Assembly (NCBI GenBank): GCA_965644315.1
Contig: CBFFRQ010000068.1
Location: 992,001-1,056,000, forward strand
Direction: 5' to 3'
Length of the DNA: 64,000 nucleotides
Source: Caecitellus pseudoparvulus
Taxonomy: Eukaryota; Protista; Bigyra: Bicosoecida
Positions 1 to 64,000 of this stretch are shown here, in pieces; the stretch's first letter is position 1, and every line of letters begins with the position of its first letter. The position numbers and the translations under genes are program-made. The notes below the pieces were generated by a model. That model worked only from the letters and a program-made list of their open reading frames with translations. It had not been told where the DNA came from and ran no database searches.

Positions 1-1883
1 ACAAGGGGGCAGGAATGTCAGTCGCTGGCAGCACAGCCAGGGCAAGGTCCCCCCCGGATGCAGTCGCCTTGGCTTGCAACTGGCGCAAGCTGCTCTGCAA
101 GCTGCCAGCATCCACGATAACGTCATCACCCCGTGCGGCGTGCTCGCTAGCGACCGTCGGAGCCTCACTTGACACGGGGGAGGGTGGCTGCACGGCCCTC
201 TTCTTGCGAGGAGTTCGCCGCGGAGGCGTGGCCAGGGGCAGCAGGCGGTGGGTCGCCCGCTTCACCCCAGAACTGCGCCCGGTAGAGGCGCTGACACCCC
301 GTGTTGCCTGGGCAGCCCGCAAGATGGTGTGCAGCGCAGAAGGCGGAGCATGTGCATCGAAAGTGATGCGTTCCAAATCAGGGGCCGCTTTCTGCATGGA
401 GTTCCACTTCTGCCAGCACTGGTTGTCGCTGCGCGTGATGCCGTGGCCGCTGAGCACAGACGACACCACCGACCAGCGAGAGAGGCCCTCCGCACGCACG
501 GCAGCTACAAGGTGTAGCACCTCTTCTTTGGACCATGGCTTGGTAACAATGGAGGGATCCAGGACGTTTTGCCAGCGCTCGCGCAGTTGTGGGGCAGTGC
601 GGCCTGGCATGTGCAGCGCCATGGGCACCCACTGCCCAGCCCCATATGCGGCATGCAGGTGCACGAGCATAGCATCTTCCCATGGCGTGAAGGCGAAGCG
701 CTTGATAGCAGGGTCTGTGGTCAGGTGCCACCTGGTTCGAAGCCCAGCCCCAGTCCTGCCGGGCAATGCCAGAGCCATCCAGCCCCACCTGCCTGCGTTG
801 GACAGGTCCCCCTGAATGCCATCTCCGAGCACTTGATCAGGCTGCAGCATCGCACCTGGAAGTGCCAAGGTATCGGGCGGGGCCTCGGCCTGGCGCACAG
901 GCGGAGCGTGAGCCTCATCGTGCGCCACGTACATGTTCAGGTGCTCCTTCGCCGAAGCCAGGAGCTGCTCGTCTTCCTGGGGCTTCCACTGGTGCACAGA
1001 CACTTCATGAGCCTTGGTTGCCCAGCGCTTCAAGCAGTCCATGGGGTGGCGCCCCTCGCCCACGAACGCAGCCACTCGCACCCAGTCGTGCTGCCCGTAG
1101 GTGTCCACGGCCGCCGCCAGCGCCGCCTGCTCTGCCTTTGACCAGGGCTTGCTGGCGGACTTCAGGCCAGGCCGAACTGCCCCAAACCACTGCACCATGC
1201 AGGCTTCTGCATCCATGCGGGGCAAGTGCTTACGTGCAACATCTGACCAGTTCACGTCGCCAGGCCTCAAGCAGGCTGCGGCGACATGCTCAAGGGGGAG
1301 CCCCTGCAAGTCAACGAGCTGCAGGTGAGCAAGAGTATCAATGTCCGGCTCGGGAACGTATCGTGCAATGATGGCATTGGCCATGGCAGTGTCCACCGCC
1401 CCGCCAGCCGTGCAGATGCCAGTTTCTTCGCACACGGCGCTGAGCAAGGTCTTTGAGTCGGCTGCCTGCCACTTGGGAGGTGCCTCGGAATGGGCATGCC
1501 GGCCCTTGTGCCAAGCCTGCCGCTGCAAGGCGTCTACGTTCGACAGTGGGCGTTCACCGTCTGCATCCACGAGGAACTCGCTGCCCACCCAACGACGGTA
1601 GCGTGAGCTGAGAGGCGGATGCTGCATGCGGTGCCGATGCTGAGCAGGCTCATTGGTGTTGAACGTGCCCACGAAATCATCAGGGCGAGACTGCTCCAGC
1701 ACACAAGCGTGGATGTGTCGGCCAACAGTGCTCTGCGAGTGAAAGTGAGCGGGTGGGGCGGCTGCGTATGCCAGCCACTCTGCGGTAATTGGTACGCACA
1801 AGCGCTTCGTCTACCCGGCTCAAGAACGCCTTTACTTGGAGCTGGAGCTGCTGGTTCCGATCGAATGCAGAGGGTAGGGCCAT
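1..1883 (-). CDS. SNAPC4: SNAPC4/SNAP190-like (4R-type) Myb-repeat protein; 3' end runs off the window
   Basis: Missing from the ORF track because there is no stop in the window. Exon 1 1883-1800 (MALPSAFDRNQQLQLQVKAFLSRVDEAL), GT-AG intron 1799-1733, then an open frame with FLVDADGERPLSNVDALQR, KWQAADSKTLLSAV, VNWSDVARKHLPRMDAEACMVQW and tandem Myb repeats (KPWSKAEQAALAAAVDTYGQHDWVRVA, FTPWEDAMLVHLHAAYGAGQW..MPGRTAPQLRERWQNVLDP, KPWSKEE). The order matches SNAPC4. Confidence 0.8.
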
Positions 1884-2436
1884 ATCACTTGAAGGAGCGA
1901 CAGGCACACCTTGCCTTGCGGTTCAGAGCGCTCTTGGGCTCCGCAAGTTTGCTTTGGGATCGAGCTTCACTGAACCTGCGTATGGTTTCCTTCAGGCCAG
2001 GGTGCAGGCGTTGTCCATGGCCCACAGCCACTCCACAGCGGCACAGTCCACATGGACAGCTGGATCCACTTCCTTTTTGAGTGAATGTGGAGATTTGCTC
2101 AAATGTCCGCATTGCTCAACATCTGCCACACTTCCTGAACCCCGTATGCAGTTCCGCTGTGCATGATGAAACATAATACAGTACCATTCGAAGAGGCCAA
2201 CAGCATTTGCCTTGTTGTTGTATGAATGGGGGTAGCTTGCGACCCGCTCTTTGAGCCTGCTACGCCTTCAAGCAAGCCTGCGCAGCTTGAGGAGGCCTGC
2301 CGCCACGCAGCAGCCGCTAGGGTTCACGCCCAGCACCCCGATGAGCTCACGGGCTCCCAACCAGTCACGCCGGGCGCCGCGCCCCCTCCCTTTCCCCGAT
2401 TCATGCTGCTCCTCTGCGCCTGTGGCCGGTGAAGGC

Positions 2437-3198
2437 ATGCCAAGCCTCCAGCACAAAGGCTGGCTGGTTGAGCTGCACCAGCGTGTGGAGGTCGAGAGGA
2501 GAAGAAGGAGAGTGAGAGAGGAGACGCAGCAAGTTCGTGTATTACAGAGCTACACCAGACCCCAGTCTTCGTTGCACGTGCTGCGGGCCCTGCAAAAGCA
2601 GCACGCTGAGGGTGCGGTTTGCGTTGCGGCTCCTGCACTGCACCTGAATCAACAAGAGCCCATGCCGGTGAAGGATAAAGAGAGGAAGTCGGTGCAGAGC
2701 AGTGCGCTTTCTGCACATTCACAGCCCCCACCACTGTGTAGGGTGACGGAGAAGCTCCGGCCTCGCCACAGAGAGGCTCATCAAGGCTTACAAACTGTTG
2801 TACTCGGTAACGGTAGTGCGAGCACTGCCCACGGAACCACCCGTGCCACAACGAGCACCCCCGCAGGAAAGTCGGCAGCCGAGACGAGCGCTCAGAGCCC
2901 TGTGGCAGAGCTAGCCAGCCTCGTCGCGGAAGCGAAGGCGATTGGCAGGGGAGATGTGCCTGTGTCAAAGGCGTGGGTGGCCGCTACTCCCCCTGCGGGG
3001 CCCACACAGCGATCGAAGTCGCTCCACACGGCAGCCAGCACACCCAGCACAGACCCTCGCCCAGAGCAGACAAGTGCACATCGGAACCAGGGTGCTGTTG
3101 CATACCAAGCAGACCATGGCCTGGAGCCCTTGCCACTTGTAGACCCCAGTGCTCTCCTGTCGCGCAGGCTGGGAGACCGGGGCCACCAAGCCCCTTGA
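2437..3198 (+). CDS. Hypothetical protein (short charged helix, low-complexity tail)
   Basis: ORF 2251-3198 with a plausible ATG at 2437 (MPSLQHKGWLVELHQRVEVERRRRR). It fills the gap between two minus-strand genes. No motif recognised. Confidence 0.5.
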   Translation: MPSLQHKGWLVELHQRVEVERRRRRVREETQQVRVLQSYTRPQSSLHVLRALQKQHAEGAVCVAAPALHLNQQEPMPVKDKERKSVQSSALSAHSQPPPLCRVTEKLRPRHREAHQGLQTVVLGNGSASTAHGTTRATTSTPAGKSAAETSAQSPVAELASLVAEAKAIGRGDVPVSKAWVAATPPAGPTQRSKSLHTAASTPSTDPRPEQTSAHRNQGAVAYQADHGLEPLPLVDPSALLSRRLGDRGHQAP

Positions 3199-3239
3199 AT
3201 GGTCAGCAAAGCTTTTCAGTGATGCATTGCAGTGCCTGC

Positions 3240-4121
3240 CTAGGACGACTTGTCGCTGTTCAGCTTGAGGAAAGCTCCACTGGGCAGGTTGGTGGTCGCG
3301 GATGCTGCAATGAGCAGCTGAGCAGCGTAGTACGTGACCATCACGGCCAGTCGGCCGTAGGGCGCTGGCAAGACAGGCTGTGGCAAGAACTTGTTCAAGG
3401 CCAGGACTGAGTCACTGACGACGAAGAGCAGGGCTCCTGCGGCGCCAGTGATGAAGCTTGCAGCTCCCGGACGGGAGTAAGGGGTGGTGTAGTGGCGTGA
3501 GACGGCGCGGAACGCCATGAGGCAAATGACCGTTGCGTATGCGATGACAGGGACCTTCAGATCAGCAGGAATGTGTTCCCACATGTAGCTCACAAGCCCT
3601 GCGCCATACGCTGCCAAGGGGAGGGCGTTGGAGATGGGGGGGAAGGCGTCCATCCAAAACGCCCAAACATACGCCACGTGGCCGACGAAGAAGGACACCA
3701 GACCCAACAAGAAGAAGTCAATGCCCTTGACTCCCTCGGGGGCGCCCGAGTTGCGGTCCTCGAACTCCAGAAATACATCTCCACAACCAGACGCGAGCAA
3801 GCCAGCACACACCAGCCAGGCGTACGAGGTGACTGGCTGAGGCTTCCCCGCAGTCGCTCCATAGGCCACACCGAGGGCCAGCACAATCACAGGCGCTGCC
3901 TTGAATGCTGCGGATTGCTCTGGAGACCTGTGCGGGTGCAATTCAGGCGTATTGGCGTGGTTGAGCTGCTTGCGGGGGAAGCGGACCGCAAGGCAAGCTT
4001 CGCTGGGCCGCCACGCCCGGACGCACAGGGCGGGAAAGAGGTCCGGTTTGAGGATGTACACACAAAATGCAGCCATTACACCGGCAGCAGCCAGGAAGTG
4101 CTGTCCGTTTGAGCCTGCCAT
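3240..4121 (-). CDS. YhhN/TMEM86 family lysoplasmalogenase-like membrane protein
   Basis: Motifs FKAAPV, GLLASGCGDVFLE, FLLGLVSFFVGHVAY, GALLFVVSDSVLALNKF, VMVTYYAAQLLIA. Probable in-frame intron near 3915-4025. Confidence 0.9.
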   Translation of the reverse strand: MAGSNGQHFLAAAGVMAAFCVYILKPDLFPALCVRAWRPSEACLAVRFPRKQLNHANTPELHPHRSPEQSAAFKAAPVIVLALGVAYGATAGKPQPVTSYAWLVCAGLLASGCGDVFLEFEDRNSGAPEGVKGIDFFLLGLVSFFVGHVAYVWAFWMDAFPPISNALPLAAYGAGLVSYMWEHIPADLKVPVIAYATVICLMAFRAVSRHYTTPYSRPGAASFITGAAGALLFVVSDSVLALNKFLPQPVLPAPYGRLAVMVTYYAAQLLIAASATTNLPSGAFLKLNSDKSS

Positions 4122-4418
4122 GGCTGGCGGTGAGGTACTGGCGGAATTTGATGTACAAACTGCACCCAGCGTGCTGTGCGACTGCAGTCGTCGTGGACAG
4201 AATGTGCAGAGATCACAAGAGGAATGTGCATGGGTGGGATAGGAAATTTGTTCTGGCGGGCGTCTGTGCGCCTTTTGTTCGCCCTGCGACTGCCTGGTCA
4301 GCCTCAGATGTGCTCCTGACACGCCGCTTCAAAACTCCTCACGCTTCATGGGTGTGTCTGCGCTCAGCCTGCATAGCCAAGGCTACAACACGAAACAGTG
4401 CACGCTTGCCAAACCACA

Positions 4419-4877
4419 ATGCTGGGCAGTCGGGCGGCACTGCTCTCTGCGTCGAAGGCACTGCAGCTGGTGCAGCTCGTATCCAGCCCCCACATCAGGA
4501 GGTGCAGCAGCGCAACGAGGCAGTTGCCGAAGCTAACCACCGATCAAGTGCTAGCTGAGATGAATTCGTTGAACGACGAAATGGAAAGCCTGTTTGGTGG
4601 TGCACCTCCGCCTGCTGCGACAGAGCAACGAGCGGAAATTGGTTTGCAGCACGAAGCACCTCAGGCTCCAGCGGAGAGCCGCAAGGTCCAGCAGACGCGT
4701 GAGGCTGTCTCAGAGAAGCGAGTGCTCGCTGCCCACGGGACTGGCGGCGAGGCATTGTCACCTGTCAGTTCCGAGGGTGTCTGTGCCCCGCCTCCGGTGG
4801 TGAACGTCACCTACCACATCCACCATCACACACACCACCACCACTACTACAACGGGCAATCAAGCTCAGACAGCTGA
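4419..4877 (+). CDS. Small hypothetical protein with mitochondrial-presequence-like N-terminus and His-rich C-terminus
   Basis: MLGSRAALLSASKALQL..HIRRCSS is R/S/A/L-rich with no acidic residues. It is followed by an acidic helix (EMNSLNDEMESLFGG) and the tail YHIHHHTHHHHYY. Confidence 0.6.
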   Translation: MLGSRAALLSASKALQLVQLVSSPHIRRCSSATRQLPKLTTDQVLAEMNSLNDEMESLFGGAPPPAATEQRAEIGLQHEAPQAPAESRKVQQTREAVSEKRVLAAHGTGGEALSPVSSEGVCAPPPVVNVTYHIHHHTHHHHYYNGQSSSDS

Positions 4878-4905
4878 AGCCACCTGATGTGCATGGATTG
4901 GTTGA

Positions 4906-6075
4906 TTATACCCCTTTAGATTCGGTTTCCTCCTTGATGTCGGTGCACGTTCCCCCCGAACCCGCAGCTGCCGCGCTGCTCGTCTGCTGGAGTTCGGCTC
5001 CCCTGAGCAATGTGGAAGAGTCTTCCATTGCTACTGCCCTTGCACACACACGCGCTTGGTCCGGGTCATCCACCAGTGTGATGTACTCCCGCTTGCTCGG
5101 CAACCCGACTGTGATGGGCGGCAGCAGGGCAGTTGGGCAGGTTCCGCTGTTCAGATCAGGCGCACAAGAGCAGCGCCATCCTCACCGCAGCTCTGGCTCA
5201 TGTGCATGTACTCCGGCTTGAGTTTGCCAGCGTCCGTCAAGAAAACCTTGTCCCCGGGCAACCACTCAGCTGGTGTTGCCACGGGGTGCTTGAACGTGAG
5301 CTGCAGGGCCTTGACTGTGCGGAGCATGTCGGTGAAGCTTCGACCAACAGTCCACGGCATGACGGAAATGAACACGATTTCTTTCAGTGGGTTGATCATA
5401 TATGCCACTCGGGCCGTCAGCGGTTTGCCGTCCTCCCCGCCCAGCTTGTCGTAGTCCATCTGTGGATGGGGCACAAGCGGCGTGCACCAGATCCGGCAGG
5501 AGCGTCCTGGCACAGGCGGGCGCGAACCTTCCAAAGCCTGGATACGGCCCTATCGGAATCATCCACGATGGGGAACTCCAGGCTGCATCTGCTGACGGTC
5601 TGTAGTGGAGTATCAGGGCCGAATCAGTGTGCGCACGTTCATGGAGCGACAGCTGCTGGCCGTACTTCGATGTCCTTCTTCCACTCTTGATGCACACTGA
5701 CAGGGTCGCACGAGCACGCTAGAATCTTGCAGTTTACTCCAGCAAAGTCCGGGACCAGTTTGGACACCTGAAAGGGCGCCTTCACAAGTGGACTAAACAC
5801 GCCAGCTTCCGGCCGGCCACACAAGCTCCTTGAACGCACCTCTCCCAGCTCAGTGGTGCACACAGGCGTGAAGTCAGCTGGGTGCGCAAAGATGACCCCC
5901 CAGCCATCGCCGAAGTACTGTGTTGGGTGGCCGCCAGGCGGGAAGTGCTTGTGCAGGGAGCAGGCTTCCCTCCCCGCGTTTCTGTCGCCCGCCAACGCAC
6001 ATCGTACACATCAAGTTCCCCGGTCGTGCTTTGAACAGTCACATTAGGCAGCACTTCATACAAGTGCAGAGGCAT
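4906..6075 (-). CDS. PRDX6: 1-Cys peroxiredoxin (Prx6 family), multi-exon
   Basis: Exon pieces MPLHLYEVLPNVTVQSTTG, YFGDGWGVIFAHPADFTPVCTTELG (Prx6 PVCTTE motif), LTARVAYMINP..TVGRSFTDMLRTVKALQLT..VATPAEWLPGD and LPSKREYI, separated by GT-AG introns. Confidence 0.92.
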
Positions 6076-6278
6076 GCTTGACAGAGCTGCCTGGCTGTCA
6101 GGCGCACGTGGCGCATGAAAGGGTGGCCTGCGGAGTCACACGTGGGTGGCAGGCTGACGTGGCCCTTGAGAGATGCACTCGCAGTTGTTCTTGGGAACGT
6201 GGACCGAGGTGGATGCCCGCCGATGAAAAATAGGCAAGCTGTTGCAAGCTTGGACTACAGTTGTCATCGCCGTGCATT

Positions 6279-8228
6279 TTATTCGTCAGCTTCCGCCGCT
6301 GCTTTGGCACGCCTCGTCCGGGCTCGGGTGGTCCTGGCGCTGGTCTTGGTGGAGCTTGGCTTCTTGGGCTTCCCTCCCCCCACCGCAGCACCGCCAGTTG
6401 GTCCAAGCATGGACGCGAAAAACTCCTTTGCATCTGCCGTGTCTTTGCCAGAAGCAGCACCCCCAGATGACGATGACTGCTTCGCAGCGCGGCGTGTGGT
6501 GCGCCGAGAGGATTTTGAAGTGCCTCCCGCCGATTCCAAGCCGGGCTTCCCTACTCCCTCGGTTCTTGCCTCTTTATCTTGCTTCTGAGCACCGCCACGA
6601 CCAGCCTTGTGAGGTTTGGTGGGCTTTGGACCAGAGCCTTGAGCTTCCTCCTCTCTCGCTTCCCGTACAATCTTGGCAAGGTCAGCTTCTGCTGCGGAGG
6701 CGGCTTGAGATACAGCCTGAGCGGCCGCTGCAGAGGCTGACCGCTTCGTCTTGCCTGGAACCAGGGCCGGGAATTCCTGGGCCAGGGATTCGGCCCAAGC
6801 CCCAGGCTCTGGTAGAGCGTCCAACGCCACAGCAGCTGAAGACTTCTCTGAAGATGCCACCGCCCTCCCCTTGAACAGCCGCCATCGCAGGCTCACTGAG
6901 GCAGGGGAAGCTGCCAGGAGCTCCGCCATGGCAGCCTGGGCGTCTTCCCCGTGCTGTGGCAATACTGCAGCGAGCGTGGGCAGTTCCCCGTCATCCCCAG
7001 CATACTCAGCGAGAGAGTCGGCGATCAGGGCGTCGCAGTCACATCCAGGTGGCAGGGACACACATCCGTGGGGTTCCAACTTGCACGGAAGAGGCAGGGG
7101 TCCTGACGCCAGACCCGGGATGGCGATGCCACCACCCTGAATGCCAAAGCGCAGCGCCGCTGACATCCTTGACACGATTTGGCCCAGGCAGCCCACACCA
7201 ATGCCTGCCGAGCAAGACGTTGAGACGAGGCCAGCCCCCCAGCTCAGAGCAAGGCGCCGCAACTCAGCAAACAGGGCGTCAGTCTGCCGATCGGAAGGGG
7301 CAGCCTGCTGGGCCTGGGCAGGCGGAATGAAGTGCCCGCCACTCTGGGGCTCCAAGAAGCCAAGTGCATCCATCCGTGTTGGCACCAGTACAACCGGCAT
7401 CCCCACGCTAGCTTGCAGCACCCCGGGTGGCATGCCTGCGTCATCGTCCCTGCTCGTCTGCAACGCTTCCACCAGAGTGATAGGGGTAGTGGATGGCAAG
7501 CCTTCAGCTTCCTTGCTTTCCAGGGCATCTGCAGCACTGGGTTGAGTTCGACCAGCTGCAAGGGCACGGCAGAGCTTCCAAAACCTTGCAGCGTCAGGCA
7601 AGGTCGCCTCGTCCCCCCGTTCTGCGGCGGCAGAGGCTGTCTGCAAGGCCTGGAGCCAAGCCTCAGCCTGCAGCGTCGCAGACCAAGCGTCACCCATGTC
7701 TACACACACCAGTGCAACCGTTTTTCGGGGGTCTGCAGCAATCACTGCGCTTTGCAGCTGTGCCATACTTGCTCGGTCGTCGATGCACCACACATCGAGC
7801 GGCGTAGCTGCAGCGGAGGGGGGGAGGATGAAAGGGTGCTGCACCATCGACAAGGAAGCAGAGAATCAGCTCACCCGTGTCCAATTCACACTCTTGCGAA
7901 GAGGCTTCGGCTCGCAGCTCTTGAGCTGCAAGGTGGCCGGTGGCAACGCCAGTGGCACTTGCGCTGCCGTTGAGCAAGTCTTTCACAGTGTCGACAGGCT
8001 TCCGCTGCCTGGCTGCCACCATGCACCTCAACAGTGAACGTTTTCCACTTCCTACATTGCCTGTGGGTCAGCGCCGCGAGCAGGTGCGCCGGTCCGGACT
8101 CGTGCCAAAGCTACACGACGGCGCTGGCTCCTGATTCCGCACGCACCCAACAGAAGCAGCGAGCCTCCCAAAGGCTTGACAGTGGACGCACTGTCAAGCA
8201 AAGTTTGCCAAGCAGATGAACCCTCCAT
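6279..8228 (-). CDS. DYNC1LI: Cytoplasmic dynein light intermediate chain (DLIC family)
   Basis: Exon 1 MEGSSAWQTLLDSASTVKPLGGSLLLLG, spliced to P-loop GNVGSGKRSLL. Then VCVDMGDAWS, PPGVLQASVGMPVVLVPTRMDA, LRRLALSWGAGLVSTS, LPPGCD and the C-terminal effector helix EFFASML. Confidence 0.82.
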
Positions 8229-8349
8229 AGCTCCCCAGTCGGCGTGGCGTTGCGAGACACGCGCTCAGGAGTAGGGCGAGAGCGAGCAACATGGGGTGTA
8301 TTGTTTGGCCAATAGAGGCTAGTGCGGTTTGCCTGGCGTGCCTGCAGCG

Positions 8350-10988
8350 CTACTCCACAAGCAGGTCGTCCAAGTCTGCATCACCAAAGTCGTCCTCTTT
8401 CGAGCCTGCTGGGGCAGACCCAGACCCTGTCGCCACCGCCTGCTCTTGGGGAGCTGAGAAGCGGTCAGGAGGTGCCGCGTCTCCCGGGCCACCTCCGCGT
8501 GTCGGCGGCCCATCATCCATGGCAGGCGCATAAGAGTCTCCTCCGCGGGCGGGGGGCCCCGGAGAGGCACCGTAGCTTTGGTCCCCACCGTACGCACCAA
8601 AGTCTCCGCTCTGAGAGATGCTGCCTGGCGAGTCCATGCCCGCAGGCTGCAGCATGCTTTGCTGCAGGGTCTGGGCGCGCTCGAGTTTCACAAGCTTGGC
8701 TTCGTACGCGGCGTAGTCCAGCTGCTGCTCTCGGCACAGGGCAACGAGGAAGGTCAGGCACTCGACGTTCTCGGGGAAGCGCTCATGCACACGGCGGTAT
8801 AGGGACAGCGCCTTACCGTACTGTGCCAGGCGGCGGTAGCAGGAGCCTACCATGAGTTGCCACTTGACCTCCTTGGGCTGAATCTCCGCCGCACGCTGGA
8901 AGAAGGTGATGGCCTTTTCGTACAGCTCAGACTTGACGTACCAGATGCCGAGCCACGACACGACGTCCAGGTTGGAAGGCAGGTAGCGGCAGGATTCGTT
9001 CTGGTAGTGGAACGCTTGCGTGTCGTCGCTGTCTTGCGCAAAGATGCCCCCAAGCCGCGCCAACGCTCCGGCATCTGACGGTACACGGGACACGAGCAGC
9101 TGGAAGTACTTGATGGCGGCGGGCAAATTCTGCATGGCCTCGTGCAGGCTAGCGATGTGGTAAATGACCTCGGGGGACGCCGGCACCAGGGTGTGCAGCT
9201 TCTCAAAGGCTTGCAAGGCTTCATGGTACACCATCAGCTGCTTGTTCACGAGGCCGAGGTTGAAGATGGCCTCCACACAATCAGCCTCGACTCCAATGGC
9301 TTCCAAGTACATCTCCTTGGCCTTCTCCAGCTCATCCCGCTCCACGAGGCAGTTCCCCATGTTCACCAGGGCACGGGCGTTGTACCGGTCATGCTTCACT
9401 GCCAGGTCAGCGTACTTCTCTGCCTGCTCCAGGTCACCCTCCAGGAAGTAGAGGAAGCTCAGGTTGGTGGCGGCCTTGGCCTTCAGGTTGGTGTCCTTGC
9501 GCTCGAAGGCCTTCAAATCCTCCACTGCGCGGTCAAACTGCTTGTGCTGCAGGTAGTTCAGTGCCTTGATGATGGACAACTCAGACGCCAGGACGTCGTA
9601 GTCCACCCGCAGACGCTCAACAACCCACTCGTAGCCCCGCTCCCAGTCCCCAGGGTACAGCGACGGCGCGATGAGTTTGGAAGCAGTCATGATGTAATCC
9701 TCTGCCTTGCGCCGCATGGAGCGCAGTTGCTGGGACAGGCCATCCTTGCGACGGGCCAGGACCTCGCTGGACACAGTGTCGTCCAAGCCCAGCGCGTCCT
9801 CGTCATCGTCGTCTTCCCCCATGCCGGGGGGTGGGATCTGCAGGAGCTTGCCGAAAGCAATCTTCATGGTGTCAGTGTCGCCACGGGCGTAGTAGCACAC
9901 CACCAAGTTGAAAGCGGTTTGAAAGTCAGGCGTCGTGGCCATGATGTTTTCGAAGCTGGAGATGGCGTCGGGGTACTGCTGCAGCTTCACGAAGGCGATG
10001 CCGATGTTGCGCATGATGCGCAGCTTCAACTCTTCGTTGGTGGGGGCTACCTGGTCCAGCGCCATGCGGTACATCTTGATCGCGGATGTGAAGTTGCCCT
10101 GCGCGAAGTACACATTGCCCATGTTCACGCGCAGCCGGCCCGCAGTCAGGTACGTCTTGTTCTTCACTATCAACGTGTATGTGTTTAGAGCTTCTTGGTA
10201 CATGCTGTTCATGGCGTAGGCGTTGGCGAGGTTGAAGCAGACGCAGTAGGTGAGGTCCATGTTGATCTGGTCGGCCAACTTGCGAGCCTCCCTGAACTTC
10301 GTCAGCTGGCGCTCCTTGCGCCCGGCTTCCTTGGCGCGCTCCAAGGCCATCACAGGGTCCCCTGCTACTGCGGCCTCTGCAGAGGCTTCCAGCAACGCAT
10401 TCACCTGTGTGAGAGTTTGGCCGTAGGTGTTTGGCAGCCCACAGCGTGGAGCCTGCACGAGACGCACCCGCTTCTCCATCTCCTTCGTCTGTACGACTGC
10501 ACGGTCAACCTCCTTTTCGACCAAAGCTGGAACGTCAGCGGCAGCACTCTGGAAGCCGGCAGCTGCCCGGCCGGCACTCTGTGGAGCGCGATGGTGAGGC
10601 GTGCTCCCTGCCAACATCGCGTAACGCCAAGTGCACGCAACGCACACTGTACCCAGCTGCCTTGACGCTGGTCATGGGGCGTGCACGCCCTCCAGCAGCA
10701 CCAGTTCCTGCACGTGTCCCAGTGGGCATGCGCCCTGTTGCTCTTCCGCCCATCATTGCACTAGGAGGTGGCCTGCGAGAAGGGGGCAGATGCAGGGCGT
10801 TTCTGCATGAAACCCTGCACCTCCTGGGGTCAGGCACGGCGGCCGCACCCTTGCCCACGAATGGGATTCATGGCCCCAGATGGACCAAGAGCCCCTGTTC
10901 CAATTGGCACCCCCATGCTTCCCAGCCCAGCTTCGTCAAGGCCGAAGCCGCCATACAGGTCGGCATCACCACCTGGGCTCAAGGCCAT
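8350..10988 (-). CDS. IFT88: Intraflagellar transport protein 88 (TPR)
   Basis: ALERAKEAGRKER, NMDLTYCVCFNLA, RLRVNMGN..AIKMYRMALDQV, AATNLSFLYFLEGD, DRYNARALVNMGN, EVKWQLMVGSCYRR. 5' exons MALSPGGDADLYGGF and RPMTSVKAAGY are separated by introns. Confidence 0.97.
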
Positions 10989-11159
10989 GTTGCGCTGCCC
11001 CCTCGAAGTGAGGCAAACGGCAGTGCTTCGCGGTGCGGCAAGCCCTCCGTTTCCTGTTTGCGTGCACATTCACGGTCTACTGGCATTTCGTAGTTTGCAT
11101 TGATCAACCACCTGCTTTGGCACCGGGATGAGGGCAGAGCCACGCACACCCTCGGCCAG

Positions 11160-14100
11160 CTACACCGGCACGGCCGACTGCACTTGGCCCTTCAGAGATT
11201 CTGCCTGTTCGGGCGTCAGATCCTCTTCTGCCACTGCGTTGGCAAACAACTCGCTGAGGGCGGAGGCGCCCAGCCCAGCATTCTTCAGCGCAGACACGGC
11301 TTGAGAACAGATGCGCCGGCCGACTGTGCCCAGGCCCACTCCGTACGCCCACAGGCCCACCGCAGAGCTCGGGTCGTCAAGGTCAAAGCCACTCACCATG
11401 ATGCGCTCCGAGTGGGCAGCCAAGCGGCCCATGCCGTGGGCTGCTGCGAGCGGCAGCAGCCACGGAGCCGAGTCAACGCCCACACCCTTGTACACATCGC
11501 CGTATACAAACGACAGCGCATCACGCGCGACGTTCAAGGACAGCGGAATGCCCTCCACGATGCCCAAGGAAACAGAGTCCACATCAGACAGCTGTGCCAT
11601 GGAGCTGCACAGCGCACCCCGCCAAACTTGCGACCTCGCGGCCACCACAGCTGCGTGAACCCCCAGAAACATGGGCTCACCTGTCTCTGGCTCCAGCACT
11701 TGCAAGTGCATGTCGAGGAAGGCGCTGGCTGACTGCAGCCAGCGGAGTCCTGCCACAGTACGCTTGTTGACGTTGCTGCGGTGCTCGCTGCCCAGGCTGA
11801 CAGGCACGGAGCACGTGAGCTGGCCAGCGCTCTTGTCGACCGTCAGGCACTCCTCGCACGAGCTGGAAAGGGAAGTATCGATCGCGGCGAGGGGAAGCTG
11901 GCAGTCTGCAAACGACGCCAGCGGCGGCAGCTCTGCGGAGGGCAGCCACGGTCCGCCCACATCAAGCAAAACATTGTGCTTCCACTTCTTGTCCTCCAAC
12001 GAAAACTTGCCGCCCTTGGCAGCTGCAGAGCGCTTGCTTTTCAGCAGCTGCTTCGCCTCGGGCGTCAAGCCCAGACATTGGCACACACTCCACACTGCTG
12101 GCACCAATTCGGGCACAATCGTCGCCTGTCCAGTGTACACGTACTGTAAGATGCTGTGCATGGCATCCACGGGGGCAAAGGGCACCTCCAGCACAATGGG
12201 GGCTCTGCTTGTCGCGCGTGGGCTGGCCAGGGCAGGGCGAGGCACCGCATGCCCCACAGACACTGACCGGGATAGGGTCGCTGAGGGGGGTAAAGGTGGC
12301 AGGGGGCTGTCGTGGCCATCTTCCTCGTCATCGTCGTGCAGCGCAGCCGCGAACCCCCCGCTGCCTGTGCCGCTTGCAGAGGCACTCTCCAGGCTTGCCA
12401 GAGCCCCGTGCAGCCAGGGGACGGTGCAGGCCACAATGCAGCGATGCGCAGCGATGGCAAAGACTGGCTGCTCGCCAGCGTCAATGAAACTGGGGGCTAT
12501 CTCTGAGGCAGGGTGTGCCGGCGCGGCACACAGCAGCACCAAATCAGCGACAGGTGCAGAGGAGAAGCCAGATTCGTCCGCCCCTGCACCGCCCACCGCC
12601 GCACCATGCTCTTTAGCGGCGGGCTCAATGGCGAGCGCACCGCCGGATGCCGGGCCGACAGCAGCCTGCGCCACGCCTTGCCACAGCCAAGCGAGGTCTC
12701 GGCCCATGGATGACGCCGCGAGGGGAATGTGGTCACTCTGGATCTTGAAAACGTGCGTGTCCGAGAGCAAACCGCCCTCGGTGCACTCTACGGGGGCTGG
12801 CAGCCCGAACTGGTGCAGCCCTGCTCCGCCAGACGTTCGACTGGCGCTCTTAGCATACGATGTCGACAACATGACAGTGCTGAAGTCTCGGTGCAGGGCA
12901 CGGGGGTGGGTAATGCGGTCCAGGGTAGTAGCGGCAGACCGGAGCTGCAGGCCGCCCCAACACACCAGTCGGCCAGCCCACATGGTCGTGGCCGCGTTCC
13001 CACGGGGGAAATCCCACTCTGACGGATGCTGTGGGTCTGATCCTGGCAGAGCGAGGACGTCCTTCCGCCACTCTGCGCTCCAGAGGGGGAACAGCGCTGC
13101 CTGCTCCTCAGCGCCCTGCTGCGCCAACTGCGTCCACTTTGGCAGGGGCTGTGCCGCTGCGCGACTGGCCAAGCTACAGTGCCACATGCCAGAGGAGGCA
13201 GCCCTACCACTTGCTTGCCCACCAAACACCAGCAGGGCATCCTTTCCGGGCACGCGGTGCACGGCTGCGTGTGTGCGAGGAGTGGGGGGGACGCCGCTGC
13301 TGTCTACGGAGGACACCAGCACGCGGAAGCGGCAGGACTTGCTTGCGCCGTGCGGAGGCGGGACAAAGTGAGTGCCCGCAACGTCAAGGCTGTCGAGGAA
13401 TGTTGCGATGTACATGGTGCTGTTCATGCTGCCCTTGCTCTGGCCACCCCAGATGGCCAAGTGCCCCCCTCGCAGCATCGCGCTGCCATGTCCGTGCAGT
13501 GGCCCAGAGGCCGGCAGCTGTCCTACGACACTGCCAAGGTCAATCTTGTACAGTGTCTCCGCGGAGGGTGCCGTGTGCAGGAGCAGAAAGCCGTGAGAAT
13601 CATCGTGCAGTCGTGCCGTCGCGTTCACTCGCTCGCCACCGTACAGGACCACCCACTCCTGCGCTGCCAGCCTGTCAGCGGTGAAGCCACGCAGCGCAGA
13701 GACCTTCAGTCCGACCCGCGCTCTATCAGCCGTAACGGCTCCGGCGGCATTCCACCTCATGATGTGCACCTGCATGTAAGAGGCCTCGCCCTGTCCAGGG
13801 CCGCCACCTGAAATGAGCAACACGCGGGGATCCTTGGCAGATGGAATGGTCACTGCACGGTGCCCTGACAAGGCGGGGAGAGGCTTCGTGCTGGGAACTG
13901 AAACCCACTGTGCAGCAGCTCCATGGCGCTCGACGCGCCCCACCAGCTGCTGCAGTGCAGATACCTGGTCGGCTTCCACGTCCTCCCGAAGTAGCAGCCT
14001 TGACAGCGCAGTGGCTTGACCAGGCATGACCAGGCGGTGCAGCTCGGAGCTCGGCTGTGCCGTTGTGAGCAAGGTTTCAAGGGCTGCCTGCATGCCGTTG

Positions 14101-15983
14101 ATGCAGTTGAGTAGGGCTGACTCGAGCAGGGAAAAGGCTGGCGCCTTCCCACCGGCTTGGGCCTGCAGCTTGAGCAGCAAGCTCTGCACCAATTGGTGGG
14201 CGGGGCCAGCAGGCAGGGCCGGAAGTCGGGCAGCCAGAATGGCCTCCACCGGCACTCGATCACCTGCTGCAGTGACGACAGTGCCGTAGCGTGTCAAGCC
14301 CATCCGCTTGATCGCGAGTTGGGCCACCCGTGCTGAGTGCGGCATGTCGGCAATGATGTGCTTTGTGCTCGCTTGGAGTGCAGCTGGGAGTGTCATGATG
14401 CGGGACCCTCCGTGCAAATACACGCTGCCCCTGTACGTGAACAGCACAGCACTGTGGCCTGGAGCCGGAGCTTCTGAGAAGTGAAGCCGCCCTCTAGCCA
14501 CGGAGCACGGAATGCCAACCGCAGCTTTCACGCTTTCAGCGTGCGGGGCTGCGTGTAAGTGTGTAGGCAATGGAGCGCTTGACACTGGCTCTGTCTCTTG
14601 TACCTTCGCACCGTGCAACTGGGGGATGTGGATGTCCATGTCAGCGACCGCAGGCTGGGCAATCGCTGCCTCCGCCGCTGCCCCGCTGTGAGCGCGACCA
14701 GGCCGTCTTGTTGCTTGCCGAGCTGCAGCGCTGCACATGCCATTCACAGTGTCCATGAGCTCTTTCACAGCCTCCAGCAGCTTGCCGGAGTTGCCAAGGC
14801 CTTCACAATATTTCTGATCGAACTCGTCAACCGTGTCAGAAATGTTGCAGGTCAGCTCTAGCAACTGCACGTAGTACTCAAGAAGCTCTCGCGATCGAGA
14901 GTCATACTGGCGAATGGCGCGCTTCTGGATAGAGAACTTCAGACAATCTGGCAAGGAAGCCGGCGCATGGTCAAGGAGGGTTGAACGGAAGGAGCGGTTC
15001 CCGCCCAGCTGAGAAAACCCTCGCACGACGGTCATCATGGACACAAGGCGGTCGTACCGGGAAAGTCCTTGAATGAGGTTCAGTGTGGTGAATGCGTACT
15101 CTGCGTCGCCGAGCCGTCTCGGGTCGTTGAAGTAGAGCACTTCACCGACCGGCAGTCCCGCTTCCTCCAGCACGCGAAAGCAGCGTTCCTGAATCTGCTC
15201 GTGGCCCGCCACTGGGTCGTACGTGATTCCAGCCTGCCAAATGTGATAGGCAACTCCTTCCTTAAGCGCCTGGAATGCGTTGTCAACCTTGCGCCGAACT
15301 TCCGGAAGCGTGGCCAGCACCAGCTGTCGCAGGCGTTCCTTCACGGCAGCCACAAGAGCTTGGGGGTCACAGCCGGCGGGGGCGCACTTGATGTCCACGC
15401 GCATGAAGCCTCCTTCATCGCGCAGGAACTGCAGACCAACTCGAGTGGCCATGGTGGCCTCCCTCCCCACTGGGAAGGTTGGGGGGTTGTACAGGTTTGG
15501 CAGCGCCAGCCACTCGATGTCGGCACACCGGTCGAGGGGGGGGCCGAAAGTGAACCGCTCCATCAGCAGGTCGTGGAGCAAGCCATACCACCTGATTTGG
15601 ATGCGCATGCGGAGGTCCTCTCGCGCACTGCCAGTGGCCATCGTGAGGATGCGCTCCCCATTCTGTGCAGTTTTCACTGAGGCCCGCACTTCCTGGCCGG
15701 CCAAAGTTCGCGTTTGGATGTGAGCAATGACTGCTTCCAGCTCTTCGTCTGTTTCCCTGTACAGCAAGTTCTGAACAGCCGCTTCTGCCCAGGCTTTGCC
15801 TTGGTCGACAGCGTCTTGAATAGCCTCTTCAAGGACAGGAAGCTCCTCCTGCGGCTCGGCTCCTGCTACCTCTTCGCCTGCAGCGTCTGCAACTGCGGCG
15901 GCAGCTTCGCCACCAGCCGACTCCCCAGAAATAGCCCGAACGAGCAGGGCGTGCCCAACACCAGGGATATCCTCGGCAGCCAT
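11160..15983 (-). CDS. Large Kelch-repeat plus tandem BTB protein (LZTR1-like C-terminal architecture) with an unrecognised N-terminal domain
   Basis: Kelch-like motifs GHSAV..VYLHGG, LSGHRAV..LLISGG, VVLYGG, LHGHGSA..LAIWGG, PTPRTHAA..LLVFGG. BTB motifs ADLVL..AAHRCIVA..ILQYVYTG and LDMHL..GVHAAVVAARSQVWRGAL..LSFVYGD. ATG at 15983. Confidence 0.75.
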   Translation of the reverse strand: MAAEDIPGVGHALLVRAISGESAGGEAAAAVADAAGEEVAGAEPQEELPVLEEAIQDAVDQGKAWAEAAVQNLLYRETDEELEAVIAHIQTRTLAGQEVRASVKTAQNGERILTMATGSAREDLRMRIQIRWYGLLHDLLMERFTFGPPLDRCADIEWLALPNLYNPPTFPVGREATMATRVGLQFLRDEGGFMRVDIKCAPAGCDPQALVAAVKERLRQLVLATLPEVRRKVDNAFQALKEGVAYHIWQAGITYDPVAGHEQIQERCFRVLEEAGLPVGEVLYFNDPRRLGDAEYAFTTLNLIQGLSRYDRLVSMMTVVRGFSQLGGNRSFRSTLLDHAPASLPDCLKFSIQKRAIRQYDSRSRELLEYYVQLLELTCNISDTVDEFDQKYCEGLGNSGKLLEAVKELMDTVNGMCSAAARQATRRPGRAHSGAAAEAAIAQPAVADMDIHIPQLHGAKVQETEPVSSAPLPTHLHAAPHAESVKAAVGIPCSVARGRLHFSEAPAPGHSAVLFTYRGSVYLHGGSRIMTLPAALQASTKHIIADMPHSARVAQLAIKRMGLTRYGTVVTAAGDRVPVEAILAARLPALPAGPAHQLVQSLLLKLQAQAGGKAPAFSLLESALLNCINGMQAALETLLTTAQPSSELHRLVMPGQATALSRLLLREDVEADQVSALQQLVGRVERHGAAAQWVSVPSTKPLPALSGHRAVTIPSAKDPRVLLISGGGPGQGEASYMQVHIMRWNAAGAVTADRARVGLKVSALRGFTADRLAAQEWVVLYGGERVNATARLHDDSHGFLLLHTAPSAETLYKIDLGSVVGQLPASGPLHGHGSAMLRGGHLAIWGGQSKGSMNSTMYIATFLDSLDVAGTHFVPPPHGASKSCRFRVLVSSVDSSGVPPTPRTHAAVHRVPGKDALLVFGGQASGRAASSGMWHCSLASRAAAQPLPKWTQLAQQGAEEQAALFPLWSAEWRKDVLALPGSDPQHPSEWDFPRGNAATTMWAGRLVCWGGLQLRSAATTLDRITHPRALHRDFSTVMLSTSYAKSASRTSGGAGLHQFGLPAPVECTEGGLLSDTHVFKIQSDHIPLAASSMGRDLAWLWQGVAQAAVGPASGGALAIEPAAKEHGAAVGGAGADESGFSSAPVADLVLLCAAPAHPASEIAPSFIDAGEQPVFAIAAHRCIVACTVPWLHGALASLESASASGTGSGGFAAALHDDDEEDGHDSPLPPLPPSATLSRSVSVGHAVPRPALASPRATSRAPIVLEVPFAPVDAMHSILQYVYTGQATIVPELVPAVWSVCQCLGLTPEAKQLLKSKRSAAAKGGKFSLEDKKWKHNVLLDVGGPWLPSAELPPLASFADCQLPLAAIDTSLSSSCEECLTVDKSAGQLTCSVPVSLGSEHRSNVNKRTVAGLRWLQSASAFLDMHLQVLEPETGEPMFLGVHAAVVAARSQVWRGALCSSMAQLSDVDSVSLGIVEGIPLSLNVARDALSFVYGDVYKGVGVDSAPWLLPLAAAHGMGRLAAHSERIMVSGFDLDDPSSAVGLWAYGVGLGTVGRRICSQAVSALKNAGLGASALSELFANAVAEEDLTPEQAESLKGQVQSAVPV

Positions 15984-16140
15984 GGGGGTGGCTCGGAAGC
16001 TGGGGCTGACTCTCGGTTCAGTTACTGCTTGGCGTGGTGGCGGAATTTGGCACCCCGCTCTCGCAAGACGCACCAGGTAGACCTCGCACTCTGATGGAAC
16101 AGAGGCTCGGTTTCGGCCGGCAGATGAATTTCTGTGTGTT

Positions 16141-19100
16141 TTACGATTTGGCTCCACCCCGCATGTGATGAGGAAGTTGCGATGCGATGTGCGCGGGGAG
16201 GGGCTGCGAAAGGTGCAGAGGAGGAAAGGGAGCCCGCTGCACTGTGCCGAACCCCACATGCGCACCCCCATGGCGCTGCCAATCAGGATGTGGTGCCGCT
16301 GCAGCTATGTCGAGTGGTGGAGCACTAGGTGCTGCTCCAGAGGCCGCTTGGGACCGCAGCAGCCTTTGTACGAGGCCAGGGTCAACCGGCGGTGGCTGAG
16401 CTGGGGACGGCGGGTACTCCTTCCAAACGCTGCCCGGCATGGACAAGAGTGCTGGGCGCGGGGTGGCGGTTGGAAGTCCTGGTTGATGTGCTGCACTGGT
16501 GGGCGCAGCAGCTGCTACGGTGCGTGCGTCGCCTCCCCACTTCGTATCGCGTGGAGGCAGCGGGCTGGCGGAAGAAGCTGCGCTAGCATCTGACCCAGAA
16601 ACCGACGCCGAGGCAGAGTCACCGGATGAGCTGTCAGCGGACGATCCCGACGACTCCGGTCCCCTCCCGAGGCTGTCCATGTCCGTTACAGTGCTGCTGC
16701 CGAACCACGGCGAAGGCAGGGATAGGACACTCTCCGGCCTGCGGGGTGTGGAGGTGGACGACGCCGAGGAGCCGGAGCCCACGCTGCCCGCATCCCCCTC
16801 ACGCATGAAAGAGCCTGCGCTGCTCAAGGAAATGTCGTCTTCGTATTCCTGCTGCAGAACACGGCGCGCTCGGCGAACACGGCGTTGCATGGCCCCAATG
16901 CGCCGGCCTGCGCCCCGCAAGGCGTGCCTGCCGTCCACCCGCATGCGGTGGATGATGTCCCGCAGCTGCCCTACTTTGGCAGCCAAGGTGCCCTCCCGGG
17001 CCCGTGATGCAAGCAGCTCGGACACCAGCAGCTCGGACGCTTCTCTACGCTCAGCAGACCGGCCCCGGCGCCTGCCGCCTGCCGCCCCGCCAGCTACAGC
17101 CCCAACAGCTTTTGATAGAGTGGCGATCTGGGCGTCTCGCTCCTGCACCATGGCCTCCAGGGCCTGCTTTTGGTACCTCCAACCTCGCACTGCCTCCTGC
17201 ACTGCATCATCCAGTTCGGTGCCCGTCACTGCCTCAGCACCAAGCTGCTCCCCAGCTGCCGTGCCAGCTGTGCGCAAGGCACGGCTGGTAAACACGGTGC
17301 GTTGCCGCTCCAGCGCCTCGTCTCGCCGCGCCAAGGCAGCCTGCAGTGCCTTGATCTGCGTTTCTTGTTCCAGCACCCGCGTGCCCCAGCCTGATGTGGA
17401 GCTCAGGCTGTCCACCTGCCCCTTCACCTTCGCAAGCTCCGCCACCAGCGCTGCCTCACGCTCCCCTGCCTCCTCTAACTGTGCCACAACGGGTGTGCCC
17501 TGGGTGAGAGCCTGCCACTTGCGCAGTGCCCTGGCCATCACCCTGCCTCGCCAGGCACGCGTCGTGCAGGCCAGGAGGCGCGCCGCTGCCTGCTGTGCTG
17601 TGGCTGTGGCCACGGCGCGCGCCTCGTTCACCGCCCCAAGGAGGTCTCCCACCATGCCAGCAGGGGAGGACGCCACTGGATCTGCCGCGGCAGAAGCACG
17701 CAGGGCCTCCAGCTCTCGCTTCGCCACGGCCGCTTCATCCTGTGCTTCCTCTAGCCCCTTTCGCGCCGCCTCCGCGTCTGCCCTCGCGGCGGTCAGAGCG
17801 GCACGCAGCTGGACAGCCTGTGCAGCCACGGCATCTGGTCGCTGAGCCTTTGCCTCGCGCACCATGCGTGCCACAGTCGACTCCGCCTCCACTGCTCGAG
17901 CCACGGCGGCGGCGCGAGCAGCTTCGGCCTCGGCAGCACTGGCCGCTGCAGACTGCACTTCAGCTTGCAGGCGCAGCAACTCACCCCTCAGCGCCTCACG
18001 CGCCTCATCAGAGGTGACGGGGGACACTGCCTGGACGCGGCGCGGCGCATCACGACCCACGAGTGGCGCAGAGGCGCTGTGCAAGGAGCTCGTCAGAGGC
18101 AGGTGTCCTGTGGACTGCGCAACTGCTTCGTCTGCCGCGGACCGGCTGCGCCTGGCGCTCTCGGCGGCGAGGGCGGCATCCAACCGGGCAGTGGTGCTGG
18201 CAAGGGCGGCTTGTTGCTCCTCAGACAGAGCCCGCGCACGGGACGCAGGGAGGTTGGGCAGGGCGGCAGTCACATGCTGCTCTGCTTGAGCTTGCAGCGC
18301 CGCCGACACACGGGCTGTCTCCTGAGTGGCCCGCTGGGAGGCCAGGGAAGCGGTCAGGGCAGCCAACTCTGCAGTGGCGGCCGTTTCAGGCGGCACATGT
18401 TGCGGCCATGAGTCCTGCACTCTTCCCGGCTCGGCAGAGTGCCCCTGTGCTGTGGCAGGTGGCAGAACAGGCGGCTGCGGAGCCTCGGGCGGTGGCAAGT
18501 CCGGAGCCTGTACCTTGGCCGCAGGCTGGGAAGGGCCAAGGATGAGGTTTCCATTGAAGCTCTCAAAGGTGACGTTCCCTGGTATGCCACCCTCGCTACC
18601 GCCACCCACACTGGCGCCAGATCGACTGCTGCCAAGTGCTCGCGGTGGGGACGCCGATGCAAGGCCAGCACTCACTGGGCCTCTGGCCGGAGCAGGGGCT
18701 GGCGATGGCCCAGGCGCAGGTGCGCCGGATGACCTCGCAGTGCTGGCGGGCAGGCGCTCTCCGGTGCTGCTCCCGCCGTCACTCAGCATGCCATGAAAGG
18801 AATCTGAGAGCTCCAGCGCTTCTGAGTGTGCCGGAGAAGCCTCCTGCGGCGCTGGTGTGTGGCCGGACGCCCTCACCCGCGGCGGCCCACTGCGCCCACT
18901 CCCTTCGTCCTCCGCCTGGCTGCCGTCCATGACAACCACGCCGCCAGCTCCAGGGAAGGCCACAGAGTGCGGAATGCTTCGTCGGGCGGCTGCCTCTGCT
19001 GCTCGACGCTGGGCATAAAACCCCTCTGGGTCACTGGCCCGCACCTTGGCCCTTCGCCCTGCGGAGGCCGGGCGTCCCCCGCTGCCAAGGCGCCCAGATG

Positions 19101-20009
19101 CACTTGCTCGCTCTGCAGACTTGCTCCTTCCCGCTTCGTATGCCTTGCTTGCTTGCTCCGCGGCTTTTTGTGCCTCCACGACGCTGCGGCGGAATGCTCT
19201 GAAGTCCTGGCTGCTCTGCTCACGCTCACGTGCTCGCTCCTGGGGCGTCTTGCGCCTGCCGGACACGGGGGCGGGCGAGGCTGCCGGGGGGGACCGAGAG
19301 CCCTGCCGGCGGGGTGGAGATGCCCGGGGCGGAGAGGGCGGATGCTGCAGCGCCGCCCCCACACCAGCACTGCTAAGGGAGCGGCTGGACAGACCGGCAC
19401 GCCGGGAAGGCGACCTGTCGGCATCCAGGGTGGTGGTGCCGGCTCGCGGCGAGCGATGGGCAGATGAGCGGGGAGATGTGCGTGGAGAGGGGGCTGCTTC
19501 AGGAGCGCGGTGAAATTCAAAGCTGAGAATGGAAGGGGTATGTGGCTGGCCACGCTGCAAGTGAGGAGTGGTGCGGGGCTACCACGCACATGTACTGCTC
19601 CTTTCCGGCACCGAATCGAATGACACTGCCGTGCTTCAAGTCACACGTTCCGTCTGAAACCCGGATGGAGTCCACAAAGGTGCCGTTGGTGGATTTGAGG
19701 TCGGTGAGGCGAGCCACCTGCGGCCGGCAAGTGGATGCTGCGCAGAGGATCGATTCCCGGACAGTACATGTAGAAGACGCACCTCCTTCGTGGGGTGGAT
19801 ATTAATTCGGGCATGAGTTCCGGACACAGACCTTGCTTGGAGGTCCTGCGTGGCAGGAAGCGCAGGACAGCGGGTGAACTTCGCTCTGCTGCCTGCCTGC
19901 CCACAAAGCTCACGATGTCGTTGTGCTCCCCACGCCCAATCTGCGTCTCTGAATCCTCCAGCTCGTACACGACTGCAGCCGACTTTAAGTAAGCCAGGGG
20001 TGGGTCCAT
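16141..20009 (-). CDS. FHA-domain protein with long coiled-coil and low-complexity regions
   Basis: Spliced N-terminus TQIGRGEHNDI / SVSGTHARI / LTDLKSTNGTFVDSIRV..LKHGSVIRFG carries the FHA motifs GR, SxxH and NGT. The long exon has A/E/R-rich heptads. Exact 3' end uncertain. Confidence 0.8.
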
Positions 20010-20497
20010 GCCGCTCAGTATACCAGCTTTGCAGCAGCAGGGCGTGCTGTGGGCCGTGTGAGCGTTTCACAAGTAACGCCGCTGCACACTTGCGAGGCAA
20101 CCCCTGTACAAGGCCGTGGAAGCGGCAGCTGATGCAAAGCCGCCCCGTGTGAGAGAAATTACGCTTCCACTCGGTGATCACCAACCATATTTCGCATGGC
20201 GAATTTTGCGCCGCGAGTCCTGGAGCACGGAGTCGGAGCTTGATGGCTCAAGTTTTGAAGTCTCCAAACGCGCTGCCCAGCGCTGCCAGCTCAGGGACTA
20301 TCCTCAAACAAACCTTCAAGTCGCCCATTCGTATAACCACCACTCGCTGCCTCACTTAGTCGGCCCACTTGACCCCCAGGTCTTGACCTTTCAGCTGCCT
20401 GCTCGCCGGCGTGGTGCAGCAGCTCACAGCAGTACCTCTTGGTGCTGCCCTCGAACCCAGCAGCTTGCCTGCGACTGTCGCCAACGCCTCCTTCAAC

Positions 20498-22173
20498 ATG
20501 CTTGCACGTGTGGCTCAGGCTGCAAGCCGCAGCGCGTCGGTGGCTGTCCCCATGCAGTGGCATGCCTGCCGTGCCTTGTCCGGAGTACGTGGTGCAGTGC
20601 ACTTGGGCGCTTGCCAGAACTCTTGCCACTGCGAGGCCGCCAGGGCGGAGAGGGCGCGAGCAGTCAGCTGAGGCTGCAGAATGTCTGCGTTGTGGCGCTT
20701 TCTGGTGGGGCACTGCTCTGCACGGGCCTGCTTCACAGGCTCCGGAGCTGGTGCACGCGGCGCGTGGCCGGATGATCACTGGCGAGGACCATCTGCACAC
20801 CATCATGTTCAGCATGAACGACAAGGTGGGCGGGCTCAAGCAAGTTTTGACTGTGTTTGAAGCCCATGGCATCAGCATGACCCACATTGAAAGCAAGCCC
20901 CAGCGGTCCAAGTGCGTGGCCGCAATGGCGCTGGTTGATGGCGTTTGGATGTTACGAAGTGCAAGCGCCTGCCCCCCTCCGTCACAGCCCGACAGTCATG
21001 GATTTCAACGTCTCCTTCGCTGGGGAGACATCCTCGCAGGCAGTGGAGGCCCTGCTGAAGGACCTGCACTCGAGCTGCACGGGGGTGATGGGGCAGGAGC
21101 CCATGACAGTGCCGTGGTTCCCCCGCCACATCTCGGACATCGACCAGTTCAGCACCAAGACGCTGGATGCGGGGGCTGAGCTGGAGTCGGACCACCCAGG
21201 GTTCAACGTGAGTTCTGCTGGAGCGAAAGGCTGTGCAGGGCACCCCACGCCCCGCCCCATGTCCCCTTGCCAGGATAAGGAGTACCGTGACCGCCGCACG
21301 ATGATCGTGGCCAACGCCGCCAAGTACCGCCATGGCGAGAGCATCCCCCGAGTGCAGTACACTGCAGAGGAGACGGCGACGTGGGGCACCGTGTACTCCA
21401 AGCTGCGAGACTACACTGCGAAGTACGCCGTGCCCCAGTACAACGAGATCCTGCCCCTCATGGAGCAGCACTGCGGCTACGCCGAGGACAACATTCCCCA
21501 GCTGCAGGACATCTCTGACTTCCTGGACAGCCGCACGGGCTTCACGTTGCGTCCCGTGGGGGGGCTGCTGTCGGCACGAGACTTCCTGAACGCCCTGGCG
21601 TTCCGCGTCTTCTTCTCAACACAGTACATCCGACACCACTCGGTGCCGCTGTACACGCCTGAGCCCGACATCTGCCACGAGCTCATGGGCCACGCGCCCA
21701 TGTTTGCAGACCCCGACTTTGCGGACTTCTCCCACGAGATCGGCCTAGCTTCCCTGGGGGCCAGTGACGAGGACATCAAGCGCCTTGCGACGTGCTACTG
21801 GTTCTCAGTTGAATTCGGCCTGGCCAAGGGCCCGCCTGGGGATGGCTACCGAGCGTATGGGGCGGGACTGCTGTCCAGTTTCGGCGAGCTGGAGTACTCA
21901 TGTGCGCCGTACCGCCCTGCTGGCGGGCGGGACGTGTTCCCCGAGTACCGTCCGTGGGTGCCTGACGATGCCGCGGTGCAGGAGTACCCCATCACTGACT
22001 ACCAGCCCGTGTACTTCGTGGCAGACGACTTGACACACGCCAAGGAGGAGATGCGCAAGTTCTGTGCCAGCCTCAAACGGTCCTTCCACCCCATGTACCA
22101 CTTCAAGGATAAGCGGGTGACCGTGGACCGAGCAATCAAGCGCGGGGAGTACACCGTCACCATGCAGAAGTAA
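20498..22173 (+). CDS. PAH: Phenylalanine 4-hydroxylase with ACT regulatory domain
   Basis: ACT domain GGLKQVLTVFEAHGISMTHIESKP. Catalytic domain VPWFPRHISDID, DHPGF, TQYIRH, YTPEPDICHELMGHAPMF (two Fe-binding His), WFSVEFGL (Glu), AYGAGLLSSFGEL. At least 3 introns; the first starts at 20585. Confidence 0.95.
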
Positions 22174-22213
22174 TGCACTGCCCTTGGTGCCCGTGCACAC
22201 ACTTGGCGTGGAG

Positions 22214-23593
22214 TCACTCTCGCTTCTCCTTCTCCTGGCCGGCGGGTTTGGGTGCGGGCTTGTCACTTTGGGCTGCTAGGGAATACAGCGCTGATGCAGC
22301 AAACACGAGGCCAGCGCCGAACCAGTGGTAAGGGGAGAACGTGTTGCCAAAGAGGCGGACGGAGATGAAGAGGGACACCACTTTGCGCACCGTCATGATG
22401 AGGGTGGAGGTGAGGGGGTCGGACCAAGCCAGCAGGGTGTACACGCCCTGCACGCACACCCACTGAGACAGCACGTTCACAGCCGCGAAGAGCCACATGA
22501 TGGGCACGTCCCCAGCGGCAGCGGGCAAGGCTTGCCACAGCCACTCCACAGACACCGGCGGCGCGCCACGTGCCCAGGTCACGGTGGCGAGCACTTCCCG
22601 ACAAGGCGGTGAGGCGCTCCACACCTGTGCCTCCTGCGTCAGGGCCCCAGACATGGTGGCCAGGAGCACCACCAGCGGCAGTGTGTGCAAGTAGAAGATG
22701 CCCTCCTGGGGTGCCTTGCCGTACCGCCGCACCGTCAGGCCTTGCACGTTCCCCAGCACTGCGTTCAGGGTAACGGTGGTAGCCAGCAGCAGCAGCCCGG
22801 CACACCACGTGGCGGTGTACGGGTTCGTCGTCAAGGCGACGTGCATGTCCTGCCCCGCTGTCACCACTGCACCCCAGTCACCCCCTGTCGCCCCTGCCCA
22901 GGCGGCTGCCAGCTGGTCCCCACAGCAAGCGCTGCCTGGGCCATGCGATGCGGCGGCTGCAGCGGTGTCCCCCACTGCCGCCTCTGCGAGCGTGCAGATG
23001 GAAGCGCCCAGGGCGACGCCAAACACGGCCAGTCCCTGTGACAGGGAGTACTTGCGGCCGAACAGCAGCGCCCCGACGAGGAACGAAGCCAGCAGCCCGC
23101 CTGTGCGGAAGACCATGTGCGTGGGCTGGGAAATGTTGAAGGCGAAGGCGAGGTTGTTGGCGTACGACATGGTGCCGGACATGAGTGCCAAGCCAAGGTA
23201 CACCCAGTGTGGCACTTGTGGCGCCAGCAGCGCATTGCTCTGTGGACGTGGAGTGGCGTGTGGGGGGGGTGCACCTGTGCGAGGTGGCAGGCTCGGCCAC
23301 CGTGCCAAACGCACAGCAACCACACTGGGCAGAGCAGAGCCAGCGATGAAGAGGAACTGGAGAGTTGTGACAAGAGGTCCACTAGTCTTGCTTGCCCATG
23401 GGTTCAGGTCCTCCCTGGGCAGTGGGGCCAGAGCAGCACGTGACGTGCGTGTCGGGGTGGCGCTCGCACAGACGCATCGGTGTACGGACTTGATGAGCAG
23501 CTCCAGGGCGACGTTATTGATGCAGCATCCAATGAAGGTGAGGAGAGCCCCGAAGGCGACCTTCATGAGCGCCTCAGACTTCCCCGCCATCAT
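22214..23593 (-). CDS. SLC35B4: UAA-family nucleotide-sugar transporter (SLC35B4/YEA4-like)
   Basis: GCCINNVALELL, LVTTLQFLFIA, ANNLAFAFNISQPTHMVFRTGGL, NVLSQWVCVQGV, LIMTVRKVVSLFIS..FGNTF..HWFGAGLVF. In-frame introns are included in the ORF. Confidence 0.9.
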   Translation of the reverse strand: MMAGKSEALMKVAFGALLTFIGCCINNVALELLIKSVHRCVCASATPTRTSRAALAPLPREDLNPWASKTSGPLVTTLQFLFIAGSALPSVVAVRLARWPSLPPRTGAPPPHATPRPQSNALLAPQVPHWVYLGLALMSGTMSYANNLAFAFNISQPTHMVFRTGGLLASFLVGALLFGRKYSLSQGLAVFGVALGASICTLAEAAVGDTAAAAASHGPGSACCGDQLAAAWAGATGGDWGAVVTAGQDMHVALTTNPYTATWCAGLLLLATTVTLNAVLGNVQGLTVRRYGKAPQEGIFYLHTLPLVVLLATMSGALTQEAQVWSASPPCREVLATVTWARGAPPVSVEWLWQALPAAAGDVPIMWLFAAVNVLSQWVCVQGVYTLLAWSDPLTSTLIMTVRKVVSLFISVRLFGNTFSPYHWFGAGLVFAASALYSLAAQSDKPAPKPAGQEKEKRE

Positions 23594-23880
23594 ACACCGT
23601 GTGGGGGAGGAGAGGAAGCGAGGCTGGGCGGCTGCAATTTCCGCTCGCGAGGGCGCCTTGCTTGCAGCGCCGACGCCGCGATGCACTGCGCTTGGCAAAC
23701 TCCAGCTGTCCAGCGTGGCGAGTGAAGTGTTCACGTTGCTTTTGTGGCGGTGAATATTGGTCGTCCTGCGATCTGCCGCGCGCAGGGCGACGCCACCTTG
23801 TAGCAGCTTCAGCCAGGCTGCGTGTCCACGCGAGTGTGTGTGCGAGTTGGAACCTCGACTCAAGGCAGCGGCCGGGGTGC

Positions 23881-25596
23881 ATGGCAGGTCAAGTGCCTCC
23901 CCCACCCACTGAGTCTAGTACAGAATGCAATCCCTGGGAGGTGGACTGGCTTGATGCGCTGGATATTTCCCCAGAGGCAGACGGCAGCGTCTTGAAGCTG
24001 GTGCGTGTGTGAAACGCCGACGAAACTCGACAACCCTTCCAGCAAGTCAGCGAGCCACTGACACCGACACTCATCTCCTTACCAGGTTATCAGCCCGGGA
24101 GAGGTTCATGCTTTGGGGGGTGTGCCCGTGCACGGGTGTCGATGCGACGGTGAGTCCTGTTGGGGCATGCTACCCCTCGCTCAAGCCGCAAGCCAAGCGC
24201 AAAGTTGCTTCTTCACAGTGCATGTGACAGGCTGGCTGGCTGACTCCCACGTGATGTTCATGACGACGTATGTGATGCTGACTCGACGCCCTGTCCGCCA
24301 GGCGCCGGGACAGCCTCCCTGCCTTCGCCGTGCACAGCCGGGACAAGTGGCGTGGCAGCCTCGTGGGCGGCGCTGATGAGCCGCTCAGTGTCCACCTGCA
24401 CGAAGGTGGGAAGCCACGGCGCCCACCCAACCCATGCAACCTTGCAGGCACCCCCCCTTTCCTCCGTGTTCTGCTTCGCAGACTCCCAGCTGCCCCCCTG
24501 CCTGCACACTGCCTGTGCGAGCATGAGCCTGGGAGAGGTGGCGTGGCTGTACACGTCACCAGAGCAGGGATACGGCGCAAGTGGGGATGGTGGGCGTGTT
24601 CCACCGCATGCCGCCCTGTACTGGCACCTGCAGCTGGTGGGCTTTTCTGCGCCACAGCCCCCCCTGCCCGACCCCGCCCAGGTCAAGGCGCAGGCTGCAG
24701 AGGCGGAGGCCGCAGAGGCTGAGGCGTGGGCGCGCAACCCGCCCCCCTCATGGGACAGTCGGCTGGCCTCTGCTGCAGCCTGCCGGGCGGAGGGCAATGC
24801 CCTCTTCAAGGCCGGCGCTTGGGCCGAGGCGGGCAAGGCGTACGGTCGTGGCATGGTGCACTTGTTCCTGTCCACAGACGAAGCGAAGTTCGGTGGCGTG
24901 GTGGAGAGCACCTTGCGCGAGGTGTCTCGCGCGAAGGCCCTCTTGCACCTCAACCGCAGCGCCGCCTGCCTGCGCCAGGGCAAGTGCACAGAGGCGGAGT
25001 GGGACGCCAACGAGGCGGTGAAGCACTGTGCCGTCAGCGTGGGCGCCCTGCACGCCACCAGGGAGGCGGCAGAGGCGGCGGCAGCGCATGGGGGGGGGGC
25101 ACGCACGGACCCTTTGTGGGACACGGCCCGCAAGGCGCTGTACAGGCGCGGCTGTGCTCGCCTGGCCGCTGTGCGGCGGGGCCTGGACACGGCCCTACGT
25201 ACCCTGGACCTGTCCGGCGCCCTGGACCGGGTCCGGGCGGCCAAGGTGGACATGGAGGCTGCCGTGGGCGTGAGGGACTTTGGCGTGGTGGAGGGGCCGG
25301 GAGACCGCGGCGGGGCGTCTCTGGCGCCGCCCCCGTGCGGTGTGGACCGCCTGGTCTTCACGCCGCGGCATCCTGGGCGCAGCGTGCCGCAAGGCAGCGT
25401 GGCTGAGGCACTAGAGCGCGCACAGGCAACAGAGGTGCGTGTGCGCGTGGCGATGGAGGAGGAGGCCCGGGCTACGGCAAGCTTGTTCCGAGGCATTTTT
25501 CGAGCTCCCGACCCGCGCCCAGCGGAGGCGGAGGCGGCGGAGGAGGGTGGTGGTGACAGTGACAGCAGTGAGGGCGTGCCAGAGCTGGGTGATTGA
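23881..25596 (+). CDS. FKBP-type PPIase domain plus TPR protein
   Basis: DISPEADGSVLKL / VISPG..VHVTGWL / SMSLGEVAWLYTSPEQGYGASGDGGRVPPHAALYWHLQLVGF (FKBP fold), then TPR motifs RAEGNALFKAG, LHLNRSAACL, KALYRRG. Several short introns. Confidence 0.82.
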
Positions 25597-25643
25597 CACT
25601 GTGCTAAATTGTGACCAGGGGCAGGAAATGGGCACTCGCACGC

Positions 25644-26495
25644 TTATGCCTCGGTCTTCTCGCCCTCCGCAGCGGCGTCGAAATCCACCTCCAGGTCCTC
25701 GTCGTCACCCTCGCCGGCCTCGGCGGCGGCGGGCGCAGCGGCCATGCTGGCCATCTTCTGCAGGTACTGGAAGCTCTCAGGGCCCATCTGGGACAGGATG
25801 CTGGGCAGCAGCTCCTGGATGGCTGCGCAGGGGCAGGGGAGGGCGAGCGTGCAGCGTCAGCAAAGCAGCGTTTCGAGGAGCGCCCTCCTCATATTCCGCT
25901 CGCAACCCCACGCACACTTGGTCTGGGGGGTGCCAGTCACGACGTAGGTGTTGGCGGGGAAAGCAGCCTGGACTGTGACGCGAGAGGGCAGGGGGCAGGG
26001 GCATGAGGGAGGCTGACAGGCCAGGCGAATGGGCCGGCGCCGAGCGCGAGGCTGTGCGGGCCAGCGTTCTGCGCAGGCAGGGTGGCAGGCGGCGCCACTC
26101 ACCCTTGGGGCGCTGGAAGTGCATGATGTTGCCATCAGCCTGGAAGAAGTTGGCCTGCACAGGGGGGGGGCACACCACCAGCCGTGCAATGAGAGCCGCA
26201 GGGTGCGCAGGCAGAACCGAAGGTGCCGGGGCTGCTGGTGGGCGGGGCACTGCACTTGTGTCCCGCCGCCGCTGCACGCACCTCCTCGATGCCGGGGATG
26301 TTGTTGGTGTTCAGGCGCTTCAGGGTAGTCTGCAGGCGCTTGTCGTCGGAGCCGGCAGCCTTGGGCGCGGCCTTGCGCACACGGCGCTGTCCGCCAGTGC
26401 GTGCCTGCGCAGTGTCAGCAGAGGCGTGAACTGTGCGGGCCAGCCCGCCGGCACACGCGCCCACGCAGCGCACGCACGGCACCACCCTTGGCCAT
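25644..26495 (-). CDS. BTF3: Nascent polypeptide-associated complex beta subunit
   Basis: Five exons give MAKG / ARTGGQRRVRK..DDKRLQTTLKRLNTNNIPGIEE / ANFFQADGNIMHFQRPK / VQAAFPANTYVVTGTPQTK / IQELLPSILSQMGPES..acidic tail, ending at TAA 25646-25644. Confidence 0.95.
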
Positions 26496-26758
26496 GAGCT
26501 TGGCGCTGCAAAGGGACAATGGGTGAGTTGAGGGTGCAGGGTTCGTTGGCCGCCTCGGCAGCGGTGGCGGGACGGCTTACCGAGCAGCGGCGACCTTGGC
26601 GTCAGGCATGGCTGGTGTTGGGTTGTTGTGTGGGGTTCACAGGAACAAGCTGGGCGAAGCAGCGGCAAGCAATGCAAGCGAGCTCAAGGCAGCTGGCGTG
26701 CGTGAAGTTTGCAGTGTTGGCGGAAAGTGCCCAAACGCTGCATTTCCAATTGCCCGCC

Positions 26759-27950
26759 TCACGTGCCGGTGTGGCCAGGTTGCTTGGGGGCCATGAGAGC
26801 CGCACCTGCTTCCAGGCTGCGTGCAAACTCCTCCTCTGTGAACGTCAGCAGCCGTGCAGCCTCCATCTACGATCAGGCAGGGTGGTGTTGTCAGCGGGTG
26901 AGCCTGCGCAGCACGCATGCGGGGCACTCTCACATGCACTTTCTGGCGTTTCAGCACGTCGATCAGCTTCAGCGCCTTCTTGAACGCGTCCGCCAACTCG
27001 CCCTTCTGGCGGCTCAGGCGCCTGTTCGAAGCCTTGAGGCGTGAGACAGTCTCCTGGCTGGCGCTGTCACTCTGTGCAGAAAGGGGCCAGCGCGGGATGT
27101 CCTGCTGCGAGTGCGCAGCGCCCAACGCAGCACGCACGCTCTGCACGCCGCGCTGTGCCGCAGCCAAGCGCTCCTTCAGCGCGTCCCGCTCTGCCTCCAC
27201 GCGCTGCAGGCGCACATCAGATGCGGAGGAGTCCCCCGCCGCCGCCTTGGCCGCCTTTTTCGCTGCTGCCGTCTCCTGTCGCAACGCAGCCACCTCTCCC
27301 TCCAAACTCCGCACAGAAGCCTTGTGCGCCGAGGCTGCTGCCGTGGCCTTGTCTGCCTGCACAGACGCCGCAGCGAGCTGTTTGCGCAGCTTCTTTACTT
27401 CGATTCCATGACCTGCCACGAGGCTTTCGGCACTCTGCGCCCTCGCTGCCATGTCTACGCCGTACTGCCGCAGCGCCTTGGCGTCTGCAGCGGCAATGCG
27501 CAGCTGGGACTGTAGCCACTTCACTTGAGCTTGCAGCGGCAGCGCATCATTCACATCTGCTTGGAAGTGGATGGCGGGGGGAGCTGCGATGGCCAGGGGA
27601 GGCGTGGCGCTGGCAGCGCTGGTCGGCCGGCGGCTGCTTCGGCTGCTGCTCTGCTTGCGTCGGCCCGAGGCACCGCCGCGCACGGGAAGCTTCGAGCCAC
27701 TCGAGGGGACGCGAGGCGCCGCCGTGGTCTCATCCATGGTCGCATGCGCTGCACGCGCTGAGGGTGACAGGGGGGACGCGGGGACTGGCGCTGGACGCTG
27801 AGCGCGAGGCGGGGTGCGCGGAGAGCCACTGTCTGCCGTTGACTGCGCCGACTGCGCCGCAAGCAGGGAGGACGTGGCGGCATCCAATTCTGCATCCATG
27901 GCGAGGAGCTCGCGCTCTCTCGCGTCCAGCTCGCCTGCCGCGTGCGCCAT
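26759..27950 (-). CDS. TEX9: TEX9-like coiled-coil protein
   Basis: C-terminal signature LSRQKGELADAFKKALKLIDVLKRQKVH / MEAARLLTFTEEEFARSLE across an intron, plus SDVRLQRV and the N-terminal RERELLAMDAELD. Confidence 0.85.
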
Positions 27951-28149
27951 GTCTGGCAGACTGGTGCAGCCTGGCGCCCGTGGACTTTGCCGTTTCACGT
28001 TGAAACGCCGATGCGCAAGGCTGGCTGCTGGTCCGTGTTGCAGGGGCCGAGATAGGTGGTGTGGGTGCAGACTGTGCTTCCTTCTCAGTCCTGTCGCTTG
28101 AGGGGTTCCTTCGGGTTATGACGCTCACTGCATTCATGCCCTGGCATGC

Positions 28150-29773
28150 TCACATGCCGAAGGGGTCAAAGTGCTGAGGTGCTGGAGCCGGCGCAGGGGA
28201 CGGCGCCCCGCTGCTCAGACCAGAGAAAAAGTCATCCTCGTCTGCAGGTGCTGGGGCGGGGGCTGGCGATGGCCCAGCAGCAAAGGGGTCGAAAGGCTGC
28301 AGGGCAGGTGCCGGCGCCGGCGCGGGGGCTGGTGCGTCATGGTGCAGATCTGCGAAAACGTCCTGGGTGCCGCCCACTGCCTTGGCAGGCGCGTGAGGAC
28401 TGGCCACCTCTTTGGGAGCAGGCGCGGGGGCCATGCCAAAGGGATCGTCGGCGCCAGTCCCGCTGCCAGAGGTGCCCGCTGCGTCGCCGAAGGGGTCAAA
28501 GCTGCCGCCGCCGCCCTGCGCTGGCGCTGACGGTGCAGGGGCGCCGAACGGGTCGAAGGCAGCGGCAGAGGCGGGAGGTGCTGAGGGCCTGGGGCTCGCC
28601 TTCGGAGTGGTGCCGGAGCTGCGCGGGCTGCCCACCCCCAACCCGCCTTTGCGCCGTACCCGGGTGGAGGAGGCGGCCTTGGATGCCGCCGCCCCCCGCT
28701 TGGACGTGGCGGGGGACGAGGCGACGCCCCCTGCCAGGCCAACATCGGGGGCAGACGCGCCTTCGAAAGGGGACACCTCTGCACCAGCGCCACCCTGACC
28801 ACTGCCGCCAGCTGTCGCAGCTGCGCCGGCCTTGAGTCCAGCCTGCAGAGTGGAGATGGCGTCGTCATACCCCTTGGACACGGCCAGCTGCATGTCCTTG
28901 AACCAGCCTTGCTCCCACTGCATGAGGCGCATGGTGAGCGTGTCCATGCGCGTGCGGCACTCTTCCTCCATCTTGGTGATGGCGGCGATGAGCCCCTCCC
29001 GTTTCGCAGAAAACTCCACCTGCGCGTTGTGCAGCTTGTCCTGGTTGCGCAGCAGCTTCTCGCGGAAGGCGGCACTGGGGGGCTTGCCCGTCGCCATGCT
29101 CGTGCGCTCCTTGCTCTGCAAGTCCGCCACCTTGTCCTTGTAGTGGTCCAGCGCCACACGTTTGTCCTCCCTGCGAGGCAGCGCAGCGCTGAGGTACTGC
29201 GGCGCAGGCAGCGGCGCGTGCCCAGCGCGCCACGCACCATTCGGCGTGCAGGCTGTTGAGCGTCTCGAAGTGGTCCACCCAGTCCTTGACGTAGTCCACA
29301 ATCAGCGCGTCGAACTTGGCGCTGTACTTGGCGGGGCACTCCTCGTCCGTCCACCGATGCACGCGGTCCATGGCCATGTAGGCCTGAGCGCTCTTGCTGG
29401 TCACCTGCATGGTGGACGAGCCCTGCATGATCAAGCTCACCACCCCTGCGTTGGCAGACACTGCCGCTGACGTCATGCTCTCCTTCATCGCCGGCAGCTT
29501 CTTCGCCAACTCCTTCACGTCGGTGTACCGAGCCACGAGGCGCTGAATGGCTGCAGGGTGAAATGGCCGACGTCATGATCAGCTCGCTCTCCGCAGCGCA
29601 AGGCAGATTGGCCGCTTGCTCACCAGCATCCACTTCCGCATCTTGACTCGCCTTGGACATGCCAATGGTCTCCCAAAACTGTGCCGTGCACGAAAAGGCC
29701 GTTTCAGCAGGGTTTCGAAGCACTGTCCGCAGCGCCAGCACACCTTTCGCGCAGCCACTGTGCTTGAACTCAT
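28150..29773 (-). CDS. BAR-domain (amphiphysin-like) endocytic protein with DPF motifs
   Basis: Spliced helical N-terminus (FWETIGMSKASQDAEVD..EDKRVALDHYKDKVADL..KLLRNQDKLHNAQVEF), typical of BAR domains. The P/A-rich tail has five DPF motifs. Confidence 0.75.
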
Positions 29774-32355
29774 GGCGAAATCAAGGAGGGAAGATAAATA
29801 TGAAGTTACTTTTCAGGTCAAGGCGCCACAGCCAAGGCCACAGGGACGAAGCCGGCGCTGCGGAAAGAGCTGACGAGAGTTGCCTCGGCGTGGTGCTCCA
29901 AGGAACCCGAGCACACTGCCCCTGCCGCGAAAGACACAGCCAGCTACTGAGGAATGAACAAGTCGTCGGATACGGGTGATGACATTGAAATGTGTCACTT
30001 CTCACTCTGAGACTCTGTAGCACCCCAGCCACGCTAGAAGTGAGCCTCATCCATCCTGGCCTGCACAACTTGCAGAGGCAGGCGCCTCACGGGGCACTGC
30101 AGTCACGTGTCAGCGCAATCTTGTGGTGCAGTGTCTCCACTCCAGCAGGCTGGTGTGGCGATTGGGGCCCGCCCATGCCTCGTTCACTTTCCTCGGAAGT
30201 CTCCTTGGCTGCTGACCGGACCCACTCCGCTCCGACGCCGCGTTCGCCATCGACCAGTCGGCTGCCAGGCAGTCATGTTCAAACTACTGCATGTCTGGCC
30301 AGGATGTTACTGAGGAGATCTCTGCGTGTGCTGAGCAGGCTACGGGCTTGGTCAAACTGACATGCCAATGGAGGAGCAACGGCTCCACCGACCCACTCAC
30401 GTGCTGAGAGGTAGCGAAGCAGACGGGCGGGCCCCGCTGCTGCAGTGGCTACACGCGAGTCAGGGCAGGGGCGTTGTGCGCTGCGCGAACCACAGTCTGG
30501 CGCTGGCGGACGACACTGAAGCAGTTTCTGGCCGCTCGAGCGACAAGGTGCAGGCTTCAGCAGTTGAACTACCACAATGGACACAAAACTCCGAACCCGC
30601 TCTGAACGCTGCCGCACGCATCTCTTGCTTCTTTCATGCTCAGCTACAAACTGAAGCCCTTGTCGCCCAGTGTCTGCCATAGGCTGCTTGGCTTAGCTGC
30701 TTGCGGTAATTGCTCGAACAGAAGTGGGCAGTAGGTCGCTCAGGGCCAGTGGGAACTTTGCGTCACCCAAAGAACAAGTAAATGGCAGCAGTGGTCCCTG
30801 CCAAGGGGTGTGGTGGTGGTGGCACTGGTGAGGATGGCGCCAGTGTCACCCGACTGCTGGCGTGTCTCGAGAGGTTGCAGTCTGTGCCAGGCCGCGACAT
30901 CAAGCATGCACGCGCGCTACGAGGGCTGGCTGCAATCGGACACGACATAGCACCTGCTGTGGGTGATGATTCGCAAGATGTCGGCCTGTCCGAGCTGGAG
31001 AGCCTGCTGCGTGATGCAGGGAGTGCATTGTCTACGCTTGCGGGCCTGGACGAGAGCGGACATGCGTGTGCTGCCCTGCAGTACCTGTCCTTCCGGTGCT
31101 TCTGCGCGGTGGACGTGCTGCGGCAGGCGACATCTGGTGTAGACGTGGAAGCGTTGCCGTGTGGGGATGCGGTTTGGGGGCCGATTCTGGAGGCGTGGGA
31201 CAGCGTGCATGACGTATGTGCGGGTGTAGACACGGCCCTTGAGGGTTTGGCGCGGTGGTGGACAGAGCGCCAGGGGCGGGCTGTGTATGAAGCTGGTACC
31301 GTGGGCTGTGTGGTACTTGGAGGCGATGGGGAGGCAGCAGTCGCTGCTGCGCTGGCCTCCATGCGGCAGCAAGCAGAATGGCTGCGTGGTGGTGCAGCAG
31401 GTGGGCTGAAGAGCGAGGCAGCAGCGGCGCACTTGGACTCAGCCGTGACCGCGGTGGAGAAGCTGCGTGCTCTGTTGAAGTGTGGTGTGGGTGTGGGTGG
31501 CGGCAGGTTGAAGGCACTCCCTGGCTTGGACCTGGCCGGAGGCGTGGCGTGCAGGATGAGCAAAGATTGCAGTGTGTACCTTGCTCAAAGCCGAATCATC
31601 CCTGATGCCAAGCCCCAGGCTCTTGAAGTGGAGCACTGGGCAGCGTGTGTCGCCGCAGGTGCTGGGGCGACGAGTCAGAGTGTGTCGGCTGTGATGCGCG
31701 CAGAGGCGTTGCGAGTGGCCAGCGGACTGCCAAAGCTCGCACAGATCCCACTCTCAACGTTTCACTGGAGCATCGCTGTGCTGGGGGTGGGCCGGATGAT
31801 CCAGTGGGTGCGCAAGGCAGCGTGGATGTGCAGGTACAGTGTGAGGCAGGCTGGCCGCTGAGCAAGTTTGTGGAGGATGCAGCGTGGAGCACCGTGGATG
31901 CGAGTGTCAAGCAGCGCGTGGCTGTCAAGGTATTGGGCGTGTGTGCTGTGGCGGAGGCGTGTGGAGTGGAGCTTGGAGACGTGGGTGAAGGGAGCTTTGT
32001 GGTGGAGGGTGTGGGGGGGGGCAGTGTGGGTGATCTGGTGGAGGCACTGGATGGTGGTGAGTGTGGGGTGGTGTTGAGTTCATGTTGTAGAGCGTGGTGT
32101 CAAGAAGAAGTGGGTGGATGTTGTCTGACGTGTTGGGGGCTGTAGCTGGTGCGAGAGAGGGTGGAGCTACAGTTGATGGTTGGCTTGCTGATGCTGTGCG
32201 GCTGTTGCTAGCTGGGCGTCCGGGAAGTTGCATGGCTGCGTACTCCAGTGCCTGTGCGTCATGTAAGCGGGATGTGGCCTGCATGGCGAGCGTGGATGCT
32301 GAGGTGAATGCTTGGATGGAGAGGCAGGGTGTGAAGAAGGAGGTTGCGGGGGAAG

Positions 32356-32670
32356 AGGATGGTGGTTTCATTGCAGCGTGCAGGGACGGAGGTGTGTCTA
32401 AAGTGCGTGAACTGCTGGCGCTGACCGGATCTCGGGAGGTGGACGTGCACGTTGGGGATGAGGATGGGCCTGAGGCTGGCTTCCGAGCTGCCTGCGAGGA
32501 AGGCCACACCGCTGTGGTGCGTGAGCTGCTGGCTCTGACCGGGCACCGAGAGGTGGACGTGCATGCGAGGTTTAGGGCTGACCACGAGCATTGCTTTCTG
32601 GTCGCCTGTGACGGCGGCCACCTGGCCATCGTGCGCGAGCTGCTGGCTCTGACTGGGCACCGAGAGGTGG
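32356..32670 (+). repeat. Ankyrin repeat array, 5' block (3 x 114 bp)
   Basis: Three units of F.xACxxG..VRELLALTG(S/H)REVDVH, the last truncated at REV by the insertion. Confidence 0.9.
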
Positions 32671-32671
32671 A

Positions 32672-35358
32672 AAATACTCTGGCCCTCCGGGCCATGCCTG
32701 CGGCATGCGAGACGCTGTCTACCGTCCCCATGCCCTGCACTGTGCGCTGGCTGTGGCCTTGGGCCTCCGGCCGGCCAACCTGCCCCACATGGACTTCCAG
32801 CCAAGGCGACCTGTGGACGCCCATCTGCAATGCATTGCCAGTGCTCCACACAGGGACTTCGCATTCACGCTCTCTGTGCCGCACTGGGCGCTGCGGCAAC
32901 GGACATCGCTGATGTGCCCGCCCAGGCCAGCGGACATCAATGGAACCTTCCACAGCAAGCACCACACCAGCCCTCCGCGCAGTGCCTCAGCCACCTCAGG
33001 CCCATGCACGACATGCACTGCCCTTCCCATGTGCTGAAGCGTCGTGCACGTCTTGCCTGAGGCGCGCCTGCCTCGGCACTACCGTGGTCGCGCGCAGTGG
33101 AAGGCGCGACACCCAGTGCGAGTGGTGCGGCCACAAGCGCCAAGCCCTACACGAGTGGCCTCAGCAGCCGCGACCGCCACATGGCACACCGGACATGCAC
33201 GAAAGCTGCCAACTGCAGGCATGGGGCCCTGGGACCGCCACAGCGATCATGCTGGGCCCATGCCCTGCACTGTGCCCTGGCAGCGGCCTTGGGCCTCCGA
33301 CCGGCCAACCTGCCCCACATGGACTTCCAGCCAAGGCGACCTGTGGACGCCCATCTGCAATGCATTGCCAGTGCTCCACACAGGGACTTCGCATTCACGC
33401 TCTCTGTGCCGCACTGGGCGCTGCGGCAACGGACATCGCTGATGTGCCCGCCCAGGCCAGCGGACATCAATGGAACCTTCCACTGCAAGCACCACACCAG
33501 CCCCTCGCGCAGTGCCTCAGCCACCACAGGCCCATGCACGACATGTACTGCCCTTCCCATGTGCTGAAGCGTCGTGCACGTCTTGCCTGAGGCGCGACTG
33601 CCTCGGCACTACCGTGGTCGCGCGCAGTGGAAGGCGCGACACCCAGTGCGAGTGATGCGGCCACAAGCGCCAAGCCCTACACGAGTGGCCTCAGCAGCTG
33701 CGACCGCCACATGGCACACCGGACATGCACGAAAGCTGCCAACTGCAGGCATGGGGCCCTGGGACCGCCACAGCGATCATGCTGGGCACGGCACCCACAA
33801 TGACTCGGCCATGGCCCGGAGAGCCGCTGCGCCAAGCACGCCGTAGGCAGGCCCACACCCGGACATTCTGTCACGTGTGCACTGCCTGGCCCATGCAACA
33901 GTACCTGTGCACAGGGTGTAGCAGCTTAGCCCTGTGTCATGCTGCACCAACGGCATTAGTGCTCAGACCGACGCCCGTGTGTGTGAGGTGCAAGGCCGGG
34001 TCGGAGAGTCGGTGGAGATCGGGGACGGCGGTGCCAGCAGGCGCCCGCGCACGCAGGAGGGTACAGGTGTGGCACAGTGCAGCAGTGTGGCGAGGCAGCT
34101 GTGTGTACCTGCTGCACATGGCTTTGGTGTCGCTCGTTCCAACTTCGTTGGCTTCGGCCAGCTGCGGATACGGGCACCCTGGTGCTCTTGCTGGAGGCAT
34201 GAGCAGCCGATGCACGCCCTCTGCACATGCCTAGGCCCAGCATGAACCACAATGCATGTTCTACGACGGCTGGGCTGCTGTTCTGGAGCAAGTGCACTGC
34301 CGCCGGCCTCTGCCGCCGCGCGCTGCTGCTTGCGCAGCGCGCGCGCGGCGAGACCGGCGGCGGCAACTCGGACAACTGCACGCTCTGCAATGAGTACAGT
34401 CCAGGCACATGTACTGGATGTGTCTGCGGCCCAGCAGGTAGCCTCAGCTGGGCGGCCTCCCGCTGCCGAGCAAGCACTTGCTTGTCCAGCAAGGCCTCGC
34501 CCTGGACCGGTCAGCACTCCCTGCACCACAAATCCCTTCGCCTTGGCACTGGGGCAGGCACCCGACTTGCATATGGCTCTGTGGCACGAGCCATTGGAGC
34601 TCTCCTGCTTACACAAGCACGGAGCTGCCGTGCGAGACGCCAGCCATGCACCAGACCAGCGCAAGGCTCAGCACTGCGGCACTTCCCTGAGCCACGGCAA
34701 GCGATTCTGCGCCAAGCAGAGCAAACTTCCCTGCCATATGCCGTACCAATGCCCTGACACACTGTGCCAGTGCGCCAGGGTGCTCAGGTGGCCTGGCACA
34801 GGCCTGCCGAGGACAGCGCCCAGCCAACACGCCTATGCAGCAAAACCTGCACAGGCCACCGGCACAGAACTGGCCACAGCGCAGCAGGCAGTAGGCCGAG
34901 CATGCAGTATTGTACCCATAGGCCAGGCGCATAGCATTTACAATGCCGTTGGTCCACAGCCCTGCCCTGTGGACTTGCGCGTGGAAGGGGCACAGTTTGG
35001 CACCGAAAACAAGTGTGCGCACGCCCTGCCACGCAGCGCACGCGCCCCGCCCTGCACGCACCATTGCATTGTATGTGCACTTTGTAGGTCCTTGTGTGGG
35101 GCACCTCGGAAGGTGCGCGCGTGTCCTGGTGCGTGAGATTGAAAACTCGTGGAATTTCAATTTCCGGACTGGTTAGTGCGCCCTGCACCTGGAATATGCA
35201 CTGCACGCTCTGCAAAACACGTGCAACTACCATGTTGCATATGTACGCAGGTAGTGGGTGCGATTGCGTTGCCACGGGCCTTCTAGGGGCTTAGTTGGAC
35301 TTCTTGCGTGAGCGGCCCCCTTCCCCCACACCCCCTGAACCTAACGGTAGACAGCGAA
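32672..35358 (-). mobile_element. Non-autonomous Helentron/Helitron2-like (HINE-type) rolling-circle element, about 2.69 kb
   Basis: Clean insertion into GAGGTGGA|CGTGCATGCC; the empty site is visible in the paralogous repeat near 36261-36290. 13-bp inverted repeat CGCTGTCTACCGT (32713-32725) / ACGGTAGACAGCG (35344-35356), about 42 bp from one end and 2 bp from the other. Two 6-bp hairpins at 32680-32694 and 32693-32707. Minus-strand ends read TT... and ...TATTTT. No TSD and no transposase ORF. Confidence 0.8.
32727..33787. repeat. Tandem duplication, 2 x 530 bp, inside the mobile element
   Basis: 32727-33256 is repeated at 33257-33787. I count about 12 substitutions and no indels. Duplicated junk ORFs (32705/33097, 32937/33467) reflect it. 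Confidence 0.95.
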
Positions 35359-36720
35359 CGTGCATGCCGCACACCAGGGCTGGCCTGAGGCTGGCTTCCG
35401 ACAAGCCTGTCAGAATGGACACGACGACGTGGTGCGCGAGCTGCTGGCGCTGACCGGATCTCGGGAGGTGGACGTGCACGTTGGGGATGAGGATGGGCCT
35501 GAGGCTGGCTTCCGAGCTGCCTGCTTGTATGGGCACGTCGGTGTGGTGCGTGAGCTGCTGGCTCTGACCGGATCTCGGGAGGTGGACGTGCACGTTGGGG
35601 ATGAGGATGGGCCTGAGGCTAGCTTCCGAGCTGCCTGCTTGTATGGGCACGTCGGTGTGGTGCGTGAGCTGCTGGCTCTGACCGGATCTCGGGAGGTGGA
35701 CGTGCACGTTGGGGATGAGGATGGGCCTGAGGCTGGCTTCCGACAAGCCTGTCAGAATGGACACGACGACGTGGTGCGCGAGCTGCTGGCGCTGACCGGA
35801 TCTCGGGAGGTGGACGTGCACGTTGTGGATGGGCGTGGGCCTGAGGCTGGCTTCCGACGTGCCTGCTTGTATGGGCACGTCGGTGTGGTGCGTGAGCTGC
35901 TGGCTCTGACTGGGCACCGAGAGGTGGACGTGCATGCTGGGCCTGAGGATGTTCCTGAGTTCGGCTTTCTGGTCGCCTGTGAGAATGGACACGACGACGT
36001 GGTGCGCGAGCTGCTGGCGCTGACCGGATCTCGGGAGGTGGACGTGCACGTTGGAGATGATGATGGGCCTGAGGCTGGCTTCCGAACTGCCTGCGAGGAA
36101 GGCCACACTGCTGTGGTGCGTGAGCTGCTGGCGCTGACCGGGCACCGAGAGGTGGACGTGCATGCGAGGTTCAGGGCTGACAATGAGCATTGCTTTCTGG
36201 CCGCCTGTTACGGCGGCCACCTGGCCATCGTGCGCGAGCTGCTGGCTCTGACTGGGCACCGAGAGGTGGACGTGCATGCCGCACACCAGGGCTGGCCTGA
36301 GGCTGGCTTCCGACAAGCCTGTCAGAATGGACACGACGACGTGGTGCGCGAGCTGCTGGCGCTGACCGGATCTCGGGAGGTGGACGTGCACGTTGGGGAT
36401 GGGCGTGGGCCTGAGGCTGGCTTCCGAGCTGCCTGCTTGTATGGGCACGTCGGTGTGGTGCGTGAGCTGCTGGCTCTGACTGGGCACCGAGAGGTGGACG
36501 TGCACGTTGGGGATGGGCGTGTGCCTGAGGCTGGCTTCATCGCTGCCTGCCAAAAAGGACACTTGGAGGTGGTGCGTGAGCTGCTGGCTCTGACTGGGCA
36601 CCGAGAGGTGGACGTGCATGCTGGGCCTAAGGATTGGCCTGATTTCGGCTTTCAAGTGGCCTGTAGGGTCAGGCACCCCGATGTGGTGCGCGAGCTACTG
36701 GCCCTGACTGGCCGTCGCGC
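35359..36720 (+). repeat. Ankyrin repeat array, 3' block (12 x 114 bp, high internal nucleotide identity)
   Basis: Twelve 38-aa units such as HVGDEDGPEAGFRAACLYGHVGVVRELLALTGSREVDV, with the ACxxGHxxVVxxLL ankyrin core. Confidence 0.95.
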
Positions 36721-37290
36721 CGTTCCTTTGCGGACGAGGCTGCGAGCAGGAAAAATGGCCGCGCGAGCAGCCAAGAGTGCAGTGTGGGATGGGACTAGCA
36801 CTCGCCGTGGCAGAAAGGCCCTGTTGCTGTTAAGGACATTGCACCATGGGCAAGTGTGAGTCCCGGGTCTTCAGAAAGAGCACAACCTGTGTGCGGGTTG
36901 AGACCCCACCGCTTGCCCGCAAATGCCCAGGCGGCTGGTGCAGGGAAAGAGTTGCGCAGCGGCTCTTTGTCGCCCTCTTTCATGCAAGATGGACGTTTCA
37001 CGATTTGGATTCATCTTTTCTTTGTGCTTCTATTGTCTTCAGTAGGGCGCACGCTGTTACGTTTACTTTATAGCAAAGCAAGCAAATACAAGCCCACAGG
37101 ATACACTCTTCTTGAGTACCACGCTGCTCGACTTCACTTGTCTCAGAAGTACCACTCAACTCCACTTGCCTCAAGTGTCCGGCTCTGTGGCGTGTCTCTC
37201 AACTGGCACCAGATCTGCAGCACGACTTCCTCTTCAGCAGTGGGCCAGCCAGCCTCACATGTCAGCGGTTCCGCCGGGCCAAGCCAGTCA

Positions 37291-38994
37291 ATGATCACAA
37301 CGGAGGAACTGCCTAAATCTATGCGATCATTTGCACTTCGTCATGGGGAGCTGCTGTCCATGGCGTGCATGCCAGCCTTGCTGTGGCTGAGCGCGTGGGT
37401 AACTTTCTGCGGGCTCAACGCAGCCGAAACGCAGCGGCAGGGACTCGAAAACCACAGTGCAGCGACACGCGGCGTGCTGGCTCCATTGCTGAATGGGGTT
37501 TCTGGTATGGACTGCTTAGTTTTGCTTTGGGGGGGACTCGTTGGCGCGAGACTCCGGAAGCTGCTATTCGACGAGAAATCTCAGGAAGAGAGAAGAGCAA
37601 ACCCTCAGCTGCTAGCTTCAGCGGCAAGCCGGGGCTCAAGAGCACTTCAAGGTCAAGATTTTCGTGAAATTGTCTGGCTAGGTGTGCTTCTGCTTGGCAT
37701 GACGCTGCTACAGGCTGCGGTGCAAAGTGTGACTGCCGACACACATGCTCCCAGCGATGACCTCCAAGCTGCTGTTGCTGATGCCGGGGCGCTTCATCCT
37801 GTCCAGTGCTCCCTTGATCACGCACCAGACATGGTGTCGGCCTTAGTTGGCGGCAAGCGTGCCTTCCGAAAGCAGTGCAATCCGATCGGCCTCAGATGCT
37901 TGCTGGTTGCAGCTGTGGTCGTTGCTACTTGTGCAGCGGCAGGCCTCAGCACTTCGTGGCTTCCACGAATCAACCCACTGCCCTCGCACACACCATGGGT
38001 CCTCTCTGGTACATTGGCCTTTGCTGCTTTGGTCGCCTTGTTGGTGGGAGGCCCACGTGCCCCCAAGTTGCTGGACCGCACAGTGGACATGAATCTTGGG
38101 CAGCTGAGCCAGCAGTACTTTGCCTTCTGGACTCTCGATGTTTGGGTGCATGGCGCGCTCTTCACCACAGGGCTTGTAAGTGGCCTTCTGAATGCTTGGA
38201 TTACGCTCAGAGTGGCTTTGTCTTCGGCTCGTAGCGTGATCGGTGCTGTATCGCTGCTGTGTGCCGCATGCGCGCTTGCCTGCTTTCCCCACGGGCCGAC
38301 TTCCCTTCTCCTACACGCAAGGTTTGGCCTGCCGTACCAAACCAGCATGATCACTTTCAGGGTATTGTTGGGATGTGCTGCCGCACAGAGTTCAGTCTTG
38401 GTCATGCACTGCATTAGGGTTCTGGCCAACGCACGCCCAGGTCTCACTCTTTGCGGTGGACTTGTCTTGCCAGGGGATGTTCTGACCATCTCCGCCATGC
38501 CTTGGGCGCTCATGATGCAAGTCGCGTGTGCAGCGTGCCCTGACTGGTTGCCAAGGGCGCCCGTTTCCCTCCTGGTGCTCAGCTGCACTCTCGCCCACAG
38601 CACACTGGCAAGTGCTCTGGCAGGATACATTCAGGAGGCAACAGGGCTACGCCACAAACAGCCTGTGATGCTCACAATACGCCAAATTGGAGAATGGCCT
38701 TCAGTCAATCTTGACGTGAGTGGTGCGGTAAGCCACTCCGTTGGAGGGAGCGACAGCTCGCCATCCACCAGCTCGGACGAAAGCGAAGACGAGACTACCG
38801 GACAAGCAGGCCACTGGCGCCGAAGGCGGCCAACGGGAACACAACGAAGCGCCAGCCCCATCACTCAGCACCTTGGTGCCCTCATGCAGCTCGCAGATGA
38901 AGACAGTATTTGGGCGCAGTCTGATGAGGATGCACAGGCCTGGGTAGCACAGCAAGTGGAGCAGCTGCTGCCTGGTGATGGGCATGGTGTCTAG
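37291..38994 (+). CDS. Multi-pass membrane protein, possibly a divergent acyltransferase-3 family member
   Basis: Intronless ORF with about ten hydrophobic segments and an acidic/Ser tail. GVSGMDCLVLLWGGLVG weakly resembles the GxxxVxxFFxLSG motif. Confidence 0.55.
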   Translation: MITTEELPKSMRSFALRHGELLSMACMPALLWLSAWVTFCGLNAAETQRQGLENHSAATRGVLAPLLNGVSGMDCLVLLWGGLVGARLRKLLFDEKSQEERRANPQLLASAASRGSRALQGQDFREIVWLGVLLLGMTLLQAAVQSVTADTHAPSDDLQAAVADAGALHPVQCSLDHAPDMVSALVGGKRAFRKQCNPIGLRCLLVAAVVVATCAAAGLSTSWLPRINPLPSHTPWVLSGTLAFAALVALLVGGPRAPKLLDRTVDMNLGQLSQQYFAFWTLDVWVHGALFTTGLVSGLLNAWITLRVALSSARSVIGAVSLLCAACALACFPHGPTSLLLHARFGLPYQTSMITFRVLLGCAAAQSSVLVMHCIRVLANARPGLTLCGGLVLPGDVLTISAMPWALMMQVACAACPDWLPRAPVSLLVLSCTLAHSTLASALAGYIQEATGLRHKQPVMLTIRQIGEWPSVNLDVSGAVSHSVGGSDSSPSTSSDESEDETTGQAGHWRRRRPTGTQRSASPITQHLGALMQLADEDSIWAQSDEDAQAWVAQQVEQLLPGDGHGV

Positions 38995-39017
38995 CCACAG
39001 CCATGACCATTCACTGC

Positions 39018-39824
39018 TCACCAGAGGAACGGGATGACTCCCTTGCGGTGTTTCGGGTAGTCTTCAAACTTGCTTTGCATGTTGCGGTGGTGAGCTGCCC
39101 CTCGAGGGGCAATGTTGCAGAAGGTGAACGCTGCGAAAGCCAGCGCAACGAGAGACCCGCTGGCCAGTGCAAACCCAGCCCACTCCAAGATTTCCCCGAA
39201 GAAGTTCGCACCCGTGACAAACTCGAAAGCCCCGCCACGCGGGATGTAGTACCGCACGCCTGGCTTGTACTCGGGATTGGCTGGTGTGCGCAGGGAGCGT
39301 AGCACGGAGTCAGCGTGCAGGTTGATGGCCATGCCAGCCAGGAAGAGGGTCACCCCGAGCACGAAGCGGGGCGAAGCGTGTGCGTCAGCTGGGAAGTTAT
39401 CAAATAGCACCAAGTACCGGCACTGCATGTAGCCATTGTAGGAGCAAAATGCAGTGGCCATGAGGAAGGGCGTCAGCCGTGTCTCTGAGCCAGCCTTGAT
39501 CTGCCAGGGGTACACCAGCGCACGGTTTGTGTAGTGCAGGGTGAACAGGGCGAGGAGCACCCAACCTGCCACACTGCTTTGCTGGCTAAACTCTGCGCTT
39601 GCCTTGGTGTACAGGGCATGAACAGCAAAGAGGAAGCACGGCAGCTCCTGGATGCACCAAGCCCACTGTGCATCGAGACCAGGACCCCACCAAGGACTTG
39701 CGCTGGCGCTGTAGCGGCCGTACGGCGCGTTTACCTGCACGACGGCAAGGAAGAAGAAAGCAAGGCCTCCTGCTGCAATCATGCTCCACGCCATGACTTC
39801 GAAGAGCTCCTTGGACTCCTCCAT
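39018..39824 (-). CDS. SRD5A1: 3-oxo-5-alpha-steroid 4-dehydrogenase (SRD5A/DET2 family)
   Basis: APYGRY, AWCIQELP, HYTNRALVYP, INLHADSVLRSLR, YYIPRGGAFEFVTGANFFGEILEWAG, HH..KFEDYPKHRKGVIPFLW. Confidence 0.93.
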   Translation of the reverse strand: MEESKELFEVMAWSMIAAGGLAFFFLAVVQVNAPYGRYSASASPWWGPGLDAQWAWCIQELPCFLFAVHALYTKASAEFSQQSSVAGWVLLALFTLHYTNRALVYPWQIKAGSETRLTPFLMATAFCSYNGYMQCRYLVLFDNFPADAHASPRFVLGVTLFLAGMAINLHADSVLRSLRTPANPEYKPGVRYYIPRGGAFEFVTGANFFGEILEWAGFALASGSLVALAFAAFTFCNIAPRGAAHHRNMQSKFEDYPKHRKGVIPFLW

Positions 39825-40171
39825 GACTCGCCAGACAACCGCTACGTCAGCCACCAGTTTCCGCACCTGCTCCTGTCGCTTGCAGCGGCTGGCACGCGCA
39901 GGGCAGTGTCCAGGAACCTAGCTTAGACAGGTGAAGCAATTGCGAACTTGTGGCAGTTCACAAAGTGCGAGGAGACTTGCACATCAAAACAGAGATCGCG
40001 AAGGAATTCTCCGACTTTCCACGTACAAGATCGGTTCCTTTCGTGGTGCCCCCCATGTGAGGCTTGCCCCTGGATGTTGCGGTGGCGCGGGTGGACGTGA
40101 TCATGGCAAGTGGGAGAGGGAAAAAGAGCCGCTTGGCAATGCGAGGGCAAGCTGCTCTTCACTCTTCAGGT

Positions 40172-41806
40172 ATGAGTCGCAAAGTCGGCGAAACGACGAT
40201 CACGAGTAGTGTTTGGTAAAGCACCTTGATCACTCACCCTTCTCACAGCACTGGGCAGTGATGCTGCTGCGATCCAAGTGAGCGGTGCCTTGTCGAAACG
40301 CCCGTGCAACGCTCGTCCCATCCTCCGACCGGCCACGGCTCACAGGACCACTTGATGCGGCAGTTCGGAATGGCGACCCAGGCAAACAAACAGAGGAGAC
40401 TCCACCGCCGGCGAGCACCGCATCGCAATGTCTCCCCTGCCCCAGCCAGCGACAACACCAGTGGTCTGGCTGGCTTCACACCTCTGCCGACCCAGCCCCG
40501 CGCCACTGCAGCCACCACTGCGCTTCTGAAGAAGGTTGAGAGCTCACGCAGGCCAAAGCCACCACTCACAGGCACTGCCATCCCCAAGCACTCCCCCGCC
40601 GCAGCCCCCCGTCGCCGCGCAGCCAAGCAGGGCTGGGAGAGCAACTGGCAGTGCGAGGGGTGTCGCGCGATCAACGGAGGTGGCAAGCGCGTCTGTGGCC
40701 GCTGTGCGCAGCGGCGACCCTCCCTCGACGCCGCCACCAAAGCTACAGCCCCTGAGCTCACCCTGGCCCAGCGCAGGGGGCTGGTGCCCTCCCCCGCCCC
40801 GCAGGCCACACTGGGCCACACACACTGGCGGCGCATCGTGGATACGTCCCGCCTGCGGGGGGACTTCAAGCAGCCCTGCTCCATCTGCCTGGAGCCCTTT
40901 GGCCTGCGGGACGCCCTCATCACCTCCTGCGGCCACGTCTTCCACGCCAACTGCCTGAACAGCTTCGAACGGTTTGCCGCCGCCTCCGCGGATGGGGGGG
41001 GGTCCGGTCTCACGGCTCGGCGGTGTCCGATGTGCCGGGCGGGTGACTACCAGAAGCACCCGTACGTGCTGGGCGCCACGTGGCACCGTGAGGGCTGCAT
41101 TGTGCGGCTGCAGGCAGCTGTGCGGGGCTGGTTGGCGCGGCGGGCTTTCGGCGTGTCACGTGCTGCGTGGTACGCGGGTGGGGGTGGGGATGCTCATCTC
41201 CGCCGGCGGTACTTTGCCGAGCGGCTGTCTCAGGCTGGCGGGCGACTGCAGTCTGCGGTGCAGGCGCGTGGGGACGCTGTGGATGCGCTGCTCGCCAGTG
41301 TGGACGCCAACATCCTCGCTGCACGGGCGCAGGTGGAGGAGGGCGTCGCTGCGCTGGCCGAGCGTGCCTTTCGTCGTCGGGCGGGAGCTGGCGCCCCAGC
41401 TGGGGATGTGCTGGGGCGTGCCCTGGCGGCGGCCAGGCCGGAGCCTGAAGCGCCTTCGCGAGCCACGCCAGCGCACCCTGGCAGCAACGGAGCGAGCCCG
41501 TCTGCTGCTGCGTTGTCCTGCCGGAGTCACTTCGGGCCTGCGTTCAGCGCTGCCTGTTCCCGGGCGGGACCCGGCCCCCTCTGGTGCTCCGACTGTCCCA
41601 TTTGCATGCTCCCAGCAGAGTGGGGGGTGGACAGCGACCTGCCTCGCCCCGCCACGCTGCTGCGCTGTGGGCACACGTTTCATGCTGCGTGCATGGCAGC
41701 TTGGGAGGCGTTTCAGCGTGACCAGCCGACGTGCCCTGTGTGTCGCGCCCAGTACACGCGCATCACACTGGATGCCGACCACACACAAGCCCTAGCTTTG
41801 CCATGA
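40172..41806 (+). CDS. RNF32: RING finger protein 32 (RING-H2 / IQ / RING-H2) with an extra RanBP2-type zinc finger
   Basis: Spliced AAAIQ/DHLM, LTLAQRRGLV, CSICLEPF..SCGHVFHANCLNSFERF..CPMCR..YQ, IQ-like LQAAVRGWLARR, and a second RING CPIC..RCGHTFHAACMAAWEAF..CPVCRAQY. Confidence 0.88.
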
Positions 41807-41810
41807 CGCG

Positions 41811-43016
41811 TCACACTGCCTCTGGCGCTACGACTGTGACGCTGCCCCAACCGCCACCTGTGAGAGCTGCCGGGGCGGCTGCCACAGGCTTCTCACCGCT
41901 GGCCTCCAGCGCCTTGTCCAGGCGCTCTAGAATCTTCGCAGCGCGGTTGAAGACGCCGTATGTCTCCTTGCCACACGCAGCACAGGTGGTGTTGGTCTTG
42001 TACCGCGCCAGCGCGCACGGCTCGCAGGTGTAGTGCTTGCACTGTGACTCCACGGGCCGGCGGCCAGCGGGAACGAGCTCAGCCCACGGCTTGCGGCAGA
42101 TGAAGCAGGCATACGGCAGCTCTTCTTCCTGCTGTTCGCCTCCCTTGCCGCCTTCTTCCGTCGGCTTGCCGTCGCTGTCCAAAATCCGCCCTTCAGCGTC
42201 TACGTTTAGGCCTGCTGCCAACGCAGCGTTTCGCTTGCGCTGGCGCGATTGCCAGTCTGCTTCCTGCTTCCAACCAGCCGTGAACTTCTCCCGCATGTGG
42301 AGGAACTTGCACGCATCGCCCCATCCGCAGTAGCCAGTCTCATAGTAGTCTTTGCAGATGTCTGGCTGGTGGTCCATCACCGTGCTGGAGCGGATGTTGC
42401 TGGGGGCGCGCATGGGCCCCAGGGTGCCAAACGCCTTGCGCCGGGACAGGTCATCCTTGCTGCGCTGCACCAGATCACCTGAGGCAGCAGGGTCGCCGCC
42501 GGCAGACGCCTGTGCTGCCAGTTTGCGCTCGTACACCGCCACGGCATCCCGGTCGGTTTCTGTGTCGATGGTCCGCTCTGCGAATGCTGCGTCGAACTCC
42601 TGCAGCTTGGCCCCTGTGCTGCTGTATGTGCCAGGTCCTCCCGCAAGTGCCCCTTCACTGTCCTCTCCGGAGCGAGAAGCCTTGGCCTTGCGCGAAGTCT
42701 GTGCTTCTTGGCGAGCATGGGAGCCAGTGAGCAAATGCCGCTCCAGTGGCTTGTCCCAGCTGCATGGACAACGCACCGAAAATGTATTCACCTGCTTGGA
42801 AGGTGCTGTGACAGACGTTTGAGGCATCACCGCGCCACTGTCATCTTCCTGCGAATTCATGCAAGCGGGCCGCGTGCGGAGTTCCCGCGGAGCCAGCGTT
42901 TCAGGAGGAAACTCCCTCACCTCCAGCGTGCTGCGCTCCCTCCTGCGCTTGCGCTTACCACCCTTGCGCTGCTTGACAGAGCCGAAACTAATGGATTCTG
43001 CCTCTTGAGCTGCCAT
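41811..43016 (-). CDS. CWC24: Spliceosomal CCCH plus RING protein Cwc24/RNF113
   Basis: GPMRAPSNIRSSTVMDHQPDICKDYYETGYCGWGDACKFLH, ELPYACFICR..CKHYTCEPCAL..CAACGKETYGVFNRA. In-frame introns are included in the ORF. Confidence 0.95.
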   Translation of the reverse strand: MAAQEAESISFGSVKQRKGGKRKRRRERSTLEVREFPPETLAPRELRTRPACMNSQEDDSGAVMPQTSVTAPSKQVNTFSVRCPCSWDKPLERHLLTGSHARQEAQTSRKAKASRSGEDSEGALAGGPGTYSSTGAKLQEFDAAFAERTIDTETDRDAVAVYERKLAAQASAGGDPAASGDLVQRSKDDLSRRKAFGTLGPMRAPSNIRSSTVMDHQPDICKDYYETGYCGWGDACKFLHMREKFTAGWKQEADWQSRQRKRNAALAAGLNVDAEGRILDSDGKPTEEGGKGGEQQEEELPYACFICRKPWAELVPAGRRPVESQCKHYTCEPCALARYKTNTTCAACGKETYGVFNRAAKILERLDKALEASGEKPVAAAPAALTGGGWGSVTVVAPEAV

Positions 43017-43399
43017 GCTCGGCAGGAACACGACACCTCTCCAGCGCAGTCGCGAACAAGCTCTGCCAGTTCTCTCGCCGGCAGGGGACCGTCTTTGCCG
43101 CAAGCCTTCCGCAGGCCAAAGACACAATGGCGCGGCGGGGGTGTGCATGTGCTGGCCATTGGGCATGCTGCATTATGGACAACATCTGGGATTTATGCCT
43201 GGCTGTCATGCGACGACTGAGTACAGCTCCACGCCTCACGGCAGCAGCAGCACCAATCGAATCAGGGAAGGGGCAACAATCCACAACCACAGCAGTTGGG
43301 ATATACATTTATCTTTTTCCTCCTGCATTCCCCCTCCTCAGCGCCCTGGGCCACAGCGTTTGCCAAACCAGGTGGCCCGTTTCGCCTGCGTTTCGACCC

Positions 43400-45235
43400 A
43401 TGGCTGCCGCATGGTTTGCCCGGAGCCTTCGGGCTCCCTTGTTGCATGCACGGCCAGCAGCAGCGTCTACTCCTGGAATATACCATCAGATCGGATATGG
43501 GGGCCACCTTTTGCGCCCCATGTCCATGCTGTCTGAGCTGGCTGCGCTGGACCATACGGAGCTGAGGAGGCGAGTTCGGCATGAACTCAGGGCTTGTACT
43601 CGCCCAGGACCTCGCAGGTACGGCCCAGCCATGCCGTGAGCGCATGGCACACCCATTCCATCACATGGTCTGCCACTTCCCGCCCCCTGCATCTGCTCAG
43701 AGCTGAGAAGGTCCTTAACGGTGAGCAGGGAGACTGGCCGGGAGCGCCTGCATCATGCGGTTCTGAACGTTGCCCACGTTGCCTCCCACGCAGTGCTGGA
43801 CGACATGCACACCCTCGGCGTGCCACCCCAAGACGCCGACTACCGCACTGTGATTCCCCTGCTTGTATACGAGAACCAGCTTGAGGAGCTGGATGCTGTG
43901 TACCTTGGTGCGTGCGAAGCACTGGCCCGGCCGCAGGCAGCCCGCCGAACCAAGGCTCACCCCATGGCACAGACATGAAGGCCAGTGGTGTGATTCCTGA
44001 TCTCATCACGATTCGGTCCCTTCTGGAGGCGTACAGCCGGGCGGGGCACACTGGCAGAGTGTGAGTTGACGTGCACCGTCCATGTTCACTCTGCCTGCAC
44101 GACTGTAAGTGGCACGCAGGTTGGAACTGATCACCTTGGTACGAGCCTTGGGGCTGCAGGGAAGCGATATGGAGGAGCTCATGACCTTCTCCAAGGTGCT
44201 CTTTGGGCAGTGGATGGTGTCCCACTTTGAGCAATCGTGCGTTGCAAGTGCCAAGCTGAGGTGGTCTGGCCACTTCACATGACCCTGCGTTCCCGCGCCC
44301 CGCAGGTTCGCACTCATGACCAGCCTTCGTAATCAAGGAGCTCCCATTGCTGACATCATGCACACAGCGCTCGTGGAGCTCCACGGCAGGCACATGCGCC
44401 ACATTCGGCAACGCAGCGAGGTGCTCATGAAGCTCGCCAAGCACCTGGTGCCCAGCGACGACAGCACTGACGCAGAGCTCTTGGTGCTGTATGACTACTC
44501 TTGCGAACAAGCTGAGGTGCCGGTGCTTCGCAGTGTGCGTCGCGCCTCCCGCCGCCGCTGACCTAGGCAGGCACCTAACACTGCTTGCCCGCGCCCGCCT
44601 CGCAGCTCCTGGACTCAGAGCGGGTGGCGGGGCTGCTGGACTCTGCTCGTGTTGAGGCCGGTGCAGCGTGCCTGGCTCGTTGCTTGGCTTCCCCAGGGAC
44701 ATGGCGTGCAGCTGACTTGCATGCGATGTATCAGCAGGTGTGCGGGCTGCTGGGCCTCCTGGGCGGCAGCGACTTGGCCCTCGCGGACAGCACCCTGGAG
44801 GACGTCATGTGGGCAGCCCATGCATTGCATCAGCCCACTCATGCCTTGTACATGGCCCTGGGCCTCGCCCAGCGGGGCGTCCGCGTTTCACAGTGGCAGC
44901 AGCTGCCGCACCTGGCACTCAGTGCAGCTTGCCTGGATGGCGTGCAGGCTGCCGCAGCGCCCATGGAGAACGCCCCCGCTGCTGCACCAACCCAGGCACT
45001 CCAGGGGGCTTCTGGATCCGCGCTGGCTGTCGAGCTGTGCCGTGCTCTGTGCCCAGCCATGCGGCAGTCTCTGGTGCTGGAGCAAGTCCAGCAGCAGCTG
45101 GCAACGCAGGCTGCGACTGGCGACACGACAGATGCCTTCTTGGACACTGACAGCGACGAAGACAGCGACCAGGACCTGGAAGACATGCAGTTCACGAGCG
45201 ACGATGAGGAGGGCCTGGCACCAAGCCGGCATTGA
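43400..45235 (+). CDS. Pentatricopeptide-repeat-like protein, probably mitochondrial, multi-exon
   Basis: Presequence-like MAAAWFARSLRAPLLHARP. PPR-like segments LDDMHTLGVPPQDADYRTVI and DMKASGVIPDLITIRSLLEAYSRAG. Exon structure is approximate. Confidence 0.65.
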
Positions 45236-45251
45236 CAGGTTAAATGTGCCA

Positions 45252-48232
45252 CTAGTCCACGCTGCCGAAGCGCATGCGCAGCCATGCTTCGAACTGAGGG
45301 TCAAACCGTTGTGGGATGTGATGTTCATCCCTCAGCTCTTTGTCCAGCTCGACTGGGTTGGCGGACCTTGCAATGAACTCCGCCTGAGCCCCGCCCATCT
45401 CGCCGACACCCCCCGCCGGCACGAGGGACGACGTGGAAGCCGCCCCCGTGTACGTTTTCCCTGCAATGATGGCTTGATGCCGCGCCTCCTCGGAGCCTGC
45501 CCAGTAGGGGGGGATTTTCGACGCCCGCAGCGCCTCTCGCGCTGCCTTCCCGCCTGCCATGGTGGTCTGCGTTCGGTGTAGCTCGGTTGCAGCCTTGGCC
45601 GCAGTCACCTTGGCTTTGTACTCCCGGCTGGCCTTCGATTTCATTTGCTTGTGGAAGAGCGACAGCGCGTGGCGATTCCACGCAGACGTCAGTGAGAGGG
45701 CGTTGCGGGGCACGGTTGGGTCCCAGTCCATGGCTCGCTTGGCATCACCAGAGAGCCGGTACTTGCCCGGGGGGCGCTTCACCCTGTCGGGGTCGGGCAG
45801 CGGCCACGCAGCCTCGGCTTCCTTGGTGTCAGCCCTGTATGCTGCCTTGGCTCCTTTATGCCGCTTTTGGAAGGACTTGAACACGGCAGCTGCAGCAGCG
45901 GTGCCTTTCGTGTACGTGCGCATCTCGCGGGCGAGCAGGTCCTCCTCTTTCGCTATGGCCTCCAGCTGGGCGGCGCGTCGCTGAATGTCTCTCCGCCGCT
46001 GCTTTGCAGCCGCTTCTCCAGCCCCAAGGGCATCTTGCAGCTCACCCGCGAGCTTTTCATCAGCAATGCCGGAGATCAAGGACACTGGGCTCTGCCCATT
46101 GTTGTTCACTGCATGCGTGTTTGCTCCAAAAGCAACGAGCAGCTGAGTCAACTCCACATCCTTGGCCATGATCGCAAAGTGCAGCGGTGTCATGCCGTAC
46201 TTGTTCGTACTGTTCACATTCTCGCCCTTCTCGGCCAGCAAATATCGTGCCCTGCGCAGGTCCCCATCTTGGCAGGTCTTCAGGATGCTGCGATTGTCAA
46301 GCAGCAGGCAGCACTGGGCAGCCCGGCGCTTGCGACCAGCTGCACCGGAGGCCCCTGAAAACACTGCCAAGCTGGCTGAAGAACTCTCAAGCTTTGCAGC
46401 AGCCAGGGCCGTCAACCCACGGTTATTCTTCGCGCGCGTGTTTGCTCCCATGTTCAGGAGCACGTCCACAGCCTCGCTCCACCCATTGCGAGCAGCAAGA
46501 ATGAGCGGGGTGTTGCCATCCTCATCTTTCGAGTGAATGTCAGGGTACACTCGCTGCGCTGATCCTCCAGCCGGAACCCACATATCAATGACACGATTCT
46601 TCGTCGCTTCTTCCTGGCGCTGCTTGTTGATGTGGTGCATGCGCTTGGTCTGGTGGCCTGCATCCACACGCAGGTACGACGGCGACCGGTCCACGTGCAC
46701 TTGCCACCCACGCTTCTTGAGGCCCTCCAACTTGGACACCTTGCCAAGCTTTGCCAGCTCGCGGAACTCCTCGTTGATTTGGGCCTGCGTCTCCCTCATG
46801 GACAGGCGCTCCTGCTCCTTCAGCAGCTGCTCATCGGTGGCCTCCCTTGCCAAGCCCCTGTGCTGGCGTCGGCGGCTCTGTGGCTTGGACTCGTCACCGT
46901 CCGCCGGCATGTCCCCTCCCTCTTTCAGCCATGGTTGTTCTGCAGTCAAGGCTTCGGCTTCTGCGTCGTGTTCCCAATGCTCCTTTGCGGACTGCCTTCT
47001 TCGTGCCCCGCTGCTGCTTTTTGCCCGCCCCCCGCCGATGTCCGCCACGAAGAGAGGCGGGTTCAGCTGCGATTCAAAGCTAAACGGACTCCGGCACACC
47101 TCTTCCAGGGCCACTGCGAACCCTTCGAAACACTGTGGCTCCATCTTGACCACCATGCCCACTGCGTCGTCGCCGTAATCCACCTTGCCAAGGGCCCCCC
47201 ACTTCATGGCTTCAGCTGTTGCCGCGTAAACGTCTTCATACGCCACGCGCATGAGCCCGTTCACCATGCCTGATCCCCCTCGATGGGCAACATATCGCAT
47301 GTCGCCCACGTGCCCCATGCGGTTCTTCGCAGAGACGCCCACCGTACCGGTGTACAACCCCCCGCTGGCGTCCTCCTTCACCTCGCCTGAAGGTGGCTTG
47401 CCTGTGGCCCACTTGAACAGCTTGAACCGTTTCATGACTTCTGATGGCCGCATGGAGTCAGGAAAAGTCGCTTCGACCTTGGAAACCCCCCCCTCATCTG
47501 GCATTTCCCGGTTGCTGCTGCCTGGTCTGAGGCAGGCCTCGGCATCGCGGTTCGCAGCGTTGGCATTCCTGAGCACTACACCCCGGACCGTGGACAGCGG
47601 GTTTGAGGGCCCCTTTGTGAGTTCTGACAGGTCCTTCTTCGCGACGTCTTGGTCTTGATTTGCCCTCTTTGCCTGCTCCAGCTCCATGCGCTTTTCGGGG
47701 GCCAGGTACAAGTTCTCCTGCGAGGAGCATGAGAATTAGAGTCCCTGACCCGCCAAGGCTGCAGCCAGCCAAGTGAACACGCACCAGAGGAATGGCGTCA
47801 ACCAATTGTGGTGCATCCGTGAGCAAAGGGCGGTCTGAGTATCCGCTCGCGTACGCCACCCGGAGGCGCCTGCGAGATCCGGCACGGCTTGGTGTGCGCG
47901 GGTGTGACTTGCCCACAACGCAGCTTGCGCTGCCTCACTTCTCTTTGGGGGTCTGATACCAGCCAGGCTCCTCAGAAGGCTTGGGTGGGTTGCGAGCCAG
48001 AGCTCCTTTCATGTCCAGGTCTGCCACACGCCCACTCAAAGCATACGCTGCCGAAGACCTGTACTCGTCCAGCCGGCCGTGTGAGGCGCGTGCGGAATCT
48101 GGGTGAAGATCGTGAGCGCACTCGCAGGACGCACTGCATGATTAGCTTTGTCTCCTCATCTTGCACTCGTTGGAGCCATGGCGGAAGCTTGGGGCCATCG
48201 TCTCTTCGGGAGTCAACCTTGCTAGTTGCCAT
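45252..48232 (-). CDS. Ankyrin-repeat protein with long unrecognised flanks
   Basis: DEDGNTPLILAARNGWSEAVDVLLNMGA and NKYGMTPLHFAIMAKDVELTQLLVAFGA. Main exon 45252-47717; the 5' exons (MATSKVDSRR..) are inferred from GT-AG sites. Confidence 0.75.
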
Positions 48233-48585
48233 GGGACTGGCGCTGGGTCACGCGCGCAGGCCGTCTCGGAGGGGCTCAACCTCTGGCGCCTTGCCAGAGC
48301 AGTCCTTGGTCAGACCCGCTCACAGAGAGCCTTGTAGGTCTTATTGCGGTACCTGCTTTCACAGATGCAACAGCGAAATTTAGAGTGACGCTGGCGATGA
48401 TTACATCGAGTGCTAGTGGTGCGAGAGGGCTAACTTTGAGAGCAAACCTGAGTGGATGCATCCACGAGTTTCTCCTTTTCAGTGCTTCACAGGAATCAAT
48501 TTGCTCATCCTCGATACCAGCCACGGCCTGCACGACGACGGAGACCCACTCCTTGCAGCCATTTTCTCGGGAAAGCCGCGCAAGC

Positions 48586-49197
48586 ATGGCCCGGGCGGGG
48601 GCGGTGGAGGACATGAAACAGCCGTTCCCAACCATGGTGCAGCGCACGTGCTCCATGTACGCTTGCTGTGCGACGCGTCAGTATGTTTTTTTACACCGGA
48701 ACGGCGTAGCTATCATGGGACTTGCTCCGGGACATCCCGCCCTTTCTGGCTCTTCGGATGCTGCGTTGTCTGTGGCGTTCGAAGCAGGGATCAAGGTGCA
48801 GAGAAAGCGCAAGCGAGGCAAGCAGTCTGGCGCTGTGCAAGGCACTGAGACGCTATGCACGGTGAAGCGCGGAAGCTCAAGCTTCCCAATCACGGCAACG
48901 ATCAACAGCTACGTACTGGAACTGAACACAATGCTAGAGGGCGCCCCCGAAGTGCTGGAGCGCAGCGTACGTCCCCGCCACCCCGCTGCGGAAATCGGTT
49001 GGCCTCTCACAGCACCTTGTCGCTCGCAGCCTGACTGTGAGGGATTCCTGGCCATCTTGGCTCCAACTGAAGGAAAGATTGAATCACAAGACGTCAGTGC
49101 GCCGGGGGATGCAGCTACGTCAGGGACGACGCTGGTTCCCATGGACCAGTACATGTCGGCGCTGACCGCTGGCCAGCTGCCTGCTCTCAGCGGCTGA
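48586..49197 (+). CDS. ABITRAM: Abitram/FAM206A (GCS-H-like fold)
   Basis: QYVFLHRNGVAIMGLAPGHPAL, KVQRKRKRG, LCTV, VLELNTML..PEVL..PDCEGFLAIL. One in-frame intron near 48967-49029. Confidence 0.85.
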   Translation: MARAGAVEDMKQPFPTMVQRTCSMYACCATRQYVFLHRNGVAIMGLAPGHPALSGSSDAALSVAFEAGIKVQRKRKRGKQSGAVQGTETLCTVKRGSSSFPITATINSYVLELNTMLEGAPEVLERSVRPRHPAAEIGWPLTAPCRSQPDCEGFLAILAPTEGKIESQDVSAPGDAATSGTTLVPMDQYMSALTAGQLPALSG

Positions 49198-49235
49198 TTG
49201 TCAGAGAGAACGCTGCATTCACCAAGCAGGGCACA

Positions 49236-50397
49236 TCAGGCGCGGTGGGAAACATGCTCAGCGCTGGGGAGGACAGTCAGTCCGTCCTTGCGCGTCTCGA
49301 CGATGCTCTCGCGCCTGCCCGCCCTCACCACAAGAGCGCGCAGATCCGATGTACTGCTTGGCTGAGCCTGCAGCCCACTCAGTAGGGCTGTGCGGGCTGC
49401 TTTGAGGGTGTGCTGGAAGTGCAAGATGGCAGTGCTGGCGTCACCTCCACCCCCGCCAGCTGCAGGCGCAGCGGCCTCCGACACTTCTCCTGGACTGCCC
49501 CCTTCACTCAGCGTCTGCTTCAGGCGCACCCACGCATCCTGCATCACATCCGCCGTCATGGCAACCAGCCTGCAACGAGGGGGAGGGGGATCTCGGGGGA
49601 GTGCACAACTCGCTGGGTGTGGCAGGCTGGAATGCACGAGCGGGGCGCGGCAGGCGGGACGCACGGGACCATGAGCGAAGCAGGGGAGCTTGCAGTGCTA
49701 GCCAGCCCAGCGAAGCCTTGCAGGTCCACGCGGTCGGCTGTGTCTGGCTCCCTGATCTTGGTGCCGATGGCTGGGCACATGCTGGGCAGCGATGGAGTCA
49801 GCTTCAGCGCGCAGAATAGCATGAATGCCACGTCCAACACCGCGGCACAGAACGGGTACTCGTCGTCAGACGCCAGCACCAGGCGGCGCAACGAGGGCTC
49901 GGTTTCCACCACCTGCACCAACAACTCCAGGCCGAACTGCTTCGCTGCACGCACGTCACTCAACGGGCGTTTGCACTGGAAACCCAGGGATGTCCACGAA
50001 TCGTGCTCCACTCCGGGGAACGCTGGCCCTTGCGGTCCATACACTGCCAGCCAAAGTCGCTGCAGCAGCTCGACTGCAAGCGGGAGCAGAGACGTGCAGC
50101 GCACGTGCATGCAAGGTCAGCAGCCTAATGCCACGCACCTGCTTTTTCCTGATCGAGAGGCGCAGCAACTAAGGCTTTGAGCTGCTGGATTGCCTCCAGC
50201 TGATGGGGGGAGAGGGCGTTTCAAAGCGGAGAACGTGCAAGCAGCGAAACGCTCGCGAAACGAGCACCCTGCACACGCACTTGCGGGGCTGAAGCGAAGT
50301 CCTCGTAGTCAACCAGCAGAGCAGGTGCACAGCAAGCACACATTGTATTTGCCCCGGACTCGGAGGGGCGTCGAAGCAGAGGCTCACGCTCAGTCAT
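49236..50397 (-). CDS. ELMO/CED-12 domain (ELMOD-like) protein, multi-exon
   Basis: LLQRLWLAVY..WTSLGFQCKRPLSDVRAAKQFGL..YPFCAAVLDVAFML matches the ELMOD WxxxGFQxxxPxxDxR motif. Start MTEREPLL is inferred. Confidence 0.8.
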
Positions 50398-50806
50398 CCG
50401 CGCGGTGTCTGAGGCGGGGCTCTGTTGATGAGCCAAGGCAAGTTGCAGCCGGGCGGAGGTTGACACTGCCGAAGCGGGCACGGGCGTGGGGGACCCCACG
50501 CAACTTTGTCCTGGGAGGTGATTTGATTGTTTTGCCGTGCTCTGAGGGATGCAGCTGCTCCCCGCAGTGTCCGAAGAGGCTGACATGCAGTCGGCCACAG
50601 TCAGCAAACCCCGCTCGCCCCAGACACAGCCTCACCGGTGTTGTCAAGCGCCACGGTGCCTTGCCCCTGTGGCGCCCGGTTCCTCCGCCACACTGCCCTG
50701 TCTGGTGCCTCGCTCAGGTCCTGGCTCCGCGAGAGCTGTCTGCTGCTGCCTTGCTTGGCACGGGGACGTGCACAAGCACCGGCCGCAGAGCGGCGACGCT
50801 GTGGCC

Positions 50807-51670
50807 ATGCGTGTGCAGGTCTCCCTGAGTGTGTGGCTGGTGGCTCTGCTGTCATTGGGATGGGCGGCCACGCCTGCACAGGGTGGCGACAGGGAGGGCT
50901 GGGTGGCAGGGCTGCCAGGGGTGGGCAGCAGCAGCTCTGAGCCTGGGAGGCCACCCATCCTTCGGCTCCTGCAGGAAGACAGCAGCAACACCACGGGATT
51001 CGGCTTCAGCGTGAATGGCTGCAAGTGCCTCACTGCCTGCGACACGAGCTTCGACTCGCTCATCCCTTGGTGCACCACGTCTGAGATTGGTGTTCTGCGC
51101 GAGGAAGTGTTGAATCCTTGTGGGCAGTTCTCCCAGCGGAGATCTTCGTACTGGGATGAATGTGTCGTGAATGTCACGTCCGTTGACCATTTGGCAGAGA
51201 CTTTTGACCGTGAGCAAAGTGCCCAGTGAAACGGCTTCGAAACGCAGCCTCAGCATGCCTCGCGCCCTCCCCCACCACCCCCACAGAGCAATGGGAGCTC
51301 ATGGTTCTGACAGCCACATCCAGTACAATGTCAGTCTTCTTCCTTGCAGGAGCCAGGGCCCTCTTCAGCATGTGCAACGTCCTGCACAAGGTGTGGTGGC
51401 TGCCGCTGTTTTTTGTCTTCTGGGGGGGTGTGCTGTCCAGCGTGTTTAGTAGTCTAACTTGTGAGTGCAGGAGGCCTAACGGCCGAGCCTGTAAAACCCT
51501 GATCACGATCCGCCTCGCTGTCGCCTTGCCCAGCCCTCATCATCGCCCAAGTGTACTTGGCCATCCCGTACGCCATTCCGCAATCCTTCGCCATAGCTTT
51601 GGGGGCGACGCAAGCGGCCGTTCTATGCTACTGGCAATTAGCACGGGGCTTTACACCAGCAAGCATGTAG
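50807..51670 (+). CDS. Hypothetical membrane protein: signal peptide, Cys-rich extracellular module, 3-4 TM helices
   Basis: MRVQVSLSVWLVALLSLGWAATPA, then NGCKCLTAC..PWCTTS..CG..YWDEC, then hydrophobic exons ending at TAG 51668-51670. Confidence 0.6.
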
Positions 51671-51699
51671 TGCGCCGTGTCCTGGGGGCTGCATTGGCA

Positions 51700-52701
51700 T
51701 CACTGCAAGAACAGCTCCGTGCAGATCTTCACGGTGTCCTCGGGGCAGGTGACGGTGTGCCCCTCCGTGCGCTCGGAGGAGAAGATCTCGTAGTCATTGC
51801 CGCCTTCGAAGGTCTTGTCTCCGAAGAAGTGGATGGTCTTGAACTCGCTGTCCAAGAAGCGCAGGCAGTACGTCTTGTCCCAGCCCTTGGGGAAGACGTC
51901 GAAGGAGATCTGGCCGCCGATGGAGAACTGCAGGCCATACTCCTCCCCGAACTTCTCCTGCAGGAAGGCCACCATCTTGGCGCGCACCTTGTGCTCTGCG
52001 TCGTACTCCTCGAAGGCGTTGCGCTCCTCGCGGGAGCAGTTTCGCCCGATTGGCGAGATGTTCAGCATGCCAGCGCGGAACTCCACGAATGTGCCTCTGC
52101 GCGGCCAGGCAAGCGGCGATGTGCCTGTGCGTGGGGAGGGTGCAGGGCGGGCGGCAGGTTCACTCACCGCTTGACGGGGCAGTCCACCTCAGTGGCGAGG
52201 TACAGCAGGACAGCGTTCAAGAAGGTCTTCAGCTTGTCCTCCCCCAGGAAGTCACGGAAGCTGGTACTGCCGATGGGCTGGCCGTCTTTGAAAGCCTGCA
52301 GGCCGTTCTCGGGGAAGGTGTAGTCGAACAAGTCTAGTACTGCGGCGGGTTCGGCGGGCTTGACGTGGGGGGGTTGGGTTGGGCCAGCAACACGAGTGTG
52401 CCTGCCGCACCGTCATCACCCAGCTGCTCCCTCTGCTTGACAAGGTCGCTGCCGCCCACCATGCCGATGTAGACTTTCTGTCTCAGGGTCTTCAAGAATG
52501 CAAGTGTGGCTTCATCGGCAGGCTGAGGAGGGGTAGGGCGGGGTTACTGCCGCGGGTTTTTACAGCACGACGAAGGGGCATGTCCCAGCCGCAGCAGCAA
52601 GCACGCACCTTGCGAGGGACTGTGAGAGTCCCATCTACATCGAAGAGAACAATGACGTCCTTGCTGCGCGAGTCGGGTGCCGAGGCTGCTTCGGCTGCCA
52701 T
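51700..52701 (-). CDS. PMM2: Phosphomannomutase (eukaryotic HAD-type PMM)
   Basis: [84 protein letters not shown]. Confidence 0.97.
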
Positions 52702-52886
52702 TGTTGCAAGGCAGCGAGCGGATTTTGGGGCCGAGGCACTTCCACGTGGTGACTGGGGCGTCGCGCACTCGTGTGTGTGGCTTTGAGGCAGATGCGATAC
52801 GCTTGCAGCTTCGAGAATGAATTGCCCCGCCAGGAAGGAGTGACTCAAGCGCCCGCGCTACTGCGCAGCCCCCAGAGGGGGCCTCC

Positions 52887-55800
52887 TCATCCCCGCAGCA
52901 AGCCCAGCAAGTCAACCTCCACTCGCAGGAAGGCGATGGTAGCAGGGTGCAGGCAGAAGCGACACATGGGGGCAGCAGCCCCCGGAGACACGCCCGCACC
53001 CAGGCGCGCAGCAAAGGACGGAGGCGGCGTTGCCAGGCGGCTATGCCCGGGCGGGGAGGCTTGCCCCTCGCCCCGTTGCCGCCGGCCCTGAGCCTCTGCC
53101 CGTGCGCCTTCAAAGGGCTTGGACAGCGCTGGGTGGGCGGGCGCCTGTTGGTGCATGACGTCTTGCAGCCACTGGCTCAGGGCTTCGCGGCGCTGGGCCA
53201 GAACAGCAGGGTCGGTGTTGAACAGCCAGCGCTTGGGGGGGAACGCATCCACGCAGGACTGGGGCAGGGGCGGTGGGTGCCAGGACGCGGCGGCTCGCAT
53301 GTCGGCGCCCCGGGAGGAGGGCACGGGCGAGGGCGATGCGTCCTGCGCCAGCAGTGCCGTGGGCGGGACGAACCACAGCCAGGAAGCGTCAGCCTCGGGG
53401 GGAGCATCCGAAGGCGGAGGGGGCCCCCCGCCACTCGCGGCACCCCCCTCAGGCTCGTACGTCCCGCCCACACGCAGGAAGGCCTGCAACAGGGCGTGGA
53501 AGTCGGAGTACCGGTGCAGCACTGTCTTGTCCAGCACTGCCACGAAGCCGTCCTCATCTGTGGCCAGCTCAGCGACAGACGACAGACGGCTGGGCCGGGA
53601 CGCAGCGGGCTGTGGCGGCGGCGAGGCGGGCGCATCACCCGAGCCCGCCCCATCCTCACCCCCAGCTGCACCCTCAACCTCTATGGGCTGGGCATCGGAG
53701 GCACAGTCACCGTCACCTGGGGCGGCAGGGGGCGGCGCAGTGGTGGATGCCCCCACCACTCGCAGCGCATTCCCCCGCACTTTGACCTGCACCCGCACGT
53801 AGTACATGCCCACGCCGTCCATCAGCTCCACTCGCGGCACGGATGCCGAGCAGGACAGGTCGGCAGCTCGCAGGCGCCGACGCAACACCGCAAGGACACC
53901 CCCCGGCAGGCGCAAGGCGCGCAGGCGACTGCCGTCTCGTCGCACGTCACACCACTCCAGCCGCAGCGCAGCATCCACCGAGCCATGCCAGGAGAACAAC
54001 GGCCCCACGCGCTCTGAAGACTTGAGCATGGCGAGGAGGGCTGTGTGAGGGGTGAGGGTCGGGGGCCCCCCTGCGCCGGTGGCGCCCTCTTCCTCGCCGT
54101 CACTGGAGTCCGCGTCCCTCGGGGAGGTGGCGCGGAGGGGGGACATGGGGGGTGCCGCATACCCATGGCTGCCCAGCACCACAGTGGACAGCGGCTTCCA
54201 ATCCCCCACGCTGCTGCCCAGTGCGTACCAGTCATCCACAGTCAGCCCTTCAGAGTCAGAGCTCCCGGCATGGGGGCGCCTGGCCTCGCCCCCCGCCCCA
54301 GTGTCCTGCCACGTGACGCCTCGGGGTCCTGAGGGGGTGCCGGTAACTTCGGGAGGGGGGGGCTGCCCTCCACCTCCCTCCTCTGGCTCTGTCGGCACTG
54401 GGGAAGTTCGCGCCGAGGACACAATGCCCTGGCGGGGGGACAAGGGACCCCGCATAGACCCATCGCAAGGCGAGGAGGAGGGGGGAGACCCTCGTGTCCC
54501 CACCTCACTCGCCCGGCGCCCAGTGCCGCCCCAGCCACGGCGCCGGTGCAGCAGCACGCTGTCATCCACAGCCGTGCCTGGGACATGCCGCCCAGCAAGA
54601 GGCATGGCAGTCCCGCGGTGGTTGGTGGCTGGGGACAGCAACACCCCCGAGATGGGCGCTGCGGCAGACTTGGCACTGCGGGGGACACGGCGATAGGCGG
54701 GAGTGGGGGACAGCATGAGGGCAGGCAGGCGGGACTTGAAGCCGCTGGGGTTGCTCTTGAAGTTGACCACCTCCACGCCGATGTGGAAGTCGAAAGGCAG
54801 CTTGGCAAAGGCGCCCTCCACCAGGGTGTCCAGGATCTCAACCTCACACGCAGGCAGGGCCGCCGCCGCCGCCAGGACTGCGTTGAAGTCGATGTTTCGC
54901 ACGGCAGGCTTCAGGTTGGTCATGAACGTGTCTTCGTCCCAGTCCAGCAGCCCCGCTGAAGCCGCCAGCTCCAACAAGATGCCAGTCATGATGCGGTAGA
55001 GGATGTTGTCTTGGGTGTGCAGGAGGGGCGGAGGGGCGGGAGCTGGAGGCGGTAGAGCCCCCTTCGCGCCGGAGCCGAGCCCCCCTGGGGAGGCCCGCCG
55101 CCACCAGCTCTGCGACGTGCCGGGTGTGGAGGGCGTGCGAGGCGGCAAGCGCATGCCTGCCGCAGTCGCAGGTGGCGTGGACACAAAGAAGGTGCTGTGG
55201 GATGCTGTGCTGGCGGAGGAGGTGGCGCTGCTGGGCGCAGGCATGGAGGCGGTGGGGCGGCGCGGGGGCGTGGCCACAGCGGCCATGGCCTTCCCCAAGC
55301 GTGGCGACAGGGGCGAGATGGGCCCATCGTCCCGCAGGCGGAAGGTGCTGTTCATGAGCATGGAGCGGCGGCGGGAGGCGGCGCGTCGGAGGGATCGGGA
55401 GGACATGGGCGTGTTTGCGGAGTGCAGGGGGGGCGGGGAGGCGGGTGGGCCTCCCGTGGGGTACACCGTGCGGGAGGCGGCCAGGAGGTCCACCACCGCC
55501 ATGACGTGGGGCAGGGGCAGCACTGTAGAGAACATGGCTGTGGCCCACTCGATGACCATCCACTTGGGGAAGCCGCTAACGCTCATTTTGGAGTTCAGGC
55601 TGGCCTCGATGCTGGACGCGAAGCGCTGCAGGTACACCCTGAAACACTCCACGAACATGTCCAGGACGGGGGACCCCGCCGCGTACAGGCCCAGCAGCCC
55701 TGACGCCACCAGCAGCCAGTGCCCGATGCAGAACGCCTGCATCTCGTCCATGCCGTGCCCCACCAACAGCGCGGCAGCCAGCAGGTTCTGCCCCTGGCAG

Positions 55801-56255
55801 TACTCTCCTGAGGTGCTGGCCACCAAGGCCCGAACGACACGCTCCAAGGCCTGCCGGTTGGCAGTGCTGTCCACATCCCCTGCCGCCGCAGCGCCGTGAG
55901 TGGCCCCACCTTGCGCTTCGGCGCTGAACTGCTGCAACGTGCGGTGCATGTCCCGCTTCAGCGTCTTCAGCACCCGTTCGTTCAGCACCTCATCTAGCGC
56001 GTCCCCGAACGCGCTCTTGCCGAACGTCTGCACCACCTGCGGCACGGCAACAGCAGCGGCGCTTGGAGGCCGTGACACTGCCGTCAAGCCTGCGTCGACG
56101 GTGGCAAAGCGAGGTGCGTCAGGGTGCGTTGGGGAGCTGCCACGACATGACGTACCTGCCCATCGAGCCTTCCACTCCATGGCGAACAGCTCAGGCGGCA
56201 GGGAGGGGCCTGGGAGCCCCTGAGCACCGCGTGGGGTTGCCTTGCTGCACTGCAC
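52887..56255 (-). CDS. TBC (Rab-GAP) domain plus C-terminal PX domain protein; 5' end uncertain
   Basis: LKRDMHRT (Arg finger), YCQGQN (Gln finger), EWATAMFSTVLP. PX motifs HRYSDFHAL..FPPKRWLFNTDPAVLAQRREALSQWL. Confidence 0.8.
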   Translation of the reverse strand: MQCSKATPRGAQGLPGPSLPPELFAMEWKARWAGTSCRGSSPTHPDAPRFATVDAGLTAVSRPPSAAAVAVPQVVQTFGKSAFGDALDEVLNERVLKTLKRDMHRTLQQFSAEAQGGATHGAAAAGDVDSTANRQALERVVRALVASTSGEYCQGQNLLAAALLVGHGMDEMQAFCIGHWLLVASGLLGLYAAGSPVLDMFVECFRVYLQRFASSIEASLNSKMSVSGFPKWMVIEWATAMFSTVLPLPHVMAVVDLLAASRTVYPTGGPPASPPPLHSANTPMSSRSLRRAASRRRSMLMNSTFRLRDDGPISPLSPRLGKAMAAVATPPRRPTASMPAPSSATSSASTASHSTFFVSTPPATAAGMRLPPRTPSTPGTSQSWWRRASPGGLGSGAKGALPPPAPAPPPLLHTQDNILYRIMTGILLELAASAGLLDWDEDTFMTNLKPAVRNIDFNAVLAAAAALPACEVEILDTLVEGAFAKLPFDFHIGVEVVNFKSNPSGFKSRLPALMLSPTPAYRRVPRSAKSAAAPISGVLLSPATNHRGTAMPLAGRHVPGTAVDDSVLLHRRRGWGGTGRRASEVGTRGSPPSSSPCDGSMRGPLSPRQGIVSSARTSPVPTEPEEGGGGQPPPPEVTGTPSGPRGVTWQDTGAGGEARRPHAGSSDSEGLTVDDWYALGSSVGDWKPLSTVVLGSHGYAAPPMSPLRATSPRDADSSDGEEEGATGAGGPPTLTPHTALLAMLKSSERVGPLFSWHGSVDAALRLEWCDVRRDGSRLRALRLPGGVLAVLRRRLRAADLSCSASVPRVELMDGVGMYYVRVQVKVRGNALRVVGASTTAPPPAAPGDGDCASDAQPIEVEGAAGGEDGAGSGDAPASPPPQPAASRPSRLSSVAELATDEDGFVAVLDKTVLHRYSDFHALLQAFLRVGGTYEPEGGAASGGGPPPPSDAPPEADASWLWFVPPTALLAQDASPSPVPSSRGADMRAAASWHPPPLPQSCVDAFPPKRWLFNTDPAVLAQRREALSQWLQDVMHQQAPAHPALSKPFEGARAEAQGRRQRGEGQASPPGHSRLATPPPSFAARLGAGVSPGAAAPMCRFCLHPATIAFLRVEVDLLGLLRG

Positions 56256-56575
56256 TTCAGTGAATCAAATTCCGCTCTCGCCACGCTCTGCGCCCACCAC
56301 TGCATGCAGCTGCGCAGGTTGCGAGCGCAGGCTAGCCATCTGTGCACAAGAGAAGACTTCGCAAGGTCTTTGACTCGTCAGGTGGGTTGTCTCCTCTCGG
56401 CCTTATTGCAGGATGGCCGAGTATCTTTGCAGTCACGCTCCAGGCACCACGCCTGCTCCTCCTCTACAGCGCGGCGGCCGTTCAAAACTGACTGTGAGGC
56501 CGAAGTTTTGTATCCTTGTTCCAAACAGCACACCATTTCGCTGCTTCTTTCCCTTCAGCACTGCGCATCGCCACC

Positions 56576-57414
56576 ATGGCATCAGCAGCGCCAGCACAGG
56601 CTCGCCTTCGAGCCATCGTCACTGGCGCCAGCAGTGGCATCGGCCGTGCAGCTGTCGCCCTGCTGGCGAAGCAGTACAGCCTGCAGGTGTTGCTTGTGGG
56701 CAGGCAAGAGGCAGCCCTGAAAGAGGTCGCTGCCAGCGTGCAGGCTGCAGGCGGCGTTGGCGTGCCTTGTGTCTGTGACGTGGCAGACGCAGCGGCCGTC
56801 TCTGCAGCGTGGGATACCTTCCTCGCAGAGGTGGGGCCGCAGCCCGACTTCGTGCTGCTCAACGCGGGGCTAAACCGGGGTGGGACCTGTGCGGAGATAT
56901 CTGAGGCCGACTTCGACCTCGTCATGAGTGTGGTGCGTCATGCGGCAGCTGCCAGCTGCGTCACATACGCCGCAGCCGTCACAATTCTTCCCGCCCGGCC
57001 GGCGCCGCACAGAACGTCAAAGGTGTGTGGTCTTGGCTGCCTCACATAGTCCCTGCCATGACAGCGGCAAAGGCGGGGCAGATCGTCGTCACTTCCAGCG
57101 TGCTGGGCATGCAAACCATGCCCGGCTATGGCGCGTACTGCGCCTCAAAGTTCGCAGTACAGGGGCTCATTGGGGCCCTGCGCGGGGAACTGGATGGCAC
57201 GGGCGTGAAGGCTGCCACGGTGAACCCCGCTGCAGTCGCCACGCCGTGGTGGAGCGAGCCAGAGAGGGGCGGCAAGTCCGGCGCTGTCCCGGACTTCCCC
57301 AAGCTGACGCCAGAGGATGTGGCAGAGGCCATCGTGAGCATCCTGCGACAGGCACCGACCTGTGACATCGACCACGTCATTCTGAAGCCGGGCGTCCCCG
57401 CAAAGGACGCTTGA
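56576..57414 (+). CDS. Short-chain dehydrogenase/reductase (classical SDR)
   Basis: GCCACCATGG start, TGASSGIG, LNAG, intron about 56932-57011, SSVLG, YCASKF catalytic motif. Confidence 0.92.
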
Positions 57415-57610
57415 GGCGATGTGCCCTTGACGTGATGGGCCCGCCGCAGCAATGGCCGCGACGCGGCACTTCAAATCAATGCACGGGCGACCCTCACTTG
57501 CAGGGCGTTGCCGCGCCCCACATGTGCTCTTCGCCCTGTCTTCTGGCGGTTTCCAAGAGCAACTGTAAGGGGGTGCAAGTGGTGCATGAGCAATCTGCAC
57601 AGCACCAGGC

Positions 57611-60600
57611 ATGGCGGCTGGCACCAGCACCGATGGCTCGACAGCGGTGCTAAGCATGGGAGGACACGAAGTGACTGTGACAGTGCAGGACATCATCGGG
57701 GACGATGGCACTGTTGCAGAGTTCGCGCAGTTTCTGGAGGCGGAGGAGGTGCCGCTGCAGATGTGGTGGCAGGCGGGGGTGAGTTTTGCTGCAGTGCTCA
57801 GACGTCCGCAGGCCAAGTTGGCGCTGGCTGAGCGGCACCCTTGTGCGCCTCACGCTCCTCGCGCAGATGCTCTTGTACCGCACGAAGAAGTACGCAGAGA
57901 TGCAGGCGTTGTTTGATCATGCAAGCTGTGAGTCCGGCCCACTGCGCAAGCTGCAGCGAGCCTGGCTCAAAGTCCGCACTCCGCCCACCCGCCTCCCAAC
58001 CACCCCCGCAGCCCTGGCCAGCAGGCCAGCCTTCAGCTCCCCAGAGCAGATGAAAGTTCTTCAGCAAATGTCTCTCGCTGCTGGCACGTCCATGCTGGCC
58101 CAGGCGCTGAGCCTCCCCAAGCAGGACCTGGCCAAGCCCTCCACTATGGAGCAGGTGCAGCGAGCCTCCACCGCACTGAGCCGCGCGCAGGCAACTGCGA
58201 CTGAGCACATCGACTCATGGGGCAACTTTATGACGGAGGTGTCTTCCGGTCTGTTGTACATGACGCAGGCCCTCGCAGCTGGCGTGCAGGCGGCTTCTGG
58301 CTCCACCGGCAACCGCCCTGTCACCATGCTCAAGGAGGCTGGCCGCCGCTTTGCTGCCGCACAGTCTGCATTTCGTGTGGCATACCCTCATGGATCCCCC
58401 ACAGCAGCATTGTTGGGCTCGGGTGTCATTGCGCTGGCTTTGAACAAGCCGGAGGAAGCCTTCACCGAGTTCCGCACAGCGCTGCAGGAGAACCCCTCTG
58501 GCGCCGGCGCCTCAGCTCGCCTCGGCCTGGGTTACGCCCTGTATGCTCTAGGTCACCAACAGGAAGCATACACAGCGTTTAGGGCTGCCTTGGACTTGGA
58601 CATGGACAACGCAGACGCCATTTGTGGCATGGCCCTGCACCTGGCTGCCTCCAAGTCCCTGGCTGGGGAAGACGGCGGCAAGAGCCGCCAGGAGCTGGAG
58701 GCAGAGCGCCTCGGGCAGGTGTACAGCCTCCTGCAGGAAGCTCGTGCCAAGAGCCCCCACAATGCCCAAGTGCTGAACCAACTCAGCCGGGTGGCCTTCA
58801 TTCGGTGGGTGCCGCTCACGGGCCTGAGCGGCGAGGCGCTCACCGCCTCCGCTGGGAGCTACGCGACGTACATCACCATGTCACAGCCCAGCGCCGAGCG
58901 CTTGCATGGGGGCATGGTGCTGCGCCTGTCTGGCCAGGACGCGTCAGGCAAGCGCGTGGCGGCGCTCGTCACGCTGCGGGCGGGGGACCCTGTGCTGGGC
59001 CTGGACCCCTCAGGCGCCCAGCGCGTCGCCATCGCGGGGCACATCGGTCCAGCCCCCCTCGAGGGCGCGGCTGTGACATGGCGCAACCTGCAAGATTCCC
59101 TCACTTTCGCCAAGCTGGCCGTGGGGCAGACCACTAATCGGCGCCTGCAAGCAGAGAGCCACATGCTCATCGGGCGGGCCTGTCACGCGTTGGGCCGCCG
59201 GTCTGACGCCATGGCCGCCTACAAAACTTGCTTGGACCTGAGTCGTAAGACTCCTGGCGGCGAGATTTCTGTGGCACTGGTGGGACTGGCCCGCATGGGC
59301 ATGCTGGGGCATGCAGAAGCTGCCAACCAGGCCAAGCAGCAGTTAGAACTACTGGAGCGTCGAGACCGCAACGCGGAGGTCCTGAAGTTGCTGGGCTACA
59401 TGAACCTGCTCAAGGCTGAGGCGCTGTCGCAGCAAATGTCCAAGGCTGGCAGCTTGTCCAAGGAGGAGCGCAGCAAACTCATGGCCAGTGCGGCGGCTTC
59501 CCGCCAGAAGGCGCTGCAGCGCCTGGGTGATGCTGCCGAGATGGCTTCCCACGACCACGAGGCGTGGCTGTTGCTGGCGCGGTGCAACCAAGGCATCCTC
59601 ACCGAGGCTGCTCGCACGCGGGCCTTGAAGGCCTACCGCAAGGCAGCCCGCGGCGTGCTGCGGCACAACGCCGCCCCGCCCACCGCCCTGTGCAACAACT
59701 GGGCGGTGCTGGAGCTTCGTGCGGGCAACTGGGCCAACGCGGAAAGGCTGCTGAAAATGGGCCTAATGCCGCTGTTGCACAGCCTGCTGCCGCCTGGCGC
59801 AGCGCCAGAGGTGGCTGAGTCCGCCGAGCACAAACAGAGAGTGCTGTACAGCCCCAGTGGCGTGTCCCTGGCTTTCAACTTGGCCGTGCTGCGGGAGGGG
59901 CAGGGCGACCGCCGCAGCGCGCACGACATGCTGCGCAACATCCTGTCCTCCATCCCCACCTACGTTGACGCGGCAGTGCGCCTGGCGCGCTTGCGACGGG
60001 ACGATGGCGACGTCGACGGCGCGAAAGAGTGGCTGCACCGTGTCCTGCTCATGACGGACAAAGGCGTCAAGTGGACAGACGTGGCGGAGGCAGTGCCCGT
60101 GACAGACGTGCCACGCATCGTCCCAGCAGGGGAGCCAGGCGCACAGGCGGGTGCACCACCCCTGGAGCACTTTGCCGCGCCTGCCCGACGCAGGGCCGAG
60201 GCCCGCGCCGCCGCACTGTGCCTGCTGGCAGCACTGGCGGAGGAGGAGGGAGACACCGCCACCGCATTGGCCAGGTACAAGCAGGCTGAGGAGGCGACTG
60301 GAGCCGGTAACTTTGACCCATACGTCGCCGTGGCCAAGGTGAACCTGAAGCTGGCCAGCGTGCACAAGCGAGATGCAGCCGAAGCCAGCAGCAAGGACCG
60401 CGCGTCAGTTGAGGCAGAGCACCTTGTGTGGCCAGAGCGGGCTGACACGCTCTCTGACATCGTGCGCCAGCTGAAGCACGAGCTATCCCTGCACCCCGGC
60501 AACCTCATGGCTGCCAACGGACTCGGCGTGGCGCTGGCAGAGCAGGGCCGGCTGCAACTTGCGCAAACTGTCTTCTCCAACGTCTGGGAGGTGTCGCAGG

Positions 60601-62414
60601 ACATCGGCTGTGTCGCCGTGAACCGTGGCATCATCCAGCAGGCCATGGGCAACCACGCAGCTGCGCAGCAGCAGTTCAAGTATGCCCTGTCGAAGTTTTA
60701 CGGCTCGCTTAACATGGACGAAGAACTGCGAGCAATGGCTGAAAGCGATTTGACGTTGGACCTGGAGGTGGTGCAGCCAGAGCGATACCCGACCGTGGAG
60801 GCCATGGTGGAGGCGGTGTCAAACAACACCGCAAAAGACATGCAGGAGCTGCCCCGCGCGCTGGGGGAGGCGGCAGTGTCTGACACGCGCGCCCTGACGC
60901 GGGCCACGCCGGCCGCCACCCAGGCAGTGCTCATGGCTCTTGCCAGGTCCCTGCACACCTCTGGCAAGTTCGAGGAGTCGGCGCGCACTCTACGCATTGC
61001 ATTGGAGCTGTCCCCCATGGACCCCCGCCTGTGGTTCAACCTGGGCTTCACCTACGGTGAGTACGCGGCTGCGTCGTTCAAGCGCGTATCTGACCAAGCC
61101 GCTGACAGCAGCGTGAGCCTGTCTGACATGAAGGCGGCCATGCGTCGTCTACGCAAGTGCTTGCACATCATGAAGTGGCTGGCCCGCGTGGTGGACGGCG
61201 TGCGCGCTCACGCAGAGGCATCATGGCGGCAGCAGAGCGGCAAGGCCACTGATGCTGACATGGACGAGCACGACCACTCTGCCTTGCAGCGCGTGCTGCA
61301 AGCATCGGTGGACGTGTCTACATTAGGTGTCGCGGTGACGTCGCTGAACCTGTACATCCAGCACTCCGAGAAGAACCTGGAAGCCGCAGCACCCGTCTTG
61401 GACGCCATCGAGCGAGCCGATGCCGTGAAGGAGGCAGAGGCGGCGGAGCGCGTTGCTGCAGCTGCCCGCCGGGAGGCCCAGCGCAAGCGTGAGGCAGAGG
61501 CAAAGGCAGCTGAAGCAGAGCGCGAGAGGCAGGAGGCGCAGGCTGCTGCAGCCCTGCTTGCTGCAACAGCTGAGGCCAAGCGCAAGCAAGACTTGGCGAG
61601 GGAGGCTGCCTCGGCAACCGCTGCAGTGAACCGAAAGAAGGTGGGGAAGGCAGCAGGGGCGATGCGGGCGCGAGATCGGGCTGCGCTGGGGAAGGATTCC
61701 TGGCGGGCGGAGGTATTCGACACGTTGCCGGAGTACGACTCTGAGGATGAGGCCCTCCTGCTCTCACGGGGTGTGACTGGGGGCACCGATGCAGCAGGGC
61801 TGTTACAAGGCCCGGCAGCAGCCGTGTACGCTGGCGACGAGACTGCAGCCAAAGCTGTGCTTTCTGCAGAGGGGGAAGTGGACGTGGACCCCGCGCCCAT
61901 CACTTCGGATGCGATAGATGCCCTGTTCGTCTTTGATGGCTTTGATTTGCTGGAGCTGGCTGGTGGGCACCTGTTGGCTACGGATGTTGGCGGGAGGGCT
62001 GCGACCGGCATGGCTGAGGGCGAGTTCGGGGGACATGGAAGCGACGATGAGGGGGATGTCGAGGCGCTGTTTGGAACAGATGACGAAGATGACGACGATG
62101 TAACCCAGACCGCGTCAGGAGCGGGAGCGGGCGGTCAGCCAAGCCTGCAGCGGATGGACTCGGCGGCGACACAACCAGAGACCCCTGCTGAAACTCAGGC
62201 AGAAACCCAGGCAGAAACCCAGGCAGAAACTCAAGCCGAAGCCTTGGCAGAAACTCAAGCCGAAACTCAAGCTGAAACCCAGGCAGATACTCAAGCTGAA
62301 ACCCAGCCGACAGTGGGCGGGCACAAGCGCCCGAACGTGGTGGAGTCAGACAGCGACTCCGGCAGCGAAGCTGCCTCCAGCAGCAAGCGGGCCCGAAAAG
62401 AAGAAAGCATGTGA
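57611..62414 (+). CDS. CTR9: PAF1 complex subunit CTR9 (TPR protein)
   Basis: HPGNLMAANGLGVALAEQGRLQLAQTVFSNVWE..VAVNRG..FKYALSKFY, FNLAVLRE..PTYVDAAVRL, PMDPRLWFNLG, then a coiled coil and an acidic tail. Exon 1 57611-57777. Confidence 0.88.
62187..62306 (+). repeat. 12-bp coding minisatellite, 10 units, encoding (AETQ)n
   Basis: GC(A/T/C)GAAAC(T/C)CA(G/A) x10, translating AETQ x4, AEAL, AETQ x3, ADTQ, AETQ. Confidence 0.95.
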
Positions 62415-62426
62415 AGATCAATGCAC

Positions 62427-64000
62427 TCAGCTACTTCGTAGAGTCTGCAGCAAGTCACTCAGAGAGTCCTCCTGAGCCACAGCGGACACCGCGACGACGT
62501 CGAAGGCCAGCTCCGGCAACTTTCGTGTCAGTGCTGAGAGGCGTGTGCCACGTGCAGTTGGCAACGAAACACGTGCTTGGGACGCTGGCGCACCCGGGAC
62601 TGCAAAAGCCCGCCTCTCACACTTCTCATCAGGGAGGTGCAGCCAGTCCCCAATCCTCCATCGCAACTCTGCAAGGGAGCGCAGAGACGCTGCATCTCCA
62701 CCCTCACTGGGCAGGCAAGACTTGAACCGCTGCTTCACGATGACGTCTACAGTTGGTGTCCAGCGGTATTGTTGGCGTGCTCCTTGCAAAGGAAGCAGGT
62801 CATGCACCCACGCTTCGCAGTGGGATTCCCGCGGTGCAGCCACGTCCACCCCCTGCACAGACCTTCCGGTTTGGCTTGAAACGGCAACTTCCACACACAG
62901 CCAGCTACTCAGAGCGTCCACTCCGACATCCAGATCGACTTTCAAGCCTGCAAGGTGGTGCAGCGCAGCGTCCCAGGGACTGGAGCGTTTGCTTTTCGGG
63001 CCATTCAAGTTCAGGTGAACTGACCAGGCATGGCCACTGGCATCCACAGGCTGCCCTTCAATCCACGGGAGGCGAGCGGAGTTGTTCTGCAGTGTACCGG
63101 AAAACGAAATACAGCTAGCTTGGGCCTGCAGGTCTCTAGCAGCCGTCATCCACCACTCTGCCCGGCATGTTGGAATGCCAGCCATGGCCCACGAGGTGGA
63201 CCCCTGCGCAAAGGCCACTGCCTCTCCGGTGCCATCAACAATGCTCCACATGCTCTTGCAATCGTGAAGCGACGGGCCCACAGAAAACCACAAGCACGCC
63301 GCCCTGCGAACACGTAGCCGCGTTGTCGCGTGGTTCAGGCCCTTTGCTCCCCCGAGGACTAACTCAGAGAGCGTCGAGAACCGCACCGTTCGTGGTTGAA
63401 ACGACTCGCCGCCACACAGCGGGCCACCAAGAATGAATAGATCACTTGCCGAAGTGCACACTGCGTATGGCTGCACTGTGTACCTGGACACATGGCGCTG
63501 CGTGTTTGTGATGCGCACGGTGCAACCTGGGGCTAGGGCCGCCGGTGGTGGCGTTGTGGCCAAACACTTCACAAATACAGCCACAGAATTCATGTGCGAG
63601 TCGACTACAGTCACTCGCCAAGACTGGTCCTGCCTGCTTGCCCGGGGAGCAGTACTGGCGTCCACATGGACCGAAACAACAGTGCCGACAACATCGAAAA
63701 GCGATGTGACCCCCAGTGATCGTGTCTTGGGAGGCTTCGCCAGGCTGGTGCCCGCAAGCTCTGACACAAGTGGCGGTAAAGTAAGCGCATCTTCCCTGAG
63801 CCAACCGAGCGGCATGCACCCCCTCGGGCTGTCGGAGAGCGGACCAGGCTGGAGCCGCACAGGTGGCCCTGCATCTGAGGGTTTAGATATTACACTTCCC
63901 GGAGGAATTGGGCTCTGCATCAGGAAGGTACTTTGGGAGCCGATAAAAGTCATCCATGTGGCCCTTCTAGAACCTTCGCATGTCAATATTGTGACGTGCA
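62427..64000 (-). CDS. CTC1: CTC1-like OB-fold protein (CST telomere complex), C-terminal part; start lies beyond the window
   Basis: DVVGTVVSV..VTVVD..VAVFV..PAALAPGCTVRITNTQRHVSRYTVQPY and IVDGTGEAVAF recall the CTC1 C-terminal OB motifs (GLLPGARVxFxxLxxxVSR; EDGTAEA). Confidence 0.6.
   Translation of the reverse strand, partial: HVTILTCEGSRRATWMTFIGSQSTFLMQSPIPPGSVISKPSDAGPPVRLQPGPLSDSPRGCMPLGWLREDALTLPPLVSELAGTSLAKPPKTRSLGVTSLFDVVGTVVSVHVDASTAPRASRQDQSWRVTVVDSHMNSVAVFVKCLATTPPPAALAPGCTVRITNTQRHVSRYTVQPYAVCTSASDLFILGGPLCGGESFQPRTVRFSTLSELVLGGAKGLNHATTRLRVRRAACLWFSVGPSLHDCKSMWSIVDGTGEAVAFAQGSTSWAMAGIPTCRAEWWMTAARDLQAQASCISFSGTLQNNSARLPWIEGQPVDASGHAWSVHLNLNGPKSKRSSPWDAALHHLAGLKVDLDVGVDALSSWLCVEVAVSSQTGRSVQGVDVAAPRESHCEAWVHDLLPLQGARQQYRWTPTVDVIVKQRFKSCLPSEGGDAASLRSLAELRWRIGDWLHLPDEKCERRAFAVPGAPASQARVSLPTARGTRLSALTRKLPELAFDVVAVSAVAQEDSLSDLLQTLRSS

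Follow-up and report, generated by a model that had tools for sequence, protein, structure and literature searches.

Two groups of proteins described previously are among those closest to the locus analysed here. Fungal NLR proteins carry highly internally conserved (HiC) ankyrin, TPR and WD repeats, for example in HET-E/HET-D and Pa_3_8560 (Dyrka et al., 2014; PMC4986451), and the LRR-ROCO and NB-ARC-TPR proteins of brown algae are candidate receptors that are diversified by exon shuffling (PMC11378527). A literature search for earlier descriptions of protist ankyrins like the present ones returned only these fungal NLR and brown-algal analogues. The locus lies in a 64,000-nucleotide stretch of Caecitellus pseudoparvulus DNA (the window), and a first-pass annotation made from the letters alone had taken it for a recombination-diversified ankyrin array that acts in non-self recognition in a protist. 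The host is indeed a protist, placed among the stramenopiles by its IFT88, and we consider that the observations as a whole are probably best explained if the locus belongs to a large family of lineage-specific genes in this marine stramenopile. Proteins of this family would comprise an N-terminal module, an ankyrin solenoid of an unusual 38-residue unit and a conserved basic tail, and each unit would have a fixed scaffold with nine positions free to vary at roughly the silent-site rate.

The window gene spans positions 30782-36859, with all of its features on the forward strand. It contains 15 in-register repeat units, each exactly 114 bp (38 aa) long, three in 32331-32671 and twelve in 35359-36727, so that both the unit count and the near-invariant scaffold are as first claimed. 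U1, which is divergent and N-cap-like, starts at 32331, U2 at 32445 and U3 at 32559; U4-U15 start at 35360 + 114i, and U15 is C-cap-like. The repetition exceeds chance: the array scored 1288-1514 with TRF, and it was matched by Pfam Ank_2 with E = 2.5e-34 (118 bits, cutoff 27.3), with Ank_3, Ank and Ank_5 passing too. The 38-aa unit does not match the canonical ankyrin period of 33 residues; it is a length variant that is still within the ankyrin fold, and of 476 near-full-length family units 472 have a period of exactly 38 aa (114 bp). Mean identity across all units of the window array is 71%, and U2-U5 share about 94% of their amino acids with U10-U13 over 152 aa, which exceeds the HiC threshold of at least 85% identity over at least 100 aa (Dyrka et al., 2014). 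The loop and helix-1 alleles that had been listed, and every pairing claimed between them, were recovered: VGDEDG occurs with LYGHVG (U5, U6), QNGHDD (U7) and EEGHTA (U2), QNGHDD also occurs with AAHQGW (U4, U12), and LYGHVG occurs with V(G/V)DGRG in U8 and U13.

The array is preceded by a lineage-specific N-domain, which is about 520 aa long in the window sub-family and is read here in three frames. Part 1 (frame A, 30782-31750) aligns by tblastn with the metagenome proteins P0003 and P0021 at 50-53% identity, and an intact paralog, L032, is 88.5% identical at the nucleotide level. Part 2 (frame B, 31753-32120) aligns with residues 322-435 of P0003 at 68% identity, while residues 426-624 of P0021 align from 32118 with part 3 and the linker (frame C, 32121-32330), where the paralog has a continuous open reading frame. 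After U15 comes the C-terminal tail of the family (W.GTSTRRGR, a hydrophobic run and R; 36728-36859, with the stop codon at 36859), which is also present in most paralogs and in the metagenome protein P0009.

The pieces of the window protein were analysed separately. Pfam at E≤1 gave no match in the N-domain of the intact paralog, P0003 or the family member L034, and neither did PADLOC, NCBIfam or a PDB profile search of the N-domain. Pfam, PADLOC and NCBIfam recovered none of the known signalling or death domains, NACHT/NB-ARC (NOD), TIR and HET included, and so the analogy with fungal NLRs that the first-pass annotation had drawn is limited to the repeats. The AF2 model of the N-domain, built on an 11-row alignment, was unusable (pLDDT 37.6). 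All language-model neighbours of the N-domain that carry a Pfam family belong to kinase/APH families (0.92-0.93), which we take as a lead only; when the N-domain profile was compared by hhalign with P0065, a genuine kinase, the probability was 0.1.

Paralogous arrays with the same scaffold were looked for in the genome and found in very large number. The genome holds more than 200 such arrays, about 80 of them with the window N-domain: 209 scored matches among 655 candidates were obtained with the array, and 80 matches with the N-domain. The family is large and tandemly clustered, and the family statistics given below are drawn from 37 regions (233 kb in total) with 483 units. Relatives are also present in assembly GCA_024449685.1. 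We infer that the family would constitute a repertoire, encoded in the germline, of proteins that bind diverse protein partners inside the cell.

Profile matches and structural modelling both identify the units as true ankyrin repeats. The AF2 model of the array (pLDDT 84.8, pTM 0.80) predicts two helices and a hairpin per unit, with the hairpin at positions 5-8, helix 1 at 11-19 and helix 2 at 22-29, and its top Foldseek matches were the DARPin 6mol (E = 2e-10), ankyrin-1 and AnkB, all with a probability of 1.00. Entropy above 2 bits is confined to unit positions 5-8, 11, 15, 18, 19 and 22, plus 34. Positions 5-8 form the hairpin tip and 11, 15, 18, 19 and 22 lie on one face of helix 1, their surface exposure being judged from secondary structure, helical periodicity and alignment; the nine positions would make up the canonical ankyrin binding groove.

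The positions randomised in DARPins reportedly (Binz and colleagues, in 2003) include 2, 3, 5, 13, 14 and 33. When the array was aligned to the designed consensus ankyrin 4gmr, unit positions 6, 7, 18 and 19 fell on the randomised DARPin positions 2, 3, 13 and 14, and 4 and approximately 11 on 33 and 5. Two parts of the earlier proposal, ankyrin identity and variability on the binding face, are therefore borne out by entropy, model, alignment and Foldseek together. The window array and the DARPins (6mol, 4gmr) share the same fold and capped consensus repeats; however, DARPins are designed whereas this array is natural, with five extra residues per unit that lie in the hairpin and in the connection from helix 2 to the hairpin. 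The window family also varies at the additional positions 5, 8, 15 and 22, and, unlike DARPins, its ankyrins are joined to a basic tail and to a large N-domain.

Strong purifying selection acts on the unit scaffold (omega, measured as pN/pS, about 0.1). At the hypervariable positions the estimate depends on how the comparison is made: 0.83 (0.70-0.98) when pairs were chosen on total distance, 1.29-1.42 overall in scaffold-matched pairs, with 1.6-1.8 and confidence intervals above 1 at positions 5, 8, 11 and 15, and 0.73-0.87 when the silent sites of the same codons were used; another estimate was 0.8-1.3, varying with pair choice and with the silent sites used. These sites evolve at about the silent rate, with omega 0.8-1.4 by method and not robustly above 1. 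The first-pass annotation had counted a dN/dS at or below 1 against its own proposal, and by that standard a value of about 1 is borderline. It fits an unconstrained surface and diversifying selection equally well.

This bears on the alternative that survives best, namely that the family, including the window locus, is an immune-type non-self repertoire in which the face is under diversifying selection and unequal recombination has been selected to make new specificities, as in fungal NLR repeats. The variable sites occupy the canonical binding face, the scaffold-matched omega values exceed 1, position 15 is altered in three of the four most recent unit duplicates of the window, and hypervariable diversity is retained despite homogenisation of the scaffold. 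The size and tandem clustering of the family, the joining of the N-domain to Sel1 repeats in a metagenome relative, a modularity like that of NLRs, and the matching pattern that Dyrka et al. (2014; PMC4986451) describe for ankyrin repeats of fungal NLRs point the same way. However, the estimates by total distance and against same-codon silent sites lie below 1, known signalling and death domains were not found in the searches above, and the window copy itself looks broken. We regard an immune function as unlikely on this balance, and an antiviral role is pure conjecture; a germline repertoire of protein binders is the reading that we retain.

Two frameshifts were located in the N-domain by alignment to the intact paralog. 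At 31751-31752 the window gene has two additional bases, TC (CTCTC against CTC in the paralog), and here the P0003 alignment changes frame without a gap; at 32120-32121 a short T run is one T shorter than in the paralog (TGTTG against TGTTTG). In the N-domain search of the genome, the open frame that holds the match at the window locus is just 359 aa long, whereas nearly all other full-length matches were in open frames of 600-1900 aa. The array is also interrupted, between its two blocks of units, by a non-coding, Helitron-like repeat element of 2687 bp (32672-35358) that has an internal tandem duplication of 530 bp and splits the codons of the REVD/VH scaffold motif; precise excision restores the reading frame. 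At least seven further copies are present in the genome at 89-99% identity, all at one site (GTGGA^YGTGCA) within ankyrin units that belong to other genes, and the insertion shares its repeat site with copies in four other ankyrin genes. Copies of the element lie on contigs C69, C151 and C209, on the last two as head-to-tail dimers, and an Rfam search of the element gave no match at E≤0.1.

Given the transposon insertion and both frameshifts, this copy is probably disabled rather than a working receptor; judged on its sequence, it would most likely be a family member that became disabled recently. The insertion could nevertheless be removable as an intron (GT...CTAAC...TAG), in frame and giving RE-TAN-VH, with candidate splice boundaries GAG/GT...TAG/ACAGCGAAC; were it spliced in this way, the array might still be read.

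That the mosaic order or the frameshifts are an assembly artefact of a collapsed or mis-joined tandem repeat seems to us very improbable. Exact repeats of up to 132 bp do occur in the array, and U4 and U12 are identical. However, these repeats are short compared with long reads, the locus is in the middle of a 1.48-Mb contig, the 114-bp register is perfect and the frame open across 1.5 kb, and the same kind of structure is seen in dozens of other arrays. Neighbouring open reading frames in the window, 1100-1700 aa long, are intact, and therefore the general indel error of the assembly is low. We conclude that the mosaic is real.

Its origin can be followed in the units themselves. The unit series U2-U3-U4-U5 differs from U10-U11-U12-U13 by 5, 6, 0 and 9 nucleotides respectively, U5 differs from U6 at 1 nucleotide and U8 from U13 at 3. 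U7 is an exact hybrid, its bases 1-42 being identical to U5 and its bases 43-114 to U4/U12, with a breakpoint within bases 23-42, an interval that includes the PEAGF block. The recombination-breakpoint test that had been proposed for the units was run as PHI and gave p<0.0002 in the window array, while of 23 family arrays 17 reached p<0.05, values that may be inflated by multi-base codon changes that make neighbouring sites compatible. Rmin was 7, with intervals 6-12, 12-15, 15-17, 17-39, 41-51, 51-90 and 90-99, which together span the whole unit; the exchanges are consequently not confined to the CCTGAGGCTGGCTTCC block, to which the first-pass annotation had mapped them. In unit pairs with identical hypervariable residues, pS was 0.036 at the embedded conserved codons and 0.126 in the long scaffold, and therefore the two halves of the unit have separate histories. 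One duplication of a four-unit block (U2-U5 to U10-U13), a duplication of one unit and two or three exchanges suffice for the array, and alleles recur within it because the block duplication is recent. The shuffled look is that of ordinary duplications and unequal exchanges, with no dedicated shuffling system. Arrays of this family would change as tandem repeats generally do, by duplication of blocks of one to four units, and unequal crossing-over or gene conversion inside near-identical scaffold DNA would generate hybrid units whose halves have different histories.

What stands of the mosaic first described is thus the formation of units by exchange in conserved scaffold DNA, to which U7, PHI and pS all point; the combinatorial reassortment of discrete alleles does not stand. 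The loop and helix alleles of the window are private to the window gene, none of the 36 further family regions in the sample having them, and variation in the family is near-continuous, the 483 units containing 277 distinct loops, 365 distinct helix modules and 454 distinct unit sequences; with so many loops and helix modules there is no cassette library. A shared donor-cassette library of VLR type is largely refuted by the absence of the window alleles elsewhere in the sample. A programmed system of the kind known from lamprey VLR or antigenic-variation loci, in which recombination directed to the PEAGF block would join library modules, is scarcely credible. In its favour are the look of reassorting alleles in this single array and the U7 breakpoint interval, which takes in that block; private alleles, continuous variation and exchange intervals over the entire unit all argue against it, whole-block duplications account for most recurrence, and every match found was part of a full gene, with no silent partial cassettes seen.

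A broader reading is that the family of about 80-200 genes encodes an undescribed protist intracellular receptor, with a selected, recombining ankyrin sensor and a novel N-module, possibly a pseudokinase, in place of the NOD switch, and that its scaffold DNA is a specific landing site of the Helitron-like element, which may act as an in-frame intron; we hold this to be doubtful. The window locus does offer a clean, dated snapshot of array change, in which a block was duplicated, an exact hybrid unit arose and a transposon inserted itself. Caution is advised as well, as a mosaic look requires no special mechanism, nor does an omega of about 1 establish positive selection.

The comparison with described systems can now be drawn more closely. 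Expanded ankyrin families occur in giant viruses and in intracellular bacteria (for example P0034, found in a viral metagenome, and P0041 of Legionella), and they have the VVRELLAL.G.R..DVHA-type scaffold in common with the window family at 32-41% identity; however, their periods are 32-35 aa and they have neither its N-domain nor its conserved tail. The brown-algal LRR-ROCO and NB-ARC-TPR proteins are likewise stramenopile repeat proteins, proposed as immune receptors, whose units are reshuffled at the DNA level. In these proteins each unit has an exon of its own, the shuffling goes through introns, and GTPase or NB-ARC domains lie alongside, whereas the window units are contiguous and without introns, exchange taking place inside coding scaffold DNA. 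With the HiC repeats of fungal NLRs the family shares near-identical repeats that have few hypervariable positions, located on the concave-face inner helix and the hairpin, changes in repeat number and shuffling of units via unequal exchange, large paralogous repertoires, and an N-module combined with different repeat types. It differs from them in having no NACHT or NB-ARC and an N-domain unrelated to any known family, in its unit of 38 rather than 33 residues, in its stramenopile rather than fungal host, and in a hypervariable omega that is about 1 and not robustly above. Repeats that combine a fixed scaffold with a hypervariable face typify recognition repertoires, among them fungal and plant NLRs and VLRs, and also the engineered DARPins. 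Such a pattern in a heterokont, on a 38-residue ankyrin and with no NOD domain, would widen the known range of recognition systems, and the family would provide a natural library of stable binder scaffolds.

In-register translation of the window array gave 15 ankyrin units (U1 to U15), each of exactly 38 residues. U1, U2 and U3 start at positions 32331, 32445 and 32559, and U4 to U15 start at 35360 and every 114 nt thereafter, all on the forward strand; U1 is divergent and N-cap-like, lying 39-59 nt from the other units, and U15 is C-cap-like. A tail of 44 residues follows U15 on the same strand (36728-36859, with the stop at 36859). Tandem Repeats Finder returned 11.1 copies of a 114-bp period (35382-36642), along with a higher-order period of 342 bp; a direct-repeat search located the second repeat block at 32357-32656, and Pfam placed the array in the ankyrin clan (Ank_2, E=2.5e-34). 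The first-pass observation is confirmed: it listed the 15 units correctly, together with their scaffold and their variants of the loop and of helix 1. Its phrase 'natural DARPin-like' is also a fair description of the structure: the array model was confident (AlphaFold2 with 14 family rows; mean pLDDT 84.8, pTM 0.80), its top matches among solved structures were DARPin 6mol, ankyrin-1 and AnkB, and its variable positions overlap those randomised in DARPins. The 38-residue unit has five residues beyond the canonical unit, which fall past the end of helix 2 and within the hairpin.

Across 483 exact-length units, the sites with entropy above 2 bits were confined to unit positions 5, 6, 7, 8, 11, 15, 18, 19 and 22 and to position 34, the rest being nearly invariant. 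The array model assigns residues 5-8 to the hairpin, 11-19 to helix 1, G20-H21 to the turn and 22-29 to helix 2. Positions 11, 15, 18/19 and 22 have i, i+4, i+7/8, i+11 spacing and therefore fall on one helical face. When aligned with the designed ankyrin 4gmr using HMMER, unit positions 6, 7, 18 and 19 correspond to consensus positions 2, 3, 13 and 14, unit position 4 corresponds to consensus 33, and P9-E10-x11 lies near consensus 5. Binz and colleagues in 2003 reportedly randomised DARPins at consensus positions 2, 3, 13, 14, 33 and 5, with which unit positions 6, 7, 18 and 19 (and 4 and the P9-E10-x11 stretch) would coincide. Judging from secondary structure, helical periodicity and alignment, the variable positions are presumably surface-exposed.

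Comparison of U2-U3-U4-U5 with U10-U11-U12-U13 gave 5, 6, 0 and 9 nt differences, showing that a four-unit block has been duplicated; a single nucleotide separates U5 from U6, and three separate U8 from U13. In U7 the hybrid structure is exact, with bases 1-42 the same as U5/U6 and bases 43-114 the same as U4/U12. Among the window units, LYGHVG helices are found next to either a Ser-type or a His-type tail and next to two different loops, so that one or two more exchanges in the long scaffold are needed. In formal tests on the 12 distinct internal units, PHI, which can be inflated by multi-base codon changes, gave p<0.0002 when the window was 5 or 10 sites and p=0.007 when it was 15, and the four-gamete minimum was 7 events (bases 6-12, 12-15, 15-17, 17-39, 41-51, 51-90 and 90-99), some of which may be recurrent mutation at hypervariable codons. 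The first-pass annotation had mapped the exchanges to a shared block. The U7 breakpoint, within bases 23-42, has a range that includes this block; however, the four-gamete intervals cover the whole unit. PHI was significant in 17 of 23 family arrays, and family-wide, unit pairs with identical hypervariable residues had a pS of 0.036 in embedded conserved codons vs 0.126 in the long scaffold, so the histories of the two unit halves are separate. We conclude that mosaicism through exchange in conserved scaffold DNA is real and general.

A library of alleles shared across the family was rejected as the source of the variants, since those of the window occurred in none of the other 36 sampled family regions and the 483 sampled units comprised 277 distinct loops and 365 distinct helix modules (454 distinct unit sequences). 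Unequal crossing-over and gene conversion produce such mosaic units in any tandem repeat, and a handful of duplications and exchanges suffices for the window array. The description 'combinatorially shuffled' is thus only partly supported: the exchange is genuine yet of an ordinary kind, and the alleles are duplicates private to this gene.

Selection was assessed from Nei-Gojobori counts on independent unit pairs. Scaffold pN/pS was about 0.1. At the hypervariable positions (5-8, 11, 15, 18, 19 and 22) omega shifted with pair ascertainment: the dN/dS above 1 anticipated in the first-pass annotation was obtained when pairs were chosen on scaffold distance (1.29-1.42, with 1.6-1.8 and CIs above 1 at positions 5, 8, 11 and 15) but not when they were chosen on total distance (0.83; 0.70-0.98). 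For pairs matched on the long scaffold only, hypervariable pN was 0.313 vs a pS of 0.255 in embedded conserved codons or 0.360 when silent sites of those very codons were used, giving an omega of 0.8-1.3. Between arrays, silent sites approach saturation (pS 0.48-0.64). In the array of the window, the hypervariable sites had a pN of 0.487 vs a pS of 0.446, and scaffold pS was 0.258. The four youngest duplicate pairs (U2-U10, U3-U11, U5-U6 and U8-U13) carry 10 non-synonymous changes, one of which (codon 38 of U3) is an insertion-boundary artefact, and 5 synonymous changes, with position 15 altered in three of the four. We conclude that the variable face evolves at about ten times the scaffold rate, and at about the silent rate. 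This is compatible with either an unconstrained surface or diversifying selection and does not single out the latter.

Two metagenome proteins, P0003 (847 aa) and P0021 (717 aa), have an N-terminal domain of about 520 aa followed by 38-aa repeats of the window type. The corresponding domain lies at 30860-32100 in the window and is spread over three successive reading frames, although the protein alignment is gapless (tblastn). The closest paralog, L032 (88.5% nucleotide identity), is on this contig too, at a distance of 350 kb, and its 782-aa open frame is continuous through the frameshifted region; DNA alignment to it located an extra TC at 31751-31752 and a missing T at 32120|32121 (both forward strand). 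The domain match at the window locus has an open frame of just 359 aa, and nearly all other full-length matches have 600-1900 aa (80 matches in the genome search). Adjacent window ORFs of 1100-1700 aa are intact, so assembly indel errors are rare, and for this reason both frameshifts are probably true mutations. The repeat blocks are also 2687 bp apart, the intervening stretch (32672-35358) interrupting the REVD|VH codons such that exact excision restores the frame. The whole gene, comprising the N-domain, 15 ankyrin units and tail, thus spans 30782-36859 on the forward strand and contains three lesions, and this copy has probably been disabled by the two frameshifts and a site-specific transposon. 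The proposed 'recombination-diversified recognition module' is likewise only partly supported: exchange occurs, selection for diversity is one of two readings of the rates, no known signalling domain was found and the copy is probably non-functional; an antiviral role would be speculation. Right at the stop of the ankyrin gene, in a different frame, begins a 712-aa ORF (36856-38994) with numerous hydrophobic segments, for which Pfam gave no match.

The genome search found at least seven further copies of the 2687-bp element, 89-99% identical (L044-L050, on contigs C151, C69, C209 and C23). All copies with readable ends lie inside ankyrin units of other genes at the identical site GTGGA^YGTGCA (the REVD|VH codons). 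This was the case on C151, C69 and C209, and also, slightly rearranged, on C23; at least five genes are affected altogether. Similarity in the flanking repeat DNA is far below that between the elements, a pattern that favours separate, site-specific insertions. In minus-strand orientation the first bases of the element are TC, and a 13-nt palindrome sits about 9 nt short of the 3' end; target duplication is absent, and C151 and C209 both carry head-to-tail dimers. On these features the 2.7-kb non-coding element is Helitron-like, its apparent target being the conserved repeat scaffold. Given a GT directly after GAG, a CTAAC and a TAG that precedes ACAGCGAAC, the element could in principle be spliced out in frame (RE-TAN-VH). 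Rfam gave zero matches within it. A 530-bp tandem duplication (97% identity; 32727-33026 and 33257-33556) lies inside the element, here and in the other copies. In the nearest paralog (L032/L051, C68:667989-674694, minus strand) the N-domain is intact and the array is split by a different insert of about 2 kb at another scaffold position, between GTGGT and GCGCGAG (VV|RELL). An 851-bp core of this insert recurs on C175, C157 and C56 and matches window 34213-35059 at 75% identity.

Paralogous arrays of the same scaffold, as the first-pass annotation had envisaged, are abundant, with 209 scored matches from 655 candidates in the 30.6-Mb genome. There are two main gene types, a short N-cap type that is often tandem-clustered and a long N-domain type (80 matches). 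A conserved tail (W.GTSTR.GR, a hydrophobic run and R) closes most members, and a KRPRP-like basic stretch often comes after it. In both the window gene and its nearest paralog, the long N-domain is joined to the tail of the short type, which suggests that the sub-families have exchanged parts. Array relatives outside the genome (50-60% identity) came only from metagenome assemblies and one very fragmented NCBI assembly, and N-domain relatives amounted to 8 of 5.8 billion proteins, all metagenomic. One of these 8, P0108, has the N-domain, two ankyrin units and then a series of Sel1 repeats that closely resemble one another, so the domain pairs with more than one repeat class. The N-domain had zero matches in Pfam, PADLOC, NCBIfam and PDB; hhalign against a genuine kinase gave no match either, and the closest named neighbours in a language-model search included kinase and APH families (0.92-0.93), which is a lead only. 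A literature search did not find a paper describing the 38-aa family. Elsewhere in the window, a separate minus-strand gene (45252-47708) encodes ankyrin repeats of the ordinary 33-residue kind (Ank E~1e-16), which have no relation to this family, and the best named relatives of IFT88 (8350-10644, minus strand) are stramenopiles at 47-55% identity, including Heterosigma, brown algae, Hondaea, oomycetes and pelagophytes, with metagenome contigs reaching 78%, which marks the organism as a stramenopile flagellate.

The nearest described analogue of the array is the internally conserved repeats of fungal NLRs, in which the ankyrin, TPR and WD repeats show high internal conservation and are reshuffled, and positive selection acts on five ankyrin positions of the inner helix and the hairpin (PMC4986451). 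By virtue of its block duplication the window array reaches 94% identity over 152 aa, above the internal-conservation threshold of that study (at least 85% identity over at least 100 aa). However, the gene is without the defining NOD domain and is therefore not an NLR, so the likeness drawn in the first-pass annotation extends to the repeats only. The brown-algal ROCO/NB-ARC-TPR candidates (PMC11378527) are alike only as a shuffled repeat family of a stramenopile. With DARPins, the array shares both the fold and the choice of variable positions.
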